A stretch of 60,653 bases of DNA from a virus (IMGVR_UViG_3300014658_000001:1-60653), one strand, 5' to 3'; shown: positions 1-60,653, numbered from the stretch's first letter. The notes: generated from the sequence alone by a model not told the origin. Numbers and translations are program-made.

Positions 1-123
1 GCCAGATACTCCCGTACGATCACCCGGTAGTGAATGAGCCCGCGGGCGCTGCCTTTCTTGCGCTTGGTCCCTAAGATGTGCGCACGATATCGTCGCATCA
101 CGTGCCGCGGGTCAGGGTGCGGA
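1..123. repeat. Terminal direct repeat copy 1 (circular-assembly overlap)
   Basis: 1-123 is identical to 60531-60653. Confidence 0.97.
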
Positions 124-140
124 TGAGTATAGTTGTCCAC
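1..140 (-). CDS. Hypothetical 54-aa basic protein spanning the circular junction (GTG at 140, continues to TGA at 60506)
   Basis: Manual translation MDNYTHPHPDPRHVMRRYRAHILGTKRKKGSARGLIHYRVIVREYLAAKRRVLE; its stop overlaps the GTG of 60138..60509. Confidence 0.55.
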   Translation of the reverse strand, partial: MDNYTHPHPDPRHVMRRYRAHILGTKRKKGSARGLIHYRVIVREYL

Positions 141-150
141 AGCTTATCCC

Positions 151-348
151 CTAGAGTGTGACCAGCGTTTCGACACGCCGTAACTTGAGCTTTTTCAAGG
201 TCTTGGGACTGGCATTGGTCTTATACCCTTTCCACAGTCTCCACAGGTAGCCCTTGTCGATCTTGAGCACCCGTGCGGCTTCCGAAAGATTACCGCCGTG
301 GAGCTCGATCAGCTCCCCAATCCGCTTTTGCAATTCAGTTTTCGCCAT
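151..348 (-). CDS. Cro/XRE-like helix-turn-helix regulator
   Basis: NLSEAARVLKIDKGYLWRLWKG HTH pattern; first gene of the left arm; AGAGGG RBS. Confidence 0.8.
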   Translation of the reverse strand: MAKTELQKRIGELIELHGGNLSEAARVLKIDKGYLWRLWKGYKTNASPKTLKKLKLRRVETLVTL

Positions 349-362
349 AGTACCCTCTTTGC

Positions 363-430
363 GTTGTCCCAGCGTACCACGACAGGGCTGGAATACGAAA
401 GAGCTTGCAGTTGTTGTCTAAGTGGTCTAC
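363..430. promoter_or_regulatory. Two candidate operators (363-380, 413-430)
   Basis: GTTGTC-N6-TACCAC and GTTGTC-N6-GTCTAC, imperfect versions of a GTTGTC-N6-GACAAC palindrome overlapping the promoters. Confidence 0.45.
371..399 (-). promoter_or_regulatory. Leftward sigma70-like promoter
   Basis: TTCGTA-N17-TACGCT with extended -10 TG on the - strand, just upstream of the HTH gene. Confidence 0.55.
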
Positions 431-433
431 GCT
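405..433 (+). promoter_or_regulatory. Rightward early sigma70-like promoter
   Basis: TTGCAG-N17-TACGCT. Confidence 0.65.
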
Positions 434-474
434 GCAGGCTCACTAGGGTGGCGTCACTGGGTAAGGAGATCGAC

Positions 475-648
475 ATGTTCAGCAAGACGTTCCTCTTCAA
501 CAAAGCCGGCGCCGATCTGCGTGTGGTCCCAGATCTGATTCCGACTCTGAAAGCGACCGGCAAGCTTCCCGAGGAGCTGAACGATACCTTCGTCGTGACC
601 GAATACCAGGCGGCTGACGGCCTGCGGTACATCCTGGATTGGGCATGA
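475..648 (+). CDS. Hypothetical early protein (57 aa)
   Basis: TAAGGAG RBS before ATG 475; ATGA overlap with the next gene. Confidence 0.7.
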   Translation: MFSKTFLFNKAGADLRVVPDLIPTLKATGKLPEELNDTFVVTEYQAADGLRYILDWA

Positions 649-800
649 GAAGTGCCGCAGAGCGCAAGGCCGCAGAGCGGGCTAGACGCGATGCACAAGG
701 GCTCAAGCGACTGGAGTTCTGGCTCCCGCCGGCCCTGCACGAGAAGGTCAAGAAATACGTGGCGCGGCTGCTGCGCGCTGTCAACCAAACAGGTAAATAG
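645..800 (+). CDS. Small basic putative DNA-binding protein (51 aa)
   Basis: Manual translation MRSAAERKAAERARRDAQGLKRLEFWLPPALHEKVKKYVARLL...; helix-strand-helix pattern; not in ORF track. Confidence 0.65.
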   Translation: MRSAAERKAAERARRDAQGLKRLEFWLPPALHEKVKKYVARLLRAVNQTGK

Positions 801-802
801 CC

Positions 803-1150
803 ATGAATCAGACCCCAAACACATGCCCGCTCACCAATTTCCGCGAATTCGTCGCGCAGCGGTTGCATACGGCTCCGTTCGGCTGGGGTTCATGCGGCTA
901 CGAACTGGAGCGCCGGTATTACGATCTCGTCCAGGAGTATTGGGCGGACGGCGAAACCGTAGACGACACGGCCGCAGCGGTGCACAAGCTCCACATGAGC
1001 CGTCCGGTCCAAAAGGTCGAGCAGATGACTCGCAAGTCACTTTCGGCTGCTGGCTGTACTTTTGCGGATGACGTCGAATACGAGTGGCGCCGCGACGAGC
1101 GAAGCGAACGCCAGGGCGACCTGATCGCTATGTATCGGGCCGAATACTGA
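803..1150 (+). CDS. Hypothetical protein
   Basis: ORF with AGGT RBS, in operon context. Confidence 0.65.
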   Translation: MNQTPNTCPLTNFREFVAQRLHTAPFGWGSCGYELERRYYDLVQEYWADGETVDDTAAAVHKLHMSRPVQKVEQMTRKSLSAAGCTFADDVEYEWRRDERSERQGDLIAMYRAEY

Positions 1151-1176
1151 CCCGTCCAACTATCCCGTGAGTAGCC

Positions 1177-1353
1177 ATGACTGAATACGAGAAAGGAAAA
1201 CGCGATGGCCTCGACTTCGAGGTTCCGTCTGACATCATCGTGTGGGTGCGCGCGCCGGACAATGACGATATGCGGCGGTACTTGATGGGCGTGATCGACG
1301 GATTGCGTGTCGAGGTCGCCAAGCTACGCCTTGCCAACACAAGCTGCAAATAA
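1177..1353 (+). CDS. Hypothetical protein (58 aa)
   Basis: Manual translation MTEYEKGKRDGLDFEVPSDIIVWVRAP...; GTAGCCATG start context shared with neighbours. Confidence 0.6.
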   Translation: MTEYEKGKRDGLDFEVPSDIIVWVRAPDNDDMRRYLMGVIDGLRVEVAKLRLANTSCK

Positions 1354-1356
1354 ACC

Positions 1357-1385
1357 TTGCAATCGTTGTCCGGCTAGACTACGCT
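1357..1385 (+). promoter_or_regulatory. Second early promoter with candidate operator 1365-1382
   Basis: TTGCAA-N17-TACGCT; overlaps GTTGTC-N6-GACTAC. Confidence 0.65.
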
Positions 1386-1423
1386 TATCCCATTGTCGAG
1401 ATGTCCTCGACGAGGAGACGCAC

Positions 1424-1744
1424 ATGACCACGGTTTACGCGATCCACGACACCGACGCGGCCCACCTCGAAGAGGTCATCGCCGAAATGAGAAAGATGGG
1501 CGCACCGACGATCCGCGTTGTTGACTGCTCTGATTTCTTCATGGCTCTTGAGGGCTCGCACCGGCTGGCCGCAGCGGCGGAACTTGGCCTTACCCCCACC
1601 TTCGTCGTCTTTGAGCAAAACGACATGGTTGACCTGTCCGACTTGGATATCGACACCTACAACCTCAATCTTGGTGAGACCTATACGGCGGGCGAGTTGG
1701 CCGGTGAGTTGATCGGGATGCACAACCCGACATTCTCGTTCTGA
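1424..1744 (+). CDS. ParB/Sulfiredoxin-like N-terminal domain protein
   Basis: PTIRVV...ALEGSHRLAAA (GxHR motif); GAGGAG RBS. Confidence 0.7.
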   Translation: MTTVYAIHDTDAAHLEEVIAEMRKMGAPTIRVVDCSDFFMALEGSHRLAAAAELGLTPTFVVFEQNDMVDLSDLDIDTYNLNLGETYTAGELAGELIGMHNPTFSF

Positions 1745-1797
1745 GGCGTGGCCGTGCTGACCTAACCTTGAGCATCGGACAAACAAACGGGTGGAAA

Positions 1798-1968
1798 ATG
1801 ATTTACGCAAGATATATGGGCACGGATGATAAGGGATTTGGTGGCTACAACGTCTTAATCGACGGCAAGCTCTATTCTCAAGGCGGTCTGCCGTCGCGTA
1901 TCGACGGGAAGAAGGTCACCTGGACACTAATTCGCGGAACCCCTAACTACTCAGGCTGTTTTACCTGA
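1798..1968 (+). CDS. Hypothetical protein
   Basis: ORF from ATG 1798 with GGTGG RBS. Confidence 0.5.
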   Translation: MIYARYMGTDDKGFGGYNVLIDGKLYSQGGLPSRIDGKKVTWTLIRGTPNYSGCFT

Positions 1969-2001
1969 CCAGCTATCAGACAACCAAACAGGTAAGTAGC
2001 C

Positions 2002-2118
2002 ATGGCAAAGCGCAAACGGTTAATCAGCGAATCAAAGAGCCATCACCAGCGTTTCCGTGCTATGGAGTTATGGCGTCGCCTTCGCGACGAGCGCAGGAAG
2101 CATCCCAAATGCTGTTAG
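2002..2118 (+). CDS. Small basic hypothetical protein (38 aa)
   Basis: MAKRKRLISESKSHHQRFRAMELWRRLRDERRKHPKCC; shares a 24-bp start cassette with the gene at 803. Confidence 0.5.
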   Translation: MAKRKRLISESKSHHQRFRAMELWRRLRDERRKHPKCC

Positions 2119-2178
2119 CTCGGCGTTGGAGCAACGCCCGCTCGGAAAGATTAGCGTCATTGTCAGGGAAATGTAGTT

Positions 2179-2355
2179 ATGAATGATTTACCGTATAAAG
2201 CGTACGACGCGGGGCGCCGCGCTAAACAACTGGGAAAGCCCCTACACGCTTGCCCCTACACAGTTACGGATGACCGGACCGCAACGCTCCGATTAGCTTG
2301 GATAGATGGTTGGTTGGAAGAGGTTGCGCCTCTCCTTGAGAGGGAACGAACATGA
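2179..2355 (+). CDS. Ribosome modulation factor (Rmf/CrpP-fold)-like protein
   Basis: Manual translation MNDLPYKAYDAGRRAKQLGKPLHACPY...LRLAWIDGWLEE; AYxxGxxA..GK..CPY..WxxGW signature. Confidence 0.75.
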   Translation: MNDLPYKAYDAGRRAKQLGKPLHACPYTVTDDRTATLRLAWIDGWLEEVAPLLERERT

Positions 2356-2519
2356 GACCAGCACAAACTCTAGCTACCTTGTCACCCAAACACACCAAAA
2401 CCGTCAAGGGACATTTGACCGCGATTTATAAGGCTGTCGGGTGCGCCAACGCGCGCCAGTTTTTGGTGTGGTATTTCACTGGCGCAAAGCAACCCAAAGT
2501 TGTGGAGTTACCACAGTGA
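2352..2519 (+). CDS. Small LuxR/GerE-type HTH-like protein (55 aa)
   Basis: TKTVKGHLTAIYKAVGCANARQF resembles the LuxR recognition helix; overlapping start/stop at both ends. Confidence 0.5.
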   Translation: MRPAQTLATLSPKHTKTVKGHLTAIYKAVGCANARQFLVWYFTGAKQPKVVELPQ

Positions 2520-2893
2520 CACGGGTGCGCACCCGCGAAATCCGCGAGACCTACAGACTGCAGCGCAAAGCACACGGAGTCGACGAATCCGCAGAGATCA
2601 CTGCATGGTTGCTGCAGTTGGACCTCCCCTACGTCAGGATAACCCTGGGCCTGGAGCGGTCAATCTCTCGGGTAGGGCGCAACCAGCATCGGGAGAGTGT
2701 CCACACGGCCCGACAAGCGGCGCTGACCGCAGGCATCAAAACCTATACGGGCTCACCTTGCAGACTGGGTCACGACGGAACGCGTTACGCAGCGTGTGGC
2801 AACTGTGTGCAATGCGCCCGTCACCGGCGCTGGAAAGAGTATTGGACAGAAAAAGCCGCTCGATTGAGCGCGGAACTGGAGACACCAACATGA
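2516..2893 (+). CDS. Zinc-finger protein
   Basis: YTGSPCRLGHDGTRYAACGNCVQC; GTG start overlapping the previous stop. Confidence 0.6.
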   Translation: MTRVRTREIRETYRLQRKAHGVDESAEITAWLLQLDLPYVRITLGLERSISRVGRNQHRESVHTARQAALTAGIKTYTGSPCRLGHDGTRYAACGNCVQCARHRRWKEYWTEKAARLSAELETPT

Positions 2894-3120
2894 AACGCAC
2901 CCCCGTTAACTCGTCTCTGATAGCTTCTGTCGGGTTGGAGGATCGCCCGGACGGCCCTGTCATGGAAATTGAGTTCGTCAACGGCAAAGGCTCGGTGTAC
3001 CAGTATACCGGCCCCAAAGTACGCGAGCACCACGACGCGCTATTGAAAGCGCCCTCCGTAGGTCAGTACTTCCTGAAGAACGTGAAGACCTGTCCCCACA
3101 CCAAATTCAACAAAGTGTAA
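2890..3120 (+). CDS. KTSC domain protein
   Basis: MKRTPVNSSLIASVG...MEIEF..GSVYQY...LLKAPSVGQYFLKNVK. Confidence 0.85.
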   Translation: MKRTPVNSSLIASVGLEDRPDGPVMEIEFVNGKGSVYQYTGPKVREHHDALLKAPSVGQYFLKNVKTCPHTKFNKV

Positions 3121-3125
3121 TCCGC

Positions 3126-3395
3126 ATGGAGTTCCTCAGAGATTTCTGGCCTGTTGGTTTGCTAAGCCTGGGTGTATTAGCGCTATTGGGCGTCGCTATT
3201 TACAGCACCGTACGGGAAAGCGAAGATTTCGCACGCTTCGCATCCGCGCACCACTGTCGTGTGGTCGGCCGTGTGCGAGGAAATGCGTTGGTGAGTCCTA
3301 CAATAGACTCAAAAGGTAATGTAGGCGTTGCGATTACTCAAATACCCGATAAAATCGGCTATTACTGCGACGATGGCGTAACTTACTGGAGATGA
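3126..3395 (+). CDS. Membrane-anchored hypothetical protein
   Basis: N-terminal hydrophobic helix; C-terminal YCDDGVTYWR. Confidence 0.65.
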   Translation: MEFLRDFWPVGLLSLGVLALLGVAIYSTVRESEDFARFASAHHCRVVGRVRGNALVSPTIDSKGNVGVAITQIPDKIGYYCDDGVTYWR

Positions 3396-4093
3396 CCAAC
3401 ATGGCCGTCAAGAAAATACTGAAGAAAGAAACCCCTCCCAACACGGTTACGATGCCGGTGCCGCAGGCGGACCCTGCGCTGTCCGCATCTGCCAAGCAGC
3501 TGCTGATGGAGGCACAGGCTTTGACCGTGACGACCGCGGAAGAGTACGAAGAAGCCGGTGAGGTGCTGCTGCGCTTGAATTCGCGAGCAAAGGAAGTCGA
3601 AGCACAGAAAGCGACCTTATGGGACCCGCTCGCGGTGCTTACCAAGAATGTACAGGCGATTTTCAATCCGCCGCTCAAAGTGTTGGACACAGCTAAGAAA
3701 CTGGTATCCAGCAAGATGGGGGCCTACGCCCAGGAGCAAGCCAACATCGCACTGGAGCGCCAGCGGCTTGCGGATGAGGAAGCCGAAGAGGCGCGACAAA
3801 AGCTGCTTGCGAAAGCCGAGAAGGCTTCCGACGACGGCAACCACGCACGCGCTGTGATCCTGGAAGCGCGTGCTGACAGCGTACAGGCGCCTACGATCGA
3901 GGCGGAGACGCCGCAGGTTGCGGGACTGAAGCTGGTTCCCCGCTGGCTGTTCGAGGTGACGGACGAAAGCTTGGTACCGCGCAAATTCTTGATGGTGGAC
4001 GAGCGCTTGATCCGTGCGGAAGTCAATGCCCAACAGGCTAACGCCAAGATTCCCGGTGTGCGGATCTGGTCAACGTTGAAACCCCAGGGCTGA
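3392..4093 (+). CDS. Coiled-coil phage protein with Gp157-like C-terminus
   Basis: Long coiled coil, then WLFEVTDESLVPRKFL...IPGVRIW. Confidence 0.65.
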   Translation: MTNMAVKKILKKETPPNTVTMPVPQADPALSASAKQLLMEAQALTVTTAEEYEEAGEVLLRLNSRAKEVEAQKATLWDPLAVLTKNVQAIFNPPLKVLDTAKKLVSSKMGAYAQEQANIALERQRLADEEAEEARQKLLAKAEKASDDGNHARAVILEARADSVQAPTIEAETPQVAGLKLVPRWLFEVTDESLVPRKFLMVDERLIRAEVNAQQANAKIPGVRIWSTLKPQG

Positions 4094-4099
4094 CCTCAC

Positions 4100-4219
4100 A
4101 TGTGCACCGATCCCCATATGCTCACGTTGATTCGCTTGCTAATAGGCGCGATGGCCGTCGCGTGTGCGTTGGGGATTCTGCTGTGGATAGCCAAAGAAGA
4201 TAACCAACCTTACGAGTAA
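4100..4219 (+). CDS. Small membrane protein (39 aa)
   Basis: Manual translation MCTDPHMLTLIRLLIGAMAVACALGILLWIAKEDNQPYE. Confidence 0.4.
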   Translation: MCTDPHMLTLIRLLIGAMAVACALGILLWIAKEDNQPYE

Positions 4220-4239
4220 AGGGACTAAAGGAGTAGTTT

Positions 4240-4455
4240 ATGTTGATACTAACCCGATTGGCCGGTGAGACTATCGTTTTCACCACCGCGGCAGGCGAGG
4301 TGATCACGCTGCATTACCTGCGCAACCGGCACGGAGAGATTCGCCTCGGAATCGACGCGCCGAAATCTGTCCACATCCTGCGCGGTGAGCTGCAATCGAC
4401 GCCGCCCTCGCGCCCGGTCCGTGTCGTTACGAAACCCCTCAAGGTGAACCCGTGA
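4240..4455 (+). CDS. csrA: CsrA/RsmA-family RNA-binding translational regulator
   Basis: MLILTRLAGETIV...IRLGIDAPKSVHILRGEL; AAGGAG RBS. Confidence 0.9.
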   Translation: MLILTRLAGETIVFTTAAGEVITLHYLRNRHGEIRLGIDAPKSVHILRGELQSTPPSRPVRVVTKPLKVNP

Positions 4456-5342
4456 CCGAAGTAGGCCGACGCCCAGACCTGACCGATATTATCGCAATCC
4501 TGGACGCTATTACGGCCATCGAGGCAGACGCGTTTGCTTTAGATCCCAAATCACGCACCTTTCGGGTAGTCTTGACGTTCGATCGTGAGCTCATGACTGC
4601 AGTACCTGATTGGTCGGAAGGTCAGCCAAAGCCTTCATGGTTGATCGAGGGTATCAAGGAGAATCTGAACGCGTGGCGCGTGCAGATGATCCGTGAGGCA
4701 CAGTGGGTTTCAAAAGAGGAACAGATGGGATCTTCTATTGACACCCTCATGGCGCACTACGCAGAGGAGCTGAAGAAAGCGCAGAAGGCCGCTCCACAGA
4801 ATGTCGTCACGCGTACGCAGGCTCGCGTTGCCGCGGATACGATCCTGCGATTTAAAGAGTTGAAAGAGCGCCGCGAAGCCGGTGGCGTTTACTCGCAAAC
4901 CGAAAGCCGCCGTGAGAAAGCTCGCAAGGCATGGGCGGAGGAGGAGTTTGAAGGGCCAAAACGCGAGGAGCAACAGCGCCGGCAGCACCAGCAATACGAT
5001 TACGCGCGACGCTACACCTACGGCTTTGATGGGGTAGACCCAGAGTTACGCCGTAAAGCTGAGGAGGTGTTCCGGGAGTTCAGTGAGGGTTTGTTTGGCG
5101 ATGCGTTTCGGTACGGTAATGGCACTCACCGCGCAAAAGCACCCCCGCCGCCAAAGACTCCGGGCAAGACTCCGTGGTACACGACGCTAGGGGTAGCAGC
5201 GAACGCCACAAAGGATGAAATCAAGAAAGCACATCGCAGACTCGCCGCACGATTTCATCCCGACCGTTACACGGAGCCGGACGGGCACGGGAAAATGACC
5301 GAAATCAACACCGCACGGGACGAAGGATTAGGTGGACTATGA
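4452..5342 (+). CDS. Protein with C-terminal DnaJ (J) domain
   Basis: WYTTLGVAANATKDEIKKAHRRLAARFHPDR...MTEINTARD (HPD motif); alternative start at 4725 possible. Confidence 0.8.
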   Translation: MTEVGRRPDLTDIIAILDAITAIEADAFALDPKSRTFRVVLTFDRELMTAVPDWSEGQPKPSWLIEGIKENLNAWRVQMIREAQWVSKEEQMGSSIDTLMAHYAEELKKAQKAAPQNVVTRTQARVAADTILRFKELKERREAGGVYSQTESRREKARKAWAEEEFEGPKREEQQRRQHQQYDYARRYTYGFDGVDPELRRKAEEVFREFSEGLFGDAFRYGNGTHRAKAPPPPKTPGKTPWYTTLGVAANATKDEIKKAHRRLAARFHPDRYTEPDGHGKMTEINTARDEGLGGL

Positions 5343-5545
5343 GCAACAATGACGACAACGTGGAAAAAGTAGTTGCCAAAATCAGGGTAGCCGCAGATGC
5401 CGTGAAGGAGCTGCGGGACGGGGTAGACCCTGGGCACGTGCCTTTCATCAAGCACCTGACAGCCGTCATACGCAACCTGCGCGCCACCGCGAACGACGTG
5501 GAGCAATCCTGCGCGGAAGAGTCAGGGGAGCGCATGCGCCCATGA
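5339..5545 (+). CDS. Hypothetical protein
   Basis: ATGA-coupled ORF. Confidence 0.6.
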   Translation: MSNNDDNVEKVVAKIRVAADAVKELRDGVDPGHVPFIKHLTAVIRNLRATANDVEQSCAEESGERMRP

Positions 5546-5763
5546 GTATTGAGTGGATATCCCTGACACAAGAGAAACCCCCCAAAGACGAATACGTGCT
5601 GATTTGGGTTCCTTCTCGCCCATGGTCATCGGATAGCCCTACAGTCTTCGCTTGCGTAGCGGCACGCAGCCACGCAGGGGTATCAGGATGGAAAGAGTTT
5701 GGTCCTGGATACTACATGGACGCTGAAGTGACCCATTGGGCGCAGATCAATCCCCCCACATGA
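5542..5763 (+). CDS. DUF551-like phage protein
   Basis: EWISLTQEKPP..VLIW...VTHWAQINPP. Confidence 0.7.
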   Translation: MSIEWISLTQEKPPKDEYVLIWVPSRPWSSDSPTVFACVAARSHAGVSGWKEFGPGYYMDAEVTHWAQINPPT

Positions 5764-8567
5764 GAAATGCTAATTGCACTCTTTGCCCCCTGCACGAAGG
5801 CGCACGCACGGTCTGTGTCGATGGCTCAGGACCTAAGAACTCCGATATCCTGATTGTGGGGCAGAACCCAGGGCAAGAGGAGGATCGCCGTGGAGAACCG
5901 TTTATAGGGCCTTCCGGGCGCATCCTGAGGCGAGAGCTGGCGAAAGCGGAGCTCGGCACTCTCTTCGGGCCTACGGTGCGCTATACGAACCTCGTACGCT
6001 GCCTTACCCCTCAGAATCGCGAGCCGACTGCAAAGGAAGTCAAGGCGTGCAAGCCGTACCTCGATGCGGAGATCGCACGCATCAACCCCACGTACATCGT
6101 TCCGTTGGGAGCGCTGGCTACCAAAGCCGTTGCCAAAGCGAAGGTCAGCACGGCTCACGGGCAGATGACCGAGCGGGACGGCCGTGTCGTCATGCCGACG
6201 TATCACCCGGCTGCGACCTTCCGCGATCCTTCCAAACTCCAGGTGATCCAACAGGACCTCGCACGGCTGAAGCGCCAGATCGACGGCACGTTAGGCGCTA
6301 CTCAAGACGCATTCGAGTACCGTGTCGTTACGACTCGCACAATCCTCAAAGAGTTCTGGGACGCCTTTGATGCAGCCGACGAGTACGCCTACGACACGGA
6401 AACCAACGGGTTACTACCGCATAAACCCGGCTTTGTGGTTCGCTGCATCGCTATTGCATTGCCCACACGTTCGTGGGTCATACCGCTTGAGATGCCAGGG
6501 GGATTTTATGAAGGGGATCACACTGCCCAACAGGCGTTTTTCCGCGTCCTGGCACGCAAGGCAGCTGGCAAGTGGGCGGCCGTGTTCCACGGTAAATTTG
6601 ACAGCGGCGCGGTGCGGCGGGTGTCTGGCGTCACGCTACCCTACGATTTTGATGCCATGCTGGCCCACTACATCCTGGATGAAAACCAGGACCATGACCT
6701 GAAGTATGTGGCACGTGTTGAACTGGATTGCCCGGAGTATGACTTACCTAAGGCTCTCAAGATCAGCGATACGCCGGAATGGCTGGAGCTTATCAAAGAT
6801 CCGGCGAATCGCGCCAAGTACTGGGAATACAACGCCCGCGATGCATGGAACACCTTGCACCTCGCATGGCTATTCAGCAAACGATTGCGAAATCTTCCCG
6901 CACTGCGCAGGCTTTTTAATGACCTCGTCATGCCCTCCTCGTATGCGCTGGAGTCGATAGAAGCCGAGGGTTTACCTGTCGATCACGCCCAATACAAGGC
7001 GATGGAGACCCGCATCGGTTTCGAGCGCGACGAGGCCGAGCACGTACTCAACGAAAGCGCGGGTAAAACCGTCAATTGGAATTCCCCGCAGCAGATCGCA
7101 CAGGTACTGTTTGAAGACTTAGGGTTGCCGGTAATGGCCAAAACGCCCACGGGCAACCCGTCGACGAGTGAGAAAGCCATCGTTGACTTGAAAGGCGAGC
7201 ATCCGATTATTGAGCAGCTGCTGCACTACCGCGAGTTGGATAAGATCCTGGGAACCTACCTGGAAGGATGGAAGAAAAAAGGATACATCATCGGTAATAA
7301 AGCCTACTTCTCCTACAAGCAAACGGGCACGGTCACCGGGCGCTTCAGCTCCAGACTTCATCAGATACCTACTGACGGCGAGATCCGCTCCATTATCGCA
7401 GCGCCAGAAAACGGGGACTGGGAATTTGTCGCAGCAGATCTGTCGCAGGCTGAGTTGCGCATCGCTGCAGAAACCTCGGGGGATCTGCAAATGATATCTG
7501 CTTACCAAAGCGGGCAGGATGTACACTGGAAAACGTTGATGTTCATGCTGGGCACAGGGGCTACGGATGCATCAGAACTATCGATTCAGACTGCGGAAAT
7601 GTATTGCCTGCGCCACATGGTACCGCCCGACAGGACCGGCTGCGAAGTACTGCAAGCAGTGTGGCAGGCAAATAAAAATCAAGACAACACGGAAAGCTTT
7701 ATTAAAGTATCGTCGAAAGGTATGCCAGAATTTCGGCGTGGGGTCAGGCGGTGCGCAGTGGGGGGAGAGCAACCCCTACTGGAAGGGTGGAATTTCTCCG
7801 GTTCGGCTAACGAGGTGGAAAAAGACGTCTTGCGAGCGCTGCGGGAGTACCAAACACTTAGTCGCGCATCACAAAAACCACGTTCGCAGCGTAAATCACA
7901 AATACAATTGTCAGACTCTTTGTCGCTCCTGTCATGCCTTACACCACAAGTTGCATACGAACTTTCACACGAGTGGAAGGACTGGAGAAACAAAGCAAAG
8001 AGGGTGAACTTCGCGTTTTTATACGGAATGTACGAAAAAACATTCATGGAGCGCGCTCGTGTTGATTATGACTGGTATTGCACCTACTTAGAAGCTTCCC
8101 GCATGAGAAAATCCTTTTTTGAACTGTATTCCGGTCTTGAGCCCTGGCACAACCGGTGCAAAAAGATCGCGCGTATCGACGGGTGCGTGACGAACATGTT
8201 CGGCCGGGTGCGCAGGTTACCCGGGATACAGAGCAGTGACAAACTAGCGCGGATGGAAGCAGAGAGGCAAGCGGTGAATGCCCCTGTGCAGGGAACCATC
8301 GGGGACTGGAAAGCCGCGGCGATGATCGAAATTCACGAGACAATCGATAGCGCTAAGTATAGACTCTGCGGAGAACATCACGACGCGCTCTTAGGGTTGG
8401 TACGCAGAGGGTGTGAGGACGAAGTGCTACCGAAAGTGCGAAAAATAATGGAGCGTCCCAGGCTCCTGAAAACCTTCAAAATCAAAATGGCTGTCCCCAT
8501 GGTCGTCGATATCAACGTCGGGGCCTGGGGTAGAGGCAAGGTATATCATGACCCGCAATACTTATGA
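5760..8567 (+). CDS. polA: Family A DNA polymerase with N-terminal uracil-DNA glycosylase (family 4-like) domain and 3'-5' exonuclease; carries an in-frame insertion before motif B
   Basis: UDG: CTLC, GQNPGQEED..PFIGPSG, YHPAA. Exo: YDTET, KFD, YNARD. Pol: TGRFSS, motif A DLSQAELR, motif B RNKAKRVNFAFLYG, motif C HHDA. Confidence 0.95.
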   Translation: MRNANCTLCPLHEGARTVCVDGSGPKNSDILIVGQNPGQEEDRRGEPFIGPSGRILRRELAKAELGTLFGPTVRYTNLVRCLTPQNREPTAKEVKACKPYLDAEIARINPTYIVPLGALATKAVAKAKVSTAHGQMTERDGRVVMPTYHPAATFRDPSKLQVIQQDLARLKRQIDGTLGATQDAFEYRVVTTRTILKEFWDAFDAADEYAYDTETNGLLPHKPGFVVRCIAIALPTRSWVIPLEMPGGFYEGDHTAQQAFFRVLARKAAGKWAAVFHGKFDSGAVRRVSGVTLPYDFDAMLAHYILDENQDHDLKYVARVELDCPEYDLPKALKISDTPEWLELIKDPANRAKYWEYNARDAWNTLHLAWLFSKRLRNLPALRRLFNDLVMPSSYALESIEAEGLPVDHAQYKAMETRIGFERDEAEHVLNESAGKTVNWNSPQQIAQVLFEDLGLPVMAKTPTGNPSTSEKAIVDLKGEHPIIEQLLHYRELDKILGTYLEGWKKKGYIIGNKAYFSYKQTGTVTGRFSSRLHQIPTDGEIRSIIAAPENGDWEFVAADLSQAELRIAAETSGDLQMISAYQSGQDVHWKTLMFMLGTGATDASELSIQTAEMYCLRHMVPPDRTGCEVLQAVWQANKNQDNTESFIKVSSKGMPEFRRGVRRCAVGGEQPLLEGWNFSGSANEVEKDVLRALREYQTLSRASQKPRSQRKSQIQLSDSLSLLSCLTPQVAYELSHEWKDWRNKAKRVNFAFLYGMYEKTFMERARVDYDWYCTYLEASRMRKSFFELYSGLEPWHNRCKKIARIDGCVTNMFGRVRRLPGIQSSDKLARMEAERQAVNAPVQGTIGDWKAAAMIEIHETIDSAKYRLCGEHHDALLGLVRRGCEDEVLPKVRKIMERPRLLKTFKIKMAVPMVVDINVGAWGRGKVYHDPQYL
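7567..8007 (+). CDS. HNH homing endonuclease overprinted in the +1 frame inside the polymerase gene
   Basis: CIAC..YCKQC zinc finger, GESNPYWKGG motif, CERCGSTKHLVAHHKNHVRSVNHKYNCQTLCRSCHALHH core; AGGGGG upstream of ATG. Confidence 0.88.
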   Translation: MHQNYRFRLRKCIACATWYRPTGPAAKYCKQCGRQIKIKTTRKALLKYRRKVCQNFGVGSGGAQWGESNPYWKGGISPVRLTRWKKTSCERCGSTKHLVAHHKNHVRSVNHKYNCQTLCRSCHALHHKLHTNFHTSGRTGETKQRG

Positions 8568-8841
8568 CACTCGACGTAACGAACCTCGCACGGAATACAC
8601 TACGAGGGAGCAGGACTTATATGGACTGTTACCTCCTTCGGAATCGACGAGGCAGCTCAATCATCACATGGTTCTGCACCTCAGGTTAGACCGAGAGTCA
8701 TTCGACACCCTAAAGGAGCTATTGCGAAAGAAAACTACCCGGGCGTCTACGGCAGATGAATCAGCCGCATCCCGTCGCGACCGGGAGGCGCTCAATCGAG
8801 TACTCGATCAAATCCGAGACGTGAAATACCCCAATGTTTAA
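8548..8841 (+). CDS. Hypothetical protein
   Basis: ORF in operon context. Confidence 0.55.
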   Translation: MTRNTYDTRRNEPRTEYTTREQDLYGLLPPSESTRQLNHHMVLHLRLDRESFDTLKELLRKKTTRASTADESAASRRDREALNRVLDQIRDVKYPNV

Positions 8842-9172
8842 AGCCGGAGCCAGACCGCCTAACCGGTGCGAAGACCCAACGCATGTACGCTCCGAAGTTA
8901 ATGGACGCTGTAAAACCTGTCGGTTGATCACGCGGAAACTGAAGCGCCAGGAGTCTCGCAAGGCTCAGCCCCGACGCAAAGCCCCGACATTTTCAGGTAA
9001 CCCTTGCAGGACGTGCGGCAGCACTACCCGCTACGTCCAATCAGAGGCTTGCGTGGGGTGCCAACGAAGGTATTTTGATAGGCACTCAGCTGCGGCTAAT
9101 GTTCTGTACCACATTCAACCGGAGTTTACTCGATGGATTAAGAGCCGATTGCCTGAGTGCGAGCATGTTTAA
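8834..9172 (+). CDS. Zinc-finger protein
   Basis: CEDPTH..CKTC and FSGNPCRTCGSTTRYVQSEACVGC. Confidence 0.6.
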   Translation: MFKAGARPPNRCEDPTHVRSEVNGRCKTCRLITRKLKRQESRKAQPRRKAPTFSGNPCRTCGSTTRYVQSEACVGCQRRYFDRHSAAANVLYHIQPEFTRWIKSRLPECEHV

Positions 9173-10139
9173 AACCGGCTTCTCTAAGGTCAAGGCGTAT
9201 CGCTTTTGCAATAAAAAGTACGAGTTCAGCGTCATCCGCAACCTGCAGGCGAAACGCCGCCCCGCTGCGATGTTTCGCGGCACCATCCTGCACGAAATGC
9301 TGGAAGCGCGCGACAACAGTAAAAGCGCAAAAGATGTTTTCCTGAAGTACCAGGAGCAGTACGGCCAGCTATTCGAAGCAGAACGCGAGTTTTACGGCGA
9401 GCACTTCATGGACGATATCTGGCGGATCTACCGCGGATACTTGCGCACCTATCGGGGGTATGATTGGAAAGTGCTAGCGACCGAGGGGTACGTGCAGACG
9501 CAGCTCACCCCGAAAATACTCTTCGAAGGTCACTATGACTTGCTCGTTGAAAGCCAAAATCGTCGCTGGCTAGCGGATCGCAAGACGCACAAAATCATAC
9601 CCACGGCTGAGGAGCGGTTCAGTAACACACAGCTGCTGCTTTACGCCGAGGCTTGGAATCGCGAGCACGCGCGGCCCGATCACGTGAGCGGCATCATCTG
9701 GGACTACATACGCACCAAAGCGCCTACGATCCCTGAGGTTCTCAAGAGCGGTGCGGGCCTGACCCGCCGCAAGGATCTGGATACCGATGTATTCACCTAC
9801 CGCAAAGCGATTCTGGATAACGGATTCGATGAGGATGCTTACAGCCTGCATCTGCGCGAGCTTGAAAAACGCGCTCCTGATCGGTTCTATCAGCGCGTGT
9901 CGTTGCCGGTCCCGTCACCGGCGATGACGAAGATTGTTATCGACGAGTTCACCCAGACCGCTGAAATGATGCGCACCGCGAAACACTTCCCGCGCAACGC
10001 AACCTATCAGTGCAAGAGCTGCGAGTTTTTTGCATTGTGTCAGGCTGAGTTGTGTGGTATTAACGCTAAGTACGTTGAGAGAAACAATTATGAGCAACGC
10101 CCCAAGGACGAACGTGAGCGCGAAGCTGAAGCCGCATGA
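9165..10139 (+). CDS. PD-(D/E)XK (RecB/Cas4-like) exonuclease
   Basis: RGTILHEMLE, EGHYDLLV, ADRKT, QLLLYA, C-terminal CKSCEFFALC. Confidence 0.88.
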   Translation: MFKTGFSKVKAYRFCNKKYEFSVIRNLQAKRRPAAMFRGTILHEMLEARDNSKSAKDVFLKYQEQYGQLFEAEREFYGEHFMDDIWRIYRGYLRTYRGYDWKVLATEGYVQTQLTPKILFEGHYDLLVESQNRRWLADRKTHKIIPTAEERFSNTQLLLYAEAWNREHARPDHVSGIIWDYIRTKAPTIPEVLKSGAGLTRRKDLDTDVFTYRKAILDNGFDEDAYSLHLRELEKRAPDRFYQRVSLPVPSPAMTKIVIDEFTQTAEMMRTAKHFPRNATYQCKSCEFFALCQAELCGINAKYVERNNYEQRPKDEREREAEAA

Positions 10140-10930
10140 AAAAACTGAATAAGACACCCGCGCGCTCGATTTTGAAGCGCATCAAGCCGCTGTCAGAAGT
10201 TGAGCGCAACATCGCAATGTTGTGTTACGGCGACCAGAAAACCGGCAAGACGGTATTCGGCTGCTCTTTCCCAAAACCCCTGCTGCTGATCGACATCATG
10301 GAGCGCGGCACGGATTCGGTCATCGACGTTGACGGGGTGGACGTGTTCAACGCATCCAGCACGCAGGACTTGGAGGATTTGTATTGGGAGCTGGAGGGAG
10401 GCACTAAGTACAAATCCGTGATCCTGGACCAGATGACCGGGCTGCAAAATATGGTCATCCGAGAGATGAAGGACAAAAAGAACCAGCGTGCGGATGATGT
10501 ATTCTCCCAGCGCTCCTACGGTCAGCTGGGCGGGTGGATGCAGCAGTGGATACTCAACTACAGCTTGCTGGTCGATAAAGGCTACAATGTCTGCTTCCTG
10601 TCGCACCAGAAACGCATCGAGGCGCAGGAAGAAGACGACGACCGCTTGGCTCCAGAAGTTACGACCGCACTCACCGGCTCAATCACGAATTTCCTACTTG
10701 GCGCGGTTAGCGTTATAGGAAACCAGTTCATCCGGGAGTCTTACGACAAGAAGACCAAGGAGACGGAGATGCAGTATTGCATGCGTCTCGTGAGCGGCTA
10801 TTACCGGTGTGGTATACGTCGCCCGGTGAGTGCGGGGCCGGTGCCGGAATACATCGTCAATCCGACGTACGAAAAAATTCTGAAATTATCCAAAGGCGAG
10901 TCACTGTCTCGCACAATCAAGAGGCTGTAA
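10136..10930 (+). CDS. AAA_24 / Sak4-like ATPase (recombinase)
   Basis: YGDQKTGKT Walker A, LLIDIMERG, SVILD Walker B, FLSHQK; sits between nuclease and SSB. Confidence 0.85.
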   Translation: MKKLNKTPARSILKRIKPLSEVERNIAMLCYGDQKTGKTVFGCSFPKPLLLIDIMERGTDSVIDVDGVDVFNASSTQDLEDLYWELEGGTKYKSVILDQMTGLQNMVIREMKDKKNQRADDVFSQRSYGQLGGWMQQWILNYSLLVDKGYNVCFLSHQKRIEAQEEDDDRLAPEVTTALTGSITNFLLGAVSVIGNQFIRESYDKKTKETEMQYCMRLVSGYYRCGIRRPVSAGPVPEYIVNPTYEKILKLSKGESLSRTIKRL

Positions 10931-11742
10931 TGGCAGTAAAAAAACCCACCCGACGCAAGAAGGGTAATGTTGTATCGGTAGATTTCACCGGCGTCAAAGC
11001 CGGTGGCGCGACGGTTCCAGACGGAAGGTACAAAGCGAAAATTATCGAGGTATCCCAAGAGGTCGGGCAGGATTCGGGTGAGCCTTACTTGCAGCTCACC
11101 TGGGAAATCACCTCCGAAAAGTGCAACGGTCGCGAGCTGAAGTTCGATAACTACTCTCTGCAACCCCAGGCGCTGTGGCGCTTGAAAAGCATGTTGGAAG
11201 CGCTGGAAGTCGAAGTCCCTGACGGCGAGCAGGACATTGACTTTGACGAGATTATCTCGGACGAGACTGAGTGTATCGTCGAGGTCACCGGCGAGAAAAG
11301 CCCGGAAGGAAAGACCTACGCCCGCGTAACGGGGCATGCCCCGCTATCCGATGGCAACACCGTGGACGATGAAGAGGAGGACGAGAAACCGGCTCGTAAA
11401 CCCAAGAAGCCGGTCAAGGACGAAGCCGACGAGGAGGAAGAAGAGGACGAGGAGCCGCCAAAGCGTCGAGGTAAAAAGCCGACAGACGACGAAGACGAGG
11501 ATGAGGAGCCCCCGAAACGCCGCGGTAAGCCTTCAAAGGACGAAGAGGAGGAAGAAGAGGACGACGATGAGAAGCCGAGCAACAAGAAGCTCAAGAAAGG
11601 CGCTAAAGTCAGTTTCAAAAACGAGAAAAAAAAGCTCACCCAGGGCACCATCGAGACGATCGACGGAGACCAAGCCGTTGTGGTGACCGCTGACGATGAG
11701 TCGTACGAAATCGATTTAGAGGATCTGACCGTCATCGGGTAA
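10930..11742 (+). CDS. DUF669-like single-stranded DNA-binding protein with long acidic/basic tail
   Basis: VDFTGV..VPDGRYKAKIIEV..SGEPYLQLTWEI..ALWRLKSML; D/E-rich tail; small beta C-terminal domain. Confidence 0.8.
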   Translation: MAVKKPTRRKKGNVVSVDFTGVKAGGATVPDGRYKAKIIEVSQEVGQDSGEPYLQLTWEITSEKCNGRELKFDNYSLQPQALWRLKSMLEALEVEVPDGEQDIDFDEIISDETECIVEVTGEKSPEGKTYARVTGHAPLSDGNTVDDEEEDEKPARKPKKPVKDEADEEEEEDEEPPKRRGKKPTDDEDEDEEPPKRRGKPSKDEEEEEEDDDEKPSNKKLKKGAKVSFKNEKKKLTQGTIETIDGDQAVVVTADDESYEIDLEDLTVIG

Positions 11743-11750
11743 GAACAGAA

Positions 11751-11926
11751 GTCCCGCCCGCGCGCCGAAGAATTCGCCTTAACTCGCTGAAGGTGGCGGA
11801 GCAGCATAGGCGCGCGGGGATGGGCAATCGTTACCCCTGACCATGTTTGCGCACGTCCATGACCCGGACCGTGTAAGTTGCACCAACAACAGGGTTATTC
11901 GTCGGACGTGGTCAGGGTTAACGGTT
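11751..11926 (+). ncRNA. Putative structured ncRNA with predicted pseudoknot
   Basis: Stems 11757-11766/11809-11818 and 11826-11849/11903-11926 with G-U pairs; loop ATGACCC complementary to GGGTTAT. Confidence 0.6.
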
Positions 11927-11939
11927 ACCCGGTGGAACT

Positions 11940-12143
11940 ATGAGACACATACCTGTATCAGCCGCTGAGCACATCGCTAAAGCATACGGTTTCGACCAAG
12001 TCGTAATCATCGCACGCAGCGTTGGAGATACCGGAGGCGAGCACGTCACAACTTACGGCCGGAACAAAGTGCATTGCGAGATAGCCGCCAAGATCGGAGA
12101 CTACATCAAACACAAAATCATGGGATGGCCAGAAAAGCCGTGA
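11940..12143 (+). CDS. Hypothetical phage protein
   Basis: ORF with GGTGG RBS; GTGA overlap with helicase. Confidence 0.7.
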   Translation: MRHIPVSAAEHIAKAYGFDQVVIIARSVGDTGGEHVTTYGRNKVHCEIAAKIGDYIKHKIMGWPEKP

Positions 12144-13492
12144 AATTAAGGCCGTACCAAAAAGACGCGGTTACTAAAGCGTTGAGCATTATGCGCGACG
12201 GGGGTGGGTTCGGATTATGGTTGGAACAGCGCACGGGAAAAACGCTTACCGCCCTCAAGATCGCGGATACCGTGCAGCCGGCAGACTTGTGGATCATATG
12301 TCCGAAAGCCGGAGGAGCGGCTCCTGAGGTCTGGTGGCGCGAGATCGGCCGATGGATGAAAGAGCATCACGGGCTGGATGACACCCGAATACAGGTGATG
12401 CACTACGAGTTGGCCGTGAGCCAGCGGCTCAAGCTCTACGCGCAAGCCAAGAAGCTCCCTGACCTGATGATCATCGGGGACGAGACCCACTTCATAAAAG
12501 CCCGCGGCACGGCTCGTTCGCGTACCGTGCGCACCTTAGGCCGATACGCCCGCTGGCGACTCGCACTCAGCGGGACCCCAATCGCACAGGGGATACAGGA
12601 TGCGTGGGCGCAGTTTGATTTCATCGACCGTACCATATTCGGCAAATACGACAACGTCTACAAGGACCCTAAAGCCAAAAAAGGCTTGTTGGAGGAAGGC
12701 TTCGAGGGGCGTTACCTCGTGTACGGGGGCTACCAGAAACACGACGTTGTGGGGTTCAAAAACGAAGATGAGTTTTATGAGAAATTCCACGCTAACTCGT
12801 ACCGCATAACGCTACGGGAGGCGCGTGAGAAGTCCCTCATGATCAAGTACACCCAGGTCCCTGTGGAGCTGGGAAAGACCGCACGTACGGCCTACGAGGA
12901 GTTGAAAGCGGACCTCGTCACGGAAGTCAACAAGACGAAGATCAAAGTCAAGAACGTCCTGGCCAGCCTCATCAAGCTGCAGCAGGTCACTGGCGGCAGC
13001 GTGCTGACCGCAGCCGAAGAGGAAGGTAAGAAACCCATCCTTGTGGACATCAGCCGCGAGAAGCTACGCAAGCTGGCCCCCCTGGTGCAGGGGTTCCCGG
13101 AAGAAGACAAATTTATTATTATTGCCCGCTTCATTCATGAAATCGACCGCATCGCGGCTGACCTGACAAGGTTGGGGTACTACGTAGGCGTTGTACGCGG
13201 GGGCCAGCCTTACGATGGCAAGTTCAAACAGGACTGCCTCGTGCTGCAGATCCAATCCGGTATTGCGGTCGACATGTCTCAGGCGGACCATATTATTTTT
13301 TACAGCATCGATTTCTCGATGTTGAACTTTGAGCAGTCGCGTTTCCGTATCCTTGACTTCCACAAGCCCGTAGGCCACTATTATTTTCTTAACGCTAAGG
13401 GTACGATAGATGAGGATATCTACCTTGCGGTGACCCGCAAACGTCGAGTGGCTGAGTTGATCTGCGATATATACAGGACGAGAAAACCATGA
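12140..13492 (+). CDS. SNF2-like superfamily 2 helicase
   Basis: LRPYQ, EQRTGKT, GDETH, LSGTP, EQSRFRI. Confidence 0.9.
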   Translation: MKLRPYQKDAVTKALSIMRDGGGFGLWLEQRTGKTLTALKIADTVQPADLWIICPKAGGAAPEVWWREIGRWMKEHHGLDDTRIQVMHYELAVSQRLKLYAQAKKLPDLMIIGDETHFIKARGTARSRTVRTLGRYARWRLALSGTPIAQGIQDAWAQFDFIDRTIFGKYDNVYKDPKAKKGLLEEGFEGRYLVYGGYQKHDVVGFKNEDEFYEKFHANSYRITLREAREKSLMIKYTQVPVELGKTARTAYEELKADLVTEVNKTKIKVKNVLASLIKLQQVTGGSVLTAAEEEGKKPILVDISREKLRKLAPLVQGFPEEDKFIIIARFIHEIDRIAADLTRLGYYVGVVRGGQPYDGKFKQDCLVLQIQSGIAVDMSQADHIIFYSIDFSMLNFEQSRFRILDFHKPVGHYYFLNAKGTIDEDIYLAVTRKRRVAELICDIYRTRKP

Positions 13493-13821
13493 ACTTAGAT
13501 GAATTAACCTTAGGGCAAGCAAAAGAGCTGGCCGCGCTGTTGGGAGGAAAATCCAACACTGAGCACCCCTGGCAGATAGGCAAGGTCTACCTGATTCGTA
13601 CGGTGACGATGATCGATACTGGCAGACTCGTAGCGGTCACCGAACACGAACTAGTGTTGGAAGACGCCGCTTGGATTGCCGACAGCGGTAGATTCTCCGA
13701 CGCTCTGCAGAAGTGCGAATTCAACGAAGTTGAACCATTTCCGACGGGCCGTGTGCTCGTAGGACGAGGCGCAGTGATTGATGCTGTGGTGATTACCACT
13801 TCGCCCAGGACCCAAAAATGA
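13489..13821 (+). CDS. Small beta-barrel (Sm/SH3-like, DUF6948-like) protein
   Basis: IGKVYLIRTVTMIDTGRLVAVTEHELVLEDAAWIADSGRF; family recalled, not searched. Confidence 0.65.
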   Translation: MNLDELTLGQAKELAALLGGKSNTEHPWQIGKVYLIRTVTMIDTGRLVAVTEHELVLEDAAWIADSGRFSDALQKCEFNEVEPFPTGRVLVGRGAVIDAVVITTSPRTQK

Positions 13822-14033
13822 ATCCCGCAACTTTGAGAGCTGGATTCGATCAGTCGTGGTCGTGGTCGTGGTCGCGGTCGCGGTCGTGGTCGGGGTCGTG
13901 GTCGGGGTTGGGGTCGCGGTCGCGGTCGTGGTCGGGGTCGCGGTCGCGGTCGCGGTCGGGGTCGTGGTCGGGGTCGCGGTCGCAGTCGCGGTCGTGGTCG
14001 GGGTCGCGGTCGTGGTCGCGGTCAAACCTATGA
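13818..14033 (+). CDS. Ser-(Trp/Arg/Gly) dipeptide-repeat protein (71 aa)
   Basis: ATGA overlaps at both ends fix the frame; AGGA RBS. Confidence 0.7.
   Translation: MNPATLRAGFDQSWSWSWSRSRSWSGSWSGLGSRSRSWSGSRSRSRSGSWSGSRSQSRSWSGSRSWSRSNL
13854..14021. repeat. 28 tandem hexamers TCG[T/C/G]GG
   Basis: Read directly; only two units deviate (TTGGGG, TCGCAG). Confidence 0.95.
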
Positions 14034-14455
14034 AAGACATCATTCGCTATGACTTCCGCAATGTAGGTCAATCCAGTACCTACGCCAGCCCTACGGGAGA
14101 TTGGTGCAAGTGGACCGATGTGGAAGCGCTCCAAGCCGAGCTGCGCGACAGCTGCGCTTTACTGCTCGCCGCAATCCACTTGTTACCCGAAGACGCCACG
14201 ATGGGTGAGTTGATTGAGCTCCGTGTGGAGGCCAGAGAGGTTTTATTAGGAAAAGACAAGAAGACGATATCGCGGCTTGAGGATCAAATTACTGCGCTCC
14301 AACTGGAGTTGGACAACGCCAAAAAGCCTGACTTACCCGGAGTGTCCGAAGTGTTAGGGTTTTACAACAAGACCGGCCCAAAGTACCCCTTGGCATTCGA
14401 ATCTATACAACGCGACGTGAGGGGAAATTTCGTCATCGAGGTCAGACTACCGTGA
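14030..14455 (+). CDS. Hypothetical coiled-coil protein
   Basis: Start MKDIIRYDF at ATGA overlap. Confidence 0.65.
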   Translation: MKDIIRYDFRNVGQSSTYASPTGDWCKWTDVEALQAELRDSCALLLAAIHLLPEDATMGELIELRVEAREVLLGKDKKTISRLEDQITALQLELDNAKKPDLPGVSEVLGFYNKTGPKYPLAFESIQRDVRGNFVIEVRLP

Positions 14456-14796
14456 TCGTGCGCAAGCTCGTAAAAGTTTCATTCCCTGCGGTACCCGCGG
14501 GACAATCGCGTCGAGGCGCCATCACTTCGCAGCAGGTTGAGATTACTGAGCCTGACGAGCCGGTGAAAGAAACTCCTAAACCGCAGCGTCAACTGGCTTA
14601 CGCACTCGTGAAACCCCGCGCGGTTGAAGGTTATGTCACCTTGACGCAGCTCGCAGCGGAGCGAGGGATGCAATCGCAGCTCGCACGGCTCTACATGCAG
14701 CGTGCGGGAATCAATAAGCCTGTCGAGGGGTGGCGTTGGAAGACAGGGTCAAAGCGCTTGGGGAAAATACGTCGCGCACTGGGGTTACGCCCGTGA
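14452..14796 (+). CDS. Putative HTH DNA-binding protein
   Basis: YVTLTQLAAERGMQSQLARLYMQRAG..WRW. Confidence 0.55.
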   Translation: MIVRKLVKVSFPAVPAGQSRRGAITSQQVEITEPDEPVKETPKPQRQLAYALVKPRAVEGYVTLTQLAAERGMQSQLARLYMQRAGINKPVEGWRWKTGSKRLGKIRRALGLRP

Positions 14797-15050
14797 AATT
14801 CCGTGAACATCGCGGCACGCTTGCCGATGCGATGCAGACCTGCGTAGAACTTCCTGATCGTGCCGCACTCATCACACACTGCCGTAAGTTGTTTGAAGCA
14901 TTTCCTACGGCTCCCCTAATCGACAACCGCACCATAAAAGTAATGCTATACATGACCGACCCGGACACGCGCATCGGTTGGGACAATACGTACATCGTCA
15001 CCCTCAAAAATTATGGCGTGCTCGGCTTTACGGATGGATTACCCCCATGA
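14793..15050 (+). CDS. Hypothetical phage protein
   Basis: GTG start MKFREHRGTLADAM..DTRIGWDNTYIV..GVLGFTDG. Confidence 0.65.
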   Translation: MKFREHRGTLADAMQTCVELPDRAALITHCRKLFEAFPTAPLIDNRTIKVMLYMTDPDTRIGWDNTYIVTLKNYGVLGFTDGLPP

Positions 15051-15156
15051 CGCTATTTTTTGTAGGTCTAGGGGCTTTCATCGTCGGGTACTTGATGGGT
15101 GAAGCGCGTCAGTTCATTCGGTTCTATCGGATGATGGAAAAGCGGAGGTGGAAGCT

Positions 15157-15597
15157 GTGAGTGAAGCGTCATTTTGGAAGTACCTCGTGAAGCTACTACC
15201 CAAAGAGGGGCATTACAGCAGGGTAGAGTCGCACAACACCTCAGCGGGGTTTCCAGACGTGCACTACACACTGGAAGGGCACAGCGGCACCATCGAACTC
15301 AAGGATGCGAAGCGTCCCGGGTCTAAGTACCCTTTCAGCGGGCAGAGCGGACTACGCAAGAGCCAGATCACGTGGATGACGTGGGAGTGCGATGCCGGCG
15401 GACACGTATTTCTAGCCCTTCAGTGCGGTGACCGGGTATACGTTCTGAAAGCGGATATGTACTTTGATGAGCTGCACCGCATGACAGAGGATCAGATTGC
15501 CCGGGTCGCGGATCAGCGGTGGGTAAAAGACCTGAAAGGCCGCGCACGCGATGACTTGATAGCGGCGCTAGGAAACCTGTTGGTGGACACTCCATGA
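15157..15597 (+). CDS. VRR-NUC-like PD-(D/E)XK nuclease / Holliday junction resolvase
   Basis: MSEASFW..RVE..AGFPDV..IELK..LRKSQITW..AGG. Confidence 0.8.
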   Translation: MSEASFWKYLVKLLPKEGHYSRVESHNTSAGFPDVHYTLEGHSGTIELKDAKRPGSKYPFSGQSGLRKSQITWMTWECDAGGHVFLALQCGDRVYVLKADMYFDELHRMTEDQIARVADQRWVKDLKGRARDDLIAALGNLLVDTP

Positions 15598-16004
15598 GAA
15601 CCGAACACCAAAAGAAGTTACAGACGGAGTTGGATGCACTCAACAAGGAAGTCGAAGATACCCTCGCCAAACGTACCACTTGGATGAATGCGCACATGGA
15701 AGACTTCTCTGACTTCAAAGTCGGGGACGAGGTGTACAACCCTAATACCGGAACATTGTTGGGCGTTGTATCCCGACTTTACCGATACCATCAAGACGGT
15801 GATCCGCGGTATGACGACCACATGGACGTCGAAATCGAGTATCGCATGACGGGCAGCAAAAATTGTTTCGACAACAGCTCGCGCCATGCGGGTGGAGGCC
15901 CGAGCTTCGGTACCCGCGAAGACGCTTTGCAAACTGCAAAGAGCCGCGCAGAGTATCTTGCCTGGAAAGCGCGGGGTAGCGACTGGAGCGAATTCTTTAA
16001 ATGA
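15594..16004 (+). CDS. Hypothetical protein
   Basis: Coupled ORF. Confidence 0.65.
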   Translation: MRTEHQKKLQTELDALNKEVEDTLAKRTTWMNAHMEDFSDFKVGDEVYNPNTGTLLGVVSRLYRYHQDGDPRYDDHMDVEIEYRMTGSKNCFDNSSRHAGGGPSFGTREDALQTAKSRAEYLAWKARGSDWSEFFK

Positions 16005-16261
16005 CTATTTTTCAGGTACCCAAAAGCGTGTTTGTCCCCCTGGAATTCGACACCCAAACACGCAAGTGGAGCAAGCGCGATGATCTGCCGCGCTTCCGCG
16101 AGCCTGAAGAGGCTGCACAGTACATCGTAGACCACCCGACACTGTTCCACAAAGACGGAAAGCCCGTGTTCATCCAGTGGCAGGAGCGGGATGAGGCGGT
16201 GCTCATCAAAGAGTACCTGCAAGGTGTAGGTACCCTGGAATGGCTATCCTTGAGGCACTAA
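16001..16261 (+). CDS. Hypothetical protein
   Basis: Coupled ORF. Confidence 0.6.
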   Translation: MTIFQVPKSVFVPLEFDTQTRKWSKRDDLPRFREPEEAAQYIVDHPTLFHKDGKPVFIQWQERDEAVLIKEYLQGVGTLEWLSLRH

Positions 16262-16264
16262 CAT

Positions 16265-16462
16265 ATGACCGAACAGGAATATATCGACGCCACCAACCTC
16301 GCCAAACTGCGCACCGCGAAGGTGATAGTCTACGATTGTCTGCCCACGACAGAGCATGAAGAAACTCACCAGCTCGAAATCAGTCGCGCGCTCGCCAAGT
16401 GGATAGACCATCTGGAGAACAAAGTGCGCCTCAATGGCCAGCCCGCTGATTCCGATTCATGA
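16265..16462 (+). CDS. Hypothetical protein
   Basis: ORF with GAGG RBS. Confidence 0.6.
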   Translation: MTEQEYIDATNLAKLRTAKVIVYDCLPTTEHEETHQLEISRALAKWIDHLENKVRLNGQPADSDS

Positions 16463-17123
16463 CCCACCCAAATCCCACACGGGCTCGCAGTCTTCCACCA
16501 GCGAAGCCGCGACGACCCTGATGCGACAGGACGAGACGACCAGGGCCGCCGTGCGTTGCTCATGTGGTCATTCAGATCGGTCGCATTTCATCGGATCGAC
16601 TGACATTAAAGGTCCGTGCGGCGTTTGCTCCTGCATGGAATGGTTACCGGAGGAACCGACAGAAAGCCGTCTGACATCGACGGCCCCGCACGGGGAGCCC
16701 GGGTTAACAGGCTCCCCACCCTCTTCCGAGAGAGCCTACAGCGATTACGGATGCATCAGCGGACGATCGCCGGTCGAGACGTCCGAACACCGAGACACCG
16801 CGCGGCTCCGCTGGCTCGCGAATACGGTCCTTTGCACCGACTATGGCGATAACACTCACCCCAACAAGCTGATCGGCTGGCGCGTGATGGAATTTAGCGC
16901 TCCGGTGATCTATGGGAAGACGCTTGAAGAGGCGATCGACGCCGGCATGGATGACGAGTTCCACCGCCGAAGGACACGGCGCGTGAAGCCGCCCATCGAA
17001 GATCTGGAGAAGATCCTCAAGAGCGAGGACTCGACACCGGTTCAGATCCTTCCAGACGGTTCGGTCCGTGAAATAACACCGGAGGAACCGACAGCAACTA
17101 CTGAGCCCCCACAGTCGGCATGA
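16434..17123 (+). CDS. Hypothetical protein, last gene of the right arm
   Basis: CSCGH..H..CGVCSC cluster and DTARLRWL motif; overlaps the convergent gene. Confidence 0.55.
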   Translation: MASPLIPIHDPPKSHTGSQSSTSEAATTLMRQDETTRAAVRCSCGHSDRSHFIGSTDIKGPCGVCSCMEWLPEEPTESRLTSTAPHGEPGLTGSPPSSERAYSDYGCISGRSPVETSEHRDTARLRWLANTVLCTDYGDNTHPNKLIGWRVMEFSAPVIYGKTLEEAIDAGMDDEFHRRRTRRVKPPIEDLEKILKSEDSTPVQILPDGSVREITPEEPTATTEPPQSA

Positions 17124-17742
17124 GCGTACGATCAGTATCCGCGTTTACCACGCCCGTCAGGTTGCGCGTCGCTGGCGCAATCCCCGTCGACGCACGCAGT
17201 GACTGAGCTGCCTGCTGCACGACAGGGTGTTGCATGGCCTCAGGGGAGGCACGCAACGTCGCAGCGGCTGAGGAGGCATCGCGATTGGCTAGATGTGACA
17301 GCGCATCCTTGATCGCACTGATCGCTCGCGCACCGAGCTGTACCTCGCCTCCATCCGCGAAGTGACGCATCCGGCCGCCCATCGCAGCCTTGATCGTCGG
17401 CAGGTGCAGCCGCGCCCCGGCCATATGTTGATCAATGTTGCGCAATGCGCCCTCGATAGGAATGTGAGGCATGCGCAGGTGACCCACACCGCCCATAGGT
17501 TGGCCCATCTTGGGCAACGTTGAGCGCATCTGCATCGGGTTGCCCACGAGGGATGCTAAGGGTGAGATAGGTCCACCCGCTGCGTGATGTTGCATAGCGT
17601 GACTCAATAGGGCTGAGCCCTTGTCGGCTTGGTTGAAATCGCGCGCTACCGCTTGTGACGGTGCGTGTTTCAGGTTAGATGGTCGCCAACCATGCGCAAT
17701 AGCGGCCATGAGTCGCGCCTGGGGTTCCGAGGTAGAAGGCAC
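17098..17742 (-). CDS. Putative virion/ejection-associated protein
   Basis: MPSTSEPQARLMAAIAH N-terminus; three xAxGG motifs. Confidence 0.65.
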   Translation of the reverse strand: MPSTSEPQARLMAAIAHGWRPSNLKHAPSQAVARDFNQADKGSALLSHAMQHHAAGGPISPLASLVGNPMQMRSTLPKMGQPMGGVGHLRMPHIPIEGALRNIDQHMAGARLHLPTIKAAMGGRMRHFADGGEVQLGARAISAIKDALSHLANRDASSAAATLRASPEAMQHPVVQQAAQSLRASTGIAPATRNLTGVVNADTDRTLMPTVGAQ

Positions 17743-17743
17743 T

Positions 17744-20683
17744 TTAGCTTCCCCCAGCAGGTGCGGGTTGTTCTGGGCTGCTGCCCGTGGACCAGTTGAG
17801 GAGCTTACTCAGCGTCGTACCCTTTGGTGCCAATTTCGCCGCACCCATCGGGGCTACCATGGACGGATCGGTGACCATATCCGCAATCGTGTCCCCCAGG
17901 CCCTTGGCAGGGGCTACGCCGGCCGACTGCTGCATCCGCTGCTTGAGCTGCCCTAATCGGTTTGAAGCGTCTTGGGACCATTGAGGATCGATGGAATCCC
18001 AGAATTTAGGGTTGCTCTGCCCGGGCAGGTACTTGTCGATCGTTTTGCCCAGCTGCACGAGGTTGTGAGGAGTCGAGGTGAGCGCATCGAGCACGCCCGC
18101 AGGGGTACCCCCTTGGGTACTCGTCCACGCCCGCCCCCCGAGTGCGGGGTTGCCCTTGTCATCCAATCCGTAAGCCAAACTTGCGAGGTTCGTTACGACA
18201 CGCGCGCGGTGCTCCGCATTGGGGTCGGTGCCTGAGGGGTTGTCAAGACGACGGGCAAGGTCTGCGAGCTTGCGCACAGTGGATTGGCTGTCATCCACAG
18301 CGCCCCCGTCAGCCATCGCCTGAGGCGCTGTGAGGAACCCGGGCTGCAGGGGGTTCTGGGGCGTGCTGGGGGGAAGGGAAGGTCCCTGAGGGGCTGTAGC
18401 TGCGGCAGGAAGGGGCCCATCCGGGGACTGCACCAAGGGTATCTTGGGCGCACGGTCTCCGATCGCTGCGTTGCGAGCTGCACGTTGAGCGGCGATTTCG
18501 TCCAGGTACTGGCCGATCTTCTCAATCAGCTCCACCCGACCCCCGCCAGCCAGCCCCTGAGTCGTCTGGGGGGCCTGCCCGGGTTGAGGAGGCGAGTTCT
18601 GCGACTCGTGCAGGCTCACGAGGTCTGCCAACTGGCGCGCGGTGTCTTCCATCGACTGCGCACGCTGCGCGATCGTCACCGTGCCCCCGTCCGCATAATT
18701 TCCAGAAGAGGGTACCTGAGGGTGACTTACCGTATCGTTAACCACGGAATTTTCCATCCCCTCTCTCGCGGCCTGCAGGTTCCGCTGAGGCAAACCGATG
18801 ACGTAGTCTTTGAGTGCCGCAATTGCATCTTTCAACGCACCGCCTACCCCCGGGGAACCCGGAGAGGAGCTCCGCACCTCACCCCCCTCGGCATAGCCCC
18901 GATCGCGGCGCTCAAGCGCTGCGCGCAACCGTGCGATGGGGTCACCGCTGTTGGCGCCCGGGGCGTCAATACTCAGATCCCCTGCGACTTTGCGCAGCCT
19001 GTCCGCGGCGAGTTGGTTGCGGAAATTGTTCTGCGCATCAGAGGGTACCTGAGGGGTAAACTCCGTCAGCTCAGGCGCTCCGGAAGGGGTGCGCATATTG
19101 GGACCCTTCGGCGACTGCGGCGCCGGCCGGTACCCTGATTGAATCCCCGCGACAGGTTTACCTTGTGTGCCACCCTGTTCGAGTACGTTTTCAAAGGGGA
19201 CTCCTTGAGCAGCCGCAAGACTCGGCGTGCTTTGCGGCGCAAGGGAGAAATCGCCCCACTTCTGTGGTCCCTGGAAGTCAATCGACTGAGCCGGGCGCTC
19301 AGGAGCTTGCGCCAACTGCTCGCGCAACGCCTGCAGACGCGCCGCAGCAGGGTGTTGAGAAGCTGCGGCCTGCACATCTGGGGTGAGCCCCAGATCACGC
19401 AGCGTGTTGGCCGTACTCGCACCTCCGCCAGCACTCACCAGGTCAGGTGAGGGTAAATAGCCCCCGAATTTAGGCGGCGGAGCAGGTGGCGGAGGGGAGA
19501 AGCTGCCGGCGGCGCGGGCTGGAAAGGCCTGGTTAGCCTGCGCAATAGCCGCCTCACGGTCACCTACGAGTGAGCGACGAGCCAGATTCCCCAGTGCGGG
19601 ACGAATCCACGAGACGGGGTCTTTCAGGCTGATGTCGGACAGATCCCGCGCAGCGCTGGGGGGACTATACCGGGTAGCTTCCGAAGGTAGCGCTGCCACT
19701 TCCGGGTGCGCATCTCCGAAGTCCGCCAGCAACTTCATGCCCCCATCCAACACCCCGGGGTCAGCCCGCTGCGCACGAGCCAGGGCTTTCAAGTCAACAT
19801 CCCCCCCGCGTAGCGCGCTTTGCACCGTGAAGTTCTTGGCCAGCGTTTTACGGGCGTCCTGGAACTGCTGCAATGTAACATCCGCATCGTTCGGTATGTT
19901 ACGCCCGATGTGGTCTTCGATAGCCCGGGAGATGCCGAGTTGCGCACGTCCCAACTGCTGGGCACTCACATCGTCGGAAGCGACGTTCGTAAACCCTTCC
20001 TGACGCAGCCCGCGGACCTCATTGATGAATTGCTGCCCGGTAAAAGTGCGGTTGGGGTCCAGCAACTGGGCTTTCAAATCGTTGATTTGCGCCAGGGCCT
20101 CAGGGCTACCCTTAGTCATTCGACCACCGGCAGGTGAGCCCGCAGTCTGAATCGCCTGCTGCGCGTCCGCATCCAGTCCAGAAGTAGGGAGCGCTTTACC
20201 CACCCGATCGTATACGTCCCCCGGAGCGCGACGGGCATCCGCCAGGATGTCATGCGAGAGGACAGGCGCCTGAGCTGCGGGGATTCCCGCCTCGTTAGCG
20301 GCAATCGTGCGGCTGACTTCCGCGGTGTGCAGGCGCAACGCTTCTTGACCCGAAGAACCGGCAAGCGTGCGCGCAATCGGACTGTCCTGTGCCGTGCGCA
20401 GTCCGGCTTGCTCAAACAGGGGCACCTCAGCGGCTTTGTTACTCGCGCGAGCCGCCATGTTCTCCACCATGGAGCGCAGCTCCGGGTATTTGAGAGCCAG
20501 CGCACCCGCTCCCGTGGCTAACGCACCTGCCCCCCACTTTTCCAGCGTGGACATTCCCCCGTTATCTGCAGGAGTTACCGCCGCGCCTTTGGGAACTGCA
20601 GGTGTTGAACCATCCACGCCCGCACTATGCGCAGCCGCTAGGAGCTGCTCGTCGGTCATGTTGCTGTAGTCAGGCTCTGCCAT
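17744..20683 (-). CDS. Large putative DNA ejection (internal virion) protein, 979 aa
   Basis: Ala/Pro/Gln-rich; position after tail genes; four xAxGGxV motifs. Confidence 0.7.
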   Translation of the reverse strand: MAEPDYSNMTDEQLLAAAHSAGVDGSTPAVPKGAAVTPADNGGMSTLEKWGAGALATGAGALALKYPELRSMVENMAARASNKAAEVPLFEQAGLRTAQDSPIARTLAGSSGQEALRLHTAEVSRTIAANEAGIPAAQAPVLSHDILADARRAPGDVYDRVGKALPTSGLDADAQQAIQTAGSPAGGRMTKGSPEALAQINDLKAQLLDPNRTFTGQQFINEVRGLRQEGFTNVASDDVSAQQLGRAQLGISRAIEDHIGRNIPNDADVTLQQFQDARKTLAKNFTVQSALRGGDVDLKALARAQRADPGVLDGGMKLLADFGDAHPEVAALPSEATRYSPPSAARDLSDISLKDPVSWIRPALGNLARRSLVGDREAAIAQANQAFPARAAGSFSPPPPAPPPKFGGYLPSPDLVSAGGGASTANTLRDLGLTPDVQAAASQHPAAARLQALREQLAQAPERPAQSIDFQGPQKWGDFSLAPQSTPSLAAAQGVPFENVLEQGGTQGKPVAGIQSGYRPAPQSPKGPNMRTPSGAPELTEFTPQVPSDAQNNFRNQLAADRLRKVAGDLSIDAPGANSGDPIARLRAALERRDRGYAEGGEVRSSSPGSPGVGGALKDAIAALKDYVIGLPQRNLQAAREGMENSVVNDTVSHPQVPSSGNYADGGTVTIAQRAQSMEDTARQLADLVSLHESQNSPPQPGQAPQTTQGLAGGGRVELIEKIGQYLDEIAAQRAARNAAIGDRAPKIPLVQSPDGPLPAAATAPQGPSLPPSTPQNPLQPGFLTAPQAMADGGAVDDSQSTVRKLADLARRLDNPSGTDPNAEHRARVVTNLASLAYGLDDKGNPALGGRAWTSTQGGTPAGVLDALTSTPHNLVQLGKTIDKYLPGQSNPKFWDSIDPQWSQDASNRLGQLKQRMQQSAGVAPAKGLGDTIADMVTDPSMVAPMGAAKLAPKGTTLSKLLNWSTGSSPEQPAPAGGS

Positions 20684-20684
20684 A

Positions 20685-22082
20685 TCATTGCGTCCCGGGC
20701 TGAGGGGCTGTCTTCTGTCGGATCATATCGATCAAGGCTTGCCGCTGCTCAACCGTCAGTGCGTCCGAGGGGTGTGCGTAGCCTAAAGCGTCACGGGTGC
20801 GAGGAGTGAGGAACCGAGTCTCAAAATCAGTCGGATGGGAAGGCAACTGCTCGTAAGCATTCTTGGTCCCATCGACCTGAGTCTTCAAGAAGTTCATATA
20901 TGCGCGAATCGCACCCGCAGCTTGCTCAGGTGACGTGGCGGTTGAGAAATTGTGGGTGAATTCCTGGCGCTCCGTCACGCCGCCACCCCCGGGGACAATA
21001 GACTTCGTCAGTTCGTCCCCCAGGATAGGCGCTACTGCCTTGATATCGGTTGGCGCTTCACTTCCAAACCACGTCTTGACTTTATTTTTGGCGGCGTTTA
21101 CGAGCTGGCTATCCCCGTTACTCAGCCCGTTGAAAATATCCATATAGTCACCCAGGTGACCCACGACACGGTTGGTACTCAACAACGCGGTGCCGAGCTT
21201 GCCGCCCGGGGTGAAGTCATTCTCCGCCTTCTGCTGGCTCTTGAGCAGCTGTGAGTTCGCCAGGATTTGCGCGTCTGTCTTACCCTCAGTCGCTGCGCGG
21301 TCCGCAATCTTGCCCATGATCACATTGACTAACGCAGGGTTGCGGGAGTACCCGGAGGGCAACGCGTGGCTGTTGTTCCAGTACTGGTACAGGTAATCCA
21401 TCGTTGGATCATCCAGGCTAGCTGTTGTGGGGGTAGCCGGATTACCGTAGGGTTTCACCGCGCCACTCACGGGGTCAAATATGACCGGCTGCTTGCCTTC
21501 TGATGTGTCAATCATCTGCAGTTTCAACTGTGACGCGGGCTCTTTGGGAGGCTGCGCAGTTGCTTTCATGGCGACATCGAGCATAGAAGCCTGATTGCGC
21601 TCGCGCAACTCCTGCAGGGCAAGTTTGGCTTTCAGCGATTGCTGATCCACTCCTGACAATTGCTCTGCAAGGGCGTCATCCTGCGTGCTCTGCTGCTGTT
21701 GGAACTGATTGTTCTGCTGGCGCCAATCAGCCACCGCACCCGCCGCGTTACTCAACTGATTGGACATTCCGCCACCATAACGCGACGGGGCCAACATGGC
21801 CTGAGCCACTCGGAAACCCAGCACACTCGGGTCCATCCGCTGAGCGGCTAAGTGCTCCCGGGCCTGTCGCAGGGTCTGACGGGCATTTTCTGCACTCGCT
21901 TCGTAATCCTGGAATATCGACGCCTCACCCCTAGTGTCGACTCCCTCCGGGTGCGCTTTGAGGTAGTCCTCGCCCCAGGCTCGCCCTGCTGGGGTAACCG
22001 GAGGAGCCTGCAATGCGTCTAGCGCACCCGCAGGTTGAGTGTCGTCGGCTCCCGCATCTGGGCTGTCATCGTCCGCGGCCAT
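20685..22082 (-). CDS. Putative DNA ejection protein
   Basis: Helical, Gln/Ala-rich; synteny. Confidence 0.7.
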   Translation of the reverse strand: MAADDDSPDAGADDTQPAGALDALQAPPVTPAGRAWGEDYLKAHPEGVDTRGEASIFQDYEASAENARQTLRQAREHLAAQRMDPSVLGFRVAQAMLAPSRYGGGMSNQLSNAAGAVADWRQQNNQFQQQQSTQDDALAEQLSGVDQQSLKAKLALQELRERNQASMLDVAMKATAQPPKEPASQLKLQMIDTSEGKQPVIFDPVSGAVKPYGNPATPTTASLDDPTMDYLYQYWNNSHALPSGYSRNPALVNVIMGKIADRAATEGKTDAQILANSQLLKSQQKAENDFTPGGKLGTALLSTNRVVGHLGDYMDIFNGLSNGDSQLVNAAKNKVKTWFGSEAPTDIKAVAPILGDELTKSIVPGGGGVTERQEFTHNFSTATSPEQAAGAIRAYMNFLKTQVDGTKNAYEQLPSHPTDFETRFLTPRTRDALGYAHPSDALTVEQRQALIDMIRQKTAPQPGTQ

Positions 22083-22084
22083 CC

Positions 22085-23200
22085 CTATGCACTCCTGTGC
22101 TTAGCAACCTGCTCCAGGGGGCTGCGCTGACGCTGCGCCTTGCGACGGATGGAGCCGCCGCGGGCTGAGCCCCCTAACGCCGTACCTACCGCGCCGGAGT
22201 TCAGTCCAGAGTAGAGCCCGATTGCCTGACTCAACGGGGATGCTCCCGTGGAAGGAGCGTACGAGGTCTGCGAGCCTTGAGTATTTCCCGGCACGGTTGT
22301 GGGGGTAGCGGTGCCGCTCATCATCTGGGAGAGCCACGACTCCTGTTGATAGGGGTACTGCTCCTGGTTCAGGAAATTCTGTTGTGCCGTGTTGAGGTTT
22401 TCCTGGTTGAGGTTTTGTTCTTCTCCCCCAACCGTATCGAGTGCACCCGCACCCTGCAAGCCCAGATTCTGACCGGTAGTCGCAAGGCTGCCCAGCGTGC
22501 TCGCACCTTGTAACCCCAGAGTGCCCTGCTCGTATCCCAACCCGCCACCGATTTGCGCGAGTGCACCTTCTTCGCTTGCGCCTTGCAAGCCCGCATTCTG
22601 CGCAGCTGTGTAAGCAGAACCGAGTGCGGCATCGCCCGTAGACTGGATACTTTCGGCAAGCTGATTGGCGCCTTGCGTCTGTGCACGCAGATCCGCAGAC
22701 GAGCCTGATTGACCCGCTGCGGCGTACTGCTGCTGAATCGAAGGCTGCAGCTGATTCTGGAAAAACTGACTGGCCTGCGTCTCCGCCGCTCCGATCACGT
22801 TCTGCGCGTAAGGATTCATCTGCGCAGCCGTGGGAGCCAGCGCGCCCTGGACCATGCTCTGCGCCTGCGGCAAAGTCCCCAGAGCACTGTTGATCGCGGA
22901 AGGATTAGCCGAAGAGGACGCCAACCCCTCAGCACTGTTGATAGTAGGCTGGTATTGCCCTTGCAGCCCCGCGACGGCACCTTGCGCGTTGGTTTGGTCC
23001 TGGGTGAATCCCGCCACTTGCGGGCCGCTGTAGGTCTGATACGGCTGGGATGCGAGGGCTGCGGACTGAGCCAAGATGCCTTGCGAGTAGTCCTGCAACC
23101 ACGTCGGTACGTTACTCGTGCTCTGCGAGTAATTGGTGCCCTGCGTCGGAGTGGAGCCTTGATATAAAAAGCTCAGCGGGCTACCTGAGGTACTGCTCAC
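22085..23200 (-). CDS. Putative DNA transfer/pilot protein
   Basis: VPTWLQDY..PYQTYSGPQVAGFTQDQ; Gln/Gly/Ala-rich. Confidence 0.7.
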   Translation of the reverse strand: MSSTSGSPLSFLYQGSTPTQGTNYSQSTSNVPTWLQDYSQGILAQSAALASQPYQTYSGPQVAGFTQDQTNAQGAVAGLQGQYQPTINSAEGLASSSANPSAINSALGTLPQAQSMVQGALAPTAAQMNPYAQNVIGAAETQASQFFQNQLQPSIQQQYAAAGQSGSSADLRAQTQGANQLAESIQSTGDAALGSAYTAAQNAGLQGASEEGALAQIGGGLGYEQGTLGLQGASTLGSLATTGQNLGLQGAGALDTVGGEEQNLNQENLNTAQQNFLNQEQYPYQQESWLSQMMSGTATPTTVPGNTQGSQTSYAPSTGASPLSQAIGLYSGLNSGAVGTALGGSARGGSIRRKAQRQRSPLEQVAKHRSA

Positions 23201-25185
23201 GGTTTGCCTCCCTTAAGGTAGGCTTCCGGGGGACGAGCCTTCATGAACTGCTTGCCCTTGACTAGCTGCTTGCCTGCGTGCTTGCGAACGCGTTGGCGCA
23301 AGGCGTCCAAAGCTCGTGCACCGGCTTCATTGGAGCCATTTCCCAACATACTAACCGTCCCGCCGTCCATGACGTACTCGCCACCCGATAGCTTGGCGTC
23401 AATATCATCGGACGTACCATCACCGTGCCCCGGATCAGGTACATAACTGTCTCCTTGGGTTGAATCAAACACGCCCCCACCGCTGGCCATGATGCGCGGG
23501 TTGATGACTGTCGACACTGGCTGAGTATTAGCGGTAAGGGGTGCGGTTTGCGGAGCCGCCCCCGCACTTCCCGTATTAGTAGGCGTGACTCCCGCAACCG
23601 ATGGAATCTGGTTATTGCTGAAGAAGCTTTGCTCTGGCCCCTCACCATACGTGTACCAGTTGGAGACGTTCGGGGGAGTATAAGCGCGGTTGTAGCTTAC
23701 TGAGGGAAGAGTCGCACTCGTACCGCTCGTAAATCCCGCAGGAGTAGCAGGTGCGGAAGCGCTCTTATTACCCCCTAACGCCGCTGCAATGATCGGCGCC
23801 AGGGCGCCATAGTTCTTGATTGCAGACCCTACAGAGCCCAGCCCCAGCGAACTCAATACGCCCCCCAACCCGCTGGAGCTGCTGCTACTCTGACTGTTGT
23901 CAGCGTAGGGATTATTTATACTGTCTACCCCCGACTGAGAACTCAGCGCAGACAAATCATCATTCGAGGGGGTGTCCAGATTGAAATCGTAGGTAATCGG
24001 AGTAGGGTTAACGTAGTCGACATATCCACCATCGTCGTAATGACGCGGCACGTCTTTGAAGCTAGGACGAATTTTGTCCAGTACAGACGAGTGTTTCGAA
24101 GTCTTCTTTGTCATGTGTCCGCCTCTAGCTACCTTCGCCATGCCGGCCTTCTGGCCGCTGTTGGCGGTTAAAGCTTGTTTCTCGCTTTGAGCCTGTTGCA
24201 ACGCCTGATCCTGCGCCTGCACGTCCTGATACTGCGACTCAAAGGGACTGTTGTTGTAAATATTCGCGAAGGGGGATTGACCCCCTACAGACTGCCAATC
24301 CTGAGCCGCGTCTCCTGACATGTACTGATTGACCATGTCATCAACCAACCCCTCATTTGTCGCGGTGTAGGCTGATCCCACGTTGTTGTAACCAGACCCC
24401 ATGGAACTTACCCAGGGGGCCACGACTTGACTGTACATCGCACTTGGATTGCTGGCCAGCGACGGGTCAGAGGTTGCAGCGGAGTTGATCTTACCCACCA
24501 GGGCATCGGTGAACTGCTGCTCACCCATCCGACCATACTGCTGGTATTCGGGTAGCGTAGATGAGCGCTCGTCCATCAGGCCGGCGAGGTCCAAGTACGG
24601 ATTCTGCGCGGATGCGGCTACCTCAGGGTTATTCTGGTTCGAAGAGGTCGCATTGATCACATTCTGAGATGCGTACGTCTCAGGGTCCTTTTCCCCCGGA
24701 CCGAATGCGGAGGCCAATGCGCCCAACGCACCCCCGGCCAGTGCCCCGACCGCAGTACCGATAACGGGGACAACTGAGCCTACTGCAGCGCCCGTCTCAG
24801 CTCCCGACATCGCATCGGATGCAGTATTGCCGGATTGGTAGCTGTTGACCTCGTTGTACAGGTCCAGCGGGATCAAGAGGCCCCCGCCCACGGAAGACAG
24901 CGCAGAATCTCCCGTAGCCACCCCCGCGAGCTGTGCTCCTGAAGCAGCTGCCCGGGTGTCCCCCTGCCAACCCCCTTGGTTGATGCCCTGGTAGATGCCC
25001 AGGGCGTCTAACGCGCCCGTAGCACCCGTATTCAAGTTGGCGTTGCCCGTGAGGTTGCCGTACATCTTGGCCGCGCCCAGACCCGCCTGCGTCTGCCCTA
25101 CGGGGTTGCCTGAGGTGGCTCCCTGGTAGATCCCGTACGCAGCCAGGGGGTTGGCGGAGCCTGTCGGAGTGCCGCTGCTGCTCAT
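23197..25185 (-). CDS. Putative internal virion protein with glycine zippers
   Basis: GAAVGSVVPVIGTAVGALAGGALG; C-terminal GDGTSDDIDAKLSGGEYV motif. Confidence 0.7.
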   Translation of the reverse strand: MSSSGTPTGSANPLAAYGIYQGATSGNPVGQTQAGLGAAKMYGNLTGNANLNTGATGALDALGIYQGINQGGWQGDTRAAASGAQLAGVATGDSALSSVGGGLLIPLDLYNEVNSYQSGNTASDAMSGAETGAAVGSVVPVIGTAVGALAGGALGALASAFGPGEKDPETYASQNVINATSSNQNNPEVAASAQNPYLDLAGLMDERSSTLPEYQQYGRMGEQQFTDALVGKINSAATSDPSLASNPSAMYSQVVAPWVSSMGSGYNNVGSAYTATNEGLVDDMVNQYMSGDAAQDWQSVGGQSPFANIYNNSPFESQYQDVQAQDQALQQAQSEKQALTANSGQKAGMAKVARGGHMTKKTSKHSSVLDKIRPSFKDVPRHYDDGGYVDYVNPTPITYDFNLDTPSNDDLSALSSQSGVDSINNPYADNSQSSSSSSGLGGVLSSLGLGSVGSAIKNYGALAPIIAAALGGNKSASAPATPAGFTSGTSATLPSVSYNRAYTPPNVSNWYTYGEGPEQSFFSNNQIPSVAGVTPTNTGSAGAAPQTAPLTANTQPVSTVINPRIMASGGGVFDSTQGDSYVPDPGHGDGTSDDIDAKLSGGEYVMDGGTVSMLGNGSNEAGARALDALRQRVRKHAGKQLVKGKQFMKARPPEAYLKGGKP

Positions 25186-25406
25186 AGCGGCACACACTGC
25201 ACGAAGCGCTCAGCCCAGTTTCGCCAGTCGGTAAACCCGCGAGGGTCGGGGGGATACAACCCTGCAATCGAGGGTACTGCGAGCACGCCTAACGCCCACG
25301 ACTGCCAATCGTTTCCCCGCATTCGGGGAAGCGGTGCGGCAGTGGCGAGCGTGAGGTTCACCGCATCGGTCCACTGCTGCGCGGTGAGGTAACGGGGGTC
25401 AATCAC
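25182..25406 (-). CDS. Small Trp-rich conserved-type virion protein
   Basis: DWQSWA..PDPRGFTDWRNWAERF; coupled to both neighbours. Confidence 0.65.
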   Translation of the reverse strand: MIDPRYLTAQQWTDAVNLTLATAAPLPRMRGNDWQSWALGVLAVPSIAGLYPPDPRGFTDWRNWAERFVQCVPL

Positions 25407-26968
25407 TTGGTGTACCTCCCATCAGTCTCTTCAATATGCGCCATGACGTTGCCCATGGTGTAATCCCCCCCAACTGTGTTGGATTCGAATTGGAACGCCA
25501 GGAGTCGGGCATTCTGCTTCAACAGCACGAGCTCCTGATCAGGCGTCGTAATCGTCGCTGGAATGGTCACCAACGCAGACTGGTCCTGCGACTCCCGCGC
25601 GTTGGCCCGCGAGAACACAGAAACCAACAAATCGGTAGCGTTCTGACCTATCGGGGTGAAATCAGGCTCGATCAATGACACCCGGAAAGCTTTATCCTTT
25701 GGGGGATTTTGCGTAATAGGGGAAATTTCCGCAGTCTTGAAGTAGGAGCGTATCGGGTAAGTCGCGCCTCCCATCACTTTGTCAGTGCCGGTCTCATGTT
25801 GCCACAGCGAATAACCCGTGGAAGTTTGCACAAGATCCGTAAAGTAAGGCTTATTGAAGACGCGTGGGGAAACCCCCGCGGAACGGCTACCGCCTCCCGT
25901 TCCACTGATTGCATCCGGTAGCGGGGTGTCATACCACGTGTTCAAATTAACGTTGAATATAATAGCCCAGTTGCATTCTGTAGCGCCAAACAGCGGGGCG
26001 CACCACCAGATTTCTCCCCATGCCTGCACTTTGACGGCAAACACTTTTTGACGCTGGGTAAAGTTCAGATTCTGATAGAACCATTCGAGGTTCGCGGTGT
26101 TCGGCAGTTCGTGCACAACGCCGTTGAACATCGAGAAGTGGTCTACTTCAGGCCAGTAGTAGATCCCGTCAAACTCGACGATACCTTGAGACGACAGCAC
26201 CGATAACTCAGAAGTTATGGTATTGAAGTTGAATGGGATACCCGCCAGCAAATACGGGTTATACGTCGCTACGACCAGATCCGCCAGCGTCCAGAAAATA
26301 GCTGCGGGACCGCCCGAGCCGTTGCGTAACGGCAACCCTTTGACGACTTTCTGATCGGACACGAACGCAGAATTGAATGTTATTCCCGCGCTGATGTTGT
26401 TGATTTGCGAGATGTCTATGCGACCATTGATGCTGTAGCCGATCAGGTACGGCGCGATGGCAACGATGCCGCCCGCCACGTTGGGCATACCGGTCTGCAC
26501 CAGCGGGGTTGTCGCATTGGCGGGGCCGTAAAAAATAGGCGTCTCTACGGTGCTCGTAATGTCATTCAGGTTCTGCCCTGGGGTAGCAACAATGGTCGTT
26601 TGCCCTACAGTCGTATCCACGAATTGATCGAACATCCACAGATCGTTAGCGTTGGGCGTAAACCCTGAGGTTGGCGTGCGGTCTCCCTGAAACCCGGGGT
26701 TACCAAACTGATCCGACTGGACTTGAGTCACAAAGCTCTGTGAGCCTAGGTGTATATAGTTGATACCCCCGGAAAAGTACGCATCCATACCGCGCACGAC
26801 TTCAGGCAACTGCGAAGTAATCGACTTGTAGCCGGCCATCTTACGGGGCAACCCGCGACGGTTGAACCGCACCCACAACCCGTCCTTGTATTCAGGGCCT
26901 TCGAACAGCGTGCCATCCCGTTTTATCCCGGGCTTTGACATGATAGGAAAAGGTTGCGTCGTGGGCAT
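25403..26968 (-). CDS. Tail tubular protein B / nozzle (beta-propeller-like)
   Basis: PGIKRDGT..VRFNRRGLPRKMAG; GEIWWCAP; size and synteny. Confidence 0.75.
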   Translation of the reverse strand: MPTTQPFPIMSKPGIKRDGTLFEGPEYKDGLWVRFNRRGLPRKMAGYKSITSQLPEVVRGMDAYFSGGINYIHLGSQSFVTQVQSDQFGNPGFQGDRTPTSGFTPNANDLWMFDQFVDTTVGQTTIVATPGQNLNDITSTVETPIFYGPANATTPLVQTGMPNVAGGIVAIAPYLIGYSINGRIDISQINNISAGITFNSAFVSDQKVVKGLPLRNGSGGPAAIFWTLADLVVATYNPYLLAGIPFNFNTITSELSVLSSQGIVEFDGIYYWPEVDHFSMFNGVVHELPNTANLEWFYQNLNFTQRQKVFAVKVQAWGEIWWCAPLFGATECNWAIIFNVNLNTWYDTPLPDAISGTGGGSRSAGVSPRVFNKPYFTDLVQTSTGYSLWQHETGTDKVMGGATYPIRSYFKTAEISPITQNPPKDKAFRVSLIEPDFTPIGQNATDLLVSVFSRANARESQDQSALVTIPATITTPDQELVLLKQNARLLAFQFESNTVGGDYTMGNVMAHIEETDGRYTK

Positions 26969-26969
26969 A

Positions 26970-27518
26970 TTACGGCGTCTGCTGTGCCTGAGGCAGGGAA
27001 GCGACTGAAGCGGTCAGGTTCTGCGCGCGTGCATTGAGGTCAGCTAGCTTAGGTCCCAGGGTCGAATCCGTAGCGGGCAAGTTGAGTGCGTCCCCCCGCG
27101 ATACGTGACTCCCTAGCCCGGGCAAGTACGCTGTCGAGGTCTGTCCCGGGGTGTACTTACGTATCGAGTCATCTTTCAAGAAACGGATATAACTCGGCAC
27201 TTTGAGCTGATTCGCCACGCTCAGATCATTCGGCGAGAAGTACTGGCCTAAAGCATCGCTGCCGGGGTGGCTGTGCACGATACCCGCCAACGAAGTGCCC
27301 TGCGGCATTTGCACCCGCATCCCGAAGTTATCGTGATCTGAGTTGGTCACCGCAGGTGAGTACTGGTAACGACCATCTGCGCGCTTGAACAGCGCAGCCG
27401 ACTGCTCGATGTCGGGCTGCTTGCCGAAGTCTTTGGAAACCTCGTGTGCAGCTTGATCCAGGCTCTCAAACGTAGGGCCTTGATCTATGGGGGTCACTAT
27501 GGGAAAGGGTCTTGGCAT
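26970..27518 (-). CDS. JAB/MPN (JAMM) metalloprotease, DUF4329-like
   Basis: E(QSAALF)...VHSHP-x9-SPND metal-binding motif. Confidence 0.8.
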   Translation of the reverse strand: MPRPFPIVTPIDQGPTFESLDQAAHEVSKDFGKQPDIEQSAALFKRADGRYQYSPAVTNSDHDNFGMRVQMPQGTSLAGIVHSHPGSDALGQYFSPNDLSVANQLKVPSYIRFLKDDSIRKYTPGQTSTAYLPGLGSHVSRGDALNLPATDSTLGPKLADLNARAQNLTASVASLPQAQQTP

Positions 27519-27521
27519 AGT

Positions 27522-28136
27522 TCAGGTGTACTTGAATAAAACTTGTCCAACACCGCCCGCAACGCTAGTGCCCCCAGGGGAAGATCCGCCAGCGCCGCCA
27601 CTGGTTCCATTGACCCCGTTAACCCCCGCGATACCCGCACCACCAGCCGCACCCGCACTTGTGGTGCCGTTACTCCCCCCATTTCCAGCGAGGTTAGTAA
27701 CGTTGCCACCTGTGCTTGCGGCTCCTCCATTTCCCCCAACCCCGGTGCCGGTAGCGGGACCTGCTGCACCCGCCTGCCCGAACGGGCAACTCATCGTCGT
27801 AATCGTGAACGTACCGGAGGAGACAGTAGTCGCGGTGCCATTATTTCCTCCAATTCCGGTGGCTGCCGCACCTCCTGAACCGACAGTGCCCCCGATTGTT
27901 TGTCCCGTATGCCCTATTACGGAGTAAGCCGAGCGGCTATAAGCCCCGCTTCCCCCACCGCCTCCCCCGGTAGTAGTGCCGCCGCCGCCCCCTGAGCCGC
28001 AGCCGCCCCACGCTTCGATCACAACGTTACTTGCGCCGTTAGGGATGGTTTCTGTGAATGCCCCTGCGGTGTTTTTCAGGTGAGCAACAGGAGTGAACCC
28101 CCCGGCGCTCAACAATACGTTGAGAATGCCGGTCAT
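27522..28136 (-). CDS. Glycine-rich tail fibre-associated protein
   Basis: VIEAWGGCGSGGGGG..GGGGSGAY; ATG overlaps the upstream TGA. Confidence 0.75.
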   Translation of the reverse strand: MTGILNVLLSAGGFTPVAHLKNTAGAFTETIPNGASNVVIEAWGGCGSGGGGGTTTGGGGGGSGAYSRSAYSVIGHTGQTIGGTVGSGGAAATGIGGNNGTATTVSSGTFTITTMSCPFGQAGAAGPATGTGVGGNGGAASTGGNVTNLAGNGGSNGTTSAGAAGGAGIAGVNGVNGTSGGAGGSSPGGTSVAGGVGQVLFKYT

Positions 28137-30424
28137 CAGGTGACGCCAGCGCCGGCGATCGAGCATGAGCCGGCACTTGTGAACAACAACGTGGCGATTG
28201 ACTCTCCGGTCATTGTGCGGTTCCCAGTCGTGCCGCCGTTACCGGCCCACGAAAGGGTCATTCCGGAACCCTGAGCCACAGTCAGAGTGGAGCCTGATGT
28301 GACCCTCAGCGTCACGACCGCGCCCTGTCCGAATACCGAGGACGGAACGGTGTAAGTGACCGACGACCCGGCTTGGACTGTTTTCCCCCTATCGGATAGT
28401 TGCAGGGTGTAATTGACATTTTGAGTGCTGAGTGGAACATCCTTGTAACCCAACTCAAACAGGTTGGTACCGTCATTTCCAAATACAACTCCACCACCCT
28501 GCACGACGAAGTAGTTAACGGTTCCAGCTTGATTCTGTACCCGCAACGCATCGTCGCTAGTATTAGTACCCGCTTGGATAAGCAGTCCAAATGATTGACC
28601 CGCCGTTGCGTTGCCAACAAGATATGCCGCGCGCGAATTCGCAGGTCCAGTGACTGTCAGAGAGTTGCCGCTAGCAGGGGCGTTGATGGTAACTGCACGA
28701 GTCGTAGCGACTTTAAAAATCTGCGCCCAGGAGCCGTTGAACTGCCATAGCTCAGTCTGACCTCCAGACTGCTGCAGGTTAGTCACCGTCGTCGCGCTCG
28801 TGTCCCACAGCTCCAGATTGGGTCCTTCTGCGACGGCATTTGCGGTGCTTCCGGCCCGGTTGACCACAATGTCCCCAGCGGTGTTCGTGGCTCCCTGGCT
28901 ACTATTGATGACCAAAGACGTGGCATTCCCCGTCGCGCCTGTGACGGTGAGCGTCGTGCTGGTGCCGCTGGCGGCGTTGAGGGTGGTCGCGCCGGTGCTT
29001 GCGATCACCAGACGATTTGTGGCTGAGGTCGCGAGCGATAAAGTACCGCTGCCAGTACCGATCACCAACGGGTCAGTGGATTGGCTAAAAATATTCCACG
29101 TGTTGGTGTCAATTCCCTCGCTCCAACCAAACGACAACGGCCCTGCCGCTCCAGTTGTCGCAGTGAGCGCCAGCGTCGTTGCCCCACTCGCCGCGGCTAC
29201 AGCAAGCGTAGTTCCGGTAGTAGCTGCGGGCAAAGACCACTGGCCGCTCGCGTTGACAGATCCTGCAGCGCGACCGCCAGCCGCAAACCCAAGTACGCCC
29301 GCCCCGGGCAGGTACAGCCCGGTTGTCCCATCAGAAGCAAAAGTGATGGATGGCGACGCCGCAGTGCCGTTCCCGAAGGTCACACCTCCGCCAGTGATCG
29401 CACTGACGATGTTCAACCCGTCGCAGTACAGGATAACCCGGTTGGCTTGCGGCACGACAAATGTACTGCCCGCTCCCCCTGCGGAGATGGTGAGCGTAAA
29501 AGCGCCGGTCGTCTCGTTGTCGATCCAATACTGTTGGATGGATGCGGGAACAATGACGACCGTATTGCCGGCGAGCGCGCCGGTAAAACGATACGAGATG
29601 CGATTGAGTTGCGCACCGGTCAGGACGACGTTGCCAGTGTCGCCTGCAAGGCTGATGGTAACGAAATTGAATGAGGAGGCGACCGACTGACCGAAGCCTA
29701 TTGAGAAGAAATTAGTTCCGTCAGTCGCGATAATCGCCGAATCGTTCGGGTTGAACGTCATCGACGCGCTGCCGTTGATCTGCCCAGACCCAGGCACGAA
29801 GCTCACAACACCCGTGCCGCTGTTCTTGATGTAGCAGAACCAACCTGCACCCAGGGTCGCCGCGGCCGAGGAGGAGAATGTGCCCCCCGCCCCGCCAGTC
29901 CACTCAATACAAGCTGCGCGATCCTGATTCGTACCGGAGCCGATCGTATAGCTCGCAGCTTGCGGCGAGAACGTGATCTGCTCATTCAGCGTCGTGCTGA
30001 TAGCTTTGAGTCCCGCACCCGCAAGCGTCGCCGCATTAGCCGTAGAGACCGACGCACCGTACTGGAATACTCGCCATGTGCCTTGCAGCGTCGAGTTGTC
30101 AGCCAGATAAATCTGCCACGCCGCACCTGGGGCAGGTGCCATCAGCGTATTGCCCTGCGCGTCCAGCAACGTGAACGTGTTAGCGCCTACGTTGTTAAAC
30201 AACGCACAGTAGCCGGTACCTACTGATCGAGCATCCGACAGCTGAATGGTCAGGCCACCCGCGGTAGCGCTGACATCAATGATTTCCGCAGCGGCCGGAG
30301 AGGTGATGTTGGATTCAAGCGGCCATCCCAAGACCTGATTCGTTGACATCGACAACGACAGGTATGTGGGGATCGCAGGCGCTACGAGACTGCCACCGAA
30401 CAACAACTGGTACACACTAGGCAC
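28136..30424 (-). CDS. Tail fibre / receptor-binding protein
   Basis: 762 aa, Thr/Gly/Ala-rich; GTAASPSITFASDGTTGLY motif; C-terminal YTLQLSDRGK..YTVP domain. Confidence 0.8.
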   Translation of the reverse strand: MPSVYQLLFGGSLVAPAIPTYLSLSMSTNQVLGWPLESNITSPAAAEIIDVSATAGGLTIQLSDARSVGTGYCALFNNVGANTFTLLDAQGNTLMAPAPGAAWQIYLADNSTLQGTWRVFQYGASVSTANAATLAGAGLKAISTTLNEQITFSPQAASYTIGSGTNQDRAACIEWTGGAGGTFSSSAAATLGAGWFCYIKNSGTGVVSFVPGSGQINGSASMTFNPNDSAIIATDGTNFFSIGFGQSVASSFNFVTISLAGDTGNVVLTGAQLNRISYRFTGALAGNTVVIVPASIQQYWIDNETTGAFTLTISAGGAGSTFVVPQANRVILYCDGLNIVSAITGGGVTFGNGTAASPSITFASDGTTGLYLPGAGVLGFAAGGRAAGSVNASGQWSLPAATTGTTLAVAAASGATTLALTATTGAAGPLSFGWSEGIDTNTWNIFSQSTDPLVIGTGSGTLSLATSATNRLVIASTGATTLNAASGTSTTLTVTGATGNATSLVINSSQGATNTAGDIVVNRAGSTANAVAEGPNLELWDTSATTVTNLQQSGGQTELWQFNGSWAQIFKVATTRAVTINAPASGNSLTVTGPANSRAAYLVGNATAGQSFGLLIQAGTNTSDDALRVQNQAGTVNYFVVQGGGVVFGNDGTNLFELGYKDVPLSTQNVNYTLQLSDRGKTVQAGSSVTYTVPSSVFGQGAVVTLRVTSGSTLTVAQGSGMTLSWAGNGGTTGNRTMTGESIATLLFTSAGSCSIAGAGVT

Positions 30425-30427
30425 AGG

Positions 30428-31093
30428 TCAATCCTCGTTACGTACCGCAGCACGGTCTACTGAGCGCATTAGATCCTCATTTTCAAGGTTGGTAGCCCCC
30501 TCCTCGTAGTATTGGCGCCATGTTGGTATACGCTCGTCGTTCTTCAGGAAAGGCTCGCACTCCAGCAGTGCCCGATAGAGCAAAGTCTCGGGTGCGAAGT
30601 TCGTCCAGAAGTTGGTCTGATTTGAGCTATCCAGCAACTGCGGTAGCCCGTAGTACAGGATTTGCCACGGGTAACTGATCTGCGGCGTGGGTACGATGAG
30701 CCAGTGTGCGTAATCCACATCAGCGTAGAACTGCGGCTGCGCAGTCTGGGTCAGATCCGGCCAGTAGCTCAGGCAGTATTCGTACTGCCGGGCAAATAAA
30801 GGCGTAGCCGAATTCTGCGAAGAGTCCGCAACCGTCGCAACTCCGAAATTCATCGAAACCGTGCGACGCCACCCGTTAGGTTTCGTGTACACCGCAGTTC
30901 CCGCAGCCAAGGACCCTACAATCGGGATAACCATCCCCAGGATTTTCAATCGGCGAGCCAGTGCCCGTTCCGCATTATTGATCAACAGGGGTATCTGGCC
31001 AAAAAAAGTAGGGTCGGTGGCTGACCCGCCGCGCTCCACATACGCCTGGAGCACCTGAGTGCTAAGAGAGGTAAATGTCAACGCGACGGGCAT
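30428..31093 (-). CDS. Tail tubular protein A / adaptor
   Basis: IPLLINNAERALARRL..VPTP..PETLLYRALLE..FLKNDER. Confidence 0.75.
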   Translation of the reverse strand: MPVALTFTSLSTQVLQAYVERGGSATDPTFFGQIPLLINNAERALARRLKILGMVIPIVGSLAAGTAVYTKPNGWRRTVSMNFGVATVADSSQNSATPLFARQYEYCLSYWPDLTQTAQPQFYADVDYAHWLIVPTPQISYPWQILYYGLPQLLDSSNQTNFWTNFAPETLLYRALLECEPFLKNDERIPTWRQYYEEGATNLENEDLMRSVDRAAVRNED

Positions 31094-31096
31094 CGC

Positions 31097-31309
31097 TCAT
31101 ATGCTCGCAGGGTCGCCTACCGGAACGTCGTCCGTAGGTGCGGGTATGTGCGGCGTATCAGCCGGACGAACCCGAGCCTGCGTCAGCGCTGCTTTTGCAT
31201 GCTGTACTTCCGCGATTATGCGAGCAAGCGGCATGAACTCACCCCACAGGGGGTGACTCCTGGACACCAAAAGAGCTTCAATGTTAGTCAACGTCTCAAG
31301 GGTCAACAT
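31097..31309 (-). CDS. Hypothetical protein
   Basis: ORF with AGGA RBS. Confidence 0.55.
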   Translation of the reverse strand: MLTLETLTNIEALLVSRSHPLWGEFMPLARIIAEVQHAKAALTQARVRPADTPHIPAPTDDVPVGDPASI

Positions 31310-31317
31310 AGTTCGTC

Positions 31318-31878
31318 CTAAGGTTGTTTAGCGATGGAGGCAATAGTAGCGTCTTTCGTCTGACCGCTTTCACTGCCCCCGAAATAGAATGCGGTAGCTT
31401 GCTTTGCTTCAGAAGACAGGTAACCGAAAATAGTACCGAAGAACAATCCGGCTTCACCATTCAACAGTAGTTTTGCACGGTCCGGCCAACCAAACAGTCC
31501 GATGATCATCCCAATAGTCACCAGTAAAAACCCCACAATCAGAAGCCACGCCAAGCGACCCGCTGTGGGGTCTTTAGTGACAATCTGCATCTGCCGTGCG
31601 TTAGCCACATCGTCGAAGGCCAACTTGGCCTTATCGATCCCCAACTGCGCGAGCTGCTCAGCATGCGCATTATCCGCTTGCTTGAGCGCAACCAACTGAT
31701 CCGGTGTGGCATTGAGAAGAGACGTTTCTACGGTTTTCGCATCACTGGTTCCGAAAATCTTCCGCATGATCGGGTCTACCAGCGGAGCAAAGGGTCCCGC
31801 GAGCGTGTCCGCAATAGTCGGCGCAACCGTGCGTAAAACCTGCAGCGCACCGGATGCGATAGTCGAGAGCAGACTCAT
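31318..31878 (-). CDS. Holin-like membrane protein
   Basis: APTIADTLAGP..DVANARQMQ, two TM helices, FYFGGS; next to lysozyme. Confidence 0.7.
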   Translation of the reverse strand: MSLLSTIASGALQVLRTVAPTIADTLAGPFAPLVDPIMRKIFGTSDAKTVETSLLNATPDQLVALKQADNAHAEQLAQLGIDKAKLAFDDVANARQMQIVTKDPTAGRLAWLLIVGFLLVTIGMIIGLFGWPDRAKLLLNGEAGLFFGTIFGYLSSEAKQATAFYFGGSESGQTKDATIASIAKQP

Positions 31879-32342
31879 GTGGGTGCTCCATCCAAAAATA
31901 ATGCTTTTTCGAGTTGTCTACGCCGCAGCAGTCCCTTATCAGGAACCCCATTCAAGTGGTCCCATTGCAGAAACTCCTCCGCAGCTGCTGAGATGTTGCT
32001 GGCGTTGAGTTGCTTGAGCAGGGTGGAGACAACCCACACTTCCCCTGTGCGATGCTCTAACGCAACTTGTCCTGCGTTGTAAACGAGGCTCACCAGCGCA
32101 TCGAACTCATGCTGGTACAGTTTCACCTTTACGTCGTGCATGACCACGGTTTCCGCACCCAGCGTGTCCTCCTTGAGCCACTTCAAGGCAATTTCTGGCG
32201 TGACTACAGTGTCCTGCGTAACGTCCGCCCCGGTGTGGCCCCACCCCGCAGTCCACGGCTCGTGAGGAAACCTCCGATACGGCCGGTCAGCGTAGTTTTC
32301 AAAGAACTGAATCAGTGCCAGACCTAACGGGCTCAAAGTCAT
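31875..32342 (-). CDS. Endolysin, GH24 phage lysozyme
   Basis: LIQFFE..PY..WTAGWGHTG..QHEFDALVSLVYNAG..GLLRRRQLE. Confidence 0.92.
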   Translation of the reverse strand: MTLSPLGLALIQFFENYADRPYRRFPHEPWTAGWGHTGADVTQDTVVTPEIALKWLKEDTLGAETVVMHDVKVKLYQHEFDALVSLVYNAGQVALEHRTGEVWVVSTLLKQLNASNISAAAEEFLQWDHLNGVPDKGLLRRRQLEKALFLDGAPT

Positions 32343-32599
32343 TTGTGTTCGTCCTCTGCACGTTGTTTTTCCCTGGCGGTACCTTGTTGTATACCCTCTA
32401 CAACCCCCAGTTTCCGAGCAATGGCTTCGTTGCGCTCAGCTAATCCGTTAGTGCTACGGTGTACTGCGTCGATTTTATCGTTATTCACATCCAACTTGCG
32501 ACTGTTTCTAACTGAGAAGACCACGCCGATAGCTGCAACTACGGAACTCAATAAAGTCCCACAAGCTGTCAGTATCAGCGCAGTCTGCTCAACGGTCAT
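32339..32599 (-). CDS. Single-TM membrane protein (lysis module)
   Basis: N-terminal hydrophobic helix followed by a charged tail. Confidence 0.6.
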   Translation of the reverse strand: MTVEQTALILTACGTLLSSVVAAIGVVFSVRNSRKLDVNNDKIDAVHRSTNGLAERNEAIARKLGVVEGIQQGTAREKQRAEDEHK

Positions 32600-32790
32600 A
32601 CGTGTGCCATAGCCCACTTGAAAGCGTGTTGAGTCACCTTGTCGGCGTTCTCGTCCCACGTACTCGTGTCGGTCGCCAGGACCGGCGCGATCTCCTTGGC
32701 GATCCCGGGGGGTAATGCACCACCCACCATAGGATCGGTAAGAGCTGTCTTGATTGCATTCCTGATAATGATGTGTCCTCCGCCGCTCAA
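32596..32790 (-). CDS. Hypothetical protein
   Basis: TTG start with GGAGG RBS. Confidence 0.6.
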   Translation of the reverse strand: MSGGGHIIIRNAIKTALTDPMVGGALPPGIAKEIAPVLATDTSTWDENADKVTQHAFKWAMAHV

Positions 32791-32832
32791 GATTGCACCT
32801 CCTGCCGTTTAACCTGGATCGATATTGTCACT

Positions 32833-33150
32833 TTATTTCTCCTTCAGTGATTTCTGTAAGCCATAAGCCTGGATCAAATCATGGTCGGACTTCACTTGCG
32901 CTGCGATGTTAGCAAAGCGACCGTTAATGAAAACCCGATCGTCGTACGTGTCCAAGTCTACCGTTTGTTTCAGGCCCTGATAACACAAATACATCGCAAC
33001 GTTACCGAGGATAGAGAGCGCCAACAAGGTAGCCGTGATCATCGATACAGGGTCGCGCGGTACCGTAAAGCGGTTAATGTTGACATGCGCGGATTCGTAA
33101 GCCTGCACCGAGTCGTCCGCGTTATCCCGCGATGAGCCGAGTCTGGTCAC
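32833..33150 (-). CDS. Membrane protein
   Basis: GTGA overlap start; TM helix ITATLLALSILGNVAMYLCY. Confidence 0.5.
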   Translation of the reverse strand: MTRLGSSRDNADDSVQAYESAHVNINRFTVPRDPVSMITATLLALSILGNVAMYLCYQGLKQTVDLDTYDDRVFINGRFANIAAQVKSDHDLIQAYGLQKSLKEK

Positions 33151-33605
33151 GGATTTGCCCGGTACACATGCCCCTCTATCCGACCCAAGCGCTCGTCGGT
33201 TGCATTTTGACGCTGGTTGATCGCGGATAGTGACACCGTCTGCGTGGCCTGCAGCGTGGCTACCTCCTGCGTCAACGTATCCAGTTTCCCCAGTACCCAT
33301 GACAACATACCTACTAAAACTGCGCTCACGATTCCCAAGATCCACTTCTGCCAACCATCTCTCGGCCCCTCGCCACGCTCGTAGTAATGACCTACGGGCC
33401 ACGGGCTTTCTCTCTCTAGAGTCTCTTCCACCTCACGTAGCTTATCGTCTCCTCGATGCCGCTGGCTCATCATCAATTGCAACAGTTGCTGCAGCTGTTG
33501 CATCCTCTCCAGTAATCCATGGATACGAAACCAAATTGTTGCTCCTTGTATCTCCGCTTTTTTTTCTGTTGGTAAATCGCCTTCAGCAATAGACTCCGCG
33601 CTCAT
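33147..33605 (-). CDS. Membrane protein with coiled coil
   Basis: TM WILGIVSAVLVGMLSWVLG; GAGGTG RBS. Confidence 0.6.
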   Translation of the reverse strand: MSAESIAEGDLPTEKKAEIQGATIWFRIHGLLERMQQLQQLLQLMMSQRHRGDDKLREVEETLERESPWPVGHYYERGEGPRDGWQKWILGIVSAVLVGMLSWVLGKLDTLTQEVATLQATQTVSLSAINQRQNATDERLGRIEGHVYRANP

Positions 33606-33614
33606 GTCACCTCA

Positions 33615-33902
33615 CTATCCATACTGGTTTGCGATCAACAGCGCATCCTGAGCTGCAAGCGCCGCGGGCACATCGATACTTGTATCCGGGCGCACAAACG
33701 GCAGATTAATGTCTTCAGTCTGGCGCGCAGGCAGTCGCCATGGGTCCAGCACATCCAAGTCATCAATACACACCATGAGACCGGGTGAGTTAGGATCGTT
33801 ATGCAGCTCGATCAAGGGCAGCTTCGCACTACACCGGCCGCACAGGCCTACCCCTAGCGTGGGCTGTCCGGTCGTGTCTACGAAATAGGCGGGGGATCGC
33901 AT
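33615..33902 (-). CDS. Small Cys-motif virion-module protein
   Basis: GLCGRC..PGLMVC..DPWRLP..RPD. Confidence 0.7.
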   Translation of the reverse strand: MRSPAYFVDTTGQPTLGVGLCGRCSAKLPLIELHNDPNSPGLMVCIDDLDVLDPWRLPARQTEDINLPFVRPDTSIDVPAALAAQDALLIANQYG

Positions 33903-33906
33903 AACT

Positions 33907-34998
33907 CTACCTCGTATAGTGGCCAATCATCGGGCGCAGCATGACAGGTGACCCGTCTGTTTCGGATTGCCAAGCCTCGTTCCATCGGTTGGTGTCTTCC
34001 TGCATCAACATTTGCTTATCCAGATCACTCATTTGCTTGGCGACTTCTGGAATCATCAGCATGAGTTCCTTCGCAAGCCGCGTCAGGATTGTCAGGAACC
34101 AGCGCTGGGGTACTTCCACCGTCTGCGTCAGTGTTCCTACATCCTGCACATAGCGCTGCACGTACAACACGGTCTGCGCAAAGGTGTATTGCAGCTGGGG
34201 TGCCGGCCACAGGGTCATGACCGGCTGTGGTTGGGTCTTGTCGTACCAGAATTGCAGCGGCCGACCCGTGAAGTACTTGTTAGGAAGATTAGCGTAGTCA
34301 TCCCGGTTGATCTTCGCGATCGGGATCTCCTGAGGCGCTGCTCCAGTTACGAACTCTGTCACGTTCAGCGTCGTACCGCCCGAGGCCTGCAAGCGTACGT
34401 AGAGCACGCCGGCTTCCGGGATACCCTGAATATCCACCCAGAACCACTGACCCGCTACGGCAGCCAACGCAACGTTTGAGTACACCGTCGTGAACGTGAC
34501 CCCATCATTAGAAGTCTGGATCGCAACATTCCAAGTCCCAGTAGCGTTGGGAAGAATACCGAAGATGACCGGCTGACCCACCGCGGGGAATTGCACCTGG
34601 AGGTAACCATTGGTAGAAGTCTGCGTGCAGGCGGTGGCTAGGTTGTTATCGAACGCATTCGCAGCTATGCCGCCCGCAGAGCTGGTGTAAACGGTGCCAG
34701 GAGCAGAGAGCTGCAGTTGTGTAACATTGCGCAGGTTCGCATTAAGAATGTCGACCGTGCCCAAAGGGGCCGGTACGTCCTGCGTAGCGTCATAGAGGGG
34801 CAGGATGACTTTCTGCTGCGCCCACAGTGCAATGCCCTTGCTCGCGATCGTCGACAGCGACAGATAGAGTAGGTCTTGCGCAATCGCAAGGTACTCAGGG
34901 GTGATCTTCTGCGGGGGTACTTGGCAACGACCAAACGACCGGTCAATGAGCTTGCCCGTGTTGAAAGTGGTCGTAGATACTGTGCCGCTCGTCGTCAA
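33907..34998 (-). CDS. Head-tail adaptor-like virion protein with inserted discoidin-like domain
   Basis: TTG start with GGAG RBS; TTSGT..., ANAFDNN insert, INRDDYANLPNK..GRPLQFW..LWPAP. Confidence 0.7.
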   Translation of the reverse strand: MTTSGTVSTTTFNTGKLIDRSFGRCQVPPQKITPEYLAIAQDLLYLSLSTIASKGIALWAQQKVILPLYDATQDVPAPLGTVDILNANLRNVTQLQLSAPGTVYTSSAGGIAANAFDNNLATACTQTSTNGYLQVQFPAVGQPVIFGILPNATGTWNVAIQTSNDGVTFTTVYSNVALAAVAGQWFWVDIQGIPEAGVLYVRLQASGGTTLNVTEFVTGAAPQEIPIAKINRDDYANLPNKYFTGRPLQFWYDKTQPQPVMTLWPAPQLQYTFAQTVLYVQRYVQDVGTLTQTVEVPQRWFLTILTRLAKELMLMIPEVAKQMSDLDKQMLMQEDTNRWNEAWQSETDGSPVMLRPMIGHYTR

Positions 34999-35085
34999 GG
35001 CGCTCTCCGTAAGGGGAAAGCGCGCCTGCACTGAAGTCGCGGCACACTAGCGGGCACAATGTCCGCCGACCTGGAGCCTAGCGGC

Positions 35086-35114
35086 TTGAACTACGCGTTA
35101 CAAGAGCTTACCTT
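35086..35114 (+). promoter_or_regulatory. Sigma70-like promoter driving the tRNA-like RNA
   Basis: TTGAAC-N17-TACCTT; same -10 as the TerS promoter; predicted +1 about 35120-35121. Confidence 0.55.
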
Positions 35115-35120
35115 GATATG

Positions 35121-35213
35121 GTGGCAGGAGGTCGCCGGTTCGAATCAATCCGGCCGGGCGACCTTGCGACAACGCACCCGCCCGTAGCTCAGCAAGGAGA
35201 GCACCTGCCTCTA
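35121..35213 (+). ncRNA. Circularly permuted tRNA-like RNA (3' half precedes 5' half)
   Basis: GCAGG-AGGTC-GCCGG TTCGAATCAAT CCGGC-CGGGCGA, 16-nt linker, CCGCCCG-TA-GCTC AGCAAGGA GAGC-A-CCTGC-CT. Confidence 0.8.
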
Positions 35214-35984
35214 CTTGATGCCGTGCCCGCGAGGCTTGGGCGTACGAACGTGCTTTGCCACCTCTTTCCGGGCTACCTTCTCCATCCCCACAGGGCCGCC
35301 CCTGGCGTGCATGGCGGGCTGAGGACCTGGCATGACCATGGGACGACGCATGGGCATCTGAGGACGCACAGGCATCCCCTGAGGAGCTCTGGCGGCTAAC
35401 TGACCCAGCGCACCAGGAGCGGCTCGAGCTCCACCCGGTGCAGGCATTGTCGCCATGGGGCGCACTGCGGGACCCGCCACCAGACCCCCGGGGGCGTACA
35501 TTGCTCCGCCAGCGTTCTTGTGGACTGCGTGACCGCCCTTGGCGTAGTCGGGACCTTGTGCGGGCACTTTCGTACAATCGTGCACGCTGCCCCCTTCCGC
35601 AAACTTTTCGGCTGCCCTCTCCTCAGCAGAGTACGAACGGCTCACCGAATGACTGCCGCCCTTCGCATGAAAATGCTTATGAACGTGGAAGTGCTTAAGC
35701 TTACCCCCCTTCTTGTAGCCTGAAGTCAGTGAGCCTTTGCCCCCATGCTCAGCGAGCTCCTCAGTAGGGGCTTCCCTGCGCTGGACCGCGGAGTTGCCCT
35801 GCATGCGATTGCCTTCTTTGGGGTAGACCTCAGGATGCCCCGGGTTCTCATCGATCTTGTCCACCGGGCCTCCACGGGCGAGGCGGTTGATCGTGCCCCC
35901 CGTACCGCCCCCACCACCGATAGCGCCGCCACCCCAGTGATGGTGGCCGCTGACCGTGCGGGTTGAGTCTTTAAAGCCTGACAT
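35211..35984 (-). CDS. Low-complexity Gly/His/Met-rich protein with repeated xAxGG motifs
   Basis: LARGGPV, YKKGG, HAKGG, FAEGGSV, YAKGG, YAPGGLV, HARGGPV; TAGGAG RBS. Confidence 0.75.
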   Translation of the reverse strand: MSGFKDSTRTVSGHHHWGGGAIGGGGGTGGTINRLARGGPVDKIDENPGHPEVYPKEGNRMQGNSAVQRREAPTEELAEHGGKGSLTSGYKKGGKLKHFHVHKHFHAKGGSHSVSRSYSAEERAAEKFAEGGSVHDCTKVPAQGPDYAKGGHAVHKNAGGAMYAPGGLVAGPAVRPMATMPAPGGARAAPGALGQLAARAPQGMPVRPQMPMRRPMVMPGPQPAMHARGGPVGMEKVARKEVAKHVRTPKPRGHGIK

Positions 35985-35993
35985 GGGATTCTC

Positions 35994-36284
35994 CTAACGA
36001 ACGCTCTGTTGGGACACCGCCAAGACATCTCCCGACACCATTCCGGTACAGCGTACCCCTCGCGCACCCATGGGTGCTTGCGCCGCAGCTGCGGTGCTAT
36101 TGGCGGTGACGAGGTTTATCCACGCAGGCGTGATGGCTGCATTGAACACGTCATCCAAGGTGTACTGTACTTGCGCCGTGTTGCTCGCACTCTCAATAAC
36201 TATTGACGCCGGTGAAGTGCAATACACATCCAGCGGCACTGTCGCAGACGTGCCGGTTACTCCCGTTACTCTGATCGGACGCAT
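35994..36284 (-). CDS. Putative virion structural protein
   Basis: VPLDVY..VQYTLDDVF; head module context. Confidence 0.65.
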   Translation of the reverse strand: MRPIRVTGVTGTSATVPLDVYCTSPASIVIESASNTAQVQYTLDDVFNAAITPAWINLVTANSTAAAAQAPMGARGVRCTGMVSGDVLAVSQQSVR

Positions 36285-36294
36285 GTGGGTTACC

Positions 36295-37086
36295 TCAGAA
36301 CGGCGGTGTCTGGGTAAAGTTCACCCGGTCTTTGAACCCGTACCAATAATCCACCTGCAATGCGCGCGCAGCGGCTGTTGAGGGGCTCACCCCAGACAGG
36401 AACGCCAACAGAGTCGCACCCGGGAAGTTCGTCGGCGCCGGAATCGAACCGCGAGCATTAGCCGTAAGGCCAGAGGTCAACCCGTAAGGCGGAGGTGCGC
36501 ACTCCCAAATGATCGCACCGTTGGGTGTGTGAGGCGCGTACAAGCCGCCGTCCCAGTACCACCCCAGGGTTGCAAAGTTACCCCCGACGAGACTTACTCC
36601 GCAGGGCAGCGTTGTAACGACGCCCGCCACCGCGACGTTAATGCTCAACACACCCGCGTTCGTCGTAGAGAACCACACTCCATCGGTAAGCTGGCCCCCC
36701 GTAAACGGGGTTGTAGTAACGTTCGTCATGCCCGCCAGCACCAACCCCAGGACGTTATCCACAGAAATAAGTTGCCGGAACCACGTCCGCGCGCCTAACT
36801 GAATCTTGAAGTGACCCTGTTTCTGCAACGAGGCTGCGGTAGATGCTACCGCGTTGAGACTGATTACCCCACCATCCATGTTCGGCTGGGTAACCGTCGC
36901 AGCACCTCCGCTGGAGAGCGTAAATCCACCCGCAGTACCCACCGCAGTTGGGCCAAAGTAATCATCAAAGTCCTGGTAATAATTGTGATTCTTGGTCCAG
37001 TCATCTACGGGTTGGTCTGAAAACAACTCCGTGTCGCGAGTGTTATTCCACCCGAACTGCGTGCGTGAAACCTGTACGTCAAACAT
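36295..37086 (-). CDS. Putative virion structural protein (beta-rich)
   Basis: YYQDFDDY..QVDYWY; AGGTG RBS. Confidence 0.7.
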   Translation of the reverse strand: MFDVQVSRTQFGWNNTRDTELFSDQPVDDWTKNHNYYQDFDDYFGPTAVGTAGGFTLSSGGAATVTQPNMDGGVISLNAVASTAASLQKQGHFKIQLGARTWFRQLISVDNVLGLVLAGMTNVTTTPFTGGQLTDGVWFSTTNAGVLSINVAVAGVVTTLPCGVSLVGGNFATLGWYWDGGLYAPHTPNGAIIWECAPPPYGLTSGLTANARGSIPAPTNFPGATLLAFLSGVSPSTAAARALQVDYWYGFKDRVNFTQTPPF

Positions 37087-37097
37087 GACTGATCACC

Positions 37098-37385
37098 TTA
37101 ATTGTGGCATTCCAGGAAAGAGACAAGGCCAGCCGCACCGCAGGCCCGCGCGTAGACTGCATCTTGCGTTGGAATATCGTAATTGATTCCGCCGTTGTTG
37201 GTACCAAACGGCGGGTACCCAGTAGCCGCTCCTAAAGCCGTATCTGCAATGTAAATCGGCACTGTGCTGGCAAGCGTAAGCTTCGTGCGAGTCGACAACG
37301 CAGGACGGATCTGCACCGCAGCCGCATTCGTCACCGCCACCTGCCCAGTGGAAATCGTAGCTGAAGTATCGAGTTGCGTTGCCAT
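37098..37385 (-). CDS. Putative small virion/decoration protein
   Basis: Beta-rich, Thr/Ala-rich; head module context. Confidence 0.6.
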   Translation of the reverse strand: MATQLDTSATISTGQVAVTNAAAVQIRPALSTRTKLTLASTVPIYIADTALGAATGYPPFGTNNGGINYDIPTQDAVYARACGAAGLVSFLECHN

Positions 37386-37394
37386 GTCAGTGGA

Positions 37395-37483
37395 GAGGGG
37401 CGCCCTACGCGTGAAGTGGGTAACCCGAAGTAGCGTGGACGAATACGCGTCCGGGGCTGCACAGGTAGGGTAGGGCGCTCCTC
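37395..37483. other. Multi-stem structured element downstream of the endonuclease gene
   Basis: 14-bp outer stem 37395-37408/37470-37483; inner GGACG/CGTCC hairpin. Confidence 0.5.
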
Positions 37484-37487
37484 ATAG

Positions 37488-38099
37488 CTAAGTTGTAACT
37501 GTATGTTGATCGAGGTAGTCGGCAGCTTTGCGCAACCAGTGGGGGTTGTCTTTCATCATCCCCAGCACTCGGTTGCAGCTGTTGCACAACAGTCCGCGTA
37601 ATTTGCCGGTTCCATGATCGTGATCCAGATACAACCCGTGGGTGCGAAACGTAGTTCCATTCTTCGTGCCCTGTGGTCGCTTGCATATCTGGCACCGCCC
37701 CCCGATGTGCTCGAATACGTGCAGTATTTCGGCGTCGCTCAGGTTGTGTCTCGTCCTGTACCCCCTGGCGCGCTGATCGTGCCGGCTGCAAAAACCGTTT
37801 GCGTACCGAGGTCGGACGCACCCCGGAACGGTACAAGAAGCACGCAGCGTTTTGCGGTCGGGCTTCTCCAACGCCCCGTGGCGCTTCACCCTCGCCCAAT
37901 GCATCCCACATAAGCCGCGGCTTTTGACCGGGTTGAAGCACTCTGGAGCGGTGCAATGCGCGGCAACCGGCTCGCGATGCTGGATTACCGTAGAGGTGAT
38001 TTTCCCTTCGCGTAACCATTGGGCGTAGTGCGTTGGGCAGTAACCCCGAGCTTTTTGTAAGTGCAAACATCCGTCTACCGTACAAGTCGAACGTGTCAT
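37488..38099 (-). CDS. Endonuclease VII-type (His-Me finger) free-standing homing endonuclease
   Basis: Three CxxxxC..GxCxxH repeats; CQIC..LDHDHGTGKLRGLLCNSCNRVLG..YL. Confidence 0.9.
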   Translation of the reverse strand: MTRSTCTVDGCLHLQKARGYCPTHYAQWLREGKITSTVIQHREPVAAHCTAPECFNPVKSRGLCGMHWARVKRHGALEKPDRKTLRASCTVPGCVRPRYANGFCSRHDQRARGYRTRHNLSDAEILHVFEHIGGRCQICKRPQGTKNGTTFRTHGLYLDHDHGTGKLRGLLCNSCNRVLGMMKDNPHWLRKAADYLDQHTVTT

Positions 38100-38170
38100 G
38101 AGTGTCACTCTTTTGTTATTGAACACCCCCAAAGGGTACTCAAGTACAAAGCGACAATCAATCTATATGT

Positions 38171-38204
38171 TCGTATTATACCTTTCTGTGCCTTTATAAC
38201 CTAT
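38171..38204 (-). repeat. Degenerate copy of capsid gene segment 38321-38354
   Basis: 25/34 nt identical; encodes YKGTERY versus capsid YKATERY; contains TATAAT. Confidence 0.8.
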
Positions 38205-38276
38205 GTTGGGTGACGTTCTACACGAACAGCGTGGGTTGGTGGTTGACTTCCCCGCGCTGCCGTGTAAGATACAGCG

Positions 38277-39197
38277 CTACAGCCCCGGTGTACCGTACAG
38301 ACATCGTGGGTCGGTCCAGCTCGGGATATACCGTTCTGTGGCCTTATACCTCATCGAGTCGGTCTCGAAGTCACCCTCCATGCTCTTTTCCAGCGTCCGG
38401 CGCATAGCGAGCTTCAACCCCTGGCGCACGTCGGTTTGCACGAACCATGCGGTTTGTGAGGTGAGTCGCGCGATGTTCGCCTGACCCTTGGGCAACAACC
38501 CCAAAGACTTGATCGGGTTCACATCGTTGTTCGCAGTTCCCGTACGCAGCACACTCTTCAAGAGCACCTCGCCCTGCATCACGTTGGACGGGGAAGTCAC
38601 CAGCTGCAGCGGGGTCAAGCGGATGCGCTTACCGTTGTTATCCACCGCATTGCGGATCTGGATCAGCATCTGTTCCAACGAGGTCTGCGACAACGCCGCA
38701 GCCGTGGTGAGCTGGTTCGAGAACGTGCCGGCCGGAGGAGCCAGCGGGTGATTGGTCGCGATAAGCGACACACCGTCGCCCCCTGCGAAGGCCGCATTGA
38801 ACGCGTTATTCAACACGTTCGCGCACAGCGTCTCCTTGGTTTCCACCAGCGACTGCGCCAGATGCTCCGCGTAAATCGTACCGATCTTGATGTGATCGCC
38901 GTCTTCCACCAGCACCTTGGTGAGCGCGAACGCAAGACCGAACACCGCGTACAGGTAGCGCTGAATGAACAGCACGCCGCCTGACTGGTACGTCACGGGC
39001 GTTCCGTCCGGCAGCGCAGGCGCCGCACCCATCCCGAAGAGTACAGGCTCCTCATGGTAGTTGCGCGGAGTACCGCGGAACTCGCGGAAGATCATCTTCC
39101 ACTCATCCGCGCGCTGATCGTAAATGCCATCGAAAGTCTCGTTGAGGATGGGCTCAACGACTGAGCGGAAGTCTGTACTCCGCATTGGAAGGGCCAT
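38277..39197 (-). CDS. Major capsid protein
   Basis: 306 aa; VEPILNETF..VLNNAF..GGDGVSL..HP..DFETDSMRYKATERY..DPR; strong codon bias; AGGAG RBS. Confidence 0.9.
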   Translation of the reverse strand: MALPMRSTDFRSVVEPILNETFDGIYDQRADEWKMIFREFRGTPRNYHEEPVLFGMGAAPALPDGTPVTYQSGGVLFIQRYLYAVFGLAFALTKVLVEDGDHIKIGTIYAEHLAQSLVETKETLCANVLNNAFNAAFAGGDGVSLIATNHPLAPPAGTFSNQLTTAAALSQTSLEQMLIQIRNAVDNNGKRIRLTPLQLVTSPSNVMQGEVLLKSVLRTGTANNDVNPIKSLGLLPKGQANIARLTSQTAWFVQTDVRQGLKLAMRRTLEKSMEGDFETDSMRYKATERYIPSWTDPRCLYGTPGL

Positions 39198-39233
39198 AGT
39201 AAATCTCCTGTGGCTTTAAGTTGCGGAGTTGAA

Positions 39234-39905
39234 TTAGTACGAAACGCCCGGCAGCGGCAAATCCTGGTGCAGGGCGATCTCAACCACAACCTGGGTGAAA
39301 AGGTCTCCAGGGTTGTTGTCGATGCGCTGGGAGAATCCGACGATGCGCAGTTGGTTCAGGTTGGTTGATGGGGGCACCACGAGGCTGTTGGCGGTAGTCA
39401 CATCCACCCCGACCGTCGAGAACCCGGTAACCGCGTTTCCGTTGGTTGAGCCATTGGTAGTGAACGACACCAGATTACCCATGGAAGTCGCCGGCACCGG
39501 ACCGTTGGCCTGTGCTTCATAGCGGAGGCGCGGGTCGCGTGTGATCCAGCAATTCACCGAGCTGCCGGTGTACGGAACCGTACCCGCGGGCCAGAATGGG
39601 GAGACCGTGCGCCGGCCGGTCGCAAGCGTGAACTCCACCCCCTGGAAAGCGCCCAACAACTTCATCGCGTTCGTGATGCTGCCCGCGGCGAGTCCCGCCC
39701 CTTGTGCAGCCACCAGCACGATGTTGGACGTAGGGGTCGCTACGTCAATGCCAATCGGTGAGCCTAGGAAAATGTTGTTGGCGTAACCGCTCGCAATGGT
39801 GTAACCACCATACGGTTGACCCCCGCCAGAGCCGAACGCGGGCCGGATCGTTCCAGATTCATGAGCAGTTGGAATCAGCCCATACGGATTGTACGTAAGT
39901 GACAC
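39234..39905 (-). CDS. Putative capsid decoration/minor capsid protein
   Basis: PYGLIP..IASGYANNIF.G..GAFQGVEF..DP..YEAQ; directly upstream of the major capsid gene. Confidence 0.7.
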   Translation of the reverse strand: MSLTYNPYGLIPTAHESGTIRPAFGSGGGQPYGGYTIASGYANNIFLGSPIGIDVATPTSNIVLVAAQGAGLAAGSITNAMKLLGAFQGVEFTLATGRRTVSPFWPAGTVPYTGSSVNCWITRDPRLRYEAQANGPVPATSMGNLVSFTTNGSTNGNAVTGFSTVGVDVTTANSLVVPPSTNLNQLRIVGFSQRIDNNPGDLFTQVVVEIALHQDLPLPGVSY

Positions 39906-39937
39906 GGTAGGAGCCTCACAGATGAGATAGTCATCCG

Positions 39938-40516
39938 CTAGCTCTCCAACTCTTCGGTTTCACAGAAGTTGGGAGCATCGCGGGCCTGTCCCAAATCCGC
40001 TGTGCCGGGGTCTACTACCGGTGCACGCATCTTGCCGCCACGTTTCGCAGCCTGTGCTGCAGTCTCCCCTGCCTGAAGCGCCTCGTTGTAGATGGCTTCC
40101 TCGTTGCGGGCAGGCTCGTTGTGGTGCAACTCTTCCATGAACAGCTGATAGGTACTCAGCGGGATCTTCATCCCGATCATTTCACGCCACATGACCACCC
40201 CGGGATAATCCGCGGACTGCTGGTCTGTGTAAGTGAACTCCGGCACTTCAGAGCGCTGGATGAATTCGTACCCTAACTGCTCACGCCCCTGAGGGGTATC
40301 ACTCGGATGCGTCGTGGAAACCCAGCACACATGGTAGCCGGGAATCCTCGGTAAGTTAGGCAAAGCGGACTGGAAATTTGCACGTTTCAACAGTTCAACG
40401 CGCTCACCATCAGTCAGCTGCCTACGCTGCGTAATCGCACGATCTGTCATCGCGCGATCTTCGCGGTTGGCCGCATCCTTCCGAATTCGTCGAATAGGTT
40501 TTCTGGGGTTTGCCAT
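39938..40516 (-). CDS. Head-module hypothetical protein
   Basis: LPRIPGYHVCWVS..LGYEF..MKIP. Confidence 0.7.
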   Translation of the reverse strand: MANPRKPIRRIRKDAANREDRAMTDRAITQRRQLTDGERVELLKRANFQSALPNLPRIPGYHVCWVSTTHPSDTPQGREQLGYEFIQRSEVPEFTYTDQQSADYPGVVMWREMIGMKIPLSTYQLFMEELHHNEPARNEEAIYNEALQAGETAAQAAKRGGKMRAPVVDPGTADLGQARDAPNFCETEELES

Positions 40517-40527
40517 GGCGGTATCTC

Positions 40528-41577
40528 CTAGCGGGGACGCCTGCCGGCATCGCGGTCGTACTTGAGGTACGACTTCATAAAACGGTCACGTTCTTTGGGA
40601 TCGTCCCACACGCCTGCTTCGATCATGGCGGCCTTGCGATCCTCATCAATGTAGACTTCGCCCTTGCGCAAAGTACGCTCACGACCGCCGATTTTGATCG
40701 TCGGTCCTGAAGCCTTGCGGGGGGGTTTACCGTTGGGACGACGGGACGCGCGGGAATCTGTGTCGTCATCCTCATCCGAGTCGACCCCGTCTGCGTAACG
40801 ATGCGGGAGGCGTTTGGCGAGGCGCCGGTCGACTTCCTCCCAATGTGCGTCAGACCGAGGGTCAAACCGACCCTCACGGGCAACCTGACGGTCTATGACA
40901 GCTGCAATCGCGGAATCCTCATCGCGTTGCTGGGGGTCAAACCAGGAGTGCTCTCGCATCCACTCCTGAGCCCGGCCGACTACCGCAGGATCAAGTCTCG
41001 CAGGTTGCGCTGCAGTCTGCTGGCGCTCGCGTGCGGTGTTGACCGTGCGCTGCTTGGCCCCCTTGAGCTGACCGAGACCCTCCCGAAACTGGTCCCGTAC
41101 GCGTAAGGCCTCCACAGCTGAAGCGCTGTCGCCTTTCTCCATGGCCTGACGCAGAAGCTCCTCAGCCTCCCGTACGTCGCTCTCAGCCTGCGTAATGCGG
41201 CTGTCGATCGCCAGCACGTCACTTTGGGTCTGGCGCGACTCCATTGCGGCTAAGCGTTGAGAGTGCTCACGCTCCAACTGCTCGTTGCGGGCGCGCAGTA
41301 AGGCCAGCTCCCGTTGGTCGCGGTCGTGCTTTTCCTTGCGTCGACGTCTGCGGCGCTGCTCGCGGCTTAACCCTGAGCCGTCGTCCGTATCCTCGTCAGA
41401 CTCGTTTTCAGCATGGCCTGCACGGGCTTCGCCCCCGCGCGACTCCTCATCCTCTTCGGCGTACTGATAGCCCTGATCGGTGCTCTCGTCGGCGCGTCCC
41501 GCCGCACCCTCTGGTGCGTCGTCATCAGCCCCAGGGCCTACCGGAATGATTTCGTCTTTGTCGTCTTTGTCTGCCAT
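40528..41577 (-). CDS. Putative capsid scaffolding protein
   Basis: Acidic N-terminus, coiled coil, W..HSWF, basic C-terminal helix; synteny. Confidence 0.7.
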   Translation of the reverse strand: MADKDDKDEIIPVGPGADDDAPEGAAGRADESTDQGYQYAEEDEESRGGEARAGHAENESDEDTDDGSGLSREQRRRRRRKEKHDRDQRELALLRARNEQLEREHSQRLAAMESRQTQSDVLAIDSRITQAESDVREAEELLRQAMEKGDSASAVEALRVRDQFREGLGQLKGAKQRTVNTARERQQTAAQPARLDPAVVGRAQEWMREHSWFDPQQRDEDSAIAAVIDRQVAREGRFDPRSDAHWEEVDRRLAKRLPHRYADGVDSDEDDDTDSRASRRPNGKPPRKASGPTIKIGGRERTLRKGEVYIDEDRKAAMIEAGVWDDPKERDRFMKSYLKYDRDAGRRPR

Positions 41578-41631
41578 AGTTAGTTGGGGTCGACACGTCT
41601 CACGACGATTCGCCCCACCTCTCTGTCGTCC

Positions 41632-41826
41632 TCAGGTAGGTTGTTCTTTCTCCGGCGGCGGAGTGTAGCGCTCCAGGTCAGCGTTGATCAGGATCAACTC
41701 AGCGTCGATCTCTTTGATCCGTGCCGGCGCTTTCAGCAACATCTCTTTTTCCTGCGTACGATTAGCACGCCGATGCAGTAGCGCACTGCGCATCTCAGCG
41801 GCATGGTTGTCGTCCGCAGTAGTCAT
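41632..41826 (-). CDS. Hypothetical protein
   Basis: Coupled ORF. Confidence 0.55.
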   Translation of the reverse strand: MTTADDNHAAEMRSALLHRRANRTQEKEMLLKAPARIKEIDAELILINADLERYTPPPEKEQPT

Positions 41827-42362
41827 CAGATGTACGCCACCATATCCAACACCTTGTGATCCGGGATTTGCCCCTTCATTACAAGATCGTCAAACAAAAC
41901 AAACAAAGCCTTGCCATCCTCTGAACCCGGCACGTCCACCCACCAGCGATCCCCGCCGTACTTGGGCACGCGCACGTAGTCCCCAACCTTGCACCACGCA
42001 CCTTCTGGCCAGGGTTCCAAGGTCTCGCGGTTACAGAACGCTACCGGCCCCAGTGCGATCACCTTGGCAACCTGCATGTTCCACAGGTCCGTTTCCCGCG
42101 ACTCCTCAGGTAGGTAAATACCCCCCTTGGTTCGCATCCGCGGGGTGCGGATCTGAACGAGAACGTCGGAACCGAACGGGATCAGGTCAGGATCGGCTAC
42201 CGGAAAAGCCTGCTCCAGCGTGTCGTAGGCGATGGATGATTTCGCAAACTTGGCAACGGCCAGATGATCCAGGTTTTCCAGGGGAACCTCACGGTTCACA
42301 CGACCGGTAAACTCCGACCTCTTCTCACGTTTTGTTGCGATTTCGTCCCGCACCACGCTCAT
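41826..42362 (-). CDS. groES: GroES/Cpn10-like co-chaperonin
   Basis: LIPFGSDVLVQ..TKGGIYLP..AKVIALGP..CKVGDYVRVPKYGG. Confidence 0.88.
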   Translation of the reverse strand: MSVVRDEIATKREKRSEFTGRVNREVPLENLDHLAVAKFAKSSIAYDTLEQAFPVADPDLIPFGSDVLVQIRTPRMRTKGGIYLPEESRETDLWNMQVAKVIALGPVAFCNRETLEPWPEGAWCKVGDYVRVPKYGGDRWWVDVPGSEDGKALFVLFDDLVMKGQIPDHKVLDMVAYI

Positions 42363-42549
42363 CTGTCTCCGGCTCATTCAATAACTTGTTCAACAGACTC
42401 TCGGCCAGCTTGAGGCCCTCGAGCCTACCTGCCGCCTTCCCGAACCCGAACGCGTTCTTTTCGCTGTCGGGTATGTTACTCAGGCTCTCCGCTGCGGTCT
42501 GCGCGTGCAGACCCTGCAGCTCACCGATATACCGGTCTAAGATGGCCAC
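42325..42549 (-). CDS. Hypothetical protein
   Basis: GRLEGLKLAESLL helix typical of the gene between portal and GroES. Confidence 0.6.
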   Translation of the reverse strand: MAILDRYIGELQGLHAQTAAESLSNIPDSEKNAFGFGKAAGRLEGLKLAESLLNKLLNEPETDERGAGRNRNKT

Positions 42550-42578
42550 GCTAATAGCTTGACAGTAAAAGTCAAGCC

Positions 42579-42947
42579 CTAGATGCGATTACGCGTGCCG
42601 CCCGTGCTCTTTCCGCCGTGGCCACTGTGGGTAGCCGCACCCTCATCCGGCTCCTCAGTGTAGGTGTGCTCGGTGTGCTCTGGAGGGTTATGCCCGTGAT
42701 GCACCAGGGAATGGATGCCGTGGCCCTTGTGTCCACTGTGCCCGCTGCCTGGGTGCGTGTGGTGCTCGTGCGGCTCCTTGTGGCCGTGGGTGCCGTGCCC
42801 ATGGTGCTGCTCATGTCCATGCTTCATCGACGTATGACCTCCGCGGGAGTGTGTGTGCACGCTGCCGCCCTTGGCGTATCCATCGACGTGGCCGGTCTGC
42901 GCCAATTGCTGGTGCTTACTGATCGGTCCACTGTACTTTTCCGCCAT
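42579..42947 (-). CDS. Histidine-rich protein (27 His in 122 aa)
   Basis: GAGG RBS before ATG 42947; YAKGGSV motif. Confidence 0.7.
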   Translation of the reverse strand: MAEKYSGPISKHQQLAQTGHVDGYAKGGSVHTHSRGGHTSMKHGHEQHHGHGTHGHKEPHEHHTHPGSGHSGHKGHGIHSLVHHGHNPPEHTEHTYTEEPDEGAATHSGHGGKSTGGTRNRI

Positions 42948-43008
42948 AGGTGCCGCCTCGTGCAAGGGGGGATGCTTTCGCGAGCGTAGCTGTTTCAACT
43001 GTAAAAAG

Positions 43009-43209
43009 CTATTTTGTACCTAGAAGGTGTCGGATAGCCCACATGGAGGCCTGCTCCATGTTAGTGACCGCAAGACTCAGCTCACGACTCTTGCCCATCG
43101 TGCCGCACAAGTTGAGGAAGTCAGCTTCCAAACCCTGCAGCTCGGTCAGAAACGCCGCCTGTTCGTGAGAAAGCGGCGTCTGTTGGTTTCGAGAAGGTGC
43201 ATCCGTCAC
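43009..43209 (-). CDS. Acb2/Tad1-like helical-hairpin protein (candidate cyclic-nucleotide sponge)
   Basis: SRELSLAVTNMEQASMWAIR. Confidence 0.65.
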   Translation of the reverse strand: MTDAPSRNQQTPLSHEQAAFLTELQGLEADFLNLCGTMGKSRELSLAVTNMEQASMWAIRHLLGTK

Positions 43210-43586
43210 AGCTTCTTTACCGTGGCCGCGAGCCGTGTGCTGACCTTGGCGAACCAGGCTGAGATGCCCGAGTGCGCTGCAGAGTGCTGCACATTGGGAA
43301 CGAGACCGTGCACCACGTTTTCCAACTCGGTCAGGCGCGCTTCCAGCGCTGTCATGGCCGCTTCCGGGTCATCCGCCAATGCCGCAAGGAACGTGCTTGG
43401 AGCCGCAGTCTGTACAGCGTCTGCGCTCTGCACGGGAGCGTTGGGGTACGACACTGCGGTGAAGCGAGCAGCGCCCGCCGGCTCAACAGGAGCAACCGCG
43501 GCAGCCTTTATCGGAGTCACCAGATTCGGGGAAACCGGTGCGGGTTTTAGGGTGACCGGGGCAGCAGTCGTAGCGGGTGCAGGCAT
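43206..43586 (-). CDS. Ala/Pro-rich hypothetical protein
   Basis: ORF with GGAG RBS. Confidence 0.6.
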   Translation of the reverse strand: MPAPATTAAPVTLKPAPVSPNLVTPIKAAAVAPVEPAGAARFTAVSYPNAPVQSADAVQTAAPSTFLAALADDPEAAMTALEARLTELENVVHGLVPNVQHSAAHSGISAWFAKVSTRLAATVKKL

Positions 43587-43617
43587 GGGTACTTCTCCAA
43601 TGTGTAAGGTTTAAGAA

Positions 43618-46206
43618 TCACGCAGGGCCGGAATCAGGGTGACCCCCGATGCCGGTACCCGTCGATAAATCCGTAGAGTGGCCAGTCTCGATCTTTGCAG
43701 CCGATATCTCAAGGGCTGTCGTATTGTCCGCTTGGTTGATCCTCTCGTGAGAAGCAATCTCAGCTTGGGTATTCTGCTCCTCACCTTGCTGCTCAAGGAT
43801 AGTCTGTTGCAATTTTGCCTGATTCTCCGCGCTCTGCGACTGTTGGTCAGCCTGAGCCTTTTGTTGAGCCTGCTGACTCTTGGCCTGATTGTTCGCACTT
43901 GCAACGGCTATCGCAGCGTGTCCAGGGTCCATCGGAGGCGGCGGCATGAATTTCTGCAACATCGCCTGCGCCTGTTGGATCACCTGAGGAATCTTACTCA
44001 ACGCAGACTGCGCGTCTTTCATGACGTGATGCGAGGCTTCCGCAAGCGTCGCATCCATTTCCCGCATCGTATCCTTGTCACGGAACTGCGTGAGGTCTCC
44101 AAGATCCACTTTCTTACCCGTAGCTTTAGTGGCCGCTTCCGAGCCGATGTGCACCGTCTGCGACAGGTACCAGTAGGTAATATGCTCCACCAAGTGTTGC
44201 AGACAAGCCGGGATGAATTTCGGCGCGATGATCGACAGGAACCCGAAGAACGGGCTGGTCAGGTAATCGAGGTGTACCTGAATGTGCGCAAGGTGATCCT
44301 GCTCCGGGAAAGCCACCACGGGCCGCCCCAGGGTCATCGCGACGTTCTCGTTGATCGCATTCAACTCCTGGGGCTGCGGAACCGGCTTCAGGAGGTCGAC
44401 CGCATTCGGAATCTTCGTGCGCTCAAGGATCAGCGTCTCGACTTTCTGGGCGTCGTAGAGTTCGGGATGGAGGTCTGCGCGCTGCTGGATGATCTGCAGC
44501 TGAGCAAAGCGCTGAATATCTGAGAAGACCTGGGGGTCGGAGACCGGGACGACATCGACAGGGCCTTCGTAATCGGCGCGATAAGCGAGCATCTCGCCCG
44601 TGTCATCAAGGATCTCCTCATCGGTGATATACATCCGGTTGATGCGGTGGAGGATGCCAATCAACCGGTCCATCGCACCGTGCAACCGCTGGTGGATCGC
44701 CGACAGGACTTTCATGCCCTGTTCGATCAGCGCCAGCGTAGTGCCCACGGGCATGTTAGGTGAGCCGTCTTCCGAGAGGTTCTCGAAAGTGGTCCGCACC
44801 ACCGCCTCACCTTGCTCCGTGCACCAGCCCAGCAGCTGAAACAACATCGTGGACGGCGGGTTGAACGGCACGGCCATCAGGATCTTACGGATGTCCTGAT
44901 CACCGACCGCGGCCCCCTCGATCTCTGTCACCCCACAGACGTTGAGATTCATCGTCTGCCCGCTACCCCCGCCCCCTTTCAGGCGCAGGAGCGTGGGCAG
45001 GTTCTGGATCATCGACGTATCGAGCAAGCCCCGCAGTGAGCCGGTACCCGCACCACACAGCGAGCCTAAATAGTGGATCAACCCGACTGACTGCGCACCC
45101 CGCCATGGCAGACACTCGAAATCCACAATCCAGCACAGGTTCTCACACTGCGGGTCGTCCTCTTCCCAGTTGCGCACCACGCGCAGGGTCTCCCGTGAGA
45201 CGGGGTCCACCTCAATCAAGTATGGACGCGCACCCGTGCGCTCCATGACCTCATCGGGATCTGAATTACGCCGGTCGCCTGCGACCCGCAACTGATCGGT
45301 GTCCTCAAGCTCTGCGAGCACTTCGCACACCAGAATGCGCCGCAGTCCGTCTTTATTGTCAACCGCAAAGCTGCTCTTGCCTTCGACCTTGTCAGACGCC
45401 TGTTGCGCGCGGGTGGATTCCGGCAACTGTGCCGGCGCCATCAAGGGCACCTTGACGTAGTAGCCCTGACGGATGCGGGATTCCAACTCGTGCTGCGTGA
45501 TCGTATCGACCAGCGAACGGCGCTCAGCCGTGTAGAAATCACTCGCCGCCTCGGGAATCAACACATGATCAATCGGCCAGAAAGTCGGTACCGGGCGCTT
45601 CTTGTCCGAGTCGTAGACGAGCCGCATGTACTGCGAGCCGGCGGGCAACTGCTGGGAAAGGAGCTTCTCCAGCTGCGAGCGGAACTCCGGCATCTGCTTC
45701 CTGAACTGCCAGTTCATGTGCGCGACTTTGCGCTTGGCCTTCGCATCCCGATCGGGCGTGACCTTGCCGGGAATCCAATCCTTGACAGGTCCGTTAGGGG
45801 GCATCAGCTCCCCGATTGTGTGGGACTGGTAGTACACAATCGATTTGGAAATCATCGGGTGAGTCGCTTTCGACCCGCCTTCAAAAGCCGGCGCGCTGAC
45901 ATCCTCACCGCCTAACCCGGTGCGTTTGATGCCCTCCTCGTACTGCTTGTCCCGATCCGAGCGGGCCTGCTTGTCATACTCAACGCGCTCCAACAATTCG
46001 GTGGTGAACGCCGAGAGCTGCGTCGGGTCCAGCTCCTCGGCGAGGTTGCGGTAAAACTCATTCTCGTCCGCGGGGGGTTTATCGTCGTCTGATTCCTCAC
46101 CGGTCTGGACGATCGCACCGCCATCGTCCGTATCAGTCACCCCGGGGGAGGATTCGTTGGGCTCGCCGTCGGTCGGGTAGGCGCTGTCTTCATCGTCAAG
46201 GGACAT
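43618..46206 (-). CDS. Portal protein
   Basis: 862 aa after TerL; FYRNLAEEL, HPMI, HMNWQF, PVGTTLALIEQG, PVSDP, QDHLAHIQVH, Gln-rich C-terminal barrel. Confidence 0.88.
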   Translation of the reverse strand: MSLDDEDSAYPTDGEPNESSPGVTDTDDGGAIVQTGEESDDDKPPADENEFYRNLAEELDPTQLSAFTTELLERVEYDKQARSDRDKQYEEGIKRTGLGGEDVSAPAFEGGSKATHPMISKSIVYYQSHTIGELMPPNGPVKDWIPGKVTPDRDAKAKRKVAHMNWQFRKQMPEFRSQLEKLLSQQLPAGSQYMRLVYDSDKKRPVPTFWPIDHVLIPEAASDFYTAERRSLVDTITQHELESRIRQGYYVKVPLMAPAQLPESTRAQQASDKVEGKSSFAVDNKDGLRRILVCEVLAELEDTDQLRVAGDRRNSDPDEVMERTGARPYLIEVDPVSRETLRVVRNWEEDDPQCENLCWIVDFECLPWRGAQSVGLIHYLGSLCGAGTGSLRGLLDTSMIQNLPTLLRLKGGGGSGQTMNLNVCGVTEIEGAAVGDQDIRKILMAVPFNPPSTMLFQLLGWCTEQGEAVVRTTFENLSEDGSPNMPVGTTLALIEQGMKVLSAIHQRLHGAMDRLIGILHRINRMYITDEEILDDTGEMLAYRADYEGPVDVVPVSDPQVFSDIQRFAQLQIIQQRADLHPELYDAQKVETLILERTKIPNAVDLLKPVPQPQELNAINENVAMTLGRPVVAFPEQDHLAHIQVHLDYLTSPFFGFLSIIAPKFIPACLQHLVEHITYWYLSQTVHIGSEAATKATGKKVDLGDLTQFRDKDTMREMDATLAEASHHVMKDAQSALSKIPQVIQQAQAMLQKFMPPPPMDPGHAAIAVASANNQAKSQQAQQKAQADQQSQSAENQAKLQQTILEQQGEEQNTQAEIASHERINQADNTTALEISAAKIETGHSTDLSTGTGIGGHPDSGPA

Positions 46207-46708
46207 TAGCGTCTACCTGTGTGTAAGTCATTTGATCCTTGACCCGATAAATGTCGTAGGCAGACAAATCAACCCCCGGGATTGCGATGCGATAGGTAAA
46301 CCGCGTCTTCTCTGCGTCGAAATCAGTCTGCAACTCTAAATCCCGCCTGACCAACAACACTGGAGGAATCGGGAAGTCCCCTTTCTTGTCTGGAATATCT
46401 TCCTGGCCGTATAACCGTAAAGCCTCAACTCGTCTAGCCACTAAAAACTCATACATCGCTAAGACTAACCTTGACTCCGCAACCCCCCGAGGGAAAGCAC
46501 TCTCGAAACCAATAACCGAATAGGTGAACCGTTCAAACCCGGCGCTTGTCGGCAAGTCTATGTGGGCTCGTGGAAGGCCCCGCATACACCAAAACAGCCC
46601 GTAGCCGTCATCGATGTCATGAGTAGAGTAGCCCCCCACAACTCTAGCCAACTCTTCGACCGTCGTCGGTGTTGCTGTCGGAGGGTAACAGGGCTTACTA
46701 AGCGGCAT
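46196..46708 (-). CDS. Hypothetical protein between TerL and portal
   Basis: GGAGG RBS; lower GC than flanking genes. Confidence 0.6.
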   Translation of the reverse strand: MPLSKPCYPPTATPTTVEELARVVGGYSTHDIDDGYGLFWCMRGLPRAHIDLPTSAGFERFTYSVIGFESAFPRGVAESRLVLAMYEFLVARRVEALRLYGQEDIPDKKGDFPIPPVLLVRRDLELQTDFDAEKTRFTYRIAIPGVDLSAYDIYRVKDQMTYTQVDANVP

Positions 46709-46863
46709 CAGTGGCGCCTCCCGGCGTTACTCGGCTAAACGATAACTTCAAACACTCGGCATAAAACCGCTGCAGCTTCAATTCCTTCTGCGTGATCGGC
46801 TCCCGCCACGAGTCCATCTCAAAATCGTAGACCATCCCAAGACCATAAACCACACTGCGGTAG

Positions 46864-48405
46864 TTATCCGTCATACGGGTTGCTCCGTCTTTGTTTCTTG
46901 AGTCGCTCGTGTGCGTCGACGACGGCCTTAACCGGGTCAGCGCGCACTGTCAAGCGGATATTGAACTTCCGCTGAAGTAAAAGCAAAGCTTGGGTTGCCG
47001 TATCGAGCAGATCGTCGTGCACCAGGGACCCCTCCCCCACGTAGGTGCACAACTGAGTGATAACCCCCTCCGCCCAGTCCCTGGGATGCCCTGGGCGCCG
47101 CGTACTCTCCACAGCCCATACCCTCCCATGGGGAAAGAGCGGGGAGACCGCATGGAGCTTTGAGAGCTTGTCCATGTCGGTCGGGAAGCGCTCCGCCAGG
47201 ACCCCCTCGGACGCCAAGGTCTGAATCAGCGACTTACCCGAGCCGGTATCTTCGATCAGGATCAGATCGATCGGCCGCCCCTGGTGCCGGGGTCGCTGCG
47301 CGCGGGAGATGAGTGCGGGTCGCAGCAGCGGCTCATCCGTGTCGCCGTAGGTGAATTTGGTCTCAGACTTCACCCGTCGAATCAACTCAGGGAAGCCTAA
47401 GTACTCCTCCCACGCATCCAGCAACATGATGTGGTCACGCCGCTCATGCTCAAACAAACCCCACACGGTGCACGCTGTCGGGTCACCAGTCTGCTCTTTC
47501 TTGTTCCAGGTCTCCTCGGTGAAAGCGGTATCGAGTGACATGATCAGGAAGCGGAACTTCGGCAGGGGTTTGTTTGCCGGCCACAGGCGGATATCGGAGC
47601 GCTTGACGAAGCCGGCTTCCTCCGGGTCGATGATCTCACCGTGGATTTCCTGGCGGCCGATTCTGGTGCCTTCGTACTTGGCGATGTTCTCGTAGAAGAT
47701 ATCCGACAGGTTCTCCGCGTTCTCGTATGTAGAGCCTGAGATAGTGATCGAGCGGGGCAGGCTCATCAACATCTTAACGAACGGTTTGGGCTTAGGCGTG
47801 CCGGTCCAGAACACCTGCGGATGCTTGCCTAACCGCAACCCGAATACAAAGTTATCGAAAGCCTTTTCCCCAAAACGCCACGAGGCACACTCATCTAACC
47901 AACCTCTCCCACACTGCGGCCCGCGTAAGCGTTCCGGAGTATCCGCGCTGAATCCCAGAATCTGCGCATCATTGACCAACACCACGGCAGGGGGGGATTT
48001 GGTCGTGTGTTTGATAAGCTTAGGGGGCAGCACCGGATAGCGCATGCCGATGGGGCCTATCAGTCCCGCCTTGTCTTCATACGCACCGTGAATCCCGGTC
48101 GGCCCATAGAAACAGGTCTTGATCAGATCCTCGTGGGTCGGTGCGATAACAAAGTTGTAAGAGCCTGGATCAGCCAGCGCTTCGTCCACGATCCAACGGG
48201 CACCCGCTACGGTCTTACCGAATCCGCGGCCCGACTTAATCCCGAAGAAATCCCACTTGTTGTTATCCGGGGGGAGCTGCTTTTTACGCGCGAGTGCCCG
48301 CCAGCGCAGTTTCGCGCCCAAGGCTTCGAGGTCGGTATCGGAAAGAGCTTCGAGACGCTTGCGGACTTCCCGGGGATCGGTTAAGTCCAGCGCAACCGCG
48401 GCCAA
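46864..48405 (-). CDS. terL: Terminase large subunit
   Basis: GRGFGKT Walker A, LRGPQ, WLDE Walker B, GTPKP, SLDTA and HDDLLD nuclease acidic residues. Confidence 0.95.
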   Translation of the reverse strand: MAAVALDLTDPREVRKRLEALSDTDLEALGAKLRWRALARKKQLPPDNNKWDFFGIKSGRGFGKTVAGARWIVDEALADPGSYNFVIAPTHEDLIKTCFYGPTGIHGAYEDKAGLIGPIGMRYPVLPPKLIKHTTKSPPAVVLVNDAQILGFSADTPERLRGPQCGRGWLDECASWRFGEKAFDNFVFGLRLGKHPQVFWTGTPKPKPFVKMLMSLPRSITISGSTYENAENLSDIFYENIAKYEGTRIGRQEIHGEIIDPEEAGFVKRSDIRLWPANKPLPKFRFLIMSLDTAFTEETWNKKEQTGDPTACTVWGLFEHERRDHIMLLDAWEEYLGFPELIRRVKSETKFTYGDTDEPLLRPALISRAQRPRHQGRPIDLILIEDTGSGKSLIQTLASEGVLAERFPTDMDKLSKLHAVSPLFPHGRVWAVESTRRPGHPRDWAEGVITQLCTYVGEGSLVHDDLLDTATQALLLLQRKFNIRLTVRADPVKAVVDAHERLKKQRRSNPYDG

Positions 48406-48409
48406 GAAT

Positions 48410-48667
48410 TTACTTCTTCGGTAACGTCAGATACGCGATGACGTTTTGCGCATCCGCGATATCCGACAGGCGCGCATTGCGCGTGTGGTTGGCACTGATC
48501 CAGTTCAGGAGGTGTCCCAGGCGTTGCAGAAACGGACTGCCGTGGGTCTCAAGCGCAATGTCGCACTCAGAGGATATCGTGACATCAACGTGCTTGCTGA
48601 ACACAGATGCCGTTGCGACATCCACCGCACGGGCGACCGCGAATGCGAAAGTGTTTGAAAAGCTCAC
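48410..48667 (-). CDS. Hypothetical phage protein
   Basis: DVTISS..LLNWISANH pattern. Confidence 0.6.
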   Translation of the reverse strand: MSFSNTFAFAVARAVDVATASVFSKHVDVTISSECDIALETHGSPFLQRLGHLLNWISANHTRNARLSDIADAQNVIAYLTLPKK

Positions 48668-48927
48668 TCCCGCACCAGCGCAGGTTTCCTGGGGTAATCA
48701 CTGAAGCGCATGCGGCTACCTCCGTCAGCCATCGCCTGAGGAAACATGCGAATCACAATGTACTTGGCGTGAATCTTGTGTAGGAACTTGAGTAAGTGCT
48801 CATCCGTCCCGTCCCATACGTACGTGTCGTACTCCGTGCCGTGTGAATCGCGGGGTCCCGAGGGGCCTACTTCCCACTCAATGTTGTTTTCTTCCGCGAA
48901 CCGTTCCCACGCTTCCCGTCCATTCAT
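48664..48927 (-). CDS. Hypothetical protein
   Basis: Coupled ORF. Confidence 0.6.
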   Translation of the reverse strand: MNGREAWERFAEENNIEWEVGPSGPRDSHGTEYDTYVWDGTDEHLLKFLHKIHAKYIVIRMFPQAMADGGSRMRFSDYPRKPALVRE

Positions 48928-49538
48928 ACAGTCACCTGAGTGGTTGCCGCCGGCTGCGCCATACGTAGCTTTGCGTTGTCTTCCAACAAGGCCGCGACCT
49001 GCATCGACATACGCCCCAGGGTCTCCGTCATCGCAACATTCTGTTTCAGCAGCTCATCGAGACGAGCGTTCAACTGTTTGTTCTGCTCCATCAGCTCGGA
49101 AAGCTTGCCAGCGTCTACGCTGGGTACGTTGTTGGGGGCCGCCCCAGTTCGCCCACCGGCAAGCTTTCCAAGATGCTCCTTCATAGGAGGCTGATACGCT
49201 GCTTTCGTGTTCGCCAGCTGCGCGCGCTGTGCGATCTGCGTGTCATTGAGATTCAGCGGCACGTAGCGTGCGCCAGCCTTGCGGTGATCCTCCGAAGGGT
49301 TGCAGGCAAGGCACTGGACCCAGCCCCAACGCATCAGCTTCTTAGCTCCAACACCACCCGCCCCGAAAAGCGGCGCACCCTTGACGCCCCCACCGGATGC
49401 GGAGACCCCCGGGGTTAGCCCGTTGTTACATTCCGGATTTTTGCAATCAGAGCGACCCCGCGCACGTTGCGGGCCGGCATCCGCACGGCGTGCCAAATCC
49501 AACAGGCTGACGCTCTTATCCCCGGGTGCAAGACTCAC
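48924..49538 (-). CDS. Zinc-ribbon plus coiled-coil hypothetical protein
   Basis: CKNPEC..CLAC; C-terminal heptads. Confidence 0.6.
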   Translation of the reverse strand: MSLAPGDKSVSLLDLARRADAGPQRARGRSDCKNPECNNGLTPGVSASGGGVKGAPLFGAGGVGAKKLMRWGWVQCLACNPSEDHRKAGARYVPLNLNDTQIAQRAQLANTKAAYQPPMKEHLGKLAGGRTGAAPNNVPSVDAGKLSELMEQNKQLNARLDELLKQNVAMTETLGRMSMQVAALLEDNAKLRMAQPAATTQVTV

Positions 49539-49780
49539 GACAGCGCCTCGTAAGCCTGTTGTAGACTCATACGTGACAACAACAAATCCTCAAATTTAAC
49601 CTGATCCACATTGCGTAGCTGCTCGCACCACCTCTCTGCCTCTTCCGCAGACATGCGGTAATGCGTCTCGATCATGGTGCTACTATCACGCGTTATGAGA
49701 AGAGTTGTATCACCTGTCCCGCTGATCCGTATTTTAAACTGATGAAATTCACACGTGTGATCGCAACCGCATTGACTCAT
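49535..49780 (-). CDS. Hypothetical protein
   Basis: Coupled ORF. Confidence 0.5.
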   Translation of the reverse strand: MSQCGCDHTCEFHQFKIRISGTGDTTLLITRDSSTMIETHYRMSAEEAERWCEQLRNVDQVKFEDLLLSRMSLQQAYEALS

Positions 49781-50154
49781 AGTAGTGAACTCCCCGCGCG
49801 CTTCTCATTAGCTTCTAACACCCACTCGGATTCATTCAGAGCCGGGCACTCGACGATATTGATGTGAGGTGCAAACGGATTCGACTTGGTGTGCGCAACC
49901 ACGGCGAACACGACATTGCGCGCCTGGAAAAGCCGGATGGTGTGCACGTACAGGTTGTAGACGAAAGCGGGGCCTACGAGACGCGCCGCCATCTCAAGCG
50001 ACATCTTGTTGATCTGGAAGTACGCCGGCTTCCCCTGCAGATCCATCAGCGGCTCGTAATCCAACTCTTCTTCGCACAGATCAAAGTAGCGCTTGGAGCG
50101 GGCGCGCGCGTTGATCTCATCGTTCAACCGGTCGACTCCGCCGCGTCGCGTCAT
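49777..50154 (-). CDS. Hypothetical protein
   Basis: GAGGAG RBS; coupled. Confidence 0.6.
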   Translation of the reverse strand: MTRRGGVDRLNDEINARARSKRYFDLCEEELDYEPLMDLQGKPAYFQINKMSLEMAARLVGPAFVYNLYVHTIRLFQARNVVFAVVAHTKSNPFAPHINIVECPALNESEWVLEANEKRAGSSLL

Positions 50155-50330
50155 GCAGACTCCTCAAAGAGCCACTCCAGCGCATCCTTCAACCTGTCTG
50201 CACTCACATTGCGCCCTGTCCCATCAGGGGCCGTAAGCCGGTAGCAAGGCGACAAGAAACCTACCTGTACGTCATCCGTATCATACTGGTACAGCTCAAA
50301 GCCCTCACAATAAATTATATCGCGACTCAT
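50151..50330 (-). CDS. Hypothetical protein
   Basis: Start MSRDIIYC at ATGA overlap. Confidence 0.55.
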   Translation of the reverse strand: MSRDIIYCEGFELYQYDTDDVQVGFLSPCYRLTAPDGTGRNVSADRLKDALEWLFEESA

Positions 50331-50485
50331 AGCCGCCCCGACAGCACCAACACGACCACGATGACAAGAATCACACCCAACACACTGACCGGTCCATGCC
50401 CCCAACTGGCCGAGTATGGCCACGATGGAAGCGCGCCAATCAGGAGCAGCACGAGCAAAATGATCAGAATAGTTCCAAGACCCAT
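50327..50485 (-). CDS. DUF3309-family small membrane protein (52 aa)
   Basis: Manual translation MGLGTILIILLVLLLIGALPSWPYSASWGHGPVSVLGVILVIVVVLVLSGRL; AGGAG RBS; not in ORF track. Confidence 0.85.
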   Translation of the reverse strand: MGLGTILIILLVLLLIGALPSWPYSASWGHGPVSVLGVILVIVVVLVLSGRL

Positions 50486-50905
50486 ACAGCTCTCCTAGCG
50501 GTTACACCCGCACTCTTCGACACCACGATACGCGCCCACGGGGTCCAATACGTTCTGATTTGAGCAGCCTTGTGAGTGCTTAGGCAACACCATCAACACT
50601 GCGGCTGCTTCCGCAGCCGTCAGTACGTGGCAATGCATATTGTCACCCCCGAAAGAGGCGTTTGGGGCTTGCAGAGTCGCAACCGCAGTTGAGAACGCAT
50701 CTCTCACGGACAACCTCGCGCGTGCCAGACGTGCCACTCAGGTGTGCGCCACGGACGCGACTCAAACTCGACAGGGGGCAATGCTGCGTGCGCTACGGCC
50801 CATCGAATAAACATCTCGCAGGCTAACGCATGACGTAAGCGGACAATGGCGCGTCGTCCGCGCTTACCGTTGCGGTGGCCCAAAGGCTCACCACCGCCGT
50901 GCGAG

Positions 50906-51610
50906 TTAAGGATGCGCGACATGGAGCTTCTCCTTTAGCAGATAACCCGCACGAGCCGCAGCCCGTAATTTTTCCTTAGTAGCCTCCGAAGTTATTTTTC
51001 CCCTCAATGCCCGACTGATACGGTCACGGTGTTCCTGAGTAAATTTGCGCCCCACATTTGCTGCAACCATTCGTGCTCTAGCCTCCGGGGAAATAGTACG
51101 ACTTTGCTGCGCCAATCTCATCCGAGCGCGCTGCGCTTCAGTAGCCCGGGTACCTTTTCGCGCTATAGACATGGCCGCTTTACACTCCTCGGATAACCTG
51201 CGGCCTTTCAAAGCTGCGGTTATCTTTGCTTGGTGCTCAGGCGACTTGACCTTACCCCGAGCAGCGCGGGACATTTTTTGGCGACTCTCCGGGAGAAATT
51301 TGAAGCCCAACATACTCCCGGCCACCGGACATAAATTATACCCCCTCCCCCGACAAGACGCGGATAGTTCCTGTATCCAATAATTCTCCCTCGCAACCAA
51401 CTGCGTCGGGTCACTTAAGTATTCCAACACCTCAAACACAAAAGAATCAGCCCCGTATTTATCCCAAGCCCGCTGTAGCAACCGATTCGCATGAGTGTGC
51501 TTAGCTAAACCCCAACGATGGTCTTTCCATCGCTTAGCTATCCGAACTGCGCTGCCCACGTAAACCTTGCCCGTAGCGCAGTGACGGATTGCGTAAATCC
51601 CGCTACTCAA
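50906..51610 (-). CDS. GIY-YIG homing endonuclease with NUMOD3-type repeats
   Basis: SGIYAI..VYVGSA..RW..H..F.FEVLE..RENYWI..GYN; repeated GxKxSxExxxKxS motifs. Confidence 0.92.
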   Translation of the reverse strand: MSSGIYAIRHCATGKVYVGSAVRIAKRWKDHRWGLAKHTHANRLLQRAWDKYGADSFVFEVLEYLSDPTQLVARENYWIQELSASCRGRGYNLCPVAGSMLGFKFLPESRQKMSRAARGKVKSPEHQAKITAALKGRRLSEECKAAMSIARKGTRATEAQRARMRLAQQSRTISPEARARMVAANVGRKFTQEHRDRISRALRGKITSEATKEKLRAAARAGYLLKEKLHVAHP

Positions 51611-51978
51611 ACGCTACTCAGCCGCGATTTCAAAACATAACCCTCTAAGGACCATATTTTCTCTATCGCTTTCTGATACGCGATCTTGCGGCCCAGTACC
51701 TCGTTGAAATTCTCAGGGGATGCGCACGCGCTCTCACCCGTGACCGTGAAGCCGTTCCGAAGAACCAACACGCACACCGTGAGGCACGACAGCGATTCGA
51801 TAATTCGCTTGCGCGGATCGTCTGTGGCGCCGGATGGCTGCGGATACATCCAGATCGGGATGTGATCGCCCGTGGTGTAGCACTCCGCGATAATCGTGTT
51901 CTCGATATCCGCAGGCGTGATGCGGGGTGCGGTGAGCCCCTTCGCCTTGATCCCTTCCTCGATCTCTTGGTCAGTCAT
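51607..51978 (-). CDS. N4 gp49 / Sf6 gp66-family protein (candidate nucleotide sponge)
   Basis: APRITPADIE..LTVCVLVLRNGFTVTGESACASPENF..GRKIA..IWSLEGY. Confidence 0.85.
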   Translation of the reverse strand: MTDQEIEEGIKAKGLTAPRITPADIENTIIAECYTTGDHIPIWMYPQPSGATDDPRKRIIESLSCLTVCVLVLRNGFTVTGESACASPENFNEVLGRKIAYQKAIEKIWSLEGYVLKSRLSSV

Positions 51979-52247
51979 AGAAGATTTCCTCAATTGACCG
52001 CGAATATAGTCGTCGTTCACTTCAACCCCAGATCAGACCAGGGAAACACGCGTAGCTGTAAATCTCGCGCAATCCCGACCGATCCTCCCACAGCTTCACG
52101 CGCTGGCCCCATTCTCGCCCAGCATCCCAACACTGCGTCTCGGCGGGCCACGTCGAAATGCACTGACGTGGACCCCCGATCCATAACACAACTACACATA
52201 GCGACCACATCGTAGCTACCCTGTCGTCCTTCCACTTCGTCACCCGA

Positions 52248-52284
52248 TCTGACCCGCGCGCTGCAGAGAGGCGCGCGGGTCAGA
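52248..52284. terminator. Perfect 14-bp GC-rich hairpin (terminator or processing site)
   Basis: TCTGACCCGCGCGC-9 nt-GCGCGCGGGTCAGA; no clear U-tract. Confidence 0.45.
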
Positions 52285-52328
52285 AACCTAACACCTACAC
52301 CATTTGCACAACCAGCAGTTGTGCCTCC

Positions 52329-52736
52329 TTACTTCTTCGCGGCCGGGGCCTGCGGCGCCGCGGCAGACGAGCCAGCGGAGCCAAGGAGGACAGGGGTGCC
52401 GAGAGTAGGAGGGACGACAGTATCCACAGTCGCAGTGATCGACGGGGAGAAGTCGCCCTCATTGCCCTGACCATCCATCAGCGTAAATACAAAGTCGTAC
52501 GAGCCGTTGCCGAGGCCTCCCGGCAGCTCGGTCGCAATCGGGTCATCCCAGTACACAACGCCGTTCACGGTAACCGTGGTGAGCGCTGAGACCGGGCCCG
52601 CATCGATACGGGCCGCCTGGGTATAGGACGGAACCAGCGGGGTCGGTCCGTAGTACACGATCAGATGATCGGTCGGAGCGGGCGCAGGTGTGGGGACGGG
52701 AATACCGAAGTCCTGTAAAGGTACGGTCTTTGACAT
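52329..52736 (-). CDS. Ig/FN3-like beta-sandwich protein
   Basis: GSYDFVFTLMDGQGNEGDFS..DTVVP; GAGGAG RBS. Confidence 0.6.
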   Translation of the reverse strand: MSKTVPLQDFGIPVPTPAPAPTDHLIVYYGPTPLVPSYTQAARIDAGPVSALTTVTVNGVVYWDDPIATELPGGLGNGSYDFVFTLMDGQGNEGDFSPSITATVDTVVPPTLGTPVLLGSAGSSAAAPQAPAAKK

Positions 52737-52746
52737 ATCAAACTCC

Positions 52747-53004
52747 TCAGTAGTTGCCTAAGTAGGCGTTACAAGCAATATAACCCTTCACGAGCAACTC
52801 CAAGTTGCGTGCAAGGTTTTGGTGGTGTCGGCTCGCGTTCATGCCTGTATCGTCCCCCGGCATTCCAGCAGTCAACTCGTGAATCCTGTTTACAAACTCC
52901 ATCGGTCCAGGGGCATGGCGGCCAAACGGCATGAGTACAATCGCACGCCCCTGGGTATCCCGGGCGCGGGAAATGTCGATCATGGCTTTCTCGAAAGCGT
53001 CCAT
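52747..53004 (-). CDS. Hypothetical protein
   Basis: ORF in operon. Confidence 0.5.
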   Translation of the reverse strand: MDAFEKAMIDISRARDTQGRAIVLMPFGRHAPGPMEFVNRIHELTAGMPGDDTGMNASRHHQNLARNLELLVKGYIACNAYLGNY

Positions 53005-53010
53005 CAGCCG

Positions 53011-53268
53011 TCATTCTCCTGGGTCAACACAAGGGTAAGAATCCGCAGCCGCACTGAACGGTGCGGGCTCTACGGGACAATCCATCAATTGAAAGCACGG
53101 CATGCACAGCGCACGGCCGTCAAACTCTACCCACGGTTGCATGCACTCGTTGTTGAATGCGTGCACCATGGAATTACACCGGCCGCACATGACCGTCTTT
53201 ACCGCCCACGAGTGTTCCCCTGGGAGAACATCCGTATTGAACGAGTGAATCTGCGGCTCGGCATCCAT
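53011..53268 (-). CDS. Cys-rich zinc-binding hypothetical protein
   Basis: CGRC..H..NNECMQPWVE..CMPC. Confidence 0.6.
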   Translation of the reverse strand: MDAEPQIHSFNTDVLPGEHSWAVKTVMCGRCNSMVHAFNNECMQPWVEFDGRALCMPCFQLMDCPVEPAPFSAAADSYPCVDPGE

Positions 53269-53271
53269 AAC

Positions 53272-53658
53272 TTACTTGTGGACCGGTTGGGAAAGGGTGG
53301 GCAGAACGCTCATCCCGATCGTGCTGGTGTAGGCAGGAACCGCCGACAGTACGTTACCGGAGGCAATCGACCAGATCCTGAAGCACACGGGATTCAGGCC
53401 CGTAGGGTACACCGGCGCACTAGTCACTGTCGCACCCACGTTGATACCCGCCTGGTAAACGCCGAACGCACCGGCGGCGGTGCAGGAGCCCCACTCCAGG
53501 CGGTAGCCGGTGAGGTTCGTGAGCTTCGAACCGTCATCATTCAACGTTGGTGCGGTCCAGGTGACGGTAAATTTCGCAGCGTGCGCCCGTCGAGGTGCAG
53601 CAAAGACCGCGCCCATCACGGCGAGGATGATCAACACGAGCAATGCGTTCTGTTTCAT
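53272..53658 (-). CDS. Secreted fibronectin type III-like protein
   Basis: Signal peptide ending AHA; TVTWTAPTLNDDGSKLTNLTGYRLEWG. Confidence 0.75.
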   Translation of the reverse strand: MKQNALLVLIILAVMGAVFAAPRRAHAAKFTVTWTAPTLNDDGSKLTNLTGYRLEWGSCTAAGAFGVYQAGINVGATVTSAPVYPTGLNPVCFRIWSIASGNVLSAVPAYTSTIGMSVLPTLSQPVHK

Positions 53659-53864
53659 TGTTTGTCCTCAGGAGGCGCCCCGAACCCTGTGAGGGTCGGA
53701 CGCTCGGGAAATAGCCTATGCCACCAACGCTTGTACCACGGGGGTCGGGTAAGCCGAGAATCAAATGTCAGCGCCCGGTCTTCGGAGTACTCCGCGCACA
53801 CCTCATCGAAAGCCTTCTGCAGCAACTCGCGCTGCTCTTTCAGCGTAAGAAGCCGAGCGGCCAT
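53655..53864 (-). CDS. Hypothetical protein
   Basis: Coupled ORF. Confidence 0.55.
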   Translation of the reverse strand: MAARLLTLKEQRELLQKAFDEVCAEYSEDRALTFDSRLTRPPWYKRWWHRLFPERPTLTGFGAPPEDKQ

Positions 53865-53892
53865 CAGCGCACGAAGTCAGCGATAGAGGGTT

Positions 53893-54135
53893 TCACGTCG
53901 ATTTCTCTAGACTAAGCTGTTTCAACTGCTGACCCAGCTGCTCGATGTTATCGCCGAACGGCACGCCGAACTTCGCACAGCCGATGTGAAAGTACAGCGA
54001 GCGCAGCATGTACGCACTGATGCGCACCGGACTTTGCGTCTCCAGCATACCGAACTGCCACTGATTGTTGCGCAGGTAATCAAAGCACTCGTCCACGGAA
54101 GCGACTGGGGTATCAGGGGTCATGAGAACGGCCAC
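53893..54135 (-). CDS. Hypothetical protein
   Basis: ORF in operon. Confidence 0.5.
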   Translation of the reverse strand: MAVLMTPDTPVASVDECFDYLRNNQWQFGMLETQSPVRISAYMLRSLYFHIGCAKFGVPFGDNIEQLGQQLKQLSLEKST

Positions 54136-54223
54136 CAGTGCCCGGTGTAGTGGTACACGAACAGGTTAACCAACACATAAGCCAGCCCGATGGTCGCGAA
54201 GATTTCCCGGCATACTGCGGAGA

Positions 54224-54523
54224 TCACTTGCCGTACCCTCCGTTCAACGAGCTAAGAAGGGATTCACACTTGCGGGCCTCCGCAGCCAACTGCTCCATAC
54301 TCGTGATTTTCACCAGCGCAGCATCCGCGGATTGACATCCATTGTCATGCCAGCTACGAGACATGGGGTTGCCGGGTACAGGGATCTGCGCGTGCAGCCT
54401 GGGGCACTGACAGGTCGGGCAGTGTAAGTCAGGTAGCGGAGGACACCGCTGCTCAAGACCGAGGTGCAATTCCGGCCCCAACTTGCAGTGCACACAATAG
54501 TTGGCGGCGCGGTACTCAGTCAT
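54224..54523 (-). CDS. Cys/His-rich hypothetical protein
   Basis: CVHC..H..C..HCPTCQC. Confidence 0.55.
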   Translation of the reverse strand: MTEYRAANYCVHCKLGPELHLGLEQRCPPLPDLHCPTCQCPRLHAQIPVPGNPMSRSWHDNGCQSADAALVKITSMEQLAAEARKCESLLSSLNGGYGK

Positions 54524-54702
54524 CGCTCGTCCACCGGAGGTGTGTAGCCGGGCATCAAGAACTCAAAGAACGCCTGAGCGCGCGCTACGACCGCAGCAGC
54601 ATCCTGGGCTGCAACCCCCTGGAAAGCTTCATGGAGTGCGAGTTCCAACGCTTTGGTGCGCAACTCCGCTTCCGATGTGACCACTAAGGATTTCTTAGCC
54701 AT
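54520..54702 (-). CDS. Small hypothetical protein
   Basis: ELRTKALELAL..VVARAQAFFEFL; start MAKKSLV. Confidence 0.6.
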   Translation of the reverse strand: MAKKSLVVTSEAELRTKALELALHEAFQGVAAQDAAAVVARAQAFFEFLMPGYTPPVDER

Positions 54703-55139
54703 TACGAGTCGTCGTCTTTGTGAAACTTGGGGTGTTTGGTTTTCATGTGCGCAGCCAGCTGTTTGAACGTGCGATGACAGCACGGGCACACCCCGTTCTT
54801 GATCCGGTTACGCAGTCGGGTGTTGATACTCTTGCGCGCGGTGAGCCTGCGCTCAGTCTGCTCGCGCGCAGCCCTCTCGTAAGCTGCGTTGTTGCGGGCA
54901 AATTCAGTCGCACGGATCTGACTTTGCAACTTAACTTCCGCCGCTTCCAGCTGTTTCTTGAGCTTCTGCGCTTCGGTTTCTGTGTAGCGCTGACCGTGAC
55001 CGTTGGGGCACGTGAAGTTGGTGCCATCACGCTTCCACACAGCCCGCACCTGGGCATCCACAGCAAAGACAATGCCGCACATACTGCAGGCAATCGATTC
55101 AAACGTAACACTGAGCGGGTGTATGTAACCGGTGCTCAC
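54702..55139 (-). CDS. Zinc-finger (C2H2-like) coiled-coil phage protein
   Basis: CSMCGIVFA..FTCPNGH..GVCPCCHRTFKQLAAHMKTKH. Confidence 0.75.
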   Translation of the reverse strand: MSTGYIHPLSVTFESIACSMCGIVFAVDAQVRAVWKRDGTNFTCPNGHGQRYTETEAQKLKKQLEAAEVKLQSQIRATEFARNNAAYERAAREQTERRLTARKSINTRLRNRIKNGVCPCCHRTFKQLAAHMKTKHPKFHKDDDS

Positions 55140-55366
55140 AATGCACCTCGCGTAAGCAGACGGTCGGCCATGCGCTCAGACAACTCACCGAACCCGTACA
55201 GCTCGCTGGAGCTGAATTCGACGATCATCACATCCGACAGATCCTCATGCGCCTGCTCGATGAATCCCAACAGCTTGAACAGCTGAGGCGACGGCTCCTG
55301 GAACGGAAGAGGTTCGAAGATTTCAGTCATTTGAGGATGTGAATCAGTCTGGACTTGGCGGATCAT
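55136..55366 (-). CDS. Hypothetical protein
   Basis: Coupled ORF. Confidence 0.5.
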   Translation of the reverse strand: MIRQVQTDSHPQMTEIFEPLPFQEPSPQLFKLLGFIEQAHEDLSDVMIVEFSSSELYGFGELSERMADRLLTRGAL

Positions 55367-55572
55367 CTCACGCCCGCGTTTGGGGGCAGGTTACCCCAGT
55401 CAGCCACGTGCAGCGTCGCCACCTTGCGATCACACGTCGGTACATAACAGCGGATCTCAAGTGTATGGGCCTCCACCGCAAGGATGCGCAACGGCGCACT
55501 CGGATGACACTGAGAACTCAGGCTCATCGGAAAGTCTGCGCACAAGTCGCAACCCTGGGGTGTGTCACTCAT
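55363..55572 (-). CDS. Cys-rich hypothetical protein
   Basis: CHPSAP..CYVPTCDRKVA. Confidence 0.55.
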   Translation of the reverse strand: MSDTPQGCDLCADFPMSLSSQCHPSAPLRILAVEAHTLEIRCYVPTCDRKVATLHVADWGNLPPNAGVR

Positions 55573-56207
55573 CGCTCGCGGGCCTCTTCGGTTCGTCCGG
55601 ACGGTTTTGTAGCACCATCCACCTTCGGCGTCACCAACTTCACGAGTGCGTTGATGAGCGCATTGCGCTCCTCCACCCGCACGTTCACGCCCCCTGAGGC
55701 GTGCAAGTCAACTTCACTTCGCTCGCCGTATGTCGCACGCAGCACTTTCTGCGCCATCCACTTGCGGGATTCCACGCGGAGCCTCGAGCGCTCAAAGTGC
55801 TCGCGATCAAACACCCGGATCACACCCTTGCGCGTGACGCGGTCGACATAGTCGTTACGCGCATCATCCGCAATGATGACGATATCGCCTACCATGTGCT
55901 CCGCACAGCTCTCCCACGCGACCCGGAAGCGCTTGTCAAAGTCATCATGCTGTCGTCGCCAGCGGCACAGGACCCTCCAGGTTGGCAGGGTCGGATCGCG
56001 ACACACCTCGGTCGGGGTCTCACCATCGGCGATCCGATCGAGCATCCGGTCAGCAGTCTCTTTCGAGTACACGCGCGGGCGCTCAAGCTTCTCAGCCGCG
56101 GGAGTCTCCTCAGGCGCGGTATGGGCTGTGGTGCGGGGCTTTAGGCGACGGACGACACGTTTCGGACCTCGTTTAGGCTTTCTGGCGATCTTGCGTGCGG
56201 GAGCCAT
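55569..56207 (-). CDS. terS: Terminase small subunit (Sf6-like)
   Basis: YSKETADRMLDRIADGE..VCRD..P..W..IADD..RSRLRVESRKW..YGER. Confidence 0.88.
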   Translation of the reverse strand: MAPARKIARKPKRGPKRVVRRLKPRTTAHTAPEETPAAEKLERPRVYSKETADRMLDRIADGETPTEVCRDPTLPTWRVLCRWRRQHDDFDKRFRVAWESCAEHMVGDIVIIADDARNDYVDRVTRKGVIRVFDREHFERSRLRVESRKWMAQKVLRATYGERSEVDLHASGGVNVRVEERNALINALVKLVTPKVDGATKPSGRTEEARER

Positions 56208-56234
56208 CGGCGCCCCGTAGGTTAAACATCGCGG

Positions 56235-56263
56235 AAGGTACCACGGTTAACCTTGGCTGTAAA
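56235..56263 (-). promoter_or_regulatory. Promoter upstream of terS (late/packaging operon)
   Basis: TTTACA-N17-TACCTT with extended -10 TG. Confidence 0.65.
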
Positions 56264-56264
56264 G

Positions 56265-56502
56265 TGAGGGGCGCGCGCACTGCCAGTACGGCCTGTAGCA
56301 GAGCCCCGCGAACGTAACCGGATACCGCCTCTTAACGCGGTTGGCTTTGTTACGCGCGTCCCTCAACCACCAACAATCTGACAAGTGAACTGCCCGCAAG
56401 GTCTATGACGCCTGTACGGGCAGGTGACGATGAGCGCGGCGCACCAGTCACGACAGGATCGCCACTGCGTGAAAGTCCAAGTATGCGTCCGCACCCGTCG
56501 TC
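56265..56502 (+). ncRNA. Putative structured intergenic RNA
   Basis: Stems 56265-56277/56353-56365, 56409-56414/56421-56426 and 56426-56432/56496-56502, with G-U pairs favouring the + strand. Confidence 0.45.
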
Positions 56503-56511
56503 GATCCAACA

Positions 56512-56709
56512 TTACCTCAGGTCATCCTCCTCGTCCAGCTGCTTGTCCCCCAGATGGATAACCAACACCAGGAAAAAAGTCGCCATGGACCAGTAGGCAT
56601 GCGACACGGCCACGAGGAGCATCACAGACCCGGTCAGGAGGAACACAAGACGCATCCAGACCAACACCACATCGAACCAGTGAGCCCGCTTTTTTGTAGG
56701 CATTAACAT
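56512..56709 (-). CDS. Small membrane protein
   Basis: Two hydrophobic helices; GAGG RBS. Confidence 0.6.
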   Translation of the reverse strand: MLMPTKKRAHWFDVVLVWMRLVFLLTGSVMLLVAVSHAYWSMATFFLVLVIHLGDKQLDEEDDLR

Positions 56710-56732
56710 AGCGCTATGTACCTCATGAGTTG

Positions 56733-57056
56733 TTATACCGACTTGAGCACGCCATCGAGGGTCGCGAGCTGCGCACGGATACGGTCCATTTCAGCCCAGT
56801 GAGCCGCGGAGCCCACGCGCTTTTCAACCGCCGCACTGTGCTCACGCAAAGCTTCCCGCAAGTTGCCGTGCCGCTTGAAATACGCATCGATCACCAGCAT
56901 CGGAGCGCTGGGGGGCAAAGTTGCCGCAACCGTCTCCCACAGGTAGCACATCGAATCTGCGAACAGCTGGTGATCGTTCTTATCCTGCAATCCAACGAGA
57001 AACACCAGCATGCCGAGAGTGTCGTAATCCGCCTTCAGCTGCTTCAGGTCAGTCAC
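56733..57056 (-). CDS. Hypothetical protein
   Basis: AAGGAG RBS. Confidence 0.6.
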   Translation of the reverse strand: MTDLKQLKADYDTLGMLVFLVGLQDKNDHQLFADSMCYLWETVAATLPPSAPMLVIDAYFKRHGNLREALREHSAAVEKRVGSAAHWAEMDRIRAQLATLDGVLKSV

Positions 57057-57333
57057 CGTAACGCTCCTTGAAATAAGGGGAATTCATATTAGCGTTATTT
57101 AGCGTTAATTGATAGTCCGCATCTGACATCAGCTGACTGCCCGTGACATGCGGCTTCTTTAGGTACTCCCGAACGTACTTGGCATATTCGCGGTGCCGGA
57201 TGAGCGAATCCCACCACTCCTTGGCTTTCTCATCACGGATATCCAAAAATGCCTGCCCTGACAGCCTGCGGTCGATCCAGGCATTCAACAGCTTTAGATT
57301 GGAATACGACAGGCTCTCGTCGATGTACTTCAC
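57049..57333 (-). CDS. Hypothetical protein
   Basis: GGAG RBS. Confidence 0.55.
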   Translation of the reverse strand: MKYIDESLSYSNLKLLNAWIDRRLSGQAFLDIRDEKAKEWWDSLIRHREYAKYVREYLKKPHVTGSQLMSDADYQLTLNNANMNSPYFKERYGD

Positions 57334-57335
57334 GA

Positions 57336-57530
57336 CTAGTGCTCTCCCGGTAATTTCTCGCGGTACTGCTGAGCGACCAGCACGAGCGTTGTGGCCAATG
57401 AAACCAGAACCTGAGTGGTCCAGTCGTGCGCTTCAGCCTCGATGGGTTGCGGCTCGGTCAACAGCTCCACGATCGCATCGACATGCTCGCAGACGCGGCT
57501 GAGCCGCTGATGTTCTTCCTTCGTTGTCAT
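57336..57530 (-). CDS. Hypothetical protein
   Basis: ORF in operon. Confidence 0.55.
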   Translation of the reverse strand: MTTKEEHQRLSRVCEHVDAIVELLTEPQPIEAEAHDWTTQVLVSLATTLVLVAQQYREKLPGEH

Positions 57531-57657
57531 GTTGGCATGCCACCCTCAGTGATTTCGCAATACAGAAACATCTTCATGTTGGTTTCGTCCTCAAGTTTTG
57601 TATGTAGTAAGCGATGCGTACGGGTTATCCGACGGTTCGCTCTTTGGTAGTACAAAA

Positions 57658-57933
57658 TTACTTTCTTGCGCGACTCACCAGATCAAAAACCTGCCATCCG
57701 CTCACATCGCGCCGATACCTGAACTCAGGCTCGGTTCCAGAGAATACATCGATGCCGGCGACTTCCGCATCAATATCCTCAAAAAGCCTGATCACGCCGT
57801 CTCCGTTAGCGCTATAGCCGTCAGGTAAAAACAGCTTTCCGGTGCGTGTTTTTACGTCATATTCCAGCTTTTCCACCTCACACATCAGATCATTGCGGGA
57901 TGTGATCTGAAGACTTCTGCGTAGTTTTCCCAT
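57658..57933 (-). CDS. Hypothetical protein
   Basis: GAGGAG RBS. Confidence 0.6.
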   Translation of the reverse strand: MGKLRRSLQITSRNDLMCEVEKLEYDVKTRTGKLFLPDGYSANGDGVIRLFEDIDAEVAGIDVFSGTEPEFRYRRDVSGWQVFDLVSRARK

Positions 57934-57954
57934 CCGTTTTCTCCTCGCGCGCGA

Positions 57955-58165
57955 TACATGGTGAATATATGAACAACTGAATAGAATATACCTTAAATAA
58001 TAGTGTGTAGCAGTTGTTCACTATATGAGCAAGAGAGATGAGCATGAGCAAGTGCTAGCACTCGTGCACATGAGCAAGAGAGGATGAGCAACTGCTACAC
58101 ACGGTAAAACAAGCATAAAACCCCTCTCTCGTTCACTCGCTCATATATAAGCATAGGAAAAGGTC
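57955..58165. other. Putative replication origin with iterons
   Basis: AT-rich noncoding block; five ATGAGCA plus one ATGAACA; 17/18-bp inverted repeat; directly downstream of the primase-helicase gene. Confidence 0.65.
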
Positions 58166-58169
58166 AATC

Positions 58170-60026
58170 CTATTCCGGTTTCTTAGCGCTATCTTCCGGC
58201 AAAACGCACCTGAACATAGATTTACCTGCCTGAATAGTCTCAACTCCAAGCTTTTCCCGTGCCCTGCGGAACGTCGCGTTGCTGATCTGCGCATCCGACA
58301 TCAGCTGGCTGAGCTGCTTGTACGGCATCGAGCCGTTGGCGAGCTGTGCCAGGATGATCTTCTTGGCTTCCCCGAGCTTGGTTGTCCCATCCCCGTTTCC
58401 TTCCGCCTCCCCGAAGACCTGATTCGGAGAGCCCGCTACCCGCTTGCCCCACGCAACCTGCAATCCGTATACCCCGGGATTGCTTTCCAACTCAACATTC
58501 TCCACCCGGTACTCGAAGCTGTGATCTTCAGGCGCGAATTGAGTTTTAACCGCACCGAACAACCTGCCGCCGGTATCCTTGTTATCGTCCAACACCTTGA
58601 TGCAGGCATACGTACCCCGGGGCACGGCTCCCATAGCCCTGGAGCCCATGATGCGATCCAGCGGGTCATTCCCCCGGGAGCCCTTGGTAAAGTGAGTCAC
58701 TCCGAAAATAGCCGCCCCGGTGCGTTGGACAAAATCCAACAGCGGCTCCAGCTGCTGACGCACCTCTGAATCGTTGTGCGAGTCCTTGGTGATCGCGTTC
58801 GAAACCGAATCGATGATGACCAGCTTCACATTCCCAATCGCCACACAGGCTTTTATCAGCGCTTCCATGTCGTGAGCAGGGGAAAACCGGCGCTGTTTTC
58901 CTTTAACCTTGAACCCGGAAACGAAATACATGCGGCTGAAGTCCCCGCCGTTGGCGAGCAACCGCGGCCGCAGCGTCGTCTCGATCTCATCCTCCCCTGA
59001 CCACATGACGACATTACCGCGTCGGGCCCGGGTGCCGTCCGGCCAGCTTCCGCCCCGGGTGATCGTGGCTGCAAAAGACAACATCAGACAGGTCTTGTTG
59101 ACCCCGGGCACGCCTCCCACAATGTGGTAAACCCCTTTCTCAATGTGGCCTTCCCAGATCCACCCACGCACCCGCACTTCACCCGAATTGGACAATACGA
59201 CTTCACCGGTAGGCTTGTCCGCCTCGTCCGTCTCATCGGTCGACAGGTGCGCTTTCTTGCGCGCGATATACAACACCTTGGATTTGCCATCCGTTGTCTG
59301 GTACGGCGGCTCGCAGTGCTCCAGGTCATACTTGAGCAACGCCGCTCCAACCTCTTTCGTAGACATGCCCATGCGATGGTAGTAATACGCCCGGCGGGAC
59401 AACGCATCGCTGCGCGCGCCTTCGGAGTACTTGCGGGTGTCCTTGCTGTCCGTCGGCTCATTGGGCTCATCGCTCGTCGCTGCCGCAGACCCGGAAGTTG
59501 AGACACACTCTTTCTCAAGCCAACCCGGCAGTTCTCCCGGCTCCCCAACCGCGACCCCACCGTGTGCAGGCCACCACACGATGTAGCCCCCCTCACCCCG
59601 CACGTCGATGCCGGCGGATACCTCCCCTGCGCTGTTGCGGATCGCCTGTCCGTTCATGCGATACAGCAGGTGCTTGCCGCGACGGGTCCCGTGCAGCCTG
59701 TGGACCCCTAAGCGCCCCTGGTGCTCGCGGTACCAGTCCCGACCGTCAGGGTCCACGTCAATGGCCACCAGACCGCTTGCCGCGCCCGTAGGCACGCCGA
59801 TCAGGGCCTCGGGGGTACCCTTCCACCACTGGAGCACCCTGGAGCGCTCCTGAGAGGCCTCCTTGAACCCGTGCTTCGTCAACGGTCTTTTTGTGACGGG
59901 ATCGCACGGAAATACGGGGTAGTCCTCCGCGACCGCCAAAGCGGCCCGTTGAGCGCTACTCAGCCCGTTGACATCATTTTCAGTGTGTGATTGACGCCCG
60001 ACCCGCTCATCGGATATTTTTCGCAT
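58170..60026 (-). CDS. Bifunctional primase-polymerase fused to AAA_25/RepA-like helicase
   Basis: YPVFPC..KRPL..GFKEAS..IGVPTG..AIDVD..GKHLLY..IDVRGEGGYIV; GVPGVNKT Walker A variant, SGED, LVIIDS, HFTK, GSRA; start could be 60083. Confidence 0.9.
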   Translation of the reverse strand: MRKISDERVGRQSHTENDVNGLSSAQRAALAVAEDYPVFPCDPVTKRPLTKHGFKEASQERSRVLQWWKGTPEALIGVPTGAASGLVAIDVDPDGRDWYREHQGRLGVHRLHGTRRGKHLLYRMNGQAIRNSAGEVSAGIDVRGEGGYIVWWPAHGGVAVGEPGELPGWLEKECVSTSGSAAATSDEPNEPTDSKDTRKYSEGARSDALSRRAYYYHRMGMSTKEVGAALLKYDLEHCEPPYQTTDGKSKVLYIARKKAHLSTDETDEADKPTGEVVLSNSGEVRVRGWIWEGHIEKGVYHIVGGVPGVNKTCLMLSFAATITRGGSWPDGTRARRGNVVMWSGEDEIETTLRPRLLANGGDFSRMYFVSGFKVKGKQRRFSPAHDMEALIKACVAIGNVKLVIIDSVSNAITKDSHNDSEVRQQLEPLLDFVQRTGAAIFGVTHFTKGSRGNDPLDRIMGSRAMGAVPRGTYACIKVLDDNKDTGGRLFGAVKTQFAPEDHSFEYRVENVELESNPGVYGLQVAWGKRVAGSPNQVFGEAEGNGDGTTKLGEAKKIILAQLANGSMPYKQLSQLMSDAQISNATFRRAREKLGVETIQAGKSMFRCVLPEDSAKKPE

Positions 60027-60137
60027 GTTTCTTGTCGTCCGCGATAGAGGGAGCCCGCTGGCGTTGGTCCACTGGCGGGTCATCCCTTCACAAAATTGTA
60101 AAAACGTTGCGACGCTACGCTTGAGATTATTGGAACG

Positions 60138-60509
60138 TCAAGACAGCTTGATCAGCCGTCGCGTCCTGGGCGCACACGCACTTTCCGCACAGGCATTGTC
60201 CAAGTGCGAGACCAACACCTGAAAGCACGCTTTCGTCATGTTGTTTTTGTCACAGAACGCCGCGAGGGATTTCACCGCACTGGAGTAAGCCGGGCGCTCA
60301 GCATCCAGGCGCTCGGTGACGCTTTCAGAGTAACCCTCTGTACGCTGCGCTTTCCTGATCGGCTTTTCATACCCGCACGTGCACCCCGCAGGGATGAATC
60401 CGTGGCCCGTCGTAGAGCCGTGGTCAGCTTCACTGCTGCCGCAGTGACACCAGTCAGGGTCTATTCGATTCCTGCAGCTCGGACAACGCTCGATGCGACG
60501 TACGGTCAC
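60138..60509 (-). CDS. Cys/His-rich hypothetical protein
   Basis: CPSC..IDPDWCHCG..H..HGFIPAGCTCGY. Confidence 0.6.
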   Translation of the reverse strand: MTVRRIERCPSCRNRIDPDWCHCGSSEADHGSTTGHGFIPAGCTCGYEKPIRKAQRTEGYSESVTERLDAERPAYSSAVKSLAAFCDKNNMTKACFQVLVSHLDNACAESACAPRTRRLIKLS

Positions 60510-60530
60510 TCTAACACCCGTCGCTTGGCC

Positions 60531-60653
60531 GCCAGATACTCCCGTACGATCACCCGGTAGTGAATGAGCCCGCGGGCGCTGCCTTTCTTGCGCTTGGTCC
60601 CTAAGATGTGCGCACGATATCGTCGCATCACGTGCCGCGGGTCAGGGTGCGGA
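60531..60653. repeat. Terminal direct repeat copy 2 (circular-assembly overlap)
   Basis: Identical to 1-123; implies a unit genome of 60,530 bp. Confidence 0.97.

Follow-up and report, generated by a model that had tools for sequence, protein, structure and literature searches.

A circularly permuted tRNA-Arg-like element between two late genes of a phage, possibly a young tRNA mimic derived from a tRNA dimer

What could a bacterial virus do with a tRNA whose 3' half is encoded before its 5' half, and on the strand opposite to its late genes? Such an element was located at 35123-35210 (+) of a virus record of 60,653 bp, and the whole of this stretch, a complete genome with direct terminal repeats, was the window analysed here. 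The phage encoded a DNA polymerase of family A with a fused UDG domain, a primase-helicase, a PD-(D/E)XK nuclease and AAA_24, DUF669 and SNF2 proteins; a GIY-YIG homing endonuclease, a portal, a large terminase and a major head protein were encoded as well. The polymerase gene lay at 5736-8567 (+), with the uracil-DNA-glycosylase-superfamily domain at the N-terminus, the homing endonuclease gene at 50906-51610 (-) (phrog_314, E 9e-39), and a 296-aa protein with a DnaJ domain at its C-terminus was encoded at 4452-5342 (+). The nearest cultured relatives were Caulobacter phages RW, GB2A, RLK and KcrB (38% identity in the tail-adaptor homologue), and Megablast of 34000-36500 against GenBank phages gave no match. 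A weak JUMPstart match at 42858-42911 (-), with 21.5 bits against a cut-off of 35 (E 3.4), was probably a chance hit.

The element lay in a 179-nt gap between two late genes of the minus strand. The upstream gene (35211..35984, -) encoded a Gly-rich and basic protein of 257 aa belonging to no family, and its 3' end was homologous in the related loci L004 and L006. The downstream gene (33907..35031, -) encoded a 374-aa tail-adaptor homologue, which is annotated as 'tail adaptor' in MW202545. All neighbouring genes were on the minus strand, with the + strand of the element antisense to the entire late cluster. The TAG stop codon of the upstream gene (35211-13) abutted the element, and the CTA read there on the + strand was the complement of this stop, as the earlier note on this DNA had pointed out.

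The element was composed of the 3' half of a tRNA, a hairpin linker of 16 nt and the 5' half, in this order. It began with GGCAGG (35123..35128, +; detected as part of an inverted repeat), in which GCAGG (35124-28) corresponded to tRNA positions 39-43, on the 3' side of the anticodon stem, and the extra G35123 paired with C35209. By sequence and tRNA alignment, the variable loop AGGTC (35129..35133, +) took positions 44-48, and its C35133 could form a Levitt pair with G35192 (G15:C48). The T-arm (35134..35154, +), recognized from the sequence and from the alignments to the YrlA model and to tRNA, consisted of GCCGG (35134-38), an 11-nt loop TTCGAATCAAT (35139-49) and CCGGC (35150-54). This loop was the canonical UUCGAAU with 4 extra bases, AATC being duplicated, and in the YrlA-model alignment its insertion amounted to 5 bases, where the consensus has 1. 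The acceptor 3' strand CGGGCG, then ACC (35155..35163, +; CGGGCGA at 35155-61), was placed by alignment to tRNA-Arg(UCU), which ends in CGGGCGCACCA. The linker closing the acceptor stem (35164..35177, +, or 16 nt when counted as 35162-77) formed a 4-bp hairpin, TGCG (35165-68)/ACAA/CGCA (35173-76), in both minimum-free-energy folds. The acceptor 5' strand CCGCCCG (35178-84), with U8 and A9 behind it (35178..35186, +; sequence and tRNA alignment), made a stem of 6 bp with 35155-60, in which C1 was unpaired or faced A. The D-arm GCTC/AGCAAGGA/GAGC (35187-35202) with A26 (35187..35203, +) was defined by the same evidence as the T-arm; A14, G15 and GG were present in its loop, with no base between GG and the last loop base. 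Finally CCTGC (35204-08, positions 27-31) with C32 and U33 (35204..35210, +) ended the element, and the tRNA likeness stopped here. Read from the sequence, bases 35119-22 (UGGU) of the left spacer could lengthen the closing stem through U35119-A35213, G35120.U35212 and G35121-C35211, with U35122.U35210 as a mismatch. The coordinates given in the earlier note all proved correct against the sequence, and so did its permuted architecture, with both stems complementary and the break at the anticodon loop.

Alphaproteobacterial genomes were fetched by similarity, and of their tRNAs the tRNA-Arg(UCU) of L147 matched the two halves best; the ancestry of the element was thereby placed in tRNA-Arg. Positions 2-33 were identical outside the D loop, and positions 39-71 differed at position 44, at one compensatory T-stem pair and by the 4 added T-loop bases. 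Every internal stem pair was intact, and the differences from this nearest tRNA all lay in loops or at pair 1-72. When the halves were swapped (5' before 3'), a check proposed in the earlier note, ARAGORN called a tRNA from 35178 in 16 of 36 junction variants by default and in 26 of 36 with -ps95, against 0 calls in the native half order; over the whole 60,653-bp genome 0 tRNA and 0 tmRNA were called. A contiguous cloverleaf with a 7-nt anticodon loop was absent (ARAGORN 0; RF00005 without a match at E up to 5). The tRNA similarity ended at U33 and resumed at G39, and from 35211 onward the neighbour's stop codon and coding sequence were found. The anticodon changed with the join, the 36 joins giving 10 different amino-acid or special labels besides undetermined calls, so none could be assigned, as the earlier note had already held.

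Two candidates from among known RNAs were rejected. An initiator tRNA, brought to mind by C1-A72, is recognized by three consecutive G-C pairs in the anticodon stem and by the identity of pair 11-24; the anticodon stem of the element had no such three pairs and pair 11-24 was C-G. A two-piece (permuted) tmRNA was ruled out since no tmRNA was called by ARAGORN and since the element has a D-arm and anticodon-stem strands, which tmRNA does not have.

After CGGGCG the element reads ACC against CACCA in the tRNA. On this alignment ACC may be read as the remnant of an encoded CCA end (discriminator and CC) with C72 lost, and because of this reading the unit resembles the place where two identical tRNA-Arg genes with encoded CCA would meet head to tail, at a distance of about 13 nt. 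That no CCA was encoded, as claimed before, holds for a full CCA, and is to be qualified by this apparent remnant. Like a tandem tRNA junction, the element has a T-arm and acceptor 3' strand, a short spacer, then an acceptor 5' strand and D-arm, with the CCA remnant and similar covariance-model scores. It is unlike such a junction in that it has no outer halves and ends where the anticodon stem does; neither the 17 nt upstream nor the coding sequence downstream was tRNA-like, and thus the remaining halves of two tRNA genes were not beside it.

A donor was looked for in several ways. In the acceptor-junction scan, with each species represented by one genome, a single chance match turned up, upstream of a lone tRNA-Arg(CCG), and no donor; the pattern used in this genome-wide scan demanded A72, so a canonical donor with G1-C72 could be missed. 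In 401 alphaproteobacterial genomes, blastn of the element returned half-length tRNA matches only, and a pattern search for short-spaced tRNA-Arg pairs returned 13 chance matches in 12 genomes, none of them tandem. No second copy was found in viral contigs by exact-pattern scans, either with the acceptor junction (0) or with the 3' half (0). The capture from tandem identical tRNAs, one of three interpretations in the earlier note, is therefore kept as an origin on account of the CCA remnant, while the near-exact donor junction that it implied was not found in these searches. At the end of a viral contig (L160:17-299, +), tRNA-Arg(ACG) was present as three identical genes in tandem, which encode CCA and are separated by 27 and 25 nt. 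A CTTGAT repeat at 35112 and 35214 was considered as a target-site duplication; its occurrence was not significant, with P 0.06 against shuffles and 0.135 against genome windows, so the idea was dropped and no insertion mechanism is supported.

The only Rfam family or tRNA-related match in the whole window was YrlA (RF02553), over the full model length, with 26 bits (E 5.8e-5 for this genome) against a gathering cut-off of 69 bits. As described by Chen et al. 2014 (PMC4201824), YrlA RNAs contain a T stem-loop, an acceptor-like stem-loop, a D stem-loop and often a V stem-loop, carry the motif GNCGAAN0-1G close to the 5' end as a putative Ro60 contact, lie at most 4 kb from Ro60 on the same strand, and have been reported from 254 bacteria and 22 bacteriophages. 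The same source proposes a tRNA origin for YrlA, gives dimeric tRNAs as false positives of the YrlA model, and reports that RNase P cuts M. smegmatis YrlA, with CCA added afterwards. Membership is further judged by Ro60/Rsr binding and by modification through TruB and DusA. The earlier note had known of no phage example and implied novelty. The 'circular permutation' layout is instead a known design, phages included, because its topology is that of YrlA RNAs in their tRNA-like module, and these have been reported from 22 bacteriophages (PMC4201824). Like YrlA, the element runs from an outer-stem strand through a variable region, T-arm, loop-closed acceptor-like stem, U8-A9 and D-arm to the other outer-stem strand, and G15:C48 can be formed.

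The element shares the topology of YrlA and lacks the defining features of the family. T and D stem-loops with the tRNA-invariant bases and an acceptor-like stem-loop between them were present, with a T loop 4 nt too long and an irregular D loop. A search of the complete 60,653-bp genome, the 4 kb around the element included, gave no PF05731 (Ro60/TROVE) match, and the control genomes behaved as expected. There was no GNCGAAN0-1G in 35040-35135, and the V stem-loop with the outer-stem signature (GTTACTTC ... CTACGT) was absent, a plain 5-nt variable loop standing in its place. Unlike YrlA, then, the element has the variable loop and anticodon-stem strands of a plain tRNA, a T loop of 11 nt and a longer acceptor closure (16 nt); unlike the processed M. 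smegmatis YrlA (PMC4201824), it has 6 good acceptor pairs instead of 7, with pair 1-72 defective.

A T-loop...D-arm pattern search of viral contigs gave 126 matches, among which 85 lay between two ARAGORN tRNAs, 18 touched one and 23 touched none. RF02553 was run on 39 viral records and its 69-bit cut-off was reached in none of them (0/39); the best scores were 18.3-52.7 bits in stand-alone records (one without a match) and 18.6-39.9 bits in tandem-junction records. A TROVE gene was found within about 2 kb of the element in 10 of 22 stand-alone records (L019, L034, L036, L067, L085, L090, L103, L118, L123 and L127). These ten scored 30.5-52.7 bits and not one reached the cut-off, which indicates that the RF02553 threshold is too strict and misses true phage YrlAs. 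Most of the ten had a V hairpin, a GTTACTTC-like word and, behind the D-arm, a CTACGT-like one; TTACTTC or TACTTC occurred in 8, and a canonical T loop in all 10. The GNCGAAN0-1G regex found nothing in the 60 nt upstream of these elements, so its absence says little about membership in phages.

A covariance model built from the ten, R1, gave 42.3 bits for the element studied here, and ordinary tandem junctions reached up to 60.3 bits. Both models therefore score the element in the range of tandem tRNA junctions, and neither separates it from a tRNA dimer. Higher R1 scores (94.4, 77.1, 76 and 71.4 bits) were obtained for stand-alone permuted tRNA-like elements in phage records without a detected Ro60 gene (L054, L057 and L016), L064 also scored 71.4 bits, and with L071 the range was 53-94 bits. 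The statement on TROVE covers L054 (a 5-kb fragment), L057, L016, L071 and L063; L071 and L063 lie in complete genomes without TROVE (G414 and G412). The element resembles L054, L057, L016, L064 and L071 in standing alone in a phage record without a detected Ro60 gene, and differs from them in that they have a V hairpin and outer stem, while it resembles a bare tRNA-dimer unit. Another tRNA-like element, closed by a loop and with AGGTC as its plain variable loop, was seen at the head of a phage tRNA array (L126:1440-1560, +), about 300 nt ahead of the first of 8 tRNA genes in a 90-kb record without TROVE. In the literature searched, no paper on Ro60-less phage tRNA mimics was found; the list of 22 phages in PMC4201824 may bear on this point.

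Twelve related loci encoding tail-adaptor relatives (53-84% protein identity), 6 from viral contigs and 6 from metagenomes, were compared, which represent about 7 distinct lineages after duplicates. The earlier note had looked to conservation in relatives; the element was in 0 of the 12 loci, nothing aligned to 35113-35197, and this counts against a functional reading. The sole overlap among these loci was a 29-nt match in L157 (E 0.066), at an unrelated place, and Rfam and ARAGORN gave no relevant YrlA or tRNA call in L002-L007. In five relatives' records the only tRNA gene was that of the related phage G444 (L159:1500-1582, -), an odd tRNA of 82-83 nt called Ser(GCU) by ARAGORN, with 48 bits for RF00005 and unrelated to the element.

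What the relatives did share was a 35-nt block (35072..35106, -), 80-85% identical in L002-L006 and L153-L156, all without the element; it occurs once in the genome. This block is probably the minus-strand promoter or regulatory region of the tail-adaptor gene and lies outside the tRNA-like element. A hairpin with compensatory changes at about 35049-35068, and an 11-nt inverted repeat (34978-88/35039-49) that brackets the tail-adaptor start codon, were likewise common to relatives, and 34978-35106 as a whole is probably a late promoter with a translational or processing structure of the minus strand. Between the block and the upstream stop, each lineage carried different and unrelated DNA of about 0-100 nt, almost nothing in L002 and L005 and 93 nt in L006. 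In the same slot a long near-perfect hairpin was seen at L003:3825-3945 (+) (-55.1 kcal/mol, z -3.78, 0 of 200 shuffles as stable), and a 7-bp hairpin spanning the stop in L004.

The element had been credited with its own promoter, TTGAAC-N17-TACCTT at 35086-35114. These hexamers are present and match 4/6 and 3/6 positions, below the scan threshold of at least 4 matches in each hexamer, and neither a sigma-70-like promoter nor an intrinsic terminator was called on either strand. TTGAAC (35086-91) lies in the block kept by relatives without the element, TACCTT (35109-14) in the left spacer (35107..35122, +), where no promoter was called. The promoter is thus unsupported, because its -35 is in the conserved block, its -10 in the variable part and nothing was called by the scan. 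The folding energy of the + strand was unremarkable against shuffles (z -0.56 and -1.33). A contig of 512 nt from the RNA library of another run (X2) covered 34845-35356 with 0 differences, therefore the arrangement is no assembly artefact; the contig has no strand, and DNA carry-over is possible. Among the other libraries, also of strandless contigs, one RNA contig of X4 ended at 35112 and the next began at 35341, X3 covered only 35347-35497, and X5 had no contig over the region.

Circularly permuted tRNA genes, with the 3' half upstream of the 5' half, are known from the red alga Cyanidioschyzon merolae and an archaeon. They encode a complete tRNA including the anticodon loop, rely on an archaeal/eukaryal splicing endonuclease and the bulge-helix-bulge motif, and are matured by this endonuclease and a ligase; bacteria are not known to have such a system. 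No phage permuted tRNA was found in the literature searched, judged by title and abstract start. The element is like these genes in that its 3' half is encoded first, and unlike them in having no encoded anticodon loop and in its bacterial-virus setting. It is hardly credible that its transcript would be circularised or ligated and then re-cut into a decoding tRNA, for example one with anticodon CUA, and among the three interpretations in the earlier note this was the least likely. The swapped halves do form a cloverleaf and one particular join would read CUA, but the anticodon depends wholly on the join, the bases after U33 are the neighbour's stop and C-terminus, conserved in L004 and L006, and the acceptor end is closed by a hairpin with a defective pair 1-72. 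Besides, no RNA ligase or tRNA-processing enzyme was seen among 10 proteins searched in Pfam and 12 in PHROGs, which are part of the proteome. The element cannot decode. It is very improbable, too, that it is a true Y RNA, which would bind host Ro60/Rsr and thereby redirect RNA decay in the host, in the manner of YrlA with Rsr and PNPase. YrlA was the only Rfam family matched, and at full length, and the TROVE-adjacent phage YrlAs are also under the cut-off, therefore a low score by itself does not rule membership out. Against this, the complete genome holds no TROVE gene, Caulobacter vibrioides, the host of the nearest cultured phages and one of the controls, gave no TROVE match, the Ro60-contact motif, the GTTACTTC-V hairpin and the CTACGT signature are missing, and the R1 score stands below those of the YrlA-class orphans (64-94 bits). 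Somewhat less improbable, and still quite unlikely, is a role of the minus strand, in which the complement would be a structured spacer behind the upstream stop in the late mRNA, serving 3'-end protection, processing or attenuation in front of the conserved promoter block, so that the tRNA likeness would be irrelevant. All neighbours are on that strand, the element begins right at the stop codon, other structures occupy the slot in L003 and L004, and the fold is as stable as that of the + strand (-47.7 vs -44.5 kcal/mol). This fold is no better than shuffles, however (z -1.17), no T run or terminator was called, and L002 and L005 are nearly spacerless and the spacer of L006 has no significant fold, therefore structure is not required in the slot.

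A serious possibility, with clearly less than an even chance, is that the element is an inert relic. Identical tRNA-Arg genes with encoded CCA, arrayed head to tail in a host or another phage, would have lost roughly one repeat unit to this spacer by illegitimate recombination, and the captured unit would now be decaying without a functional RNA. Its absence from all relatives and a spacer that tolerates unrelated DNA of about 0-100 nt agree with this, as does the lack of a called promoter or terminator; the T-loop duplication, pair 1-72 and the D loop look like decay. The ACC remnant points to a genomic tandem origin, arrays of this kind exist (the tRNA-Arg(ACG) genes of L160), and the covariance-model scores equal those of tRNA dimers, which PMC4201824 names as false positives of the YrlA model. 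On the other hand, no donor was found by the all-species junction scan or in the 401 alphaproteobacterial genomes, the flanking CTTGAT repeat is not beyond chance, and random capture leaves unexplained the ends at the anticodon stem, the extension of this stem and the intact internal pairs.

The reading that is tentatively preferred, with a chance approaching even but short of it, is that of a tRNA mimic which does not decode, arose from a tRNA dimer and was acquired recently; a mimic or decoy had been proposed in the earlier note as well. The unit would be one circularly permuted gene of tRNA-Arg(UCU) type, from a 3' half with a putative CCA remnant through a hairpin linker to a 5' half ending at U33, apparently a lineage-specific insertion in the hypervariable spacer between two late genes. 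Transcription of the + strand would yield an RNA of about 100 nt, predicted to fold into a tRNA body with T-arm, D-arm and an acceptor stem of 6 bp; this body would be closed at its acceptor end and open at the site of the anticodon loop, on a closing stem of about 10 bp. Selection as an RNA would most likely have shaped such a unit, as a young mimic from a head-to-tail tRNA dimer; the RNA, if made, may be bound by host proteins which recognize the elbow and the acceptor helix of tRNA, with presumed benefit to the phage.

This mimic is preferred because of the anatomy and the match to tRNA-Arg(UCU), because the full-length YrlA-model alignment gives T, closed acceptor and D in the YrlA order, and because the swap test yields tRNA calls. 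It is favoured also by the stop of the tRNA-derived part at the anticodon-stem ends on both sides, by the stem lengthened through G35123-C35209 and three of four further pairs that are not inherited from the tRNA (A38 in L147), by the linker making its own hairpin, and by the internal stem pairs, none of which is broken, with a compensatory pair in the T stem. The neat ends may in part be owed to the selection of this stretch among many windows by the author of the earlier note. There is a precedent for the class in the 23 of 126 matches that stand alone and the 10 of 22 records linked to TROVE, and YrlA-class elements are held by other records without TROVE, including the complete genomes G412 and G414. 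The cutting of M. smegmatis YrlA by RNase P and the addition of CCA (PMC4201824) argue in the same direction, and so, as a weak point, does the unchanged sequence in the RNA-library contig. Several facts speak against the mimic: the element is a singleton, found in 0 of 12 related loci and without a second copy in the viral contigs; no promoter or terminator was called and the + strand is antisense to the late cluster; the extra T-loop bases, the lost or mismatched pair 1-72 and the D loop without a base between GG and its last base are lesions unfit for an elbow mimic; the RF02553 (26 bits) and R1 scores fall within the range of tandem junctions; and the folding energy is no better than that of shuffles. 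It is unlikely that a tRNA-Arg dimer was trimmed to one permuted unit and is expressed as an uncleavable decoy, which would sequester a host factor that recognizes the body of tRNAs, such as an anti-phage anticodon nuclease or an RNA-repair sensor, so that the spacer, with another structured RNA in each relative, would be a slot for small counter-defence RNAs.

As a by-product, the Rfam YrlA cut-off was found to miss phage YrlAs beside Ro60 genes. If the element is a relic, it is a warning that YrlA covariance models cannot separate mimics from tRNA dimers. If it is expressed, it would be a tRNA mimic working without Ro60 and without the YrlA-specific parts, and would add to the sparse evidence for phage tRNA look-alikes besides real tRNAs; its closeness to the parent tRNA-Arg would let the route from dimer to Y-RNA-like mimic be read from the sequence. 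Were the trimmed dimer indeed a newborn mimic, the path by which tRNAs give rise to YrlA-type Y RNAs could be seen in it.
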